Origin: Escherichia phage pro147 | DNA length: 32,675 bases | Sequence record: NC_028896.1 | Direction: 5' to 3' (one strand) | In this document: piece after piece, positions 1 through 32,675 of the stretch | Layout: each line of letters begins with the position of its first letter | How positions within the stretch are numbered: position 1 is the first letter of the stretch | Program-made: the position numbers and the translations under genes | Notes under the pieces: generated by a model | Database searches by the model: none | Seen by the model: the letters and a program-made list of their open reading frames with translations, nothing else | What the model was told of the DNA's origin: nothing

Positions 1-13
1 GTCAGTTATTGGT
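1..13. repeat. Left copy of 13-bp terminal direct repeat gtcagttattggt; candidate prophage att core (attL/attR)
   Basis: Identical 13-mer at 1-13 and 32663-32675, flanking a complete P2-like gene set with the integrase adjacent to the right copy. The repeat may extend beyond the window. Confidence 0.55.
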
Positions 14-87
14 GACATTTTTTGATATCTAATCACATGAAATAAAAGGATTTATTTCTAGTCACGTCCACACATTGACCACATCGA

Positions 88-121
88 CAAAAAAGCCCCC
101 TCGACTGAGGGGGCTTTCTGT
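88..121. terminator. Intrinsic terminator hairpin downstream of ogr (bidirectional)
   Basis: Perfect 9-bp stem agccccctc (94-102) / gagggggct (107-115) with 4-nt loop gact. An A-run precedes it on the plus strand (a T-run on the minus strand after the stem) and ttctgttt follows on the plus strand. Confidence 0.7.
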
Positions 122-127
122 TTGTAA

Positions 128-346
128 TTACATCCACATAATTTGCTGCCCTGACGGCAATGGGTGCGGCCTTACGGCGCGGACTTCTCCCGGCTTGACG
201 ATGTATCGCTGTACCGACTCATAAGTGATGAACGTGGCACTACAATTCACGTTCTGGCACTGATGATAACGCTCTTTTGTCGTGTCAGTGATATAGCGGC
301 TTGTACGCGCATGTGCGGCATGCTGGCATAAAGGACAATGAAACAT
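128..346 (-). CDS. ogr: Late transcription activator Ogr (C4 zinc-finger), 72 aa
   Basis: Translation MFHCPLCQHAAHARTSRYITDTTKERYHQCQNVNCSATF... matches P2 Ogr as recalled. The internal ATG at 344-346 is preceded by AAGAGGTG (strong SD); the track ORF 128-409 carries a 21-aa N-terminal extension judged spurious. Confidence 0.9.
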   Translation of the reverse strand: MFHCPLCQHAAHARTSRYITDTTKERYHQCQNVNCSATFITYESVQRYIVKPGEVRAVRPHPLPSGQQIMWM

Positions 347-427
347 CGCGAGCACCTCTTCCGGTTTGGTTGATGGTGCCATTTTAGTTAAATTATCCTT
401 ATAAAACAAACAGATAAAATAAAAACA

Positions 428-1591
428 TCACTCATCATCTTCTGTTTCGTACTCCACATCAGAAAGCCTGACCTCAAGCTCCAGGGACGTCGTGAAGCCG
501 CTATTATTCAGAAAATGTGTCACCTTAGTGATTGTCCAGTCCTGCTCGTCTATGACGCGCTTAAAGCCTGACACTTTAACCGGTGTTTCCGTGTAAATAT
601 CTGCCCGACCGGTAGCCAGGCTGATGGAGAACTCCGCAACGCCCCGTTGCAGTTTATCCCACTTCGCCTGAGCGGCGCGCATGGCCTGCGCTTTCGTGGC
701 ATATACCGTGGTCAGGGCAAAAACATTGTCAGCCTCACCGGCCATATATTCACCTTCGCGCGCTTCCGGTACTTTTGGCTCTTTCTTCTGCCTGACCGGT
801 TTCGCTTTCGGGTGCTCCAGTGCGCGCAGGTGTTTTTCTTTCTTTTTGCGTTTCAGTTTTACCTTCTGCTTTTGCGGCTTCGGGTCTTTGGTGTGTAACC
901 ACTTTGCCGTTACGCCGGTATAGGCTCCACGGTCAGCAATCGCAAAATGATGACGGTCGCCGTCGCTGCGGGTGATGGTAATCTGCGGGATTTTTTTACC
1001 GCTGGCCGTCACCCCCTGCCCCGCTTTGAGAAACAGCAGTTTTCCCATTTTTACCGACACCTCACTGCCGTTGCGTTCAGCAAGACGGGTCAGGAATTTC
1101 GCATCAGACTCCTGCGACTGGTCGATGTGCGGGATTTTAATTCCTGCCAGTGACGGCGCGACACTGGCTTCCAGCCTGTTACGGGAGGCTATCGCCTCAA
1201 CAATCGCACCGAGCGTGGTGTCATGCCATGAGCCTTCCCGGCGGGAATTGAGCGTCCCGCGAAAATCTGCACTCCGGGCACGGATGGTGACCACATCCGG
1301 CGCGCCCCGGTGTTCAACCTCATCAACGGTAAATTTCCCTTTGCATACCAGGGCAAAACCTTTCCAGCCGATATACACCGTCAGGACAGCGCCACGAACC
1401 GGCAGCCCGACCTGCCCGTCGGCATCGTTCAGTTCAATATCAAGCTGGTCAGCCTCAAAGCCCCGGTTATCCGTCAGGGTCATGCTCATCAGACGGTCAC
1501 TGATATTGCCGGTAATATCTCTGCTGTCGAGCATCAGCATGTAATCCGGCGTCAGCGTACTGCCTGCATCAAATGTCAGCGTATCCAGCAT
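428..1591 (-). CDS. D: Tail protein D (late control gene D), 387 aa
   Basis: 387-aa ORF in the P2 gpD position between ogr and U; length identical to recalled P2 gpD; GC-rich backbone. Confidence 0.9.
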   Translation of the reverse strand: MLDTLTFDAGSTLTPDYMLMLDSRDITGNISDRLMSMTLTDNRGFEADQLDIELNDADGQVGLPVRGAVLTVYIGWKGFALVCKGKFTVDEVEHRGAPDVVTIRARSADFRGTLNSRREGSWHDTTLGAIVEAIASRNRLEASVAPSLAGIKIPHIDQSQESDAKFLTRLAERNGSEVSVKMGKLLFLKAGQGVTASGKKIPQITITRSDGDRHHFAIADRGAYTGVTAKWLHTKDPKPQKQKVKLKRKKKEKHLRALEHPKAKPVRQKKEPKVPEAREGEYMAGEADNVFALTTVYATKAQAMRAAQAKWDKLQRGVAEFSISLATGRADIYTETPVKVSGFKRVIDEQDWTITKVTHFLNNSGFTTSLELEVRLSDVEYETEDDE

Positions 1592-2070
1592 TATCCCGCC
1601 CCCGTCATACCCGTGAATTTAGTTGCCATACTGCCCGCCTTACCGATGAGCGATTCCGCCTGTTTACCGATATCGCCATAAAGCGCGGCCAGTGATTCAT
1701 CAACGCGGGTAAGTGACAGCGTAAAATCAATTTTCCGGGGTGTGCCGTCTGCAAAGAAAATACTCCCTGTTTCACTCACCCTGCTGATGACATACATGCC
1801 GTAAATCATGCCGGTGCCATCCAGCAACGGCCACGCCCGGCCTTCCTCTGCCATCAGCCTGAGCGTGGTCATCGTCAGCTTTCCGCCGGTCAGTTCGGGA
1901 TAAAGCACACCGGCAAGCGTGATGTTTTCCTCGCCAACACCGAGAAACTGAAAGGCATCCCGTTTACCGATACGGGAATTTGACGGCCAGCGATAATCTG
2001 ATTCACGCTGCATGGTCTGGTGTGGCAGCGTCTGGCGCATAAAAACAAACATACCTAACGCGAGCATCAT
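1591..2070 (-). CDS. U: Tail protein U, 159 aa
   Basis: 159-aa ORF, 1-nt overlap with D; position and length match P2 gpU. Confidence 0.9.
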   Translation of the reverse strand: MMLALGMFVFMRQTLPHQTMQRESDYRWPSNSRIGKRDAFQFLGVGEENITLAGVLYPELTGGKLTMTTLRLMAEEGRAWPLLDGTGMIYGMYVISRVSETGSIFFADGTPRKIDFTLSLTRVDESLAALYGDIGKQAESLIGKAGSMATKFTGMTGAG

Positions 2071-2084
2071 TTTTCGTCACCTCC

Positions 2085-4532
2085 TTAACCGTCATGCATC
2101 ATGCTGGCACGGGCGCGCGCACGTTTATCCCGCTCGTATTTTTCGAGCGCATCCTGTAACTGGCGGTCGAGCTGTGTCCCCGGCGCAGTACCACCCGTCA
2201 GGCTGATGTGATATTCGTTTTTACTCTGGTCCACATAAGAGCGGCCAGCCGGTGCCGTGACCGGCTGATAAGCCTGATAGCCTGCATAAGAGCTGGTCGC
2301 CGGAATATAACCACCGGTGCCATACGTGGCGGCATGAGTTCTGGCGGCGGTCTGGTCAAGTGTGTCTGACTCTTTGTTGATAACACCGAGTTTTTCCAGT
2401 ACCCAGTCAATACCGCTGCGCAGTTTGTTGAACGCATTAAGCGGCAGCATCAGCGCGTCAGCCAGTGCCTGCCCGAACATGACGCCCGTGTCACGGCAAC
2501 GGTTCAGGGTGTCCTGGGTGGCTTTAACCGGAGCAATCAGGTTTGTAAACCACTGCCACGCGGCCTGTAACTTTTCGCCCAGCCAGTCAAACATCGGTTT
2601 CAGTGGCGTGAACAGTTCCCCCACCGACGCAAAGGCCGCTTTCAGCCCTTCCACCACACCGCCAAAGAATGCGCTGACAGGCTCCCAGTATTTACGGATA
2701 AGCAACGCCCCGGCGACAATGGCAGCCACCACGGCCACAACCGGCCAGCTAATCGCCCCGATGGCCGTCATAACGGCACTACCAACCGTCGTGAAGATTG
2801 CCCCCATTGCGCCTGCTGCCGCGATGATGGCATTGATGCCGGTGATAACCGGCCAGGCTATGAGGCCAATGGCACCGATGACACCAGTCAGCGCCAGTGC
2901 ACCACCGACAATGATGCCGATGGTTGACGCCAGTGATTTGTTTTTCTGTATCCAGCCGTCGAGTTTTAACACATACTTTGTGGCCGTCTGCGTGAGATTA
3001 CGCAGTGCGCCTTCCTGTTGGTCAAACAGGTCAGTCCCCACCGCCTCATAAGCGGACTGAAACTCCTTAAAGTCACCGCCGAGGTTATCCTGCATGATAT
3101 TTACCAGCTCGGCGGTCTTCCCGTCTGAGGCTTTAAACGCAGCGGTCAGTTTGTCCAGCTTTCCGGTTGAGGCGGCAGTCATCAGCACGGCGGCGGCTGA
3201 GCTGGCCTCCTCCCCGAAAATAGTTTTCATGTATTCAGCCTGCTGGGCAGTACCGAGCCGGTTTTTCTCAAAACTGGCCTGCATTTCTTTCAGAATGGTA
3301 AATATTGGCCGGGTGTTTCCCTTGCTGTCTGAGGTTTTCACTCCAAGCTCTTTGAGTGCATCCCATGCTTTTCCCGTCGGTGCCTGCAGGCGGCTTAACA
3401 CGGCACGGCTTCCCGTCCCCGCCATTGAGCCTGTGATTTTTGCATCATGCAGCCCCCCGACCATTGCGGCGGTTTCTTCAATGCTGACACCGGCATTTTT
3501 TGCCACAGGTGCGGCATAGGTCAGCGCATCGCTCATGCCGTCAAAATCGGCGGCGGTTTTGTTCATCGTCATGGAGAGAACATCCCCGATATGAGCGACC
3601 TTATCGTTTGAAAGCTGAAAGGCGGATTTCATCCCCATCAGCAGGGCGGCGTTTTCTTCCATCGTGCGGCGGTTCGCCAGCGCCATATTCAGCGTGACCG
3701 GCGTTGCCGCCTGAATGGCATCAACATCCCCACCCGCTTTCGCGATGATTATCTGTGCACCGGCCGCATCATCCGCCGAGGCTGCGGTATTGTCACCGAG
3801 CTGGCGCGCCTGTTTGCGTAGTGCGGTCATTTCGGCGGAGTCTTTTGCCACTCCGAGCACGGCCTGCAATTCTGAGTTTTTCTGCGCAAACTCATAACCG
3901 GGCATCAGCAGCTTAACTCCGGCCATCGTTCCCGCCGCCGCAATCCCCACACCGGCAGCGCCCACCGAGGCCATATTTCCGGCCAGTTCCTTTCCGGCCT
4001 GATAACGCTGTTTGACTGCGTTAAGTTTTGCCTGTTGCGCACTGACACGCGCCAGCGCATCACGCTGACGGTTAAGCTGTGCGGTGGTTTCACTGATACG
4101 GTTTTTCAGTCCCTGCTCATCATGTGCAAGATTGCGGGTATTAATTCCCACAGCGGCCAGTTCCCGCTGCTGGCGTTTAACGGAATCCGTCAGGCGGTTA
4201 TATTTCGCCTGTAAGTCCTCCGCCGCACGCTTTGCGGATTCCAGCACTTTCGCCTGAGCACGGGTCGGACGTTCGGTGTTTTTAAACTGTGTGGCAAGGG
4301 CTTCGGCTTCCTGCCGAGCCTTTTCAAGTGCATGACCAGTCACGGCGAGCTGTGCACTGGTCTTGCGGAATCCCTCAATACGGGATGCGTGACCGTTCAG
4401 CTCGCGCAGTGATTTTTGTGTTTCCCGGATATCCCCCGACAGCGACTTGCTCGCTGTGCGGATGGATTTAAACGGGCGGGATGCCTGGTCAACAGCCCTG
4501 AGCAATACCTGTAATTTTACATTGTTACTCAT
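2085..4532 (-). CDS. T: Tail tape measure protein T, 815 aa
   Basis: 815-aa ORF with coiled-coil-like N-terminus and hydrophobic Ala/Gly-rich central segments typical of tape measure proteins; position between E/E' and U. Confidence 0.9.
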   Translation of the reverse strand: MSNNVKLQVLLRAVDQASRPFKSIRTASKSLSGDIRETQKSLRELNGHASRIEGFRKTSAQLAVTGHALEKARQEAEALATQFKNTERPTRAQAKVLESAKRAAEDLQAKYNRLTDSVKRQQRELAAVGINTRNLAHDEQGLKNRISETTAQLNRQRDALARVSAQQAKLNAVKQRYQAGKELAGNMASVGAAGVGIAAAGTMAGVKLLMPGYEFAQKNSELQAVLGVAKDSAEMTALRKQARQLGDNTAASADDAAGAQIIIAKAGGDVDAIQAATPVTLNMALANRRTMEENAALLMGMKSAFQLSNDKVAHIGDVLSMTMNKTAADFDGMSDALTYAAPVAKNAGVSIEETAAMVGGLHDAKITGSMAGTGSRAVLSRLQAPTGKAWDALKELGVKTSDSKGNTRPIFTILKEMQASFEKNRLGTAQQAEYMKTIFGEEASSAAAVLMTAASTGKLDKLTAAFKASDGKTAELVNIMQDNLGGDFKEFQSAYEAVGTDLFDQQEGALRNLTQTATKYVLKLDGWIQKNKSLASTIGIIVGGALALTGVIGAIGLIAWPVITGINAIIAAAGAMGAIFTTVGSAVMTAIGAISWPVVAVVAAIVAGALLIRKYWEPVSAFFGGVVEGLKAAFASVGELFTPLKPMFDWLGEKLQAAWQWFTNLIAPVKATQDTLNRCRDTGVMFGQALADALMLPLNAFNKLRSGIDWVLEKLGVINKESDTLDQTAARTHAATYGTGGYIPATSSYAGYQAYQPVTAPAGRSYVDQSKNEYHISLTGGTAPGTQLDRQLQDALEKYERDKRARARASMMHDG

Positions 4533-4952
4533 TCGTGTTTCCGCTTCGCCGGAGCGCCTTTTCGCGCCATGTGATGAGTTCGGTCAGGCTCATGGGATAC
4601 AGTTCTGATGGCGGCCAGTGAAATATCACTGCCACATCCGCCATCAGGTCATCGACCGAGAGATTTTTCGGGAACGTCACTGCACCGAGTTCGGCGACAA
4701 AAAACCGACCACCTTACCGGCCAGCGCCACAAGGTCAGGCAGTTCCAGCGCGGCGACTTCCTGCTCGGTCAGCATCGGTGCCGTCATGCGCGGCAGCACT
4801 TTAATCAGTGCATCGACTTCGGAGTTTGCGACCGCAGCCAGACTGACACCGCGCAGCGTCCCCGCACTGGGTTTCATCAGCGTGACCTGTTCGATAACCT
4901 GCTCACCACGCTTGACCGGATTGGTCAGGGTAATCACATTTTCTTTGTTCAT
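4525..4952 (-). CDS. E': Tail assembly chaperone E+E' fusion produced by -1 programmed ribosomal frameshift (about 142 aa)
   Basis: Manual translation of the -1 frame after the TTTTTTG slip site gives VAELGAVTFPKNLSVDDLMADVAVIFHWPPSELYPMSLTELITWREKALRRSGNTNE, then TAA at 4525-4527 overlapping the T start codon. Total 85+57 = 142 aa, the size recalled for P2 E+E'. Confidence 0.75.
4677..4952 (-). CDS. E: Tail assembly chaperone E, 91 aa
   Basis: 91-aa ORF immediately upstream of T; ends ...GFLSPNSVQ with the slippery heptamer T TTT TTG (minus-strand sense of 4698-4704) near its 3' end. Confidence 0.88.
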   Translation of the reverse strand: MNKENVITLTNPVKRGEQVIEQVTLMKPSAGTLRGVSLAAVANSEVDALIKVLPRMTAPMLTEQEVAALELPDLVALAGKVVGFLSPNSVQ

Positions 4953-5008
4953 GGTTTTCTCACTTCTTAATCAGGGTTAACCGGTCAGCCAGGCTGACCG
5001 GATGAAAA

Positions 5009-5527
5009 TCACAGGCCGATATTGCGGCGGTGTTGCTCCAGCCGGTCGACGCCGTTCACCTTCTCAATCATGTTGATGGTGTCGATTTCGACCAGCTCCT
5101 TACCGTCCATCGTCAGCCGGAAATAGGTGCAGACCACGGAGATTTTCGACTCGGTGTCTTCTCCCTGTTTACCCTCGCCGGTGTCGATTTCTTTCTGACG
5201 TCCACGCATGACCACCTCGACGGCCACCGTTTCGCCGGTATCGTCGCGCTGGTAAGAGCCTGCAAAACGAATCGGCACGGCATCCACACCGGTTGCGGCG
5301 TAAAGCTCCCAGATAACCGAATCCGGGAAGCCACCCAGCGACCACTCCATTGACAGCGCATCGTCATCAAGGCCGAGGTCTACCGGTGCGCTGCCGTTCA
5401 TCCCCGCACCGCGATAGTTTTCGAGCTTACGGGTCAGTTTTGGCAGCGTGACGGACTTTGCAACGCCCTGATAGCTGTAGCCGTTCAGAAAGACGTTCAT
5501 TAACTTGAGTTTGCGCGGCATTGCCAT
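5009..5527 (-). CDS. FII: Tail tube protein FII, 172 aa
   Basis: 172-aa ORF directly downstream of the sheath gene; length and position match P2 gpFII. Confidence 0.9.
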   Translation of the reverse strand: MAMPRKLKLMNVFLNGYSYQGVAKSVTLPKLTRKLENYRGAGMNGSAPVDLGLDDDALSMEWSLGGFPDSVIWELYAATGVDAVPIRFAGSYQRDDTGETVAVEVVMRGRQKEIDTGEGKQGEDTESKISVVCTYFRLTMDGKELVEIDTINMIEKVNGVDRLEQHRRNIGL

Positions 5528-5539
5528 CGGTCAGGCTCC

Positions 5540-6730
5540 TTAATTGCTTTTAACCGAAGTGACCAGATTTGCCAGGTATTTATCGGTAATACGCTGGCGC
5601 AGGGTCAGGTTTTCGAGAGGAGGCACCGGGGTATAGTCATAGTCGATATACAGTTTTCCGGCCTTGAGGGTTTCCGCATCGTTGGATTCTTCGCTGAACC
5701 AGCAGGTCGCATCCACGATATAGCCGTTTGTTTTCAGCTCACGGAATTTGGCATTGATGCCGTCAACGATGTCGCGAATCAGCGTTGCGGTGATGGGCTT
5801 GTCCACCGCCCACATATGCGCCTCAGCCATCGTGTCGGCCAGCACCTGCGCGGTGCGGGTGTAGTTTTCAAAGAGGAACAGCGGGTCATCAGAGCAGGTA
5901 CGGTTACCCCAGAATCGGAAACCGTCGCGGCGAATCAGCGTAGTGACGCCTGACTCGTTAAGCAGGTCAGCATCGGTGCCGGACTCCTGCAAATCCCAGA
6001 ATACAGATGCGCTGATGCCGGTAACACCGTTTACCCCGACGTTGGACAGCGTTTTATGCCAGCCCTGCTCCTGGTCGATTTTAGCGCGCAGACCCAGCGC
6101 ACGGGCGGTGGCATACGCGGTGGCGGTGGTACTGTTGACCGTATCCCATGCGAGGAAATCCGGCCAGATGACCATCAGCTCACGCTGGCTGAAATTCTGG
6201 CGGTAGGCTTTCACCTCGGAAATGGTTTTACAGCCCCATGCGCTGATATACCCGAAAGCGCGCAACTTCTGACACACTGATGCCAGTGCAACTGCCACCT
6301 CTTTGGTGTCCAGTCCCGGTACGCCGAGAATACGCGGTTTAACACCGGTTACCGACTCCGCCGCCAGCAGGGCTTTCAGTCCGGTGTACTGACCGTTTTC
6401 GTCGGTGGTGCCGATGATATTGGAAACGGTCTGCGCGAGTTTCGTTTCCTCGTCGTCGCCGGTGCCGTCTTCCACACGCACAACAACGGTGACCGGTTTT
6501 GACTGGTCGGCGATGGCCTGCAACGCTGCCGCCAGCGTGCCTTTTTTACCGGCCTTTGCAATTGCGCTCTGCACATTGGTAATCAGCACCGGTTTATTGA
6601 GGGGGAAGATTTCCGCATCCGCATCGCTGGCCGTGCAGACCAAGCCGACAATGGCAGTGGATACGGTGGAAATGACGCGGGTGCCGTCGTTAATCTCCAG
6701 CACCTGCACGCCGTGATGATAGTCACTCAT
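5540..6730 (-). CDS. FI: Contractile tail sheath protein FI, 396 aa
   Basis: Translation from MSDYHHGVQVLEI... matches P2 gpFI as recalled. The internal ATG at 6728-6730 is preceded by GGAG; the track ORF extends to 6751 with 7 extra residues. Confidence 0.9.
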   Translation of the reverse strand: MSDYHHGVQVLEINDGTRVISTVSTAIVGLVCTASDADAEIFPLNKPVLITNVQSAIAKAGKKGTLAAALQAIADQSKPVTVVVRVEDGTGDDEETKLAQTVSNIIGTTDENGQYTGLKALLAAESVTGVKPRILGVPGLDTKEVAVALASVCQKLRAFGYISAWGCKTISEVKAYRQNFSQRELMVIWPDFLAWDTVNSTTATAYATARALGLRAKIDQEQGWHKTLSNVGVNGVTGISASVFWDLQESGTDADLLNESGVTTLIRRDGFRFWGNRTCSDDPLFLFENYTRTAQVLADTMAEAHMWAVDKPITATLIRDIVDGINAKFRELKTNGYIVDATCWFSEESNDAETLKAGKLYIDYDYTPVPPLENLTLRQRITDKYLANLVTSVKSN

Positions 6731-6834
6731 CCGTTTAACTCCGTGGTTCATGGGTGCAACTATTTTCTGTTGTGCAGAGCATGAGACGCTATTTGACCTG
6801 GCTGGTCAGTGGATGAAACAACAGATAAAGAAAA

Positions 6835-6853
6835 GGCGGGCAATCCGCCCGCC
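6835..6853. terminator. GC-rich hairpin between the FI start and the cargo gene; likely terminator/insulator
   Basis: 7-bp stem ggcgggc (6835-6841) / gcccgcc (6847-6853), loop aatcc; A-rich run to the left (T-run on the minus strand after the stem). Confidence 0.5.
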
Positions 6854-6989
6854 TGTCCTGATTTGAACTTACTCATTTTCCGACTGACAATTTACATAGC
6901 CAAAACACTATCATTTCCCTGACGTTAAGTTGTATCTTTGATAGGATTAAAAAATGTATAGATAGCTTATACTACTGAGGGAACAAAAA

Positions 6990-7799
6990 ATGACGCAAAT
7001 TAGTGAACGATGGAAGCACAACGGCATTACTAAAGGTTATTGCAATATTTGTGGAAAATATGACCTCCTCACAAAAGATCATGTTCCTCCAAAGTGTGCC
7101 ATAACCTTAGGTCCTGTTCTTCAGAAAACAGTTAGCGAATTTTTTGGTGTTCAGGAACCAGTTAAACCATTAAATGCTAAAAACGGCTCTTATTTCAAAA
7201 CCATTTGCAGCCACTGTAACAATAAGGTGTTAGGTGGACTCGACGTTGCAATTGAAAATGTAGCAAAGTCCTTTAAAGAACAGTTGAGTCAATATATGAA
7301 TGGTATGAGTGTATTTCCATTCATTAGAATACCTTTTGATAGCATATCTTTCACTAAGGCTATGATTGGACACGTGCTATCGGCAACTTCAGTTGAAGAT
7401 TGTAAAAAAGAACCCGTAGATAGCCCCTTCTATACACCTTTAAAAGATTATGTTTTGGGTAAGAATCCAAGTTTTGAGGAGACTCATGATATTTACTACT
7501 GGTTTTACCCACACAGAATGCACATATCAGCTCAAAGTGTAGCATTTATGAACGAAGGACATGTAGCATTTATTTGTGCTTTACATTTTTTTCCTATCGG
7601 TTTTATTATCACAATTAAAAATGAAGGAATATACCCTGCACACTCAACAAAATTAGAGCTTAAAGATAAATTCCTTACATTTAACATGACATCTGTAAAT
7701 TATGAGTATACGACATTTCCATTTGTAAATCTTAAGGGAAACCAAATGTATGCTATAAGCAACGGCCATACATGTGTGAGTTATCCAATAATTAAGTGA
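6990..7799 (+). CDS. Hypothetical 269-aa protein with N-terminal HNH-nuclease-like motif, in the P2 Z/fun cargo position; candidate anti-phage / superinfection-exclusion protein
   Basis: AT-rich ORF on the strand opposite all flanking late genes; ATG at 6990 preceded by GAGGGA. Motif string CNICGK...KDHVPPK...N...CSHCNN resembles the CxxC / DH / N / CxxC signature of HNH endonucleases. The C-terminal ~180 aa were not recognised. Confidence 0.6.
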   Translation: MTQISERWKHNGITKGYCNICGKYDLLTKDHVPPKCAITLGPVLQKTVSEFFGVQEPVKPLNAKNGSYFKTICSHCNNKVLGGLDVAIENVAKSFKEQLSQYMNGMSVFPFIRIPFDSISFTKAMIGHVLSATSVEDCKKEPVDSPFYTPLKDYVLGKNPSFEETHDIYYWFYPHRMHISAQSVAFMNEGHVAFICALHFFPIGFIITIKNEGIYPAHSTKLELKDKFLTFNMTSVNYEYTTFPFVNLKGNQMYAISNGHTCVSYPIIK

Positions 7800-7853
7800 C
7801 TGCTAGATCATAAAATCGACGCAAGTTCACTTTCTACATATACCATCTATAAT

Positions 7854-7877
7854 GTCCGCTCTTGGCACAGAGCGGAC
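7854..7877. terminator. Hairpin between the convergent cargo gene and tail fiber assembly gene G
   Basis: Perfect 9-bp stem gtccgctct (7854-7862) / agagcggac (7869-7877), loop tggcac; sits in the 127-bp gap between two convergent stop codons. Confidence 0.55.
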
Positions 7878-7926
7878 TGTCAGATTAGGCTTTACTCTAT
7901 GCAATAGATATGTAAGCTCATACAAC

Positions 7927-8457
7927 TTATTGCGGCATTTCCGGCCATTCAGGATTTGCAGGATCCACACGGCTGACCAGAACGCTGTAGCGTTCCCATG
8001 CTTCCAGTCGTGTGCGCTCCTCGTCTGTTGCCATATTCAGCCTGACAGCGCGTTCCAGCGGCTGGATGACTGATTCAGCTTCGGAAAGCAATGCGGCCTT
8101 TTGTAATTCGGCCTGTTGTTGCTGTTCGTCTGCCGTATAAATCCGTTTAACTACAGCTCCATCCTTAAACATCCACTTACCGGAATCATCAGCGCGGCGG
8201 TTGGCTGTAATATCGGAAACCTCAACGACGCTAAAACCTTCAGGGTTAAGCGTGGAGGCATCTTTAGTGATGGCGACAATAATATTATTCTCGTCATAAA
8301 GAATTTTTATTGTGTCTTCCTGAAAGTTCTTTAATTCCTCGTACCAGTTTTTACCGTCTTCGGACCATAACCAGATAACATCAAAATTCTTTGTTAGCTG
8401 GTATTGTTCGACAGTTTTAGGGTTTCCAGACTTAATATTTTTTAAATGCTGCATCAT
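7927..8457 (-). CDS. G: Tail fiber assembly protein G, 176 aa
   Basis: 176-aa ORF immediately downstream of the tail fiber gene; position and length match P2 gpG. Confidence 0.85.
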
Positions 8458-10503
8458 TTACACCTGTGCGACGTTATACCATGTGCCATTGATGTATTTT
8501 TGTATTGGCCTGAATACTGCGGGGTCATCACCATCGACTTCACCGACAATACCAAGCCCGGTAATTACGTGCCCTGCTTTCTCATACATCACCCCTTTCT
8601 GCATGGTCTGGACAACACGTGTGCCAAGTCTGATATCTCTCACATAGCGGGAATCAAAGTTACCGTAATCCGAGGGATTAACACGCCCCGTAATATTTAT
8701 GGTCTTATTACTTTGAATGCTTCCGGAAACAAAGCGCATAACATGGACGTTATTAGCATAAACATCCAGATTACCATCGCCATTTTGTTTAAATCCGGTA
8801 TCGTTATCACCAAGAACAATAGAGTTCCCACCCAACGCGTTATTCGTGCCAAGTGCCAGCCCGCCATCAATCCTGGCACCATTACCAACAGACACAACTC
8901 CTGTTCTTAAGTTGATGCCGAATGGCCTTAATGGCCCAATATCTCCATTTTCACCCTCATTTTCTCGTGTAGGGATGATATACAGGTTTTCTTCAGAACG
9001 GCGAAAAATAGCCCCAAAAGATGAATTAAATATCCTCAGTGCATTGACTGTAGATATTTTTACTTCACTGCTGAAAAGGGCTTTAACAAGAACATACAGA
9101 GCATCCCATTTAAGATTCATCAGGTCTTTTGTTGTGGTGCTCTGGCGACTTCTCCATTTGAAATATTCATTGCCGTTGTCACCTGTTTCAAACCACATAT
9201 ATGAATCAGTATCGCTGTCGGCATCATTTTTAAATCCAATCTTTGCCCAGTCAGTATTTCGAATCCAGGCAAGGATTGAGTCGTTTTCAAAAGTAAGCCC
9301 ACCGGACAAGGTATCGCCATTCTTTTGCACCGCGTTCCTGGCCCTGTTTACCGTTTCCTGCAAACCGAGGTATTCGATAACGGCAGTAACGGTCGCTTTA
9401 GCCAGAATATCCCGTCCGACTTTTGTCAGGGTTGCCAGGCTGGCAACATCATTCCCCGTAAAATACGGAAACCTGTCTGCCGCAGTAGCAAGCCCCGCCA
9501 GCGCCGTCAAAGTGGCATCTTTCGGTTGCTTACCCGCAAGCGCATTAGTCATGGTGGTAGCAAAATTCGGGTCATTGCCCAGCGCCGCCGCCAGCTCGTT
9601 CAGCGTATTCAGTGCGTCAGGCGACGAGTCTACAAGGGCGGCAATCGCGGCCATAACGAAAGCCGTGTTTGCGATCTGAGTATTATTCGTTCCCTGTCGC
9701 GCAGTTGGCGTCGTTGGCGTTCCGGTCAGTGCAGGGCTGTTTAATGGCGCTTTCTTGTTCGTTTCATCCATTACCGTCTTAACGGCTTTTGGTGTTGCGG
9801 CGAGCGTCTCAGACATGCTGTTGGTCGCACTACTTAGCTGGACAAGACCTTTTCGCGCTGTGGTAGCGTCCTGTGCGGTATATTTCCCGTTAGCAAGGTC
9901 ATATGCGGCCTTAACCGCTTTCGGCGTTGCGGCCAGTGTTTCAGACGTGCTGTTGGTCGCATTGCTTAACTGAGTAAAACCTTTTGCGGTCAGCGAGGCG
10001 TCCGGGTGACGTCGTGACTGTTCATGCTCTGCAATTTTGTCATCAACGTAATCCTGCGTCGCCATCACCGTTGTGGTGTCAATGGTCAGCTCCACTGAGG
10101 CCACACTGCTGACGATGATGACCATGCGGCAGGTCTGCGAACGCCCTGAGCCTTCGGCAAGGGTAGGTTTATAACTTTCGGCCATGTTCGCCACGGCAAT
10201 TAACGTTCCCGCATCATCGTACAGGCCAAGCTCTCGCATCCAGAAACCGCCCACCTCCGGCGGAATAACCAGCTCTGCGATAATATAATTACTGTTTCGT
10301 TTGTCCTGGCTGATTTTGTTCAGCGCATGTCGCCAGACTTCGTGGATAAGCCCGGTCTGTCCGGCATCCGGGACAGGCAATTTACCACCGCCATCCCCGA
10401 CGGCCATCGTGGTAATGTTGACCTTCCGCCCTCCCGGCGCGGTTGCCGCTGCCAGCTTTGCTGCACCGGCAGTGGTGATAACGGTTTTGAATTTTGTGCT
10501 CAT
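8458..10503 (-). CDS. H: Tail fiber protein H, 681 aa
   Basis: 681-aa ORF after baseplate gene I; contains the duplicated ...SETLAATPKAVK... motif and a variable C-terminal half as expected for P2-type tail fibers. Confidence 0.9.
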   Translation of the reverse strand: MSTKFKTVITTAGAAKLAAATAPGGRKVNITTMAVGDGGGKLPVPDAGQTGLIHEVWRHALNKISQDKRNSNYIIAELVIPPEVGGFWMRELGLYDDAGTLIAVANMAESYKPTLAEGSGRSQTCRMVIIVSSVASVELTIDTTTVMATQDYVDDKIAEHEQSRRHPDASLTAKGFTQLSNATNSTSETLAATPKAVKAAYDLANGKYTAQDATTARKGLVQLSSATNSMSETLAATPKAVKTVMDETNKKAPLNSPALTGTPTTPTARQGTNNTQIANTAFVMAAIAALVDSSPDALNTLNELAAALGNDPNFATTMTNALAGKQPKDATLTALAGLATAADRFPYFTGNDVASLATLTKVGRDILAKATVTAVIEYLGLQETVNRARNAVQKNGDTLSGGLTFENDSILAWIRNTDWAKIGFKNDADSDTDSYMWFETGDNGNEYFKWRSRQSTTTKDLMNLKWDALYVLVKALFSSEVKISTVNALRIFNSSFGAIFRRSEENLYIIPTRENEGENGDIGPLRPFGINLRTGVVSVGNGARIDGGLALGTNNALGGNSIVLGDNDTGFKQNGDGNLDVYANNVHVMRFVSGSIQSNKTINITGRVNPSDYGNFDSRYVRDIRLGTRVVQTMQKGVMYEKAGHVITGLGIVGEVDGDDPAVFRPIQKYINGTWYNVAQV
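9778..9989. repeat. Imperfect tandem duplication (two ~80-bp units, period 132 bp) inside tail fiber gene H
   Basis: Unit at 9778-9857 (cttaacggcttttggtgttgcgg...) and unit at 9910-9989 (cttaaccgctttcggcgttgcgg...); they encode the repeated QLSxATNSxSETLAATPKAVK peptide. Confidence 0.7.
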
Positions 10504-10513
10504 TATTCCTCAC

Positions 10514-11044
10514 TTATCCGGGGTAAACCGTAATTACATCGCCGTCATAAGCCACACCACCGGCGAACAGGTAGCCGGGAATGTCCCGGGTAATGTTCAG
10601 GCCAATAAGGTGGCGGCTTGCAGGTTTGGCATCAGCAATCAGCCGTTCCATTTCCTGATACATTGCCTCTGTGATACCGCTTTCCAGTACACCAATATCA
10701 AGCCGGAAGGTGCCTGGCGGGTCACTGTTTTCCCACCACTCCGTCACGTTAATGAGATAGCCGAGCGGCTCCACCACACGCCGGATTGCGCCGATAGTGC
10801 CTTTATGACAGTGGATGAAATAGGCATCGCGGATAACGGCACGTTTGGTCGCTTCCGGCCACTTTTCATCCCACCTGTCGACCGAAAACGCCCACGCCAG
10901 CCACGGCAGCAGATTTGCCGGGCAGGTGTCCGGGTTCCACAGTTCACGAATCCTGACCGGCGTTTTTTCAATTTCCGCACAGGCTTTTGCGGCGGCAACT
11001 TCAAGCGGTGATGAGCCGGTCGGCAGCAGTCGCGAATCACTCAT
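10514..11044 (-). CDS. I: Baseplate protein I, 176 aa
   Basis: 176-aa ORF between J and H; length and position match P2 gpI. Confidence 0.9.
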   Translation of the reverse strand: MSDSRLLPTGSSPLEVAAAKACAEIEKTPVRIRELWNPDTCPANLLPWLAWAFSVDRWDEKWPEATKRAVIRDAYFIHCHKGTIGAIRRVVEPLGYLINVTEWWENSDPPGTFRLDIGVLESGITEAMYQEMERLIADAKPASRHLIGLNITRDIPGYLFAGGVAYDGDVITVYPG

Positions 11045-11945
11045 CCGAGCCTCCGGTCACGACGCGGTATTCAGTACAGAAAGACGCCTGCGTACTGTTG
11101 AGCACAATGTCGGCCAGTGGTGCGGCCAGCTCGACACGCTGCACGCCTTCCACATGCAAAGCGGCATAAATGGCAGACAGACGGATGTCGCGCCCCAGCC
11201 GGTGCTGTGCCGTGATATACGCTTCCAGCTTTTTCACAGCGGCAGCGCGAATGGGTTCGCTTTCGGGACCAGGGTAAAGGTAAAGCGTGGCGTTTATCTG
11301 ATATTCAACGATGGCGGCAGACTGCACGGTCACGCGGTCGGCCACCGGCCTGACGTCCTCACCATTAAGGGCGTTACGCACCACAGCCAGCAGGTCTTCG
11401 GATGCGACGCCGTTATTTTCACGTGACAGCACAGAGATGGTGACACAGGCAGGAGACGGACTGGTGACAGAAATATCGGCGACACGCCCGTCAGCACTGC
11501 GACCATGATACTGATAGGCTCCCACTGACCCGGCGACGCTTAAGCCCTCAAAAGCCTGCTGAATACGCAGACGATAATCGGTGTCAGATTCCATCACTGC
11601 CGGTGTCGGCGGAATGGTCGAATCATCTGCCGGGGTGATAATCAGGCGCGTGGTGTTGTAATTGGCACCAATTACATCAAGGTCATTACCGGCAGCACAG
11701 GCCAGCATCACCGCCCGTGCGGCCTCATTCACACGCTGACGCCAGATAAGCTCACGATAAGCATTTTCCTCCAGCAGTTTGACGAGAGGCTCAGATTCCA
11801 GCGTCAGGGTACGGGCGACCGCCTCCTGCTGGTCTTCCGGGTAAAGGGAAATCAGTGTCGCCTTGCGTTCAGCGAGAATGGTTTCAAAGTCCAGCTCCTC
11901 GACCACATCCGGTGCGGGTAGCTGGTTCAGGTCGATAATCGGCAT
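11037..11945 (-). CDS. J: Baseplate wedge protein J, 302 aa
   Basis: 302-aa ORF overlapping the I start by 8 nt; length and position match P2 gpJ. Confidence 0.9.
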   Translation of the reverse strand: MPIIDLNQLPAPDVVEELDFETILAERKATLISLYPEDQQEAVARTLTLESEPLVKLLEENAYRELIWRQRVNEAARAVMLACAAGNDLDVIGANYNTTRLIITPADDSTIPPTPAVMESDTDYRLRIQQAFEGLSVAGSVGAYQYHGRSADGRVADISVTSPSPACVTISVLSRENNGVASEDLLAVVRNALNGEDVRPVADRVTVQSAAIVEYQINATLYLYPGPESEPIRAAAVKKLEAYITAQHRLGRDIRLSAIYAALHVEGVQRVELAAPLADIVLNSTQASFCTEYRVVTGGSDE

Positions 11946-11949
11946 GGTT

Positions 11950-12297
11950 TCAACTCACAGGGATGGTTAACGAAAGTGGCTGGCCGGTGTCGTTGTGCTG
12001 GCCGGTTAACGTGACCGTCATTCGCCCGTCAAAACTGCGCGCCGTAGTGACGGATGACAGGGTGACGCGGGGTTCCCATTTCAGCACCGCCATGTAACAG
12101 GCGACCTTAATCTGCAACTCAAGCGCCGGGGTCTGCGGCTGGTCAATCATTGATGCCAGCAACGAGCCGTAATCACGACGCATCACCCGTGAGCCGACCG
12201 GTGTGCGCAGGATATCGCCGATACTCTGGCTGATATGCTCAAGGTCAGTGACAGTCAGGCCATCACTGCGATTCATTCCGAGATAACGCGCTGTCAT
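11950..12297 (-). CDS. W: Baseplate protein W, 115 aa
   Basis: 115-aa ORF between V and J; matches P2 gpW size and position. Confidence 0.9.
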   Translation of the reverse strand: MTARYLGMNRSDGLTVTDLEHISQSIGDILRTPVGSRVMRRDYGSLLASMIDQPQTPALELQIKVACYMAVLKWEPRVTLSSVTTARSFDGRMTVTLTGQHNDTGQPLSLTIPVS

Positions 12298-12929
12298 AAA
12301 GGACTCCCGGTTGTGCCGCCGCTGTCGCCGGGGTGTTTATGGGTATGCAGTACCTTACCGTTTGATGAGAGTTCACCGCCGGTGTGTTCAATGTTGCCGC
12401 GCATCGTCCCGCCCTTCTGCACTTCCAGCGTGCCGGTAGTCAGTTTGTTGGTGCAGACCACTTCCGGTGTGTCCAGGGTGATGCGGGTTGATGCTTTCAC
12501 CATAACCACCGGCACCGTGGCAGTAACAGAATCAGAAGCCATCACGCTGGCCGTTTTAACTCCGCTTACCGTGAGCGCACTGGTTTCAGGTTCATACTCA
12601 ATCACCGCCCCGTCAGGGAAACGGATATGCAGGGCATCCGCCGACGCAGACGGCGCGGGGTTATCGCCGGAATAAATCCCCGGCAGAACGAACGCCGTGT
12701 CGAGTTCACCGCCCACGGCCAGAATCAGCACCTGTTCCCCCACGGAAGGTGCCCACCATGTGCGCGAACGTCCGGCGCGATGGGTCAGCCACTGAAGCCA
12801 GTCGGTGCACATGCCGCCGGTCTGCACACGGCAGCGACCGGCGTTAAGGTCGGTTTCGACGACAAGGCCGGTGCGGATCATGTTGCGCAGTGCGCGCGCG
12901 AGTTCCTGAATATTTGCGAGAGTGTTCAT
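12294..12929 (-). CDS. V: Baseplate central spike protein V, 211 aa
   Basis: 211-aa ORF, first gene of the V-W-J-I-H-G block; matches P2 gpV size and position. Confidence 0.9.
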   Translation of the reverse strand: MNTLANIQELARALRNMIRTGLVVETDLNAGRCRVQTGGMCTDWLQWLTHRAGRSRTWWAPSVGEQVLILAVGGELDTAFVLPGIYSGDNPAPSASADALHIRFPDGAVIEYEPETSALTVSGVKTASVMASDSVTATVPVVMVKASTRITLDTPEVVCTNKLTTGTLEVQKGGTMRGNIEHTGGELSSNGKVLHTHKHPGDSGGTTGSPL

Positions 12930-12995
12930 AACGGGAAGGATGCCGCCGGGTCATACCGGCGGCAATGTGACGATGAGGTGTCGGGGATGGCACAA

Positions 12996-13448
12996 CTAAC
13001 GGTCGAGGTGCGCCAGAATAATCTCTTCAATCATCTGCACATCCTCACCGGTAAAGCCGAGCAGAGGACGCGCCGGATAATCAATTTTCTTACCGTCTTT
13101 CCGGGTTTCTTCCGACAGACCGAACTGATGCACGCTGGCGATTTTCGGTGACTTCCCGCCGTAAAACTCCATTGATGCCTGTTCCGGGCTGGCGCGGATA
13201 TGCAAAAAACGACTGGTGATAAGTTTCGCAAACATTTTTCGCTTAACACGACCAGTCTTTTTTCTGGCGCTCTGCTGCTGGCGTGGCGCGTAGGGTGTGC
13301 CGTCCGGGGCTTTCTGAGCCATCACCCGACGCTGCTGACTCTGCCGCAGACGTTTCGCCAGTTCGGCGCTCAGTCGCCGACGCCCTGACGGTGACAGCGA
13401 TTCAATCAGTCCGGTCAGCCGGTCTTCAAAACGCTTAAACTCATTCAT
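12996..13448 (-). CDS. S: Tail completion protein S, 150 aa
   Basis: 150-aa ORF downstream of R; matches P2 gpS. Confidence 0.88.
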   Translation of the reverse strand: MNEFKRFEDRLTGLIESLSPSGRRRLSAELAKRLRQSQQRRVMAQKAPDGTPYAPRQQQSARKKTGRVKRKMFAKLITSRFLHIRASPEQASMEFYGGKSPKIASVHQFGLSEETRKDGKKIDYPARPLLGFTGEDVQMIEEIILAHLDR

Positions 13449-13908
13449 CCCTCTTGCTCACCAGTTCGCCATTGATATAAAGCTCCACCGGGCGGGTGAC
13501 CGGCTCCGGCGGCGTGGGTTCCGGGATATTCTTCACATGCAGTGCGCCGTCCACCTCACTGACCAGCGTGCGCTCGGTCAGCATCAGGCTGATGCTGATA
13601 TCAAAGCTGCTGTCATTGTTGATGTCTGCATAAAACGTGAAGCCCTTTTTCTGGCCTTCGTCAGTGGTCATGATGTCGGGCTGATTTTCCCGCAGCCACG
13701 CCAGCACCGGCACGATGAGCAGGTCAAAATCACCGGTAAAGTCGGTCACAATCACATTGAGCGTGTAACGCTTTTCGAATGACAGCGACGTCGCCAGTGT
13801 GGAGGCAATACTCCCGTTATCCACGAATATCCGCAGCATCTCGGGGCTGGTTTTCAGCACCGTGACGGCATCAGTCAGTGCCCTGCGCAGGCTGTCGGGT
13901 TTGAGCAT
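13441..13908 (-). CDS. R: Tail completion protein R, 155 aa
   Basis: 155-aa ORF downstream of the lysis cassette; matches P2 gpR. Confidence 0.88.
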   Translation of the reverse strand: MLKPDSLRRALTDAVTVLKTSPEMLRIFVDNGSIASTLATSLSFEKRYTLNVIVTDFTGDFDLLIVPVLAWLRENQPDIMTTDEGQKKGFTFYADINNDSSFDISISLMLTERTLVSEVDGALHVKNIPEPTPPEPVTRPVELYINGELVSKRDE

Positions 13909-14161
13909 CGTTTTCGTCCTGACAGTGTTTAATCATTTTTACCTGGCTGGCACAACGTGCCAGCGCGTTCTCAAGCTGCCGGATATCGGCACTTAAATCG
14001 CCGTTCGTCTGCGGGTCACTGCCCGGCATCGGGCAAAGGCTCACTTTCGGGCAGGCGTTGGCGACAATCACTGGCGTCAGTGCAGGCCGGACGCTGGTGC
14101 AACCGGCGCACAGCATCAGGCAGGTCAGCGCCATACCAGCGGCGAAAATCCTCGTTTTCAT
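13871..14161 (-). CDS. lysC: LysC, outer-membrane lipoprotein spanin (Rz1-like), 96 aa, embedded in/overlapping lysB
   Basis: Internal ATG at 14159-14161 gives MKTRIFAAGMALTCLMLCAGC... with a lipobox (LCAGC). It lies in an alternate frame overlapping the 3' part of lysB and the R start, as in P2. Confidence 0.75.
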   Translation of the reverse strand: MKTRIFAAGMALTCLMLCAGCTSVRPALTPVIVANACPKVSLCPMPGSDPQTNGDLSADIRQLENALARCASQVKMIKHCQDENDAQTRQPAQGTD

Positions 14162-14441
14162 TAAGTAACCTCGTGATGGTTTTCTCGCGCAGTGCTTCAC
14201 GCTTCGCGGCGTTCTCCAGTTCCTGACGCAGTGCCACCTGCGCCAGCTCGTTTTTGTCTGCCCTGGTGAGGGCAACATGAAGCTGATTTTTCAGCATGGT
14301 GATGGTCGTCTGCTGCCCGCTGGCGACGCTGTTCGCCCTGTCCAGTGAGGTGCGCAGGCTGGCATTTTCATGCTTCACCAGAAACAGCCCCGCCACCGCC
14401 AGTGATAACAACACAACCAGCACAGTCATCAGCTTTGACAT
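14016..14441 (-). CDS. lysB: LysB, inner-membrane spanin (Rz-like), 141 aa
   Basis: 141-aa ORF with N-terminal TM helix (MSKLMTVLVVLLSLAVAGLFLV) followed by a coiled-coil region; position after lysA. Confidence 0.85.
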   Translation of the reverse strand: MSKLMTVLVVLLSLAVAGLFLVKHENASLRTSLDRANSVASGQQTTITMLKNQLHVALTRADKNELAQVALRQELENAAKREALREKTITRLLNENEDFRRWYGADLPDAVRRLHQRPACTDASDCRQRLPESEPLPDAGQ

Positions 14442-14854
14442 GGTTCCCGCCCCTCAAAACGCTGACGGCAGGCCGTACGTATCAGCCGGAAGAACAGCGA
14501 CGCCACGAGGTAAATCAGCGCAGTAAAAATCCACCCGGCAGCGACCAGCGAGATAAATGTCGCCACCATCACCACCAGAGCCGCTGCCCGCCTGCGCCAC
14601 GGCACCGGCTGCAAAAACAGCGACGTGACAATCTTCACGGCCAGCGATTCCGGCGGCAGCTCCCGCCCGTAGCGTTCCAGCACATACTCCGTGGCATACA
14701 CGCCGACACCACCGGCAACCACACAGATAACCGTCGCCAGAATCGCCCAGGCAGCGACAAAACTGACGACCACGCTCTGCGGGTAAATCAGGGACAGTGC
14801 CAGCATCAGCGCCAGCGACACGTGCAGCATCAGTGAAAGGGATAATTTCTTCAT
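14429..14854 (-). CDS. lysA: LysA, membrane protein of the lysis cassette (lysis timing/antiholin-like), 141 aa
   Basis: 141-aa strongly hydrophobic multi-TM ORF immediately downstream of endolysin K, as in P2. Confidence 0.85.
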   Translation of the reverse strand: MKKLSLSLMLHVSLALMLALSLIYPQSVVVSFVAAWAILATVICVVAGGVGVYATEYVLERYGRELPPESLAVKIVTSLFLQPVPWRRRAAALVVMVATFISLVAAGWIFTALIYLVASLFFRLIRTACRQRFEGREPCQS

Positions 14855-14868
14855 GGTGTTTACTCCGT

Positions 14869-15366
14869 TTAAGCCGGTACGCCGCCAGCGGTACGCCAGA
14901 CGGTGACCAGTTTTTCCAGTGAATGCTCACGCTGACCGTAACCGGCACCCGGCAGGGACGCCCAGATATTGCGACAGCGTGAAATGGCGCGCTCAATGCG
15001 TCCCGCCCGGATGTCATCCAGTGCTCCGCGTTCGCGGATCAACTGAATGGCGAGTCTGTCCTGTGACAACGGACTAAAATCCGGCAGGGCAAGCTGTTTG
15101 CGGTAATGCGGCCAGAACAGGTAAAGCTGCTGATAGCGACCGGAGGCCGTGGATTTTTCACCGCGACGGTTAAACACCTTCGCCGGTCGGCCATGTGCGA
15201 ACGGGTGGTCACTGTAGTCGGTGAAGATTTCCGGCTTTCCGTCCAGTCCGGTGACTATCACGTCATAGCCCCGGTTTTTCGTCAGCGGATGATTCGCCGT
15301 CCCTTCGGACACGGCCAGCATGTCGAGAAAGGCCGCGATATTCTGATGCGTGTTAATTACCGGCAT
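14869..15366 (-). CDS. K: Endolysin K (lysozyme), 165 aa
   Basis: 165-aa ORF downstream of holin Y; length and N-terminal region match P2 gpK as recalled. Confidence 0.9.
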   Translation of the reverse strand: MPVINTHQNIAAFLDMLAVSEGTANHPLTKNRGYDVIVTGLDGKPEIFTDYSDHPFAHGRPAKVFNRRGEKSTASGRYQQLYLFWPHYRKQLALPDFSPLSQDRLAIQLIRERGALDDIRAGRIERAISRCRNIWASLPGAGYGQREHSLEKLVTVWRTAGGVPA

Positions 15367-15647
15367 TACTGTTTCCCCCTGCCCTTAAAACGGCGCTGAA
15401 TGGCAATCTCAATCACCTGATAACCGGCGATACCCAGCATGGAGCCGATACCGCACACCGCAGGCAGTGACAGGTCAGGAAACTGCACCAGAACAACACC
15501 GGCAACCATCGAGACAAAACCACCGAGCAACATGCGCCCGATAAACAGACGCGGGGTGATGGGTTCACCACCGGCAAGCACCTTGCCGACAACAATCAGC
15601 ACCCCAATCATGAAAAGCGACAGGACGCTTTTTTCTTCTGCTGTCAT
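15366..15647 (-). CDS. Y: Holin Y, 93 aa
   Basis: 93-aa ORF with hydrophobic TM segments and a charged C-terminus (RRFKGRGKQ), directly upstream of K. Confidence 0.88.
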   Translation of the reverse strand: MTAEEKSVLSLFMIGVLIVVGKVLAGGEPITPRLFIGRMLLGGFVSMVAGVVLVQFPDLSLPAVCGIGSMLGIAGYQVIEIAIQRRFKGRGKQ

Positions 15648-15650
15648 GCG

Positions 15651-15854
15651 TTACTCCCACAGATTGACAGTTTCAGCCACGGGCGCGGTCTGAACGTCGG
15701 GCAGTTCGACGGCGGTGCCGTGCGGCAGCACCGCACCCAGTTCAGCCAGTCCCGGATTTGCGGCGAGCACGGCCTTGAGCACGCCCTCAGTGCGCCCGTA
15801 ATACCGGACACAGATGGCGTCGAGCGTGTCGCCCTGTAGCGCAAAGGTCTTCAT
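15651..15854 (-). CDS. X: Tail protein X, 67 aa
   Basis: Internal ATG at 15852-15854 gives MKTFALQGDTLDAICVRYYGRTEG..., the P2 gpX N-terminus as recalled; the track ORF has a 23-aa extension from a GTG codon. Confidence 0.85.
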   Translation of the reverse strand: MKTFALQGDTLDAICVRYYGRTEGVLKAVLAANPGLAELGAVLPHGTAVELPDVQTAPVAETVNLWE

Positions 15855-16363
15855 CAGATTTGACTCACAATGCAGCGCGGCTTGTCCTGGATTCGCGCCA
15901 CTGCCCAGCGCATATCCCGCCACAGCTCATCAATGGTGCTGTCAATGCTGTCGGCCTTCTTGTCGCCTTTGGCACTGGCATCCACGCCGCGATAACGCTC
16001 ATAAAGCGATGCGGTCGCCATCGCACACACGGCGCGCTCGTAGTAAAAAACTTTGATGCTTTCACCGTCGATGTCGTCCGCCGGGACTTCCGCCAGACGC
16101 GTAAAACCGGCGGCAATTTTCTGTTCGCGGTACTCGTACAGCTCCGCATTCGTCTCCGCCATGCCTGACTTGATGGCCTCACGCAGACGGGCGGGGGCGA
16201 CGGTCTGCTCAAGGCGCATACGTTCCCGGACGCGCTTCGGGTCGATATCGGGAAAAAAGAACGTGTTTTTAATCACCGGCTCGTCGCCTGCCGGTTGCGG
16301 GATGACCACCGTACCCTCACCGGACACGGGAGCCTCCTTTCGCGGAATAATCAGCGTCATCAT
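15854..16363 (-). CDS. L: Head completion/stabilization protein L, 169 aa
   Basis: Translation from the internal start MMTLIIPRKEAPVSGEG... gives 169 aa, matching P2 gpL; the track ORF extends 20 aa upstream. Confidence 0.85.
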   Translation of the reverse strand: MMTLIIPRKEAPVSGEGTVVIPQPAGDEPVIKNTFFFPDIDPKRVRERMRLEQTVAPARLREAIKSGMAETNAELYEYREQKIAAGFTRLAEVPADDIDGESIKVFYYERAVCAMATASLYERYRGVDASAKGDKKADSIDSTIDELWRDMRWAVARIQDKPRCIVSQI

Positions 16364-16462
16364 GACTACCTCTGAAAAGTCGGGCGGTGGACGCCGGTGC
16401 AGTGTCAGGTGATTCACCCTCACTGACCGGCGTGCCGCCCTGGCGCGGGGCGCATTCGGTTG

Positions 16463-17206
16463 TTAACTGGCTTTCTTTTTCGGGCGTCCACGTTTTGCCG
16501 GTGTCACGCTCCGGGTCTTACGCGGGGCGCGGGTGGCCGCTTTGGGCTGCGGCTCCGGCTTCGGTTTCAGCTCCCGCTCCAGTCGTTCAATCTCTTTTTT
16601 GACACCTGCCTGACAGTCGAGCTGTGTCGCACGTTGCAGGTGAGCCAGCGCACCGGCGGCATCACCACCATCACGCAGAAGCAGACCGGTGATTTTGTGC
16701 AGCTTTGCGCGCACTTCATCAGGCATGTCAGCCGTGGCGGTCAGTTCAAGGGTCTCCGTCAGCAGGCGGGTATCCACAGACTCACCGGCAGCGTGGGCGC
16801 GCATGGCCGCTAGCGCCACCTCCTCGGTGAACATGTATGGCGGGGTGCGGCGGTGTTTACCCGGCATGGTCAGACCGTACTTCAGGGCATAACGGGCAAT
16901 CTCCAGCGCACCGCTAATATCGCCGGTATCCAGACGCCACAGCATGACCGTCATCAGAATGTCATCCTGTGCACCTTTGCCCTGCTCCAGCACGCCGTTC
17001 ACCCACGGCAACCAGAACGGCAGCAGTTCGCGTTTTTTCGCGGCCTTCAGCTCTTTTGAATAAATCGCTTTCAGTGTGCGCTGGTCTGCGGCGAGCTTAA
17101 CCAGCATCTGCTCATAGACAGTTGCATGTCGCAGCGGGGCGGCTTCCCGCTGCGCGGTCATCGCTGCCGAGACCCGCATCATGTGGCGCTGTGCGGGACT
17201 CGTCAT
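16463..17206 (-). CDS. M: Terminase endonuclease (small) subunit M, 247 aa
   Basis: 247-aa ORF between N and L with a basic C-terminal tail; matches P2 gpM length and position. Confidence 0.9.
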   Translation of the reverse strand: MTSPAQRHMMRVSAAMTAQREAAPLRHATVYEQMLVKLAADQRTLKAIYSKELKAAKKRELLPFWLPWVNGVLEQGKGAQDDILMTVMLWRLDTGDISGALEIARYALKYGLTMPGKHRRTPPYMFTEEVALAAMRAHAAGESVDTRLLTETLELTATADMPDEVRAKLHKITGLLLRDGGDAAGALAHLQRATQLDCQAGVKKEIERLERELKPKPEPQPKAATRAPRKTRSVTPAKRGRPKKKAS

Positions 17207-17209
17207 CGG

Positions 17210-18283
17210 TTACGCTCCCGGCTCTGCGGTCGCTTTAGCCAGTGTGGAGAAATCACCGACCTTAATTTTTTCCACCAGACAACCGGCGGCGTAGTCCTCC
17301 ACCACGTAATCAATGTTCATTGACTCGTAGTTCTCCACGCGGTCGAGTTTCGGGTTTTCCTCAATCACGCGGCGATGGCTGTCATCCATGTAGTAGATGG
17401 ACAGGTTTTCCAGCTTCGTGATGAGCATCGCATCCGCCGGGAAGTACGGGACGCGTACCGCTGGCAGGTTGCCGATGCGTTTCTGGCTGATGATGACGTC
17501 AGCGGCCAGCATTTCGCTGTTGTCCTGCTCCTTGTTGACGATGGGAAAATACTTGTCCGCCAGTAGCTGACGTCCCACAATCACCACAAGGTCAGGGTCT
17601 TCCTGATACCACGGCTCAATCAGGTTGTTGGTCGCATCCATCACCAGTGCATCAAGGCTGGCATAATCACCGCCCTTACCCACGCGGATGACCTCAGAGG
17701 TGGTGTGCCCTTCCTCGTCAGTGACCTTGCTCATCACGCGCGCCGGGGCTTCATTGCGGTATTTCTGCAGCCAGCCGACCGCCACATCCTGCAGCATCGG
17801 ATTGCTGCTGCGGTCAGAGGTTTCGGCACGCCTCACGCCGTTAAAACCGGCCATGATTAAATCAAGGGACTGGCGTTTGATAATGGCGTTACGGACACGG
17901 AGCTGGAAATCCTGATAACGCGCCCACAGATCCAGCGTTTTGTAGCGGATATAAAAATCGAAGTTAATCTGGTCGCATTCGTACTTGTTTGACGCCAGCT
18001 TCGAGAAGTCCTTCGGCTGACGCTCGGTGCCACCGGCGGTGTCGGTGGTGCTGGCGATGGAGCCGGTGACACCAATACCAATTTTTTCCCCTTTCATTTC
18101 GCTGACCGGCACAATGTTGATGCGGGTCAGAAAGTCAGAGGACTCCTGCATGGTGTTCATCAGGGTCTGGGTGACCGACGGTTCAACGGTGAATTTTTTC
18201 GACACATCACCGGCGTCGATGCCGTTCAGTTCGGCAACACGGGACAGGTAGGCATTAAATTTAAAGCGGGTTTCCTGGCGCAT
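17210..18283 (-). CDS. N: Major capsid protein N, 357 aa
   Basis: 357-aa ORF between O and M; matches P2 gpN length and position. Confidence 0.92.
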   Translation of the reverse strand: MRQETRFKFNAYLSRVAELNGIDAGDVSKKFTVEPSVTQTLMNTMQESSDFLTRINIVPVSEMKGEKIGIGVTGSIASTTDTAGGTERQPKDFSKLASNKYECDQINFDFYIRYKTLDLWARYQDFQLRVRNAIIKRQSLDLIMAGFNGVRRAETSDRSSNPMLQDVAVGWLQKYRNEAPARVMSKVTDEEGHTTSEVIRVGKGGDYASLDALVMDATNNLIEPWYQEDPDLVVIVGRQLLADKYFPIVNKEQDNSEMLAADVIISQKRIGNLPAVRVPYFPADAMLITKLENLSIYYMDDSHRRVIEENPKLDRVENYESMNIDYVVEDYAAGCLVEKIKVGDFSTLAKATAEPGA

Positions 18284-18341
18284 AGTTTTTCCTGAAATTA
18301 AGGGTTAATCGTGAAGGTTTTCCCGGACTGACTGACGCCGG

Positions 18342-19196
18342 TCAGCAGTTCGTCATCAGGGCGTCACCGCCACCACCGGTGGCCTTGCTGCGGCGCTGCT
18401 GGGTCAGACTTTCGGTGTGGTCGAGACTGTTTTTCAGGCGGGTGAATGCCTGGCTGGTTTCATCCGCCCTGTCAGTCACCTCCTGCTTAAGTGCAGAAAA
18501 GGCGGTTTCCATCTCAGCGAGGCGCTGCTCAGTGGCGCTCAGTTTTTCCTGCACATGTTCAGCAACAGCGGTCACCGCTTCATGCACGTCATTCAGACGG
18601 GCGTCATCGCTGGCCTGTTTGCGGCCAAAAATGGATTTCACCTTTTCGGTCAGGGCGGTGAACACGGTTTCAGGCAGGTCTTCAAATTCCAGCTCAACGG
18701 GCGTTGCCACTGAAATCAGGTTTTCAGGGCTTAATTTGAAGCGGTTCAGAGGGTTGTGTTTTGCCGTGCGGCAGAATTCCAGGTATTCCGTGCCGAGGCT
18801 TGCCGGGTCATCGGTGACGGCCAGCCCCACCAGATAACATTTGCCGGTGTTGGCAAAGTTCGGCTGAATTTCCATTGAGGTATAGACCTTCTGCGCGGCC
18901 TTGTTCATCGCGATAAGGTCATCGGTCGGGGTGATTTTCGCAAACAGCGCCCATTTGCCTTTCAGCGCCGAATCATCGTCAATCTTTTCGGCCTTCAGTT
19001 CGGCCACATCGCCATAACGTTTAAAAATACCGTCAGGCAGGATGCCGCGCAGATGTTCCAGGTTAATGCGGCAACCATAGACTCGCGGGTCAAAGGTTTC
19101 GGCCATTTCCTGAATATCCTGCGCACTGATGACACGCCCGTCACAGGTGTCACCCTCAACGCCGATACGAAAGAATTTTGAGACTTTTTTTGCCAT
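18342..19196 (-). CDS. O: Capsid scaffolding protein O, 284 aa
   Basis: Translation from internal start MAKKVSKFFRIGVEGDTCDGRV... gives 284 aa as in P2 gpO; the track ORF carries 22 extra N-terminal residues. Confidence 0.9.
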   Translation of the reverse strand: MAKKVSKFFRIGVEGDTCDGRVISAQDIQEMAETFDPRVYGCRINLEHLRGILPDGIFKRYGDVAELKAEKIDDDSALKGKWALFAKITPTDDLIAMNKAAQKVYTSMEIQPNFANTGKCYLVGLAVTDDPASLGTEYLEFCRTAKHNPLNRFKLSPENLISVATPVELEFEDLPETVFTALTEKVKSIFGRKQASDDARLNDVHEAVTAVAEHVQEKLSATEQRLAEMETAFSALKQEVTDRADETSQAFTRLKNSLDHTESLTQQRRSKATGGGGDALMTNC

Positions 19197-19369
19197 TGTC
19201 AGGAGTCCTGAATAGTGATTAGAGGAGTCACATGTCGGCATCAGTTTCCCGACGATACGCATCCTCCGCCATCAGTCCCGGATGGCTTATCACTGACACA
19301 ACAGCACCTTAGCGAATCGCGGGGCGCGACTCAGTAGCCTTGCCGTGTATTCATCACGGCGAGGTATTC
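19197..19369. promoter_or_regulatory. Divergent late promoter region between O and P (expected Ogr-dependent promoters)
   Basis: 173-bp intergenic region between the divergently transcribed scaffold and terminase genes. Assigned by synteny with P2; no confident Ogr box could be picked out by eye. Confidence 0.45.
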
Positions 19370-21142
19370 ATGACCATCACCACAGACACCACTCTTTTAC
19401 ACGACCCGCGTCGTCAGGCGGCGCTGCTGTACTGGCAGGGGTTTTCCGTGCCGCAGATTGCCGCCATGTTGCAGATGAAACGCCCGACGGTGCAGAGCTG
19501 GAAACAGCGCGACGGCTGGGACAGCGTTGCCCCCATCAGCCGTGTCGAAATGAGTCTGGAAGCGCGGCTGACCCAGCTCATCATCAAACCGCAGAAAACC
19601 GGCGGTGACTTCAAGGAAATTGACCTGCTGGGACGTCAGATTGAACGACTGGCACGGGTCAACCGCTACAGTCAGACCGGCAACGAGGCAGACCTTAATC
19701 CGAACGTCGCTAACCGCAACAAAGGCGGGCGTCGCAAACCGAAAAAGAATTTTTTCAGTGACGAGGCCATCGAAAAGCTGGAGCAGATTTTCTTTGAGCA
19801 GTCTTTCGAATATCAGTTGCACTGGTATCGCGCCGGGCTTGAGCACCGCATCCGCGATATCCTGAAATCCCGCCAGATTGGCGCGACGTTTTATTTTTCC
19901 CGCGAGGCGCTGCTGCGCGCCCTGAAAACCGGTCATAACCAGATTTTTCTGTCGGCCAGTAAAACGCAGGCGTATGTGTTCCGCGAATACATCATCGCCT
20001 TTGCCCGGCTGGTTGACGTTGACCTGACCGGTGACCCGATTGTCCTGGGCAATAACGGCGCAAAACTGATTTTTCTCGGCACCAACTCCAACACCGCACA
20101 GAGCCATAACGGCGACCTGTACGTCGACGAGATTTTCTGGATCCCGAATTTTCAGGTACTGCGTAAGGTGGCATCAGGTATGGCCTCACAGAGTCACCTG
20201 CGCTCGACCTATTTCTCCACCCCGTCCACGCTGGCGCACGACGCCTACCCGTTCTGGTCGGGTGAACTGTTCAACCGGGGACGCGCCAGCGCCGCCGAAC
20301 GCGTGGAAATCGACGTCAGTCATAACGCCCTTGCCGGAGGTCTTCTCTGTGCGGACGGCCAGTGGCGGCAGATTGTCACCATTGAGGACGCCCTGAAAGG
20401 CGGCTGCACGCTGTTCGACATTGAGCAGCTCAAACGTGAAAACAGCGCCGACGATTTTAAAAACCTGTTCATGTGTGAATTTGTTGACGACAAGGCGTCG
20501 GTGTTCCCGTTCGAGGAGCTGCAACGTTGCATGGTCGACACGCTGGAAGAATGGGAAGACTATGCGCCGTTTGCCGCAAATCCGTTCGGCTCCCGCCCGG
20601 TATGGATTGGTTACGACCCGTCACACCGTGGCGACAGCGCCGGATGCGTGGTACTGGCACCGCCGGTGGTGGCCGGTGGCAAATTCAGAATACTTGAGCG
20701 TCACCAGTGGAAAGGCATGGACTTTGCCACCCAGGCGGAATCCATCCGCAAACTCACCGAAAAATATAACGTTGAATACATCGGGATTGATGCCACCGGC
20801 CTCGGTGTCGGCGTGTTCCAGCTCGTGCGCTCGTTCTATCCCGCCGCGCGCGATATCCGCTACACGCCGGAAATGAAAACCGCAATGGTGCTCAAGGCAA
20901 AAGACGTTATCCGCCGTGGCTGTCTGGAATATGACGTCAGCGCCACCGACATCACCAGCTCGTTTATGGCTATCCGCAAGACCATGACCAGCAGCGGACG
21001 CAGCGCCACCTATGAGGCCAGCCGCAGCGAGGAAGCCAGCCACGCCGATCTCGCCTGGGCGACTATGCACGCCCTGTTAAATGAGCCACTCACCGCCGGT
21101 ATCAGCACCCCGCTGACATCCACCATTCTGGAGTTTTACTGA
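19370..21142 (+). CDS. P: Terminase ATPase (large) subunit P, 590 aa
   Basis: Translation from the ATG at 19370 (preceded by GAGGT) gives 590 aa starting MTITTDTTLLHDP...; divergent from O as in P2. Confidence 0.92.
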   Translation: MTITTDTTLLHDPRRQAALLYWQGFSVPQIAAMLQMKRPTVQSWKQRDGWDSVAPISRVEMSLEARLTQLIIKPQKTGGDFKEIDLLGRQIERLARVNRYSQTGNEADLNPNVANRNKGGRRKPKKNFFSDEAIEKLEQIFFEQSFEYQLHWYRAGLEHRIRDILKSRQIGATFYFSREALLRALKTGHNQIFLSASKTQAYVFREYIIAFARLVDVDLTGDPIVLGNNGAKLIFLGTNSNTAQSHNGDLYVDEIFWIPNFQVLRKVASGMASQSHLRSTYFSTPSTLAHDAYPFWSGELFNRGRASAAERVEIDVSHNALAGGLLCADGQWRQIVTIEDALKGGCTLFDIEQLKRENSADDFKNLFMCEFVDDKASVFPFEELQRCMVDTLEEWEDYAPFAANPFGSRPVWIGYDPSHRGDSAGCVVLAPPVVAGGKFRILERHQWKGMDFATQAESIRKLTEKYNVEYIGIDATGLGVGVFQLVRSFYPAARDIRYTPEMKTAMVLKAKDVIRRGCLEYDVSATDITSSFMAIRKTMTSSGRSATYEASRSEEASHADLAWATMHALLNEPLTAGISTPLTSTILEFY

Positions 21143-22161
21143 TGAGTAAGAAAAAAGGGAAAACACCGCAGCCAGCGGTGAAAACAATGACTGCCAGCGC
21201 CCCGAAAATGGAGGCATTCACCTTTGGTGAGCCGGTGCCGGTACTCGACCGCCGTGATATTCTGGATTACGTCGAGTGCATCAGTAACGGCAGATGGTAT
21301 GAGCCACCGGTCAGCTTTACCGGTCTGGCAAAAAGCCTGCGTGCTGCCGTGCATCACAGCTCACCGATTTACGTTAAACGCAATATTCTGGCTTCAACGT
21401 TTATCCCGCACCCGTGGCTGTCCCAGCAGGATTTCAGCCGCTTTGTGCTGGATTTTCTGGTGTTCGGTAATGCGTTTCTGGAAAAGCGTTACAGCACCAC
21501 CGGTAAGGTCATCAGACTGGAAACCTCACCGGCAAAATATACCCGCCGTGGCGTGGAGGAGGATGTTTACTGGTGGGTGCCGTCCTTCAACGAGCCGACA
21601 GCCTTCGCGCCCGGCTCCGTGTTTCACCTGCTGGAGCCGGATATCAATCAGGAGCTGTACGGCCTGCCGGAATATCTCAGCGCCCTTAACTCTGCCTGGC
21701 TGAATGAGTCGGCCACGCTGTTCCGCCGCAAGTATTACGAAAACGGCGCTCATGCCGGATACATCATGTATGTCACCGATGCCGTGCAGGATCGCAACGA
21801 TATCGAAATGCTTCGCGAAAACATGGTTAAGTCGAAAGGCCGCAACAACTTTAAAAACCTGTTTCTCTATGCCCCACAGGGGAAAGCCGACGGCATTAAA
21901 ATTATCCCCCTCAGTGAAGTGGCGACGAAGGACGATTTTTTTAATATCAAAAAAGTCAGCGCCGCAGATCTCCTGGACGCACACCGCATCCCCTTTCAGT
22001 TGATGGGCGGTAAGCCGGAGAATGTCGGGTCACTAGGAGATATTGAAAAAGTGGCAAAGGTCTTTGTCCGCAATGAACTCATTCCATTACAGGAGAGAAT
22101 AAAGTCAATAAATGAATGGTTAGATATGGAAGTAATAAAATTCCTTGATTATAACTTATAA
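21142..22161 (+). CDS. Q: Portal protein Q, 339 aa (3' end AT-rich and apparently remodelled)
   Basis: 339-aa ORF overlapping the P stop (TGATG); position matches P2 gpQ. The last ~25 codons (22081-22161) are abruptly AT-rich, continuous with the downstream cargo island. Confidence 0.88.
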   Translation: MSKKKGKTPQPAVKTMTASAPKMEAFTFGEPVPVLDRRDILDYVECISNGRWYEPPVSFTGLAKSLRAAVHHSSPIYVKRNILASTFIPHPWLSQQDFSRFVLDFLVFGNAFLEKRYSTTGKVIRLETSPAKYTRRGVEEDVYWWVPSFNEPTAFAPGSVFHLLEPDINQELYGLPEYLSALNSAWLNESATLFRRKYYENGAHAGYIMYVTDAVQDRNDIEMLRENMVKSKGRNNFKNLFLYAPQGKADGIKIIPLSEVATKDDFFNIKKVSAADLLDAHRIPFQLMGGKPENVGSLGDIEKVAKVFVRNELIPLQERIKSINEWLDMEVIKFLDYNL

Positions 22162-22173
22162 GTAAATATATAA

Positions 22174-22200
22174 AGTTGGCGGAATGCAATCCCGCCAACT
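22174..22200. terminator. Hairpin between convergent Q and the retron-operon effector gene
   Basis: Perfect 9-bp stem agttggcgg (22174-22182) / ccgccaact (22192-22200) with 9-nt loop, filling the 42-bp gap between two convergent stop codons. Confidence 0.6.
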
Positions 22201-22203
22201 TAA

Positions 22204-22911
22204 CTATATATACTTCCTTTTTACTCTACTTAATTCTATCACTGATGAGGAGTGACAAAATGACAAATTAATAGTATCGATATAATCCAAAATTTGACTC
22301 TCAACCTCAATAAAAATATTTTTGGGCCCATTACTAATCGATATACCGATTTCATCCAAAACAGCCATCATTTTTCTCTGATGAGTTTTATATTTATAGT
22401 CTTTATTTTCCTCTGTAATATGTGCATTGGCTTCCTCAATAACACATTTGATTCTAGATATTATTTCTAGATAATCTCTCGAAACAGATATATCACCGCC
22501 TTGCGCTTCAGGGAACATAACCCTATACCATCTAAAAAAATTAACTTTCTCTGGATAGATGCTACTTCTTTTAGTTAACTCAGCACTTGCAAATTCTCTA
22601 AACATCGTCAGATGACTAGTGTAATTACTATTATTATTATTTTTAACTCCAGCGTTATATGTCATCAAAGCAATCATAACACCAAAAACGGTAACAAAAG
22701 TTGTTATAAGCCATCCAAACGCCTGAAAATACATTACTATACCAGATGTTTTTTCCGCAAAAAATTTTAAGCACTGGCTATCGAAGCATATATCACGCTC
22801 ATATAGCTTTTCATTCTGAATAGTTTCAAAAAGAGAAATTAGCGAAAAAATCAAAAAAAGAGCTGACGACACACCGACAATATATTTGAGAAGTCTAATA
22901 TTTGCATTCAT
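22204..22911 (-). CDS. Putative retron effector: 235-aa protein with two N-terminal transmembrane helices
   Basis: AT-rich ORF overlapping the 3' end of the upstream reverse-transcriptase gene by 4 nt. Hydrophobic segments YIVGVSSALFLIFSLISLF and VMYFQAFGWLITTFVTVFGVMIALMTY, followed by a ~140-aa soluble C-terminal domain. Confidence 0.7.
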   Translation of the reverse strand: MNANIRLLKYIVGVSSALFLIFSLISLFETIQNEKLYERDICFDSQCLKFFAEKTSGIVMYFQAFGWLITTFVTVFGVMIALMTYNAGVKNNNNSNYTSHLTMFREFASAELTKRSSIYPEKVNFFRWYRVMFPEAQGGDISVSRDYLEIISRIKCVIEEANAHITEENKDYKYKTHQRKMMAVLDEIGISISNGPKNIFIEVESQILDYIDTINLSFCHSSSVIELSRVKRKYI

Positions 22912-24182
22912 AATGGTTTTAAAGATGCCAATCTAGATTTAAAACACTCCAGTTTTTCTTTAAATGATTCAGAGCGAGTAAGAATAATCATCTTATATCT
23001 CGTCAAATCATATTTTCTTTTATACCAATGTTTATTTTGATTACCTTTCGAATACGACAACTCTAAACTTTTTATAGCTGCATCAATCACAGCAACATCT
23101 CTTTTAGATGGCATCGGTTTTATTGCCTGCAACTGTTTCTTGAATGATTCATATTTTTCATGCGCAACACGGCCAAGCTTATTCACTCTCCCCATACATC
23201 TATTGAATTCTTTTCTGTATGCAACACTTGTTTTTGTGTTATTTTTTGCCGCCAGTAATTTCAAATTATGTATAGATGCCCTGATTCTTTTGACTTCATC
23301 GGATGGTAGTCGAGGTGAGTCATAGTCAACTCTTAAACCATGTACTTTTATAGGTTCAGATGAACAGTGAAATATTTTAGTTTTGCGCTTATTTATCGGC
23401 AAGTCATGCTCAGAAAGCATCCTCTCTATATGGCTTTGCATTTGAGAAAAATCATAATTACTTATTTTAGATGACACGGTAATATCATCTACCAAACGCG
23501 TATAAACAAGTCCTTTCCTCTGCGCACGTCTTACCACATCCCCTTCAACAGCGAATAAACACAAAGTTGCTATATAGCTTGATGTTAAGGCCCCCTGTAC
23601 GACAAAATCATCCTTAGTACATATATCCACCAAGTATTCAAGAGCCTCATCCTTAATATGCAATATCTCCTCAAACACGCTCCTAACCAGATCTCTATGG
23701 ATATTATCGAAAAAATTACTTATATCCACCTTGAGAACTGTTTTTGCTCCACAATGAGCCTTTGCACATGAAACATAGTCACGTTTGACATTAGAATTTA
23801 AAACATCATTTTTACTGGGAACTGAACCAAACAAAAATGAAGGAAAAACAACCAATTCCTTAAAGATACGTTTATTAATTCTACTCTGTAATAATCTCAT
23901 TTTAGGATGCAGGGAGTAGACAATCCGTTTGCTTCCGTCAATTTTGGGAATTTCTTTTAGAGTATATTTCTCATCTAATGGTAATTCTGCAATAGCTTTA
24001 AGCTCTTCAACAGAAATCGATAAAGCCTTTGACAACTTTTCAAGTGTTGTGATAGGAGCATTGGATTTGCTGTATGGTTTAAATTTATCCATAAACATAC
24101 CATTCAAATTCAAAGTTACGTACGGTCTTCCCATACTCAAGGGTGGAACAGCAGAGATGCTTACATCAACAATTGTCAGCAA
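22908..24182 (-). CDS. Retron-type reverse transcriptase (start uncertain: TTG 24182, ATG 24134 or ATG 24098)
   Basis: Translation shows the RT motifs ...CAKAHCGAKTVLKVDISNFFDNI..., ...QGALTSSYIATLCL..., ...YTRLVDDITV... (YxDD box) and a VHGL motif resembling the retron VTG signature. AT-rich; the TTG at 24180-24182 is preceded by AGAGG. Confidence 0.8.
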   Translation of the reverse strand: MLTIVDVSISAVPPLSMGRPYVTLNLNGMFMDKFKPYSKSNAPITTLEKLSKALSISVEELKAIAELPLDEKYTLKEIPKIDGSKRIVYSLHPKMRLLQSRINKRIFKELVVFPSFLFGSVPSKNDVLNSNVKRDYVSCAKAHCGAKTVLKVDISNFFDNIHRDLVRSVFEEILHIKDEALEYLVDICTKDDFVVQGALTSSYIATLCLFAVEGDVVRRAQRKGLVYTRLVDDITVSSKISNYDFSQMQSHIERMLSEHDLPINKRKTKIFHCSSEPIKVHGLRVDYDSPRLPSDEVKRIRASIHNLKLLAAKNNTKTSVAYRKEFNRCMGRVNKLGRVAHEKYESFKKQLQAIKPMPSKRDVAVIDAAIKSLELSYSKGNQNKHWYKRKYDLTRYKMIILTRSESFKEKLECFKSRLASLKPL

Positions 24183-24423
24183 CAGCCTCTGCTATCTTTC
24201 GACCGTACGTAATGTCGTCGGCTACGGCACCATCGTAGTTGACGACGGTGGGGCCTCGCTGATAGGTCCATAGTGGACGCTTTTTTGTAAAAGCAAAAAC
24301 TGACAATTTAATGTTGTTGACTGCCGCATACCAAGCGAATCGCTGGTGCGCTAAGAATAATGCAACAAAAAAATAAGAATTTCAACCGGGTAACTGCAAG
24401 CCAGCGACATCGTTTAGCGCGCA
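24183..24423 (-). ncRNA. Candidate retron non-coding RNA (msr/msd) in the structured leader upstream of the RT gene
   Basis: GC-rich non-coding stretch between cos and the RT with a nested hairpin gtcgtc-gg-ctacg-gcaccat-cgtag-tt-gacgac (24214-24246) and a 12-nt inverted repeat ttacgtacggtc (24116-24127) / gaccgtacgtaa (24201-24212). Exact msr/msd boundaries could not be determined. Confidence 0.3.
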
Positions 24424-24442
24424 GTGCTTTCCCCGCCTCGCC
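24424..24442 (-). other. cos: Phage cos site: 19-nt cohesive-end sequence GGCGAGGCGGGGAAAGCAC (minus-strand sense)
   Basis: Plus strand 24424-24442 reads gtgctttccccgcctcgcc, the reverse complement of the P2 cohesive end as recalled; followed by ...ctgcgcgct as at the P2 left end. Adjacent GC hairpin ccgccc (24442-24447) / gggcgg (24456-24461) plus tttt. Confidence 0.75.
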
Positions 24443-24648
24443 CGCCCGCTTCATGGGGCGGTTTTAATGCAGTAGCATGACCACTCAACTAGCGCGCCAG
24501 TCCTGATGTCGCCAGGCAGTTATTGTTCTCTGACTTGCGTGCGCTTCGATGCAGAGTAATGCACTTCCTGAATTGCTCGCATTCGCATCGTTATCATGAT
24601 AGAAAACAGGTAGTTATTTGTGCGCAACTTAAGAAGAAATCACTAATT

Positions 24649-26193
24649 ATGAAAAAGATTTATGAATTAACTACTGGTAGAGCGCTTAAGTATTTTCTGC
24701 AGCATGATTCATACACTACTCTGGAGCTACCCAGTTATGTCGATTTTTCTTCCTTGCTTGAAGAAATCAACTCCGCGATAGATGAAGGTAAAATCAACTT
24801 CCAACCTGACTCCAAGTCATTGATGGGGAAGAATATAAATTACGAGGTTTTAGTCAGCAAAGATGGCTTATATAGCTGGCGACGAATAACACTAATTAAT
24901 CCTCTGTACTACGTGTATTTTTGTAAACTTATTACATCCCCTTCCAACTGGAAGGCTATAAAGAATAAATTTAGAGAGTTTGAGTCTAATGATCTTTTTT
25001 TATGCTCAAGTACCCCAGTGAGCAAAAAGAACACCTCAAACGTAGCTGCATCTGTTTTAAACTGGTGGGAAGATTTTGAACAAAAAAGTCTTTCATTGGC
25101 TCTTGAGTATGAGTTCATGTTCAGCACAGATATTTCAAACTTCTACCCTTCTATTTACACTCATAGCTTTGAATGGGTATTCATCTCAAAAGAAGAGGCC
25201 AAAAAGAAAGAAAATAACAATAACCCAGGACGATTGATTGACACTCATATCCAGATGATGATGAGTAATCAGACAAACGGAATACCATTGGGTAGTACGT
25301 TGATGGATACATTTGCCGAATTAATTTTAGGCGAAATTGATTTACAGCTAAGAAAAAAAACTGAAGAGCAAAAAATAACGGATTACAAAGTAGTTCGCTA
25401 CAGAGATGATTATCGAATATTTTCAAGCAGTAAAGATGATTTGGACAAAATCTCAAAGTGTTTGGTTGAGGTCTTAGGTGAGTTTGGGCTTGATTTAAAC
25501 TCAAGAAAAACAGAACTACATGACGACATCATTCTTCACTCTCTTAAATCAGCAAAAAAAGAATATATTATAGAAAGGTCGTTCAACTCCCTACAGAAAA
25601 TGTTGTATGCAATATATTTATTTTCTTTAAAACATCAAAACTCCAAAATTACAGTTAGATATTTAAATGATTTCTTGCGAAAATTATTTAGGAAGAAAAA
25701 GATCACAAATAGTGGGCATCAACTAGATGCAATGCTTGGAATTATTTCAAGCATCATGGCTAAAAACCCAACCACCTACCCAGTGGGAATGGCTATTTTC
25801 GCAAAACTCTTGACCTTCCTTTATGACGACGATGAACTCAAATTTGGCAAGTTACAACAACTTCATTGTAAACTAGGTAAACAACCAAATACTGAAATGT
25901 TAGATATTTGGTTTCAACGAGTTCAAGGGAAGATACACACACAATGGGAAGGCGATTACAAAACAGCCCTATGTCAACGCATAAATGATGAACTCAAGGG
26001 AAAAAAAACATTTACCATTGATGGCCTGTGGGATGTAGAGTGGATTCCGGGCTCAGCCAAAAGTAAAAACAAACAGAAAATACTATCAATTTTGAAAAAA
26101 ACAAAAATTGTGGATTTAGATGCATTCGAAGAAATGGATAATGATATTACACCAGAAGAAGTGAACTTATTCGACAAGGAACACAGCGCTTAA
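24649..26193 (+). CDS. Abi-P2-like (Abi/UG-class) reverse transcriptase, single-gene anti-phage system, 514 aa (alternative start ATG 24559)
   Basis: AT-rich ORF in the tin/old cargo position. RT motifs ...FSTDISNFYPSIYTH..., ...NGIPLGSTLMDTFAEL..., ...VVRYRDDYRIFS..., followed by a long C-terminal extension with no recognisable effector domain. No adjacent partner gene. Confidence 0.75.
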   Translation: MKKIYELTTGRALKYFLQHDSYTTLELPSYVDFSSLLEEINSAIDEGKINFQPDSKSLMGKNINYEVLVSKDGLYSWRRITLINPLYYVYFCKLITSPSNWKAIKNKFREFESNDLFLCSSTPVSKKNTSNVAASVLNWWEDFEQKSLSLALEYEFMFSTDISNFYPSIYTHSFEWVFISKEEAKKKENNNNPGRLIDTHIQMMMSNQTNGIPLGSTLMDTFAELILGEIDLQLRKKTEEQKITDYKVVRYRDDYRIFSSSKDDLDKISKCLVEVLGEFGLDLNSRKTELHDDIILHSLKSAKKEYIIERSFNSLQKMLYAIYLFSLKHQNSKITVRYLNDFLRKLFRKKKITNSGHQLDAMLGIISSIMAKNPTTYPVGMAIFAKLLTFLYDDDELKFGKLQQLHCKLGKQPNTEMLDIWFQRVQGKIHTQWEGDYKTALCQRINDELKGKKTFTIDGLWDVEWIPGSAKSKNKQKILSILKKTKIVDLDAFEEMDNDITPEEVNLFDKEHSA

Positions 26194-26293
26194 CGAAACA
26201 ATGTTATTAACTCAACATGACTTCGTTAAGCATTAAAGCGAACAGTCATATGAAATTTCGACATCCCTAACGCCTCGCAAGCTCGTTGTTCAC

Positions 26294-26338
26294 CCCCGCC
26301 AGCACTGAAAGCGAGTTTCAGCGTCGACGGGGTTTTCT
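26294..26338 (+). terminator. Possible intrinsic terminator downstream of the Abi-P2-like RT gene
   Basis: Composite hairpin: outer ccccg (26294-26298) / cgggg (26328-26332), inner ctgaaa (26305-26310) / tttcag (26316-26321), followed by ttttct. Confidence 0.35.
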
Positions 26339-26358
26339 ATGGTCAACGTGGTGACAGA

Positions 26359-26619
26359 TTATGGGCACGCGTGAAGGTAGAAATATGGACGGTTGGGATT
26401 ATTGATTTCTCCCATACGGCTGCAGTTATCACTGACGATCTCAGTCCCTCCGACCAACTCGTAGAGGGTCAGATTCTCTTTGACCATAATTTGTAAACAA
26501 TAGCCATCAGCCGCAGACTCTTGCACGAGTACAATGGCGGAACCGGACGCATAGCTAGTAATGTATGCATTAGTCATAATGACATGCTTCCAAAGCAAGA
26601 TCGCCACGCAGTTCCGCAT
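26359..26619 (-). CDS. Hypothetical 86-aa protein downstream of A (position of P2 orf91)
   Basis: ORF in the track only; sits where P2 carries orf91 but no sequence similarity could be verified from memory. Confidence 0.3.
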   Translation of the reverse strand: MRNCVAILLWKHVIMTNAYITSYASGSAIVLVQESAADGYCLQIMVKENLTLYELVGGTEIVSDNCSRMGEINNPNRPYFYLHACP

Positions 26620-26680
26620 GATCCATCAGTTGCTGATACCAACCATCAAATGGAAGCAAAATCAACCATTTCAATCATTT

Positions 26681-28957
26681 TTATATGTTTGTTGAGAATC
26701 CCGGCCACTCATCAGCGACCGGATACGTGAATTTTTCCCCGTCATAATTTACGGTCGCGCCACGCGCCAGCGCCTCAAGCTCCCATCGCTGTGGCCTGAT
26801 ACCGTTCTGAGCAAGGTCAACGCGGATACGGGTAATTTGCATTCGTTCCGACCGGGTCAGTCTGGCCGATGGCGCTATTTCATGCGGTTTTAACGGGCTT
26901 CCGTTTCTTTGCTGACGGTTTGGTCTTCTCAGACCGTGTTTTAATGCACCTCTGAGCGCCCTCACGACCTCCTGGTCATTCCATTCGATAACACCGTCAT
27001 CTACCAGATTAAGCACTGCTGCGGCGTGCTCAGAAGGTGTGGGAGCCGGTAACGAAGTATCACCACCGGTGAGCTTTCCACAGTTATTGACAGGACTCCG
27101 AGGCGCGGCGATGCCGCTTTTTAAAGTCAAAGGCTCAACGACCAGCACTTTCGGAACAATGCGCCAGTCCGTCGTTCTGGTGATATGAATATGACGCGCG
27201 CCGAGATGCGGCGCGTAAATGCCGACCACTCTCTCGACTTCTTCCTCGTACTCGTTAACTTCATCCGACGGACTACGGGCGACCCTGACAGTCTGACAAT
27301 CGCGCGGGACATTTGCCCCACCCTGCGCGCTGATATACAGCGCAAAATCGCCACTGTCTGCGGCAGCGCGTGCAGCCTCGACGCGTTCGTCAAACTCATC
27401 AGCAATGCTGACGCCGCGAGGTAATTTGCGTAGTTCACGGTAAGCCCCCATTGTCGGCAGGCCAACCGTTTTAAATTGCGGAATGCGCCACGTTGACGCC
27501 CATGCGGTAACAGCCGCGGCAGTGTCTTTCAGCGGCCTGCCGGTATCGTTATCGAGCTGACCATCCAGTGCATAGCCGTCGATGTTTTTTGAAATGTATT
27601 TCGCGATATACCCCGCAGCACCGCCCCGGTTAAGGTGTTTTGCCTGAAAACGGTTTCGCGCGGCTCCTCTTTCGTCGCCATCCTCTTTGAGCGCATAGCG
27701 ACGCATGATTTCGATAATCTGGTTACGCTGGCGCGGATTACAAAAAAGCATCATATGCCAGTGCGGCGTTCCGTCGTGGTGTGGCTCGACGACACGCAAA
27801 CCGTAGACCTGTAAATCATTATCCTTGAATGCCGTGCGCATCAGGCTCCAGATACGGCAGAGATAACGCTGCGCATCCTTTGGATTAAATGCCTCATCGT
27901 TCCAGCCGTGATTTAGCTGGACGGTTTTACTTTCGCCTTTTCTGACCTGACGTGTCGGGTGATACTTTGACGGCGCGGTCAGCGTGATAAACATCCCCAC
28001 ATCACCCTCTGCTGCGGCGTAACGCTCAATACCGGCAATGGTGTTCATCAGCTCCATCCGGCGAATTTCAGGATTAGAAATACTGCCCATCACCTTACTG
28101 ATAAGGTCGATGCGCTCGCCGGTTTCCCTGTTTTCAAGGTCACACGATTTAAGAAATTCCAGATTTGCCTGGCGGCGCGCACGCACATCACGAATGGCAT
28201 GTTTACTGGCATAAGGAGAACGGTCTTTATTGACCTCCCCGACAGCTATCAGTAACGCCTCATGCCAGCGCATACGTTGGCCTTTAAGCTGATGAGTCCA
28301 CCACTCATCGTTAAACAGGCGGGCAATGGCAGAATATGCCTGCCTCGTGGTCATCTGTCCTTTACGGTATTTTTTCCAGTAGAGCGGGGAAATATTGAAA
28401 GCACGTGCAGCGCCAGCAACATGACCATAGAGGTGAGCCTGCGCCTCATCCGTAAACAGCGATTCTTTTTCGCCATGTGCATCAACCCAGGCATCGCAGA
28501 GTTCCTCATACATCATGAAAAGCTGCGATGAGATACGGGCAGCAAACTTTTTCAGCTCCTTGTCATTCATTCCCGGCAGGCGCGCATAGTGGTCACGCTC
28601 TGCCAGAAACAGCAACGACGCGTCGGTGTTCATTTCATGGCGCTGATTCACACGCTCAATGCGCGGCCATAAACGACGCTGAAAAGTGGATGTGAGGAAA
28701 TAAAACCCGTGCACCGGGCTTTTATTGCGCCGGATGTAGTCATAACGTGAAGTAAACAGCGAGCGCAAAAAGTAAGGCAGGCGGTTAATCGTGGATAAAA
28801 CACCTTGCACCTGACGCATCTCGTCACGTGTAAGGGGTCTTTCGCGCCCGACAGCCTCGCGTGGCGCGTTCCATGCATAAGCACCGGTAAACGTCTTACC
28901 GGTGCCTGCGGCAAATGCTGACGGAGGGACAAAACGCCCGGAGGCTTTAACGGCCAT
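26681..28957 (-). CDS. A: Replication initiation protein A (rolling-circle nickase), about 758 aa from ATG 28957
   Basis: Translation from MAVKASGRFVPPSAFAAGTGK... matches the recalled P2 gpA N-terminus. The track ORF starts 14 codons upstream at a TTG (28999). The last few codons lie at the boundary with the cargo island. Confidence 0.9.
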   Translation of the reverse strand: MAVKASGRFVPPSAFAAGTGKTFTGAYAWNAPREAVGRERPLTRDEMRQVQGVLSTINRLPYFLRSLFTSRYDYIRRNKSPVHGFYFLTSTFQRRLWPRIERVNQRHEMNTDASLLFLAERDHYARLPGMNDKELKKFAARISSQLFMMYEELCDAWVDAHGEKESLFTDEAQAHLYGHVAGAARAFNISPLYWKKYRKGQMTTRQAYSAIARLFNDEWWTHQLKGQRMRWHEALLIAVGEVNKDRSPYASKHAIRDVRARRQANLEFLKSCDLENRETGERIDLISKVMGSISNPEIRRMELMNTIAGIERYAAAEGDVGMFITLTAPSKYHPTRQVRKGESKTVQLNHGWNDEAFNPKDAQRYLCRIWSLMRTAFKDNDLQVYGLRVVEPHHDGTPHWHMMLFCNPRQRNQIIEIMRRYALKEDGDERGAARNRFQAKHLNRGGAAGYIAKYISKNIDGYALDGQLDNDTGRPLKDTAAAVTAWASTWRIPQFKTVGLPTMGAYRELRKLPRGVSIADEFDERVEAARAAADSGDFALYISAQGGANVPRDCQTVRVARSPSDEVNEYEEEVERVVGIYAPHLGARHIHITRTTDWRIVPKVLVVEPLTLKSGIAAPRSPVNNCGKLTGGDTSLPAPTPSEHAAAVLNLVDDGVIEWNDQEVVRALRGALKHGLRRPNRQQRNGSPLKPHEIAPSARLTRSERMQITRIRVDLAQNGIRPQRWELEALARGATVNYDGEKFTYPVADEWPGFSTNI

Positions 28958-29222
28958 ATGAGCCAAAAGCCTCTGAACAACGCCTGCTGAGTTGCTCAAC
29001 CTGCGCGTTTAAATCAGCAAAAGACTTTGCGCTTCCGGTCAGAATATCGTGATGCATCAGGCCGGAAACGAGCTGGCTTAATTTCGGGTAATAACCAACC
29101 ACCGCCAGCCATTCCTGACCGGCGTTTTTACCGCTTTCCGCTCTCTTTTTCTCGTGGAGAATAAACTGAAAGCTGTCACTGGTAACGACATAACGTTTGC
29201 CAATTTCAATACGAATGCTCAT
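28947..29222 (-). CDS. Early-operon hypothetical protein (P2 orf83 position), 91 aa
   Basis: ATG-initiated ORF immediately upstream of A, overlapping its start by 11 nt; syntenic with P2 orf83. Confidence 0.7.
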   Translation of the reverse strand: MSIRIEIGKRYVVTSDSFQFILHEKKRAESGKNAGQEWLAVVGYYPKLSQLVSGLMHHDILTGSAKSFADLNAQVEQLSRRCSEAFGSYGR

Positions 29223-29443
29223 GCCATTCTCCGGTAATGTTTGTTTTTTGCTTCAAAGACTGACTGACAGGAAACACAACGCGTGGCTGACGGATAAGCC
29301 GCACGACGGGCAGCAGGTATTGGCGCGTCACACTCTTCGCAAACCAGCGCAGAAGCACCGCAATGTTTTACTCTTGCCGCGTTAATCTGGCGCTCCAGTA
29401 ATTCAGCCTGTTGTTCCTGAATAAAATCTACGTTGTCCGGCAT
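29219..29443 (-). CDS. DksA/TraR-family C4 zinc-finger protein (P2 orf82 position), 74 aa
   Basis: Translation contains CGASALVCEECDAPIP...ATRCVSCQ, a four-cysteine pattern characteristic of TraR/DksA-type zinc fingers. Confidence 0.75.
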   Translation of the reverse strand: MPDNVDFIQEQQAELLERQINAARVKHCGASALVCEECDAPIPAARRAAYPSATRCVSCQSVFEAKNKHYRRMA

Positions 29444-29745
29444 TACCAGCTCCTTTTGTCGTTAAGTTTTTTAAATTCATCAGCGCAATAGCTGGCAATT
29501 TCTGTCGTTAATTTCGTCAGTTCATCCACGGAGGAGATTTGCTTGTGAAATACAGCGCGTTTAACAAGTAAATTGACCACATCAGACAGGAGATTTAATT
29601 CGTTCTGATAAATCGCGATAACAGACTCAGTTATTTCGCGTTTTTCTTTATCAAGACCCAGTTGAATAAGAGACAAATCGCCATTTTTCATAACAGCGAT
29701 TTTTAAGGCGTTATTCAGTAATACAACTGAATGAGAACAGGACAT
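29443..29745 (-). CDS. Early-operon hypothetical protein (P2 orf81 position), 100 aa
   Basis: ORF in the P2 early operon; the ATG at 29743-29745 overlaps the upstream gene's stop (TGATG). Confidence 0.65.
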   Translation of the reverse strand: MSCSHSVVLLNNALKIAVMKNGDLSLIQLGLDKEKREITESVIAIYQNELNLLSDVVNLLVKRAVFHKQISSVDELTKLTTEIASYCADEFKKLNDKRSW

Positions 29746-29969
29746 CAAAGCACCTCCCCGCGAGATAATCCGATATTGTGAAATTTTTCCGACTCCTGAC
29801 TGAGCAGCTCGACTATCTCCACGCGGGATAACTCCGCCTTTGTGATGTGGCGAATCATGGCGTCAAGATGAGAAGAAAAGCGCGTCGCTGCGTCGGCCTG
29901 TGCTTCGGTTCTGGCCTGTTGCAGCAGTAATGCGTATTTACCGCACTGATTTTCAGAAACTGTATGCAT
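29745..29969 (-). CDS. Early-operon hypothetical protein (P2 orf80 position), 74 aa
   Basis: ATG-initiated ORF between B and orf81, translationally coupled downstream. Confidence 0.65.
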
Positions 29970-30032
29970 GACTTTCTCCAGGCAAAAAGAAGCCCCGCAC
30001 GATTAAGTGCGTTAAAAACTCTGGTTAATTAC

Positions 30033-30533
30033 TTAATGCAGATATTGCTCTGGTTTTACCGACGTCAGAATTGTCGGTGCATACTCAAACAGACTGAATA
30101 ATTCACGTAATGCACGGAATAAAGCATCACGCCAGTAACATGATTCTTCATTAATTCGCCAGTATGGCTGGTTAAATTCTTTTTCAGTCAATCCGGCATG
30201 CATAAATAAAGTACGGCGCTGACTGACTGTTAAAAAACTAATATATGCATACTCACTTGCGCCAACCTGACGGCGTTTTGAGAATGCGCCACGCAATTCA
30301 TCAATTGCACATACCAGTCGTTCACGTTCGACGTCGTTCATTTCTTCAAAACGCATCGTTGCGTGACGCTGTTTTAACTGCGCATGGAAGCAAACCGTTA
30401 GCCGTTCACGTTCCATCATCTGATTATAATAATCGCATGTCTCCTGCCAGCGAGGGACGGCCAGATGCTTACCAATTATCCGGCGCATAGCTGCTGGCTG
30501 TTTTTCAACAAGATTGAGCGTCATCACTGTCAT
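30033..30533 (-). CDS. B: Replication protein B (helicase loader), 166 aa
   Basis: 166-aa ORF; length and position match P2 gpB. Confidence 0.88.
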   Translation of the reverse strand: MTVMTLNLVEKQPAAMRRIIGKHLAVPRWQETCDYYNQMMERERLTVCFHAQLKQRHATMRFEEMNDVERERLVCAIDELRGAFSKRRQVGASEYAYISFLTVSQRRTLFMHAGLTEKEFNQPYWRINEESCYWRDALFRALRELFSLFEYAPTILTSVKPEQYLH

Positions 30534-30700
30534 TTCCAGACCCTCCGGCTTTTCAGAAAGGTCAGAGCCTTCTTTAACGGACTCTGTTTTTTGGTGCGGA
30601 TAATGATTCCCTTACGCCCCTTACCGTGGGTAATGGTGAAGTCAATCGCCCTTGGGCTTTCGTTACGCAATAACTGAGCAATACAACGAGGCTCGTTCAT
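30530..30700 (-). CDS. Small early protein (P2 orf78 position), 56 aa from ATG 30700
   Basis: The internal ATG at 30698-30700 is preceded by AAGGTGGAAAGG (SD) and avoids overlap with cox; the track ORF (to 30790) would overlap cox by 80 nt. Confidence 0.6.
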   Translation of the reverse strand: MNEPRCIAQLLRNESPRAIDFTITHGKGRKGIIIRTKKQSPLKKALTFLKSRRVWK

Positions 30701-30710
30701 CCTTTCCACC

Positions 30711-31067
30711 TTAAGCCGCACGGCCATGTCTTGATTTGCTGTAACTAATGCGATTTTTCCAGTCATGCCATTCTGTCGGAGCTTCATCAACTAGCTGGGC
30801 TGCGTACTTGTCCCACTCACGGCGATTAATCCATAACTCAGCATGACCGCCCGGCTTTAATGGGTCCGTCATATAAAAGGCTGGTAACTTGCCTGCTTTC
30901 GCCATTTCAGCAACAGCGCGAGGCGTCTTACCGATGTAAAGAGCAAAACCCTCTTTCGAGAGCAAATCCGACGGTGCGGCTGCAAGTTTGATGTCACATT
31001 TTTTACTTTTTGTGAGATCAGATACTTTTTCTCCAACATCGTTATTCATTTCTGATCCAATACTCAT
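30711..31067 (-). CDS. cox: Cox-like excisionase / early-promoter repressor (start uncertain: 31067 or 31049)
   Basis: Translation contains ...ALYIGKTPRAVAEMAKAGKLPAFYMTDP..., resembling the P2 Cox helix-turn-helix region (...KLIGKSTGAVRRMIDKGKLPVIDMTDP...). Divergent from C. The ATG at 31065-31067 is preceded by GAGGA. Confidence 0.75.
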   Translation of the reverse strand: MSIGSEMNNDVGEKVSDLTKSKKCDIKLAAAPSDLLSKEGFALYIGKTPRAVAEMAKAGKLPAFYMTDPLKPGGHAELWINRREWDKYAAQLVDEAPTEWHDWKNRISYSKSRHGRAA

Positions 31068-31097
31068 TTTGATATCCTCAACTTTGGTGCCATTCAA

Positions 31098-31171
31098 CCA
31101 GAGCTATTTGAAGCCGCTCTGCGTTGTTCTGGTGTGTCGCATACAACATAAATTACGAGATACGACAATTC
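31098..31171. promoter_or_regulatory. Immunity switch region: face-to-face early (Pe) and repressor (Pc) promoters/operators between cox and C
   Basis: Intergenic region between the divergent cox and C genes, as in P2; operator repeats not resolved by eye. Confidence 0.45.
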
Positions 31172-31483
31172 ATGTCAAATACACAAATCACATCTCAAGC
31201 AGAGAAACTCGCACTTATTCGGGAATCAGAAAGAATGACAAGGAAGCAAGTTGCTGAATTAACTGGAATTAACTACAACACCTATGCTGGATATGAGCAG
31301 GGAAAAGTAAAGATGTCTTTTGACGCAGGTATGAAATTTTTCAAGCCAGAAAGATTTCGCAAGTACCGTGACTGGTTCATGTTTGATGAAACTGATCCCG
31401 CTGGCGGACAAATAGCCCCGGCGCTCGCGCACATTGGGCAAGACTCAACAACCTTGCACCACTCAGACCAAAAGACTGGCTGA
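31172..31483 (+). CDS. C: Immunity repressor C, 103 aa
   Basis: Translation from internal ATG 31172 (MSNTQITSQAEKLALIRESERMTRKQVAELTGINYNTYAGYEQGK...) carries an N-terminal HTH and the C-terminal ...GQIAPALAHIGQDSTTLHHSDQKTG resembling P2 C. Confidence 0.85.
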   Translation: MSNTQITSQAEKLALIRESERMTRKQVAELTGINYNTYAGYEQGKVKMSFDAGMKFFKPERFRKYRDWFMFDETDPAGGQIAPALAHIGQDSTTLHHSDQKTG

Positions 31484-31576
31484 CGATTTATTCAGCATAT
31501 GTGTGCAGTAAATGTACGAAAGAAAATTGCATTAATTTTCAAGTAGTAGAAGTAAACAGCGTCATCGGAGGGCTTT

Positions 31577-32572
31577 ATGTCTATTAAAAAGCTCGATGAT
31601 GGTCGTTATGAAGTGGACGTCAGACCGCAGGGTGCAGATGGAAAACGTATCAGGCGGAAATTTAAAACTAAAGGTGAAGCTCAAGCATTCGAACGTCATG
31701 TGCTGGTTAACTACCACAACAAAGAGTGGCTGGAGAAGCCAGCCGACCGCCGAACTCTTACAGAGTTGTTAGGCAGATGGTGGATATATCACGGAAAATC
31801 ACATGAGCGTGGAAATATTGAACGGGGGCGTTTGACGACAATAATCGCCAAATTTGCAGAAATGGGAGTGTCCAGAGCTGACCAGTTAACAAAGAAAACG
31901 ATAACTGATTATCGAGTTGTAATGATGAACGATGGTCTAAAACCAGCCAGCGTAAATCGGCATCTGGCAATAATGAGCGGGATGTTCACCAAGTTAATTG
32001 ACGCCGGTGAATACCACTCTCACAACCCGTTCCGTGAGGTTAAGCGGTTACGTGAAGCTGTTACAGAAATGGCTTTTTTGTCCAGTGAAGAGATTACGCG
32101 GCTGTTATCCATGCTTGATGGTGATGAGTTAAATGCAACTCTGGTCTGCCTTTCTACTGGTGGACGCTGGAGTGAAGTGTCTAATTTGAAAGCTGAACAC
32201 ATCATTAACCAGATGGTTACGTTTATGAAAACTAAAAACGGAAAGCGCAGGACAATTCCCGTTTCGCAGGACCTGATTAAAAGGATCAAGACCAAAAATT
32301 CAGGCAGGCTTTTTAATGCCAGTTACTACAAAGTGCGTAACGCTCTCAGGGAAGTAAAACCCGATTTACCTGACGGACAAGCAGTACATGTTTTGAGGCA
32401 TACATTTGCCACACATTTTATAATGAATGGAGGTAACATAATCACATTGCAGCGCATCCTGGGTCATTCTAACATTCAGCAAACTATGACCTACGCACAC
32501 TTTGCACCGGATTTCTTACAAGATGCTGTGACTCTTAACCCAGTGTCAGGAATGTCCATAATGCGTCCATAA
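31577..32572 (+). CDS. int: Tyrosine integrase, 331 aa
   Basis: Terminal gene next to the right repeat; C-terminal catalytic region contains ...RHTFATHFIMNGGNIITLQRILGHSNIQQTMTYAHF... (R...HxxR...Y tyrosine recombinase pattern). Confidence 0.92.
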   Translation: MSIKKLDDGRYEVDVRPQGADGKRIRRKFKTKGEAQAFERHVLVNYHNKEWLEKPADRRTLTELLGRWWIYHGKSHERGNIERGRLTTIIAKFAEMGVSRADQLTKKTITDYRVVMMNDGLKPASVNRHLAIMSGMFTKLIDAGEYHSHNPFREVKRLREAVTEMAFLSSEEITRLLSMLDGDELNATLVCLSTGGRWSEVSNLKAEHIINQMVTFMKTKNGKRRTIPVSQDLIKRIKTKNSGRLFNASYYKVRNALREVKPDLPDGQAVHVLRHTFATHFIMNGGNIITLQRILGHSNIQQTMTYAHFAPDFLQDAVTLNPVSGMSIMRP

Positions 32573-32662
32573 ACCAGAGTTAACTAGAGCCAATTGAAGC
32601 GATATGAGTAATTTAACTAATTGTAATACAACAGAAAATACCGCTACGGCGGGGGCTACCAA

Positions 32663-32675
32663 GTCAGTTATTGGT
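32663..32675. repeat. Right copy of 13-bp terminal direct repeat gtcagttattggt; candidate att core
   Basis: Identical to bases 1-13; lies 91 bp downstream of the integrase stop. Confidence 0.55.

What the first reader, a model, noticed from the sequence alone, without database searches (positions are those of the whole stretch)
24116..24423. GC-rich structured leader between cos and the RT gene: candidate retron ncRNA with unusual geometry
The non-coding stretch upstream of the RT is conspicuously GC-rich relative to the AT-rich operon. It contains a nested hairpin (gtcgtc/gacgac around ctacg/cgtag, 24214-24246) and a 12-nt inverted repeat ttacgtacggtc (24116-24127) / gaccgtacgtaa (24201-24212) that straddles possible RT start codons. 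The inverted-repeat arms are only 73 nt apart, too close to be a canonical a1/a2 pair flanking a full msr-msd. The real ncRNA boundaries are therefore unknown, and part of this stretch may instead be cos-flanking terminase recognition sequence.
Basis: seen in the sequence. Interest (0 to 1): 0.55.

Follow-up and report, generated by a model that had tools for sequence, protein, structure and literature searches.

The report
Known retron Ec48 non-coding RNA
This stretch is the promoter and non-coding RNA gene of the already described anti-phage retron Ec48 (Retron-Eco6), sitting in a P2-like prophage next to cos.

Summary
Both reported repeats exist as described. The region is not new. It is the msr-msd non-coding RNA locus of retron Ec48 (Retron-Eco6, type IV: ncRNA, RT, 2TM effector).

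- **Identity.** The published Eco6 ncRNA maps to 24371-24186 (-) with 184 of 185 letters identical. The effector is the exact sequence named Retron Ec48 transmembrane protein.
- **Nested hairpin (24214-24246).** This is the msd stem-loop. The published RT-DNA starts at 24205 on the + strand.
- **12-nt inverted repeat.** It is not an a1/a2 pair around msr-msd. It is helix A of a 3' module (helices A and B, hairpin D) lying between msd and the RT start.
- **Conservation of the module.** It is found in 39 type IV loci from many genera. Pairing is 96% against 69% in shuffles, and 22 of 23 pairs show changes on both sides.
- **Long-range helix.** A second helix (C) joins 24329-24300 to the loop of helix B.
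- **cos.** P2-like phages without the RT share only 24416-24486, so nothing in 24116-24415 is cos-associated.
- **Residual interest.** The published a2 overlaps a positionally conserved promoter and shows no covariation. The priming geometry and the branching G of type IV retrons therefore remain open.

The parts
24357..24385 (-). Predicted sigma-70 promoter of the retron: -35 TTGAAA (24385-24380), 17-nt spacer, -10 CATTAT (24362-24357). The predicted transcription start is about 24351 +/- 2.
   Evidence: This is the only promoter-like site in 24050-24700. In 14 of 19 type IV loci the best -35/-10 match ends 26-29 nt before the conserved UGCNGCA motif. Similarity among the four closest relatives begins exactly at AGC 24352-24350. 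The transcription start is inferred, not measured.
24111..24352 (-). Conserved non-coding RNA element (msr-msd plus a 3' module) of retron Ec48, about 242 nt.
   Evidence: Its limits come from conservation in alignment A5. The published Eco6 ncRNA maps to 24371-24186 with 184 of 185 letters identical. Alignment of 30 type IV loci supports the element.
24330..24347 (-). 5' hairpin hp0 (ACCAGCG AUU CGCUUGGU), directly after the predicted start.
   Evidence: It is seen in the fold. It is present with changed stem sequences upstream of the UGCNGCA motif in other loci. These comparisons were read by eye.
24300..24329 (-). 5' strand of long-range helix C: C0 AUGC 24329-24326, C1 GUCAACA 24321-24315, C2 AAUUGUCAG 24308-24300.
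   Evidence: Repeat I9 is 9 of 9 complementary. The duplex energy is about -22 to -23 kcal/mol. In the own-versus-other-locus duplex test the median rank was 2.5 of 29, and the own partner was best in 10 of 30 loci. Compensatory changes occur in close relatives.
24266..24294 (-). Two msr-type hairpins: hp1 24294-24279 and hp2 24278-24266.
   Evidence: RNAalifold recovers hp2 with 5 pairs, all showing changes on both sides. hp1 is visible in all rows of A2. Their assignment to msr follows from their position 5' of msd and is inferred.
   Evidence: Repeat I4. It lies inside the published RT-DNA. The census table gives a 7-nt editing-donor site, 130;136. Placing that site in this loop is my inference from the matching 7-nt length; counted from the printed ncRNA start it falls about 9 nt short.
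24205..24252 (+). msDNA-Ec48 sequence (48 nt, + strand sense): GTACGTAATGTCGTCGGCTACGGCACCATCGTAGTTGACGACGGTGGG.
   Evidence: The 5' end comes from the published RT-DNA string, which maps to the + strand from 24205. The 48-nt length is from the literature name. The 3' end is reported 3 nt shorter by sequencing (PMC8989520).
24201..24212 (-). Helix A, 5' arm (UUACGUACGGUC). Its outer 8 nt are the first template bases. The inner GGUC is the conserved core.
24116..24127 (-). Helix A, 3' arm (GACCGUACGUAA). Its first base, G 24127, is nearly invariant in the family.
   Evidence: In model alignment A4 all 10 helix-A pairs show changes on both sides and 96.5% of cells are paired. Near-invariant G is reported. 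A G-C to U-A compensatory change occurs in E. coli SC477 and Kosakonia.
24146..24196 (-). Helix B (5' arm 24196-24184, 3' arm 24161-24146). Its 29-nt loop carries the 3' strand of helix C (24179-24157).
   Evidence: All 10 helix-B pairs show changes on both sides and 95.4% of cells are paired. The loop pairs with the upstream region.
24130..24143 (-). Hairpin D (CCC UUGAGUAU GGG), the most sequence-conserved element (invariant C, A, U, G).
22908..24098 (-). Retron Ec48 reverse transcriptase (start ATG 24098 or 24092).
   Evidence: PADLOC RT_IV, E = 1.4e-176. Pfam RVT_1. RefSeq WP_000357145.1 starts at 24092.
22204..22911 (-). Retron Ec48 two-transmembrane effector.
   Evidence: PADLOC 2TM_IV, E = 4.1e-85. 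NCBIfam retron_Ec48_2TM scores 226.7 bits against a cut-off of 65. The exact sequence is named TM48_ECOLX.
24424..24442 (.). P2-type 19-nt cohesive end (cos).
   Evidence: It aligns to the cosR feature 33575-33593 of phage P2, AF063097.1.

Best explanation
**What it is.** The region is the promoter and non-coding RNA gene of the known type IV retron Ec48 (Retron-Eco6). The retron cassette (about 22101-24415) replaces the short spacer between the P2 portal gene Q and cos.

**Layout of the RNA, read on the minus strand:**
- a promoter (24385-24357) and a predicted start near 24351;
- a 5' hairpin;
- the 5' strand of long-range helix C;
- two msr hairpins;
The loop of helix B pairs back to the 5' region, forming helix C.

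**How the system works (published).**
- The RT copies the msd hairpin into the 48-nt msDNA.
- With the RT and the 2TM effector, this forms an abortive-infection system.
- It is triggered when phage proteins inhibit RecBCD (Millman et al., bioRxiv 10.1101/2020.06.21.156273).

**My inference, about 40% likely.**
- The duplex formed by the inner core of helix A plus helix B abuts the first template base.
- It may therefore act as the priming platform in type IV retrons, in place of a terminal a1/a2.
- Hairpin D would then be the RT recognition element.

The position of the branching G is not settled by my data.
For: **Identity**
- PADLOC RT_IV, E = 1.4e-176, and 2TM_IV, E = 4.1e-85.
- NCBIfam retron_Ec48_2TM scores 226.7 bits.
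- The effector is the exact sequence named TM48_ECOLX.
- The published Eco6 ncRNA is 184 of 185 identical to 24371-24186 (-). The published RT-DNA maps to the + strand from 24205.
- The family alignment shows VHG invariant and CAxxH invariant or nearly so, in place of the retron VTG and NAxxH motifs. PMC6868368 reports substitutions at those two positions for RT-Eco6.

**Structure**
- RNAalifold recovers helices A, B, D and hp2, with changes on both sides in 26 of 28 pairs.
- Covariance model R1 hits the window once, at 24113-24215 (-), 80.2 bits, E = 2e-18. It also hits 39 type IV loci and none of L045-L080.
- 96.1% of cells are paired against 69.0% in shuffles. The covariation score is 0.806 against 0.276 (0 of 500 shuffles reach it) and at most 0.147 for slid partners.
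- Helix C is supported by the own-versus-other duplex test.

**Promoter and 5' end:**

**The segment next to the template start pairs downstream, not upstream**
- Downstream partner: own -19.3 against others -12.0 kcal/mol, best in 13 of 19 loci.
- Upstream partner: -6.7 against -7.2 kcal/mol.

**Not cos-related:**
Against: - No transcript, 5' end or branch point was measured here.
- The original description (Mao et al. 1997) could not be read. I therefore do not know which G was mapped experimentally.
- The census annotation appears to place a2 and the priming G at 24371-24351. This is my reading of its ncRNA boundaries. It conflicts with my predicted start site.
- For the priming-platform idea, no conserved G sits opposite the base next to the first template base. 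G 24123 is present only in this lineage (7 of 30 loci). The near-invariant G 24127 would predict a DNA 5' end 3-4 nt upstream of the published one.
- Helix B and the full helix C leave no linker between them, so they probably cannot all form at once. This is an inference.
Confidence: 0.9

Rival explanations
1. The 12-nt repeat is a canonical a1/a2 pair. G 24200, just after the 5' arm, would be the branching G. The template would be the sequence just 5' of the 3' arm (hairpin D, then helix B). The msDNA would then be made from 24128-24175 and not from the nested hairpin.
For: The local geometry looks canonical. There is a perfect 12-bp stem. A G follows the 5' arm in most loci, and a near-invariant G sits at the start of the 3' arm.
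Against: The published RT-DNA maps to 24205 onward on the + strand, which is the nested hairpin. The listed 7-nt editing-donor site matches the length of that hairpin's loop; its placement there is my inference. Hairpin D and the helix B loop are strongly conserved in sequence. By analogy with other retrons, I read that conservation as typical of protein-recognition elements, not templates.
Confidence: 0.05
2. The hairpins belong to the P2 packaging signal, that is, cos-flanking terminase recognition sequence.
For: The stretch lies next to the 19-nt cohesive end at 24424-24442.
Against: The 99 P2-like phage records share only about 24416-24486 on this side. None matches 24116-24415. The same structures occur upstream of type IV RTs in non-phage contexts in Pseudomonas, Marinobacter and other genera. 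They also occur in a P4-like element in E. coli SC477.
Confidence: 0.01
3. The 3' module (helices A and B, hairpin D) has no role in priming. Instead it would be a clamp or insulator with one or more of these roles: fixing the 3' boundary of the ncRNA, stabilising or processing the transcript, or tuning translation of the RT. Priming would come from a G in the 5' domain, for example G 24300 after helix C2 or the published G 24351.
For: Helix C encloses hp1, hp2 and msd exactly as a canonical a1/a2 would, and its 5' strand ends in G. The module lies 17-23 nt upstream of the RT start codon. In the sister type VI retrons, RNA structure represses translation of the effector (bioRxiv 10.1101/2025.10.22.683967).
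Against: - The 3' strand of helix C starts 25 nt from the first template base, so that G would not be next to the template.
- The ribosome-binding region lies outside helix A.
- The published RT-DNA string runs through the whole 5' domain to 24364, with no stop at any G there.
- The published a2 overlaps the conserved -10 element and shows no covariation.
Confidence: 0.25

Closest known systems
Retron-Eco6 (Ec48), type IV retron (Mao et al. 1997; Millman et al. 2020; Mestre et al. 2020)
   Same: It is the same element. The gene order is ncRNA, RT, 2TM effector. The effector protein is identical. The ncRNA is 184 of 185 identical to the published sequence. The msd hairpin is the same.
   Different: There is no difference in the element itself. 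My comparative map differs from the published ncRNA boundaries (24371-24186) in two ways.
- It starts about 20 nt later, at the predicted transcription start.
- It extends 75 nt further 3', to include the rest of helix B, the 3' strand of helix C, hairpin D and the 3' arm of helix A.
Canonical retron ncRNA, e.g. Retron-Eco1 (Ec86)
   Same: Both have a structured RNA upstream of the RT, msr hairpins followed by an msd hairpin, and a long-range inverted repeat enclosing them (helix C). In both, the first template base is a C followed by a G.
   Different: In Eco1 the terminal a1/a2 stem directly abuts the branching G and the first template base. Here the enclosing helix C is 25 nt away from the template start. 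The helix that abuts the template start is formed with sequence downstream of msd. The RT carries CAxxH and VHG in place of NAxxH and VTG.
Retron-Sen1 (Se72), type V, same RT clade 3
   Same: It is a sister group, and it also departs from the canonical priming picture. No apparent priming G and no observed 2'-5' linkage are reported, and initiation is described as self-priming (PMC6868368).
   Different: It has a cold-shock-type accessory protein. No sequence relation between the ncRNAs was tested here. In my recollection of the database literature, msDNA-Ec48 is described as branched; I could not verify this.
Type VI retron hybrid RNA (Retron-Vpa2)
   Same: It is a clade 3 relative. Its RNA forms several arms, and a downstream segment folds back onto the msr-msd arm through inverted repeats.
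   Different: The type VI RNA contains the effector ORF, and msDNA synthesis is induced only on infection. Eco6 makes msDNA constitutively.

Membership tests
Retron (general) | Reverse transcriptase of the retron lineage | tested here: met
   PADLOC RT_IV, E = 1.4e-176, with all the next-best matches being other retron RT types. Pfam RVT_1, E = 5.2e-31.
Retron (general) | Structured ncRNA (msr-msd) next to the RT | tested here: met
   It is identical to the published Eco6 ncRNA. The structure covaries across about 40 loci.
Retron (general) | Terminal inverted repeat a1/a2 abutting a branching G and the first template base | tested here: inconclusive
   - Helix C encloses msr-msd but is 25 nt from the template start.
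- Helices A and B abut the template start but lie 3' of msd.
- The published a2 has no comparative support.
- The branching G was not identified.
Retron (general) | Production of msDNA with a 2'-5' RNA-DNA branch | not testable with these tools
   Known only from the literature for Eco6: RT-DNA seen on gels and by sequencing (PMC8989520; census supplement).
Type IV retron / Retron-Eco6 (Ec48) | Two-transmembrane effector directly downstream of, or overlapping, the RT | tested here: met
   ORF 22204-22911 overlaps the RT stop by 4 nt. PADLOC 2TM_IV, E = 4.1e-85. NCBIfam equivalog retron_Ec48_2TM scores 226.7 bits against a cut-off of 65. The exact sequence is named TM48_ECOLX.
Type IV retron / Retron-Eco6 (Ec48) | RT motif variants reported for RT-Eco6 (Asn substituted in NAxxH; VTG changed to VHG) | tested here: met
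   Columns C111, H115, H253 and G254 are invariant, and A112 and V252 nearly so, in the family alignment. The report is in PMC6868368.
Type IV retron / Retron-Eco6 (Ec48) | Same ncRNA and msd sequence as published | tested here: met
   184 of 185 letters identical for the ncRNA and 157 of 159 for the RT-DNA string. The differences are consistent with errors in the PDF text.
P2 cos / terminase recognition region | Sequence conserved next to cos in P2-like phages irrespective of cargo | tested here: not met
   Only 24416-24486 is shared with P2-like phages. Nothing in 24116-24415 is shared.
Rfam RNA families | Match to a curated covariance model | tested here: not met
   There were no hits at gathering thresholds in the whole window. 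In 23800-24800 there were only chance-level hits, E from 0.37 to 8.8.

The most novel reading that the evidence does not exclude
Type IV retrons may not prime from a terminal a1/a2 at all.
- The duplex that positions the first template base would be a fold-back structure lying 3' of msd: helix B plus the GGYC/GRCC core of helix A, with hairpin D as the RT handle.
- The branching or priming nucleotide would then sit downstream of the template, around 24127-24123. That is a permuted topology, akin to the self-priming reported for the sister retron Se72.
- The published Eco6 a2 and priming G (24371-24351) would be promoter sequence.
- The published ncRNA would cut a required structure in half.
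Probability: 0.3. Interest if true: 0.6.

Novelty: already known. Interest (0 to 1): 0.3.

Why it matters
As a discovery, little: Ec48 is one of the best-known defence retrons, and its presence in the Q-cos hotspot of P2-like prophages fits what is known for Ec86 and Ec67.

The useful by-product is a comparative map of the type IV ncRNA.
- It gives conserved boundaries (about 24352-24111).
- It gives three covarying helices and a pseudoknot-like long-range helix.
- It does not match the ncRNA boundaries used for engineering Eco6.

If the 3' module is needed for priming, this may bear on the low or absent activity of type IV retrons in the census. Eco6 gave 0.2x Eco1 editing. The Acinetobacter type IV retron gave no RT-DNA, although its listed ncRNA appears to include the module. 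It would also show where the priming nucleotide should be looked for.

Tried and rejected
- **Rfam.** Searches found nothing, either on the whole window at gathering thresholds or on 1 kb around the finding at E <= 10.
- **Original papers.** Mao et al. 1997 (PMC179752) and Pilousova & Rychlik 2011 (PMC11114809) are not held. Full-text searches for the repeat sequences and for msDNA-Ec48 gave no sequence-level description.
- **An upstream partner (a2).** I looked for one for the segment next to the template start (24204-24184).
  - It showed no specificity over other loci's segments anywhere upstream.
  - It showed none for the published-type a2 region either.
- **Invariant AUG in hairpin D (24134).** I considered it as the true RT start, because some gene callers give a 408-aa product. 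I rejected this for three reasons:
  - it is out of frame with the RT in Pseudomonas loci (read);
  - the helix A 3' arm covaries at every position;
  - homologues align from 24098/24092.
- **G 24123 as a family-wide branching G.** It is present in only 7 of 30 loci.
- **Census entries for type V and other type IV retrons.** They gave no RT-DNA data that could calibrate the geometry.
Full report
**Observation.** Both repeats exist as described.
- The 12-nt inverted repeat has arms at 24116-24127 and 24201-24212. It is perfectly complementary, with 73 nt between the arms.
- The nested hairpin spans 24214-24246. Its arms are 13 nt long and 85% complementary, with a 7-nt loop.
- By my arithmetic, a perfect 12-mer repeat at such spacing is expected about 0.002 times in a stretch this long.
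- The stretch is G+C-richer (0.45-0.57) than the flanking minus-strand genes (0.27-0.42).
- Its minus strand folds better than shuffles (z = -2.83).

**Context.** The window is an E. coli P2-like prophage.

| Feature | Coordinates | Evidence |
|---|---|---|
| Terminase | 19340-21142 (+) | |
| Portal gene Q | 21142-22161 (+) | |
| 235-aa protein, PADLOC 2TM_IV (E = 4.1e-85) | 22204-22911 (-) | |
| RT, PADLOC RT_IV (E = 1.4e-176) | 22908-24098 (-) | |
| The finding | 24116-24423 | as given |
| P2 cohesive end (cos) | 24424-24442 | |
| Second RT, AbiP2 (E = 5.1e-160) | 24649-26193 (+) | |
| Replication gene A | 26681-28999 (-) | |

Homology to phage P2 stops at about 22100 inside Q. It resumes at 24416, 8 nt before cos. 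So about 2.3 kb carrying the retron replaces the Q-cos spacer. The same site has been described for retrons Ec86 and Ec67 (PMC6868368).

**Identity.**
- NCBIfam calls the effector retron_Ec48_2TM, at 226.7 bits against a cut-off of 65.
- The exact protein sequence is named "Retron Ec48 transmembrane protein, TM48_ECOLX".
- The supplement of the retron census (PMC10849725, entry 488, Retron-Eco6/Ec48) prints an ncRNA and a sequenced RT-DNA.
- That ncRNA maps to 24371-24186 on the minus strand, with 184 of 185 letters identical.
- That RT-DNA maps to the + strand from 24205.
- The family alignment carries VHG and CAxxH in place of the usual retron VTG and NAxxH motifs. Substitutions at those positions are reported for RT-Eco6.

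The finding is therefore the ncRNA locus of a known retron. RefSeq annotates nothing in this interval. Rfam has no matching model.

**What the two repeats are.** The nested hairpin lies inside the RT-DNA, so it is the msd stem-loop. The 48-nt msDNA corresponds to 24205-24252 on the + strand. The census lists a 7-nt editing-donor site, the same length as that loop.

The 12-nt repeat does not flank msr-msd.
- Its 5' arm begins one base after the msd hairpin.
- The outer 8 nt of that arm are the first template bases.
- Its 3' arm lies 17 nt before the first ATG of the RT.

**Comparison with relatives.** I fetched 43 loci encoding type IV-like RTs from many genera, including Pseudomonas, Marinobacter, Aeromonas, Kosakonia and Xenorhabdus.
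- Nearly all carry an inverted repeat of 9-12 nt with 69-82 nt between the arms, ending 10-28 nt before the RT start. The repeat sequences differ between lineages.
- Inside it lies a second hairpin with a loop of about 30 nt.
- RNAalifold on 30 sequences recovers helix A (10 pairs), helix B (10 pairs), hairpin D (3 pairs) and an msr hairpin. Changes on both sides occur in 26 of 28 pairs.

A covariance model of this 3' module gave these results.
- It hits the window once, at 24113-24215 (-), with 80.2 bits and E = 2e-18.
- It also hits 39 type IV loci, including ten not used to build it.
- It hits none of the 36 more distant RT loci, L045-L080.
- On the resulting alignment 96.1% of cells are paired, against 69.0% in shuffles.
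- 22 of 23 pairs show changes on both sides.
- The covariation score is 0.806, against 0.276 in shuffles (0 of 500 reach it) and at most 0.147 with slid partners.
- The alignment was fitted to the model, which favours the structure. The independent MAFFT/RNAalifold result points the same way.

Helix A is thus a real, conserved RNA helix and a family trait.

**A further long-range helix.**
- The loop of helix B (24179-24157) is complementary to 24329-24300 in three segments of about 4, 7 and 9 bp. The duplex energy is about -22 to -23 kcal/mol.
- In a test needing no alignment, each locus's upstream region pairs far better with its own loop than with loops from other loci. The median rank was 2.5 of 29. 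The own loop was best in 10 of 30 loci, and the same three-part pattern recurs.
- Close relatives show compensatory changes.
- This helix C encloses the msr hairpins and msd, as a canonical a1/a2 would.
- No linker is left between its last segment and the 3' arm of helix B. I infer that the full helix C and helix B cannot all form at once. This suggests alternative conformers.

**Boundaries.**
- The only sigma-70-like site in the region is TTGAAA, 17 nt, CATTAT at 24385-24357 on the minus strand.
- Such a site alone is within chance expectation.
- However, in 14 of 19 loci the best promoter match ends 26-29 nt before the conserved UGCNGCA motif (sequences).
- Among the four closest relatives, similarity starts abruptly at AGC 24352-24350 and ends near 24111.
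- I therefore place the native RNA at about 24351 to about 24111.

This conflicts with the a2 I infer from the published ncRNA boundaries (24371-24353), which would then be promoter spacer and -10 element.
- That a2 shows no specific complementarity to the segment next to the template start. Own pairing averages -6.7 kcal/mol against -7.2 for other loci's segments.
- The strand downstream does show it: -19.3 against -12.0 kcal/mol, best in 13 of 19 loci.

**Mechanism.**

*Shown or published:*
- the identity of the parts;
- the msd;
- msDNA production (PMC8989520);
- defence by abortive infection, triggered by RecBCD inhibitors.

*Inferred:*
- The helix that abuts the first template base (C 24205, followed by G 24204) is made with sequence 3' of msd.
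- The 3' module may therefore be the priming platform, with hairpin D as the RT handle.

*Open:* the branching G. Four candidates remain.

| Candidate G | For | Against |
|---|---|---|
| 24127 | Near-invariant; sits at the A/B/D junction opposite the conserved G 24200 | Predicts a DNA 5' end 3-4 nt upstream of the published one |
| 24123 | Pairs with the first template base | Present in only 7 of 30 loci |
| 24300 | Follows helix C2 | 25 nt from the template start |
| 24351 | Apparent priming G in the published ncRNA | Coincides with the predicted transcription start |

The published RT-DNA string runs through the whole 5' domain to 24364. That argues weakly against a branch there. The sister retron Se72 is reported to lack an apparent priming G and to self-prime, so an unusual geometry in this clade would not be unprecedented.

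**Verdict.** The residual interest lies in the family-wide structure map and its mismatch with the published ncRNA boundaries.

Noticed in passing
24649-26193 (+): A second, unrelated defence reverse transcriptase lies on the other side of cos. It matches AbiP2 (PADLOC E = 5.1e-160). The stretch from the cos side into its 5' end (24457-24660) is 99.5% identical to the P2-EC58 record. Two RT-based systems therefore flank the cohesive end in one prophage.
   Followed up: partly
L083 (E. coli SC477, NZ_LR778152.1 249348-254498): Three complete E. coli genomes carry an 82%-identical variant of the same ncRNA with its RT and Ec48-family effector. In the one I examined (SC477), it sits next to an integrase, an ogr/Delta-like gene and a DUF927 protein. 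That context suggests a P4-like satellite and not a P2 prophage. Its helix A and helix C2 carry compensatory changes.
   Followed up: partly
24132-24134 (-), in hairpin D: The invariant A-U-G of hairpin D is an AUG in frame with the RT in this window, and some gene callers start the RT there (408 aa, P0001). It is out of frame in Pseudomonas loci. It is therefore probably conserved for RNA reasons and is not a start codon.
   Followed up: partly
24222-24223 (-), in the 3' half of the msd stem: The dinucleotide AG in GUAG (CCGUAGCC) is invariant in all 30 aligned type IV ncRNAs, although it lies inside the reverse-transcribed hairpin. Such conservation is not typical of retron msd regions and is unexplained. 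The alignment in this part is less secure.
   Followed up: no
24343-24353 and 24490-24500; 24415-24422 and 24490-24497: Two repeats flank cos. One is an 11-nt inverted repeat (CTGGTGCGCTA / TAGCGCGCCAG, 91% complementary). The other is an 8-nt direct repeat (TAGCGCGC). One copy of the inverted repeat coincides with the predicted 5' end of the ncRNA. They could be remnants of the recombination that brought in the cassette.
   Followed up: no
24442-24461 (+): A G+C-rich terminator-like hairpin with a T tract (CCGCCCGCTTCATGGGGCGG TTTT) starts inside the cohesive-end sequence. It is part of the segment shared with P2-like phages.
   Followed up: no
L030, L033, L035-L037, L040, L042: The most divergent type IV-like loci (Pseudoalteromonas, Colwelliaceae, Acinetobacter) match the 3' module model weakly or not at all. 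They still show inverted repeats at similar positions. The Acinetobacter relative tested in the census made no detectable RT-DNA.
   Followed up: no

Follow-up and report, generated by a model that had tools for sequence, protein, structure and literature searches.

A P2-type cos site flanked by a retron and Abi-P2 in an Escherichia prophage, and a possible one-sided array of ATGCA boxes beside it

The DNA examined here, referred to as the window, is a 32,675-nucleotide stretch of Escherichia phage pro147 (sequence record NC_028896.1). A 13-bp att core, GTCAGTTATTGGT, is present at both of its ends (1-13 on the plus strand, with the second copy at 32663-32675), and these identical termini indicate that the window is a whole prophage running from att to att, with an excised genome of 32,662 bp, or 97% of the length of P2; no tRNA was found at att. 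The small terminase gpM is encoded on the minus strand at 16463-17206 (Pfam Phage_term_smal, 3.5e-48), and the plus strand carries the large terminase gpP at 19340-21142 (Pfam Terminase_6N, Terminase_6C and Terminase_5, with an N-terminal HTH domain) and the portal gpQ at 21142-22161 (Pfam Phage_portal, sharing 96-100% identity with the portals found in P2-like loci), these last two genes spanning 19340-22161. Gene A lies at 26681-28999 on the minus strand, ogr at 128-409 and int at 31577-32572, and the window also encodes D, capsid N, scaffold O and cox. The window is a complete P2-EC58-like Peduovirus prophage, and the same element that carries the cos site described below encodes the cognate terminase pair, gpP and gpM.

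Between Q and A the window carries two defence systems, one on either side of cos. On the Q side, a retron of the Ec48 family is encoded on the minus strand by a two-transmembrane effector at 22204-22911 (PADLOC 2TM_IV, 4.1e-85; PGAP product name 'retron Ec48 family effector membrane protein') and a type IV reverse transcriptase at 22908-24092 (PADLOC RT_IV, 1.4e-176; Pfam RVT_1), the latter being the first gene inside the left virion end. A terminator with a 13-bp stem separates the convergent Q and effector genes at 22173-22201, the position equivalent to that of the annotated P2 tQ; this hairpin is probably bidirectional and substitutes an unrelated sequence for tQ. The 331-bp non-coding gap from the start of the retron reverse transcriptase to cos contains a promoter-like site on the minus strand (24385-24357) and a 13-nt inverted repeat (24214-24246), and 24093-24385 on the same strand, judged by retron architecture, presumably holds the retron promoter and the msr-msd RNA. 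An Rfam E-value search of 22000-27000 returned no match, with neither the cos-adjacent hairpin nor the retron RNA falling in a known RNA family. On the A side, the Abi-P2 polymerase (P2-EC58 ORF544) is encoded on the plus strand at 24649-26193 and adjoins the right virion end; its PADLOC match (AbiP2, 4.7e-160) spans 43-554, and at the DNA level it shares 99.6% identity with the start of P2-EC58 ORF544 (AM157368). The PGAP starts of the two polymerase genes, 24092 and 24649, place cos inside a 556-bp divergent intergenic region that is wholly non-coding. Mechanical ORF calls that begin at TTG codons (24523-26193 from TTG 24523 and 22908-24182 from TTG 24182) overcall both of these RT-family genes. 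The initial annotation had placed two reverse transcriptase systems at the termini of the packaged genome, and both the Q-side retron and the A-side Abi-P2 are indeed there, but Abi-P2, although a member of the RT superfamily, is a DNA polymerase that is protein-primed and template-independent rather than a templated reverse transcriptase (PMC9508834).

The cos site itself is unambiguous in the sequence. The 19-nt cohesive end GGCGAGGCGGGGAAAGCAC occurs without mismatch on the minus strand at 24424-24442 and is the sole match in the window at up to three mismatches, where 0.01 would be expected by chance, so that the match is far beyond chance. The same 19 nucleotides are annotated in P2 (NC_001895) as cosL (1-19) and cosR (33575-33593), and alignment of the two cos regions revealed identity over the 19-mer and, apart from one loop base, over the whole of -8 to +29 (minus positions are counted leftwards from 24423 and plus positions rightwards from 24443); the right end of P2 reads ...GCATTAAAACCGCCCCgTGAAGCGGGCGG|GGCGAGG, the same element as that of the window but for this loop base. 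From -8 to +32 the window also agrees with the consensus of P2, P4, 186 and PSP3 and with that of 70 cross-genus sites, and its similarity to 99 phage records is limited to about 24416-24486. Cos stands between Q and A, as in P2-like genomes, and the gene order implies a virion chromosome of the form Q...ogr-att-int...A, so that both the cohesive end and the packaging order proposed from the sequence at the outset were borne out. P2, P4 and their relatives have a common 55-bp conserved cos core (PMC5694545, PMC3931495), and P2 cos was the subject of work by Padmanabhan, Wu & Calendar (1974) and Ziermann & Calendar (1990), which we cite as it is represented in PMC3931495 and PMC5694545. In literature citing Ziermann & Calendar 1990 or using P2/P4 cosmids we found no detail on the fine structure of cos, and a 2026 paper on P2-like diversity does not discuss cos.

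We then compared the surroundings of cos in two sets of loci. The close set comprised 80 P2-like loci drawn from IMG/VR via the portal protein, and the cross-genus set comprised 80 loci from Enterobacterales, one genome per species, with portal identities of 67-96%; in 76 of these latter loci cos lies downstream of Q. Counted from coordinates, the interval between Q and cos carries cargo in 8 of 79 close E. coli-type loci (L004-L083) as against about 34 of 76 loci from other Enterobacterales (L092-L171), which makes this side of cos a frequent hotspot in species other than E. coli. Three cross-genus loci, L093, L096 and L147, consist of P2-like prophage DNA of enterobacterial type (portal identity 74-95%, with a typical cos) and come from assemblies labelled as a Bacillota MAG, Vagococcus sp. 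and Chryseobacterium sp., most likely through contamination or mis-binning.

Conservation around cos is confined to discrete blocks. Across 61 distinct E. coli-type flanks, mean pairwise identity was 0.96 at -8 to -1, 0.99 over the 19-mer and 0.94 at +1 to +12, fell to 0.76 at +13 to +19, recovered to 0.86 at +20 to +36 (TTTTAATGCAGnTGCAT) and dropped to 0.33 at +37 to +95. On the Q side, GCGCGCA next to cos is retained in every locus, including those in which cargo has replaced the Q-cos interval, and wherever cargo is inserted conservation ends at -8, with no further conserved Q-side element surviving cargo replacement. The only conserved sequence on this side is thus the plus-strand segment AGCGCGCA^G at 24416-24423, which has a counterpart on the minus strand at 24443-24450, AGCGGGCG^G, the latter being near-invariant in the 84 E. 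coli-type and 76 cross-genus sites. Read 5' to 3', either strand has AGCG(C/G)GC(A/G) directly before its putative nick and G directly after it (AGCGCGCA^GTGC on the plus and AGCGGGCG^GGCG on the minus strand). When applied to the alignment of 71 sequences, RNAalifold paired GCGCGC (-7 to -2) with GCCCGC (+2 to +7), two (near-)invariant segments that flank the 19 nucleotides; the left segment pairs with 24444-24449 as an inverted repeat in all 71 sequences, and the columns are invariant in alignment A2. The 8 bp on either side of the 19-mer are therefore probably rotationally symmetric nick half-sites, as judged from their sequence and invariance. Two further repeats were noted near the core: a third half-site-like copy, TAGCGCGC, at 24490-24497 (+48 to +55), 75 bp to the right of the left copy, and an 8-bp perfect inverted repeat, GCGACATC/GATGTCGC, at 24404-24411 and 24505-24512, which encloses the cos core. 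Of the 133 distinct flanks, 33 have a related motif, C(C/A)AG-N2-4-CTG(G/A), near +51.

Beyond the right half-site, on the A side, a variable 7-nt spacer (24455-24461, +13 to +19; 20 variants in E. coli-type loci) leads into a proximal box, TTTTAATGCAGTAGCAT, at 24462-24478 (+20 to +36), which is conserved in alignments A1 and A2. Its first ten positions (+20 to +29) form a TTTTAATGCA box that starts with a T-tract and includes a first ATGCA at 24467-24471, found at +25 in 128 of 133 distinct flanks. A spacer at 24479-24538 (+37 to +96), fixed in length and free in sequence, separates this box from a set of phased ATGCA repeats at 24539-24563, which in the window read GTGCG at +97 (24539-24543, degenerate), ATGCA at +107 (24549-24553) and ATGCA at +117 (24559-24563). 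Across flanks ATGCA is repeated at +97 and +107, with a third and less strictly placed copy at +117 to +120, and the repeats start at +96 to +98 in 55 of 61 distinct E. coli-type flanks and at +96 or +97 in 68 of 76 cross-genus sites. Allowing at most one mismatch per box, we observed ATGCA-N5-ATGCA between +60 and +160 in 60 of the 61 distinct E. coli-type flanks versus 6 of 61 in a control window, and in 71 of 76 cross-genus sites (start at +85 to +110) versus none of 76. An unbiased positional 5-mer scan of the 133 distinct flanks recovered only +1 to +12, +16 to +35, +95 to +100 and +106 to +110. Measured from the +25 ATGCA, the distal boxes are 72, 82 and 92 bp away, distances that would place them on one helical face. 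We also considered a lambda-like I1 (IHF) site, which was rejected: the consensus WATCAANNNNTTR had only two matches in the 133 distinct right flanks and none in the cos spacer.

The distal repeats could instead be a conserved promoter or operator for the hotspot cargo that forms no part of cos, which of the alternatives weighed here fares best and is nevertheless unlikely. It draws on P2, where the third box overlaps the -35 element of old (TTGAAT), as placed by reading upstream of the annotated transcription start sites at 33424/33426, and on a similar CTGAAT-18-TATCAT arrangement in the window at 24568-24597. However, the repeats occur as often beside a gene that runs toward cos (60 of 65) as beside one that runs away from it (49 of 54), in about 90% of distinct flanks either way; they stand at the same distances in P2, P4, 186 and PSP3, even though in P4 they lie 3' of psu and in 186 3' of orf97/t95b, where an outward promoter would be unexpected; and their distance from the nick stays fixed across a spacer of about 33% identity. 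In addition, cosmids with longer flanks round the 55-bp core are transduced by P2 about 10^4-fold better (PMC9594776). On account of this independence of orientation, we have largely rejected a cargo promoter as the explanation of the distal repeats, although packaging signal and cargo promoter may share bases. The CTGAAT-18-TATCAT sequence at 24568-24597, with a counterpart at 33452-33480 in P2 (L001), could separately be the Abi-P2 promoter.

A slightly smaller chance attaches to the idea that the prophage is defective and has ceased to be packaged, cos being a relic. In its favour, one distal box is degenerate in the window, and +31 to +35 reads AGCAT where TGCAT is usual; together these two departures suggest that packaging efficiency could be lower than that of P2. 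Against this, all packaging and morphogenesis genes that we checked are full length, terminase, portal, capsid, scaffold, int, cox, ogr and A are intact, as are the att repeats, and the genome approaches the length of P2. Furthermore, of 5426 complete E. coli genomes, 42, which come from varied hosts, contain the identical junction (2135 genomes show a match to part of the query), and P2-EC58 has been catalogued among the P2-like phages. By its gene content, then, the prophage is probably packaging-competent.

The hairpin beside cos was evaluated both as a structure and across relatives. CCGCCC at 24442-24447 pairs with GGGCGG at 24456-24461 around the loop 24448-24455, and TTTT follows at 24462-24465; the reported 6-bp stem with its 8-nt loop is thus present on the plus strand at 24442-24461, as it is in P2 and P4, but it overlaps cos by one nucleotide rather than merely following it, because C24442, the first base of the stem, is the last base of the 19-mer. 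The initial annotation had read this element as a possible terminator shielding cos. As a working intrinsic terminator on the plus strand it would block read-through, for example from the late P-Q operon, across cos into Abi-P2. The hairpin does fit a simple intrinsic-terminator consensus (six G-C pairs, a loop of eight and TTTT, then AATG), folds with a minimum free energy of -13.6 kcal/mol and has the identical orientation in P2, where it lies between tQ and the old promoter. On the other side, just four U follow the stem, and its stability is not beyond chance in the window, with z = -1.7 for a 33-nt segment and z = -0.6 for a 56-nt context against dinucleotide shuffles; a simple terminator scan over 5 kb returned 10 motifs versus 3.6 +/- 2.3 in shuffles. 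We found no plus-strand transcription unit ending near the motif: the nearest upstream gene, Q, ends at 22161, 2.26 kb from the hairpin, with its own strong terminator, and the intervening 22204-24092 codes for the retron on the opposite strand. The P2 and 186 records likewise annotate no terminator at the motif.

Comparative analysis of the stem pointed the same way. Among the 84 E. coli-type sites its 5' arm has two forms, CCGCCC (77 sites) and CTGCCC (7 sites), whereas the 3' arm has 20 variants there and is hypervariable across genera. All six pairs are kept in only 37 of 84 E. coli-type and 11 of 76 cross-genus sites (4 of 76 if Watson-Crick pairs alone are counted), the stem being broken in 47 close and 65 distant relatives without compensation. 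Among 53 distinct E. coli-type sequences we observed no compensatory pair, four of the six stem pairs departed by mispairs only, and 85.8% of cells were paired, equal to the shuffle mean of 85.8%; in the cross-genus alignment there was again no compensated pair, with 72.5% of cells paired versus 72.4% in shuffles, and RNAalifold, run on 71 aligned sequences, did not recover the reported hairpin. The common GGGTCGG variant of the 3' arm can give a wobble-rich stem in a shifted register (-9.1 kcal/mol), which we did not count as conservation because stem energies spread from -13.6 to -3.8 and followed no pattern that would point to their being maintained. By contrast, TTTT follows the stem position in 80 of 84 E. 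coli-type sites and in at least 90% of the cross-genus alignment, and is kept even at sites with a broken stem. Retention of a T-tract next to a decaying stem is not the signature of a terminator, and the shielding role proposed for the hairpin is therefore highly doubtful. From these sequence comparisons, the invariance of the 5' arm is explained by five of its six bases being the right half-site of the symmetric pair, the stem appears to be an incidental palindrome of this half-site and the poorly constrained 7-nt spacer, and the TTTT appears to belong to the proximal box.

The least probable alternative, by a hair, is that the CCGCCC-N8-GGGCGG repeat is itself recognised by terminase, as a cruciform or a symmetric dimer site: the repeat does lie inside the conserved 55-bp core and is perfect in P2 and P4, which are served by one common terminase, but its arms are unequally conserved (the 5' arm invariant, the 3' arm with at least 20 variants), 186, PSP3 and most other genera do without the repeat and share all the rest, and phiCTX has no such repeat. 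The suggestion that the hairpin belongs to a terminase recognition element therefore survives for its bases, which lie inside the conserved cos core with the sequences of the 5' arm and T-tract preserved, and fails for the stem as a structure, although the stem is perfect in P2 and P4, whose cos has been functionally tested, and may contribute in those lineages.

Collectively, these observations make it very likely that the segment from 24416 to about 24563 is cos, the site of DNA maturation and packaging, in an intact P2-EC58-like Peduovirus prophage. In the mechanism that we propose, excision at the 13-bp att repeats would yield a 32.66-kb circle, which terminase, composed of gpP as the large and gpM as the small subunit, would nick at 24423|24424 on the plus strand and at 24442|24443 on the minus strand, 19 bp apart. 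Such staggered nicks would leave 19-nt 5' overhangs of the P2 type and a virion chromosome ordered retron-Q-P...ogr-att-int...A-AbiP2. Recognition would be strongly asymmetric, in that the Q side would need nothing past 8 bp while the A side would supply the TTTTAATGCA box, then the spacer of fixed length and then two to three ATGCA boxes at +97, +107 and +117. We infer from their conservation that the distal boxes may form a terminase-binding array like lambda cosB, with terminase positioned by binding this one-sided A-side array; gpP, by virtue of its HTH domain, and gpM, as the small subunit, are the candidate binders.

More tentatively, cos of the P2 family as a whole might be a one-sided tripartite site of about 150 bp, made up of AGCGSGCR^G half-sites, the TTTTAATGCA box and an ATGCA triplet exactly seven, eight and nine helical turns away from this box, a possibility to which we give rather less than even weight. 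If so, the triplet would be held in place by a spacer constrained in length and free in sequence, terminase would wrap or loop about 100 bp on the A side only, and the layout would set sharp inner boundaries to the two cargo hotspots at -8 and about +125. Should the distal array and its phasing be previously undescribed, they would be a modest addition to the biology of P2 packaging and would supply rules for the design of P2/P4 cosmids. The left boundary at -8 and the phased boxes from +97 to +121 amount to testable rules for the flanks required in a P2/P4 cosmid or a cargo swap, and they could explain the roughly 10^4-fold gap between short- and long-flank cosmids (PMC9594776). Apart from this, the identity of cos, the packaging order and the two flanking RT-family systems are already known biology, and to find them here relocates a textbook element and changes little; its practical value is that it fixes the predicted virion ends.

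The position of the two defence systems is also in keeping with what is described for related elements. Odegrip et al. (2006) reportedly found a reverse transcriptase in this variable P2 locus. The gpA-gpQ interval of P2 and P4 is a cos-adjacent defence hotspot with swappable anti-phage systems that include retrons (Rousset et al. 2022, PMC9122126), and the window does not differ from it in substance, offering one more arrangement in which a system stands on each side of cos; that both systems directly abut the minimal cos fits the published idea of a cos-adjacent hotspot for cargo exchange. In 186-type prophages retrons replace the DNA between cos and the portal-gene terminator (Dodd & Egan 1996, as cited in PMC5694545), and the window likewise has its retron exactly there, with the cos core and distal boxes conserved; 186, however, has a cohesive end with 2 differences in its 19 positions, mismatched arms (CTGCCC / GGTCGG) in place of the stem and a retron of a different family.

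P2 itself shares with the window the CCGCCC/GGGCGG palindrome, the TTTTAATGCA box and the location of cos between Q and A, and it has ATGCA boxes at +97, +107 and about +118, the first of which is the degenerate one in the window. Cos lies 186 bp from Q in P2, with tQ between, whereas in the window a 2.2-kb Ec48-family retron replaces this interval up to -8, and the A-side cargo is old/tin in P2 and Abi-P2 in the window. The satellite P4, which is packaged by the P2 terminase (PMC9122126), has the same 19 nucleotides, palindrome, proximal box and distal ATGCA boxes at the same distances as the window, but it lacks structural genes and has its hotspot on the other side of cos, and its second and third distal boxes form the stem of the probable psu terminator. 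In Pseudomonas phiCTX there is an analogous T-tract, with CTGCA at +24 and CTGCG/CTGCA at +79, +95 and +105, and no hairpin. Lambda cos combines a rotationally symmetric cosN, nicked in a staggered manner at its half-sites, with one-sided terminase-binding repeats in cosB. The cos site of the window resembles it in layout, with symmetric half-sites and a one-sided repeat array, but has no sequence similarity to it; the overhang is 19 nt in the P2 type as opposed to 12 nt in lambda, and the P2 terminase proteins belong to different families.

Follow-up and report, generated by a model that had tools for sequence, protein, structure and literature searches.

The window analysed in this work is a stretch of 32,675 nucleotides from Escherichia phage pro147 (NC_028896.1), which corresponds to a P2-like prophage: over the first 22 kb, identity to phage P2 and its relatives is approximately 96-97% and extends along 93-95% of the length. 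The P2 cohesive-end sequence (cos), GGCGAGGCGGGGAAAGCAC as read on the minus strand, gives a single exact match at 24424-24442; the DNA around it (24416-24500) resembles the cos regions of numerous P2-like phages, among them one with the annotation cosR. Replication gene A, coding for the replication endonuclease, occupies 26681-28957 on the minus strand, according to the open reading frame list and to the PGAP annotation of an identical locus. These two features form the left and right edges of a cargo segment that contains, on the plus strand, the coding sequence of a reverse transcriptase-like protein (24649-26193, 514 aa plus stop), with a GC content of 35.1% compared to 54.4% in positions 1-21900 of the window. 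The description of this gene in the initial annotation, as an AT-rich plus-strand gene lying between cos and A, was therefore correct. The additional notion that the phage carries a single gene there holds for the cos-to-A segment only, since a three-part retron is found in the portal-to-cos segment and an 86-aa unannotated reading frame precedes A.

The cos-proximal locus between gpQ and gpA of P2 has been described as a reservoir of defence systems, AbiP2 being among those listed for P2 (PMC9122126, PMC13586616). The P2 genes tin and old occupy the same slot beside cos and share the same broad role, as prophage-encoded exclusion genes of the gpQ-gpA hotspot, but their proteins and mechanisms are unrelated to those of Abi-P2, and no tin- or old-like sequence was detected between 24443 and 26680 by any of the searches run.

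On the portal side of cos, all the elements of the second module lie on the minus strand. A membrane protein is encoded at 22204-22911 (PADLOC 2TM_IV, E 4e-85, 283 bits; NCBIfam Ec48 effector, 226.7 bits for a cut-off of 65), next to a reverse transcriptase at 22908-24092 (PADLOC RT_IV, E 1e-176, 585 bits) and, upstream of the latter, a structured RNA at approximately 24166-24320, delimited by inverted repeats at 24166-24179 and 24300-24320 and containing a hairpin at 24214-24246 (folding z-score of -3.6). Together these elements make up a complete retron of type IV (Ec48 family). The non-coding RNA, on the strand opposite to the Abi-P2 gene, goes with the RT_IV gene, which is a separate one. 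When compared with a relative devoid of the retron, positions 22095-24415 proved to be a clean 2.3-kb replacement of 244 bp, restricted to the portal side of cos. It includes approximately the final 22 codons of the portal gene, and the two sequences become homologous again 8 nt before cos.

The frame of the reverse transcriptase gene under study is uninterrupted on the plus strand from 24523 to 26193, the longest possible reading frame in a program-made list (556 aa from a TTG). Three starts were considered: this TTG at 24523, an ATG at 24559 (544 aa, as in a GenBank record from 2006) and an ATG at 24649 (514 aa, as in RefSeq). The third one is the RefSeq/PGAP call (WP_001605760.1), and the alignment with the PADLOC AbiP2 profile begins at residue 1 of the 514-aa form. 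Moreover, DNA similarity to the allele of phage P2-EC30 starts exactly at 24649 (base 250 of the query) and the protein alignment with EC30 runs at 75% identity from Met-Lys-Lys on, while the N-terminal extensions of 30-31 aa annotated for EC58 and EC30 are unrelated to each other. In the crystal structure 7R08, in addition, the first 31 residues of the EC30 construct are invisible (PMC9508834). On the basis of these comparisons, the supported start is the ATG at 24649, and the in-frame upstream extension (24523-24648, plus strand) is most likely an untranslated leader. The 544-aa and 556-aa starts were rejected, as similarity to EC30 begins at 24649 and the extensions upstream are unrelated. 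The initially proposed size of about 514 aa matches the form beginning at 24649, which is backed by RefSeq/PGAP, the profile and the EC30 alignment. The range of 24523-26193 given with it was right as an open frame, but its first 42 codons do not belong to the protein.

A purine stretch is found approximately 10-18 nt 5' of the ATG in both alleles (AAGAAGAAA here and AAGAG in EC30, as read from the sequences), and it may be regarded as a weak candidate for a ribosome-binding site. A consensus scan upstream of the gene gave no convincing promoter, the total number of sites being 13 compared to 15.6 expected from shuffled sequences; expression of the gene is, therefore, assumed.

The identity of the encoded protein was deduced from profile searches. 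PADLOC AbiP2 matched residues 1-512 along positions 4-487 of a 489-position profile (E 5e-160, 531.5 bits). The next PADLOC matches were all to other UG/Abi or DRT reverse transcriptases and clearly lower: Drt6 (159.7 bits), UG14 (149.7), Drt4 (145.8), Drt3b (133.3) and AbiK (105.3). Pfam RVT_1 recognized only the reverse transcriptase palm (aa 142-291, E 1.4e-10), phrog_12132 matched the protein from residue 1 to 514 of 514, and the best match among structures was 7R08, the crystal structure of the P2-EC30 Abi-P2 protein (E 7e-258). Values of this order for RVT_1, AbiP2 and 7R08 exclude a chance match. In contrast, all the matches in NCBIfam stayed far under their cut-offs, including Drt4 (122 bits for a cut-off of 450) and Drt3b (117-133 bits between PADLOC and NCBIfam, for a cut-off of 350). 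Affiliation to maturases finds no support, since the group II intron model TIGR04416 reached 42.2 bits, over the palm only, for a cut-off of 300 in NCBIfam; in PDB, the maturase 6ME0 aligned over 80 residues with E 9.8e-05. The sole retron match of the protein, to the St85 reverse transcriptase (34.8 bits for a cut-off of 235), likewise places it outside the retron enzymes, and no model for diversity-generating retroelement (DGR) reverse transcriptases appeared among its NCBIfam matches. It had been anticipated that better matches to retron, group II intron or DGR enzymes would speak against an Abi/UG assignment; with AbiP2 on top along the full length, retrons at 35 bits and group II introns at 42, the outcome was the opposite. 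RefSeq names the protein generically "RNA-directed DNA polymerase" because NCBIfam lacks an Abi-P2 model. The sequence evidence thus supports that the gene encodes Abi-P2, a member of class 1 of the UG/Abi reverse transcriptases, in agreement with the class initially proposed for it.

The three reverse transcriptase motifs pointed out at the outset are all present: DISNFYPSI (aa 161-169), NGIPLGSTLMD (aa 210-220) and RYRDDYRIF (aa 250-258). The first block is identical in EC30, and its first residue, Asp161 (codon 25129-25131), is presumably the catalytic aspartate, by analogy with reverse transcriptases in general. The active-site box YRDD corresponds to aa 251-254 (25399-25410), with Tyr251 equivalent to Tyr282 of EC30 and Arg at the variable position. 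A conserved Arg within Y/FxDD was described as peculiar to the Abi-P2 group (Simon and Zimmerly 2008; PMC2602772), and this hallmark is, therefore, found in the window protein. In the EC30 enzyme, the tyrosine that primes DNA synthesis is Tyr61, located in a loop of the fingers between helices alpha2 and alpha3; its change to Phe eliminates DNA polymerization, while the Y46F version remains active (PMC9508834). Tyr61 aligns with Tyr30 of the window protein (codon 24736-24738) in a conserved LELP-x-Y context (LELPSYVDF here, LELPAYINF in EC30), and Tyr46 aligns with Tyr15.

Two domains can be delineated by homology to 7R08. Residues 1 to approximately 300 (24649-25548) would form the reverse transcriptase-like fingers and palm, with an approximate boundary; they include the RVT_1 match and are 79% identical to EC30. 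The remainder (aa 301-514, 25549-26190) aligns without large gaps, at 69% identity, with the helical domain of 7R08 (an alpha-solenoid, or alphaRep), which takes the place of the thumb (PMC9508834), and a thumbless architecture ending in an all-helical solenoid is accordingly predicted for the window protein. No Pfam domain was found in the C-terminal 220 or so residues. The length of this extension, initially given as about 250 aa, is about 215-220 aa.

The gene is almost the same as one already deposited. Over positions 24457-26700, the DNA is 99.5% identical to that of the TO region of phage P2-EC58 (GenBank AM157368.1), and the protein differs from ORF544 of this phage at three of 544 positions (K/R, G/E and S/N). 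In P2-EC58 the gene likewise lies between cos and gene A and is followed by the same ORF85; the 2006 record sets its start 30 codons further upstream (24559 of the window), a choice not supported by the comparison with EC30. As the record ends at cos, it is silent on the presence of a retron across it. Among P2-like prophages, orf570 of P2-EC30 and orf544 of P2-EC58 have both been named as Abi-P2 genes (PMC9508834), and the description of the EC58 gene dates from 2006 (Odegrip 2006, through PMC9508834, PMC8632793 and PMC2602772). Direct experiments on the EC58-type allele were not found in the literature searched.

The P2-EC30 protein is a more distant relative. ORF570 (CAJ43154.1) is identical at 385 of 514 positions (75%), with one single-residue gap, and the domain order, YRDD box, sequence context of the priming tyrosine and location in a P2-like prophage are the same; in contrast, the two flanks have nothing in common, either 5' of the ATG or from approximately 36 nt after the stop onwards. 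Direct data on T5 exclusion, structure and biochemistry come from the EC30 protein. In cells, EC30 ORF570 lowered the plating of T5 by more than 10^7, and the T5 resistance was abolished by deletion of the YRDD region, as Odegrip 2006 is summarised in PMC8632793. The work by Figiel et al. 2022 (PMC9508834) provided the 7R08 structure, in which two lobes are distinguished, the reverse transcriptase-like fingers and palm and a C-terminal solenoid of 11 helices replacing the thumb, separated by a cleft that acts as a channel for the nascent single-stranded DNA. The protein is a trimer, which can stack as a dimer of trimers (hexamer), and it makes DNA from dNTPs alone, without template or nucleic-acid primer. 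The view that the C-terminal domain and the priming activity remained uncharacterised is, therefore, outdated for the family, since work published in 2022 on a 75%-identical protein covers the structure, the trimer, the priming tyrosine and the template-independent synthesis, and it applies only to this particular allele.

Relative to EC30, the gene shows a dN of 0.17 with saturation at synonymous sites, and for the C-terminal domain dN is 0.22 and dS 2.46 (dN/dS approximately 0.09). As dN is far under dS, both domains are under purifying selection. The protein retains the sequence features of EC30 (Y30, Y15, D161, YRDD and Y251) under this kind of selection. Of the 5426 complete E. coli genomes, 64 carry the allele at a DNA identity of at least 99%, the identical form being WP_001605760.1. 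Translated matches at 99% or more were also found in 15 plasmid records, among which are plasmids of Klebsiella and Citrobacter that harbour P2-like prophages.

All these observations can be integrated, with a high degree of confidence, by assuming that the gene encodes a stand-alone Abi-P2 anti-phage polymerase, acquired horizontally as cargo of the defence hotspot next to cos in this prophage. Like its EC30 orthologue, the window protein would carry out an untemplated synthesis of single-stranded DNA primed by a tyrosine, and the lysogen would gain an abortive-infection type of protection against T5-like phages, which would extend to the resident prophage. Hints about how such a synthesis might lead to defence come from other class 1 members, as AbiK of Lactococcus lactis (PDB 7R07) and DRT4/UG15 combine, as does Abi-P2, a reverse transcriptase-like lobe and a helical lobe, lack a thumb and assemble as trimers or hexamers, and are likewise single-gene abortive-infection systems with tyrosine-primed, template-independent synthesis of single-stranded DNA. 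They differ in their priming tyrosine, which is Tyr44 in AbiK and Tyr125, in the palm, in DRT4 (PMC12783706), in their helical domains, without mutual sequence homology among class 1 members (PMC9508834), and in being only distantly similar in sequence to the window protein (105 bits for AbiK and 146 for Drt4, compared to 531.5 for AbiP2).

For DRT4 it was reported that, as long as the cell is not infected, ExoI shortens the product and that, upon infection, ORF55 of T5 protects the 3' end, so that single-stranded DNA builds up and the cell dies (PMC12783706). As Abi-P2 from EC30 also excludes T5, a similar route is considered the most likely one for Abi-P2, by analogy. In the uninfected cell, a host exonuclease such as ExoI might keep the protein-linked, random single-stranded DNA short, and during infection a phage single-stranded DNA-binding protein, such as ORF55 of T5, could shield its 3' end. 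The accumulated DNA might then be toxic, or it might titrate replication and recombination proteins of the phage, causing the infection to abort. The ExoI/ORF55 step is borrowed from DRT4, whose profile match to the window protein is far weaker (about 146 bits compared to 531.5 for AbiP2 in PADLOC). For AbiK, AbiA and Abi-P2 themselves, the link from DNA synthesis to defence has been described as unresolved (PMC12783706, PMC11077055), and a review from 2021 left open the need for other elements of the locus in Abi-P2 defence (PMC8632793).

A variation of this scheme, to which a small but appreciable probability is given, is that the EC58-type allele acts on other phages or responds to another trigger than EC30, or that its pairing with the retron across cos has been selected. 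The phage range of the window allele could differ from that of EC30 because a quarter of the positions have diverged, mostly in aa 1-50 (64% identity) and aa 451-500 (54%). The former of these stretches surrounds the priming loop and the latter lies in the helical domain. As for the pairing, Ec48 is known as a retron that responds to the inhibition of RecBCD. According to the account of Millman et al. 2020 given in PMC9122126, an antiviral retron senses the phage inhibition of RecBCD. Both modules could then monitor the interference of phages with host nucleases, provided that ExoI restrains the Abi-P2 products as in the DRT4 model.

A stronger version of the relationship would be that Abi-P2 and a divergent Ec48-family retron build a single system with two reverse transcriptases, as in DRT3 (Drt3a, Drt3b and a non-coding RNA), in which Abi-P2 would need the RNA or the membrane effector of the retron. 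The two reverse transcriptase genes are indeed only some 470 bp apart, with a structured non-coding RNA between them, the Abi-P2 protein has a secondary match to Drt3b (133 bits), and the pair is found together in 42 complete E. coli genomes. However, about 22 of the 64 genomes carrying the allele lack the full pair, and at the three loci inspected (strains WS3294A and ECE313, and an IncC plasmid of Klebsiella with a P2-like prophage) no gene other than Abi-P2 lies between portal and A. Since retron-less loci carry Abi-P2 alone, the two modules are independent pieces of cargo, one in each half of the hotspot. In addition, the retron block was exchanged cleanly and on the portal side only, and the retron is complete by itself (RT_IV at 585 bits, 2TM_IV at 283 bits and the Ec48 effector model above its cut-off). 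Furthermore, cos separates the two genes, which places them at opposite ends of the packaged linear genome, and EC30 Abi-P2 polymerizes DNA in vitro without RNA (PMC9508834). Nor does the locus conform to DRT3, as Drt3b stays under its cut-off of 350 and the neighbouring enzyme, on the other side of cos, is a type IV retron reverse transcriptase and not Drt3a. The two-enzyme system, largely refuted by the retron-less loci, was considered highly improbable and rejected. That Abi-P2 functions by itself is also in keeping with the lack of any Rfam match and of conservation with EC30 in its flanks.

It was deemed equally improbable that the protein is a templated defence enzyme that copies a nearby non-coding RNA, as in DRT2 or Drt3b, instead of a template-independent polymerase. 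This would fit its canonical palm (RVT_1) and the reverse transcriptase activity measured for EC30 by Odegrip 2006, as cited in PMC8632793. However, no Rfam family was detected in 21500-27000 at E values up to 1, neither as a partner RNA of Abi-P2 nor as the RNA of the retron; the EC30 and EC58 alleles show no conservation in the region upstream, and that downstream (26194-26680) is a mosaic not common to EC30. The EC30 structure has no thumb and its channel fits a single-stranded product, which is made without template (PMC9508834). Lastly, the idea of an inactive remnant or a misannotated frame devoid of current function, to which only the generic RefSeq name and the failure of the consensus scan to reveal a promoter upstream of the gene would lend some weight, has almost no chance of being right, given the intact frame of 514 codons with all catalytic and priming residues, a dN far under dS, the conservation of the allele at 99% or more across 64 genomes and plasmids of several species, and the fact that the generic name merely reflects the missing NCBIfam model.

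The locus carries little weight as a discovery. Published work already covers the gene and the family to which it belongs, the genomic slot and, for a close orthologue, both enzymology and structure, and surveys of the P2 hotspot already list AbiP2. The practical gains are the correction of the start to 24649 and the mapping of Y30, D161 and YRDD (251-254) onto this allele, together with the independence of Abi-P2 from the adjoining retron and the realization that the generic name in RefSeq hides the family.

A minor observation concerns the DNA that separates the gene from A. ORF85 (26359-26619, minus strand), known from the P2-EC58 record and of doubtful reality, would encode an 86-aa hypothetical protein; it is annotated in AM157368.1 but not called by PGAP, and it lies outside the block of similarity to EC30, which stops near 26229. 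Searches of ORF85 and of the spacer (26194-26680) in Pfam and PADLOC yielded no match, and the assignment of Abi-P2 is independent of this frame, which is context only. ORF85 matches phrog_13272, of unknown function, and the whole region shows similarity only piecemeal to the right ends of other P2-like phages.

The interval between the portal gene and cos (window 22095-24415) holds a complete retron of the Ec48 family (type IV), all of whose components lie on the minus strand: a gene for a two-transmembrane (2TM) effector (22204-22911), the RT gene (22908-24092) and, upstream of the latter, a structured ncRNA with flanking inverted repeats (about 24166-24320). No Rfam hit to this ncRNA was obtained in a search of window 21500-27000 with E-values up to 1. 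Compared with retron-less P2-like prophages, the retron block stands in place of 244 bp that include the final ~22 codons of the portal gene, so that the C-terminus of the portal protein has been changed to a different, AT-rich one. Immediately adjoining the cos sequence, the plus strand carries a GC-rich hairpin with a T run behind it (CCGCCCGCTTCATGGGGCGG TTTTAA; 24442-24461), which is conserved in the retron-less relatives. This hairpin could be a terminator or, alternatively, a component of the terminase-binding flank of cos.

On the other side of Abi-P2, the spacer that precedes the replication gene A (26194-26680) resembles in patches the right-end sequences of PSP3, SEN1 and P2-like phages of Yersinia. 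It contains, on the minus strand (26359-26619), the putative 86-residue ORF85 of the P2-EC58 record, which falls in phrog_13272 (unknown function) and where PGAP calls no gene.

The tail genes enclose another AT-rich island, with a GC content of about 34% (6990-7799, plus strand), which probably occupies the Z/fun position. It carries one ORF of 269 residues, which has no match in Pfam, PADLOC or NCBIfam and none at the DNA level to the P2 fun(Z) gene; its sole matches are phrog_21495, whose function is unknown, and a single phage record (CP025907.1; 94.6%, with 75% of the ORF covered). This ORF is a candidate for an uncharacterised cargo or defence gene.

The same Abi-P2 allele, with 99% amino acid identity to that of the window, is borne by P2-like prophages on large plasmids, for instance one from K. 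pneumoniae (NZ_CP025141.1, locus L005), typed as conjugative (IncC), and one from Citrobacter freundii (NZ_CP114566.1), indicating that this defence gene travels beyond E. coli chromosomes into plasmids of other Enterobacteriaceae.

Many complete E. coli chromosomes from RefSeq (hits H23, H24, H27 and H29, among others) have the locus at positions 2258-7058 of the record, meaning that these records start exactly at the start codon of the P2 gene A. It seems to be an artefact, in which assembly rotation software mistook the replication gene of the prophage for the gene that marks the replicon start. In E. coli ECN24 (NZ_CM176598.1, H21), one copy of the locus is split by an IS30-like ISApl1 insertion, and the match covers 5.9 kb, versus 4.8 kb without the insertion.
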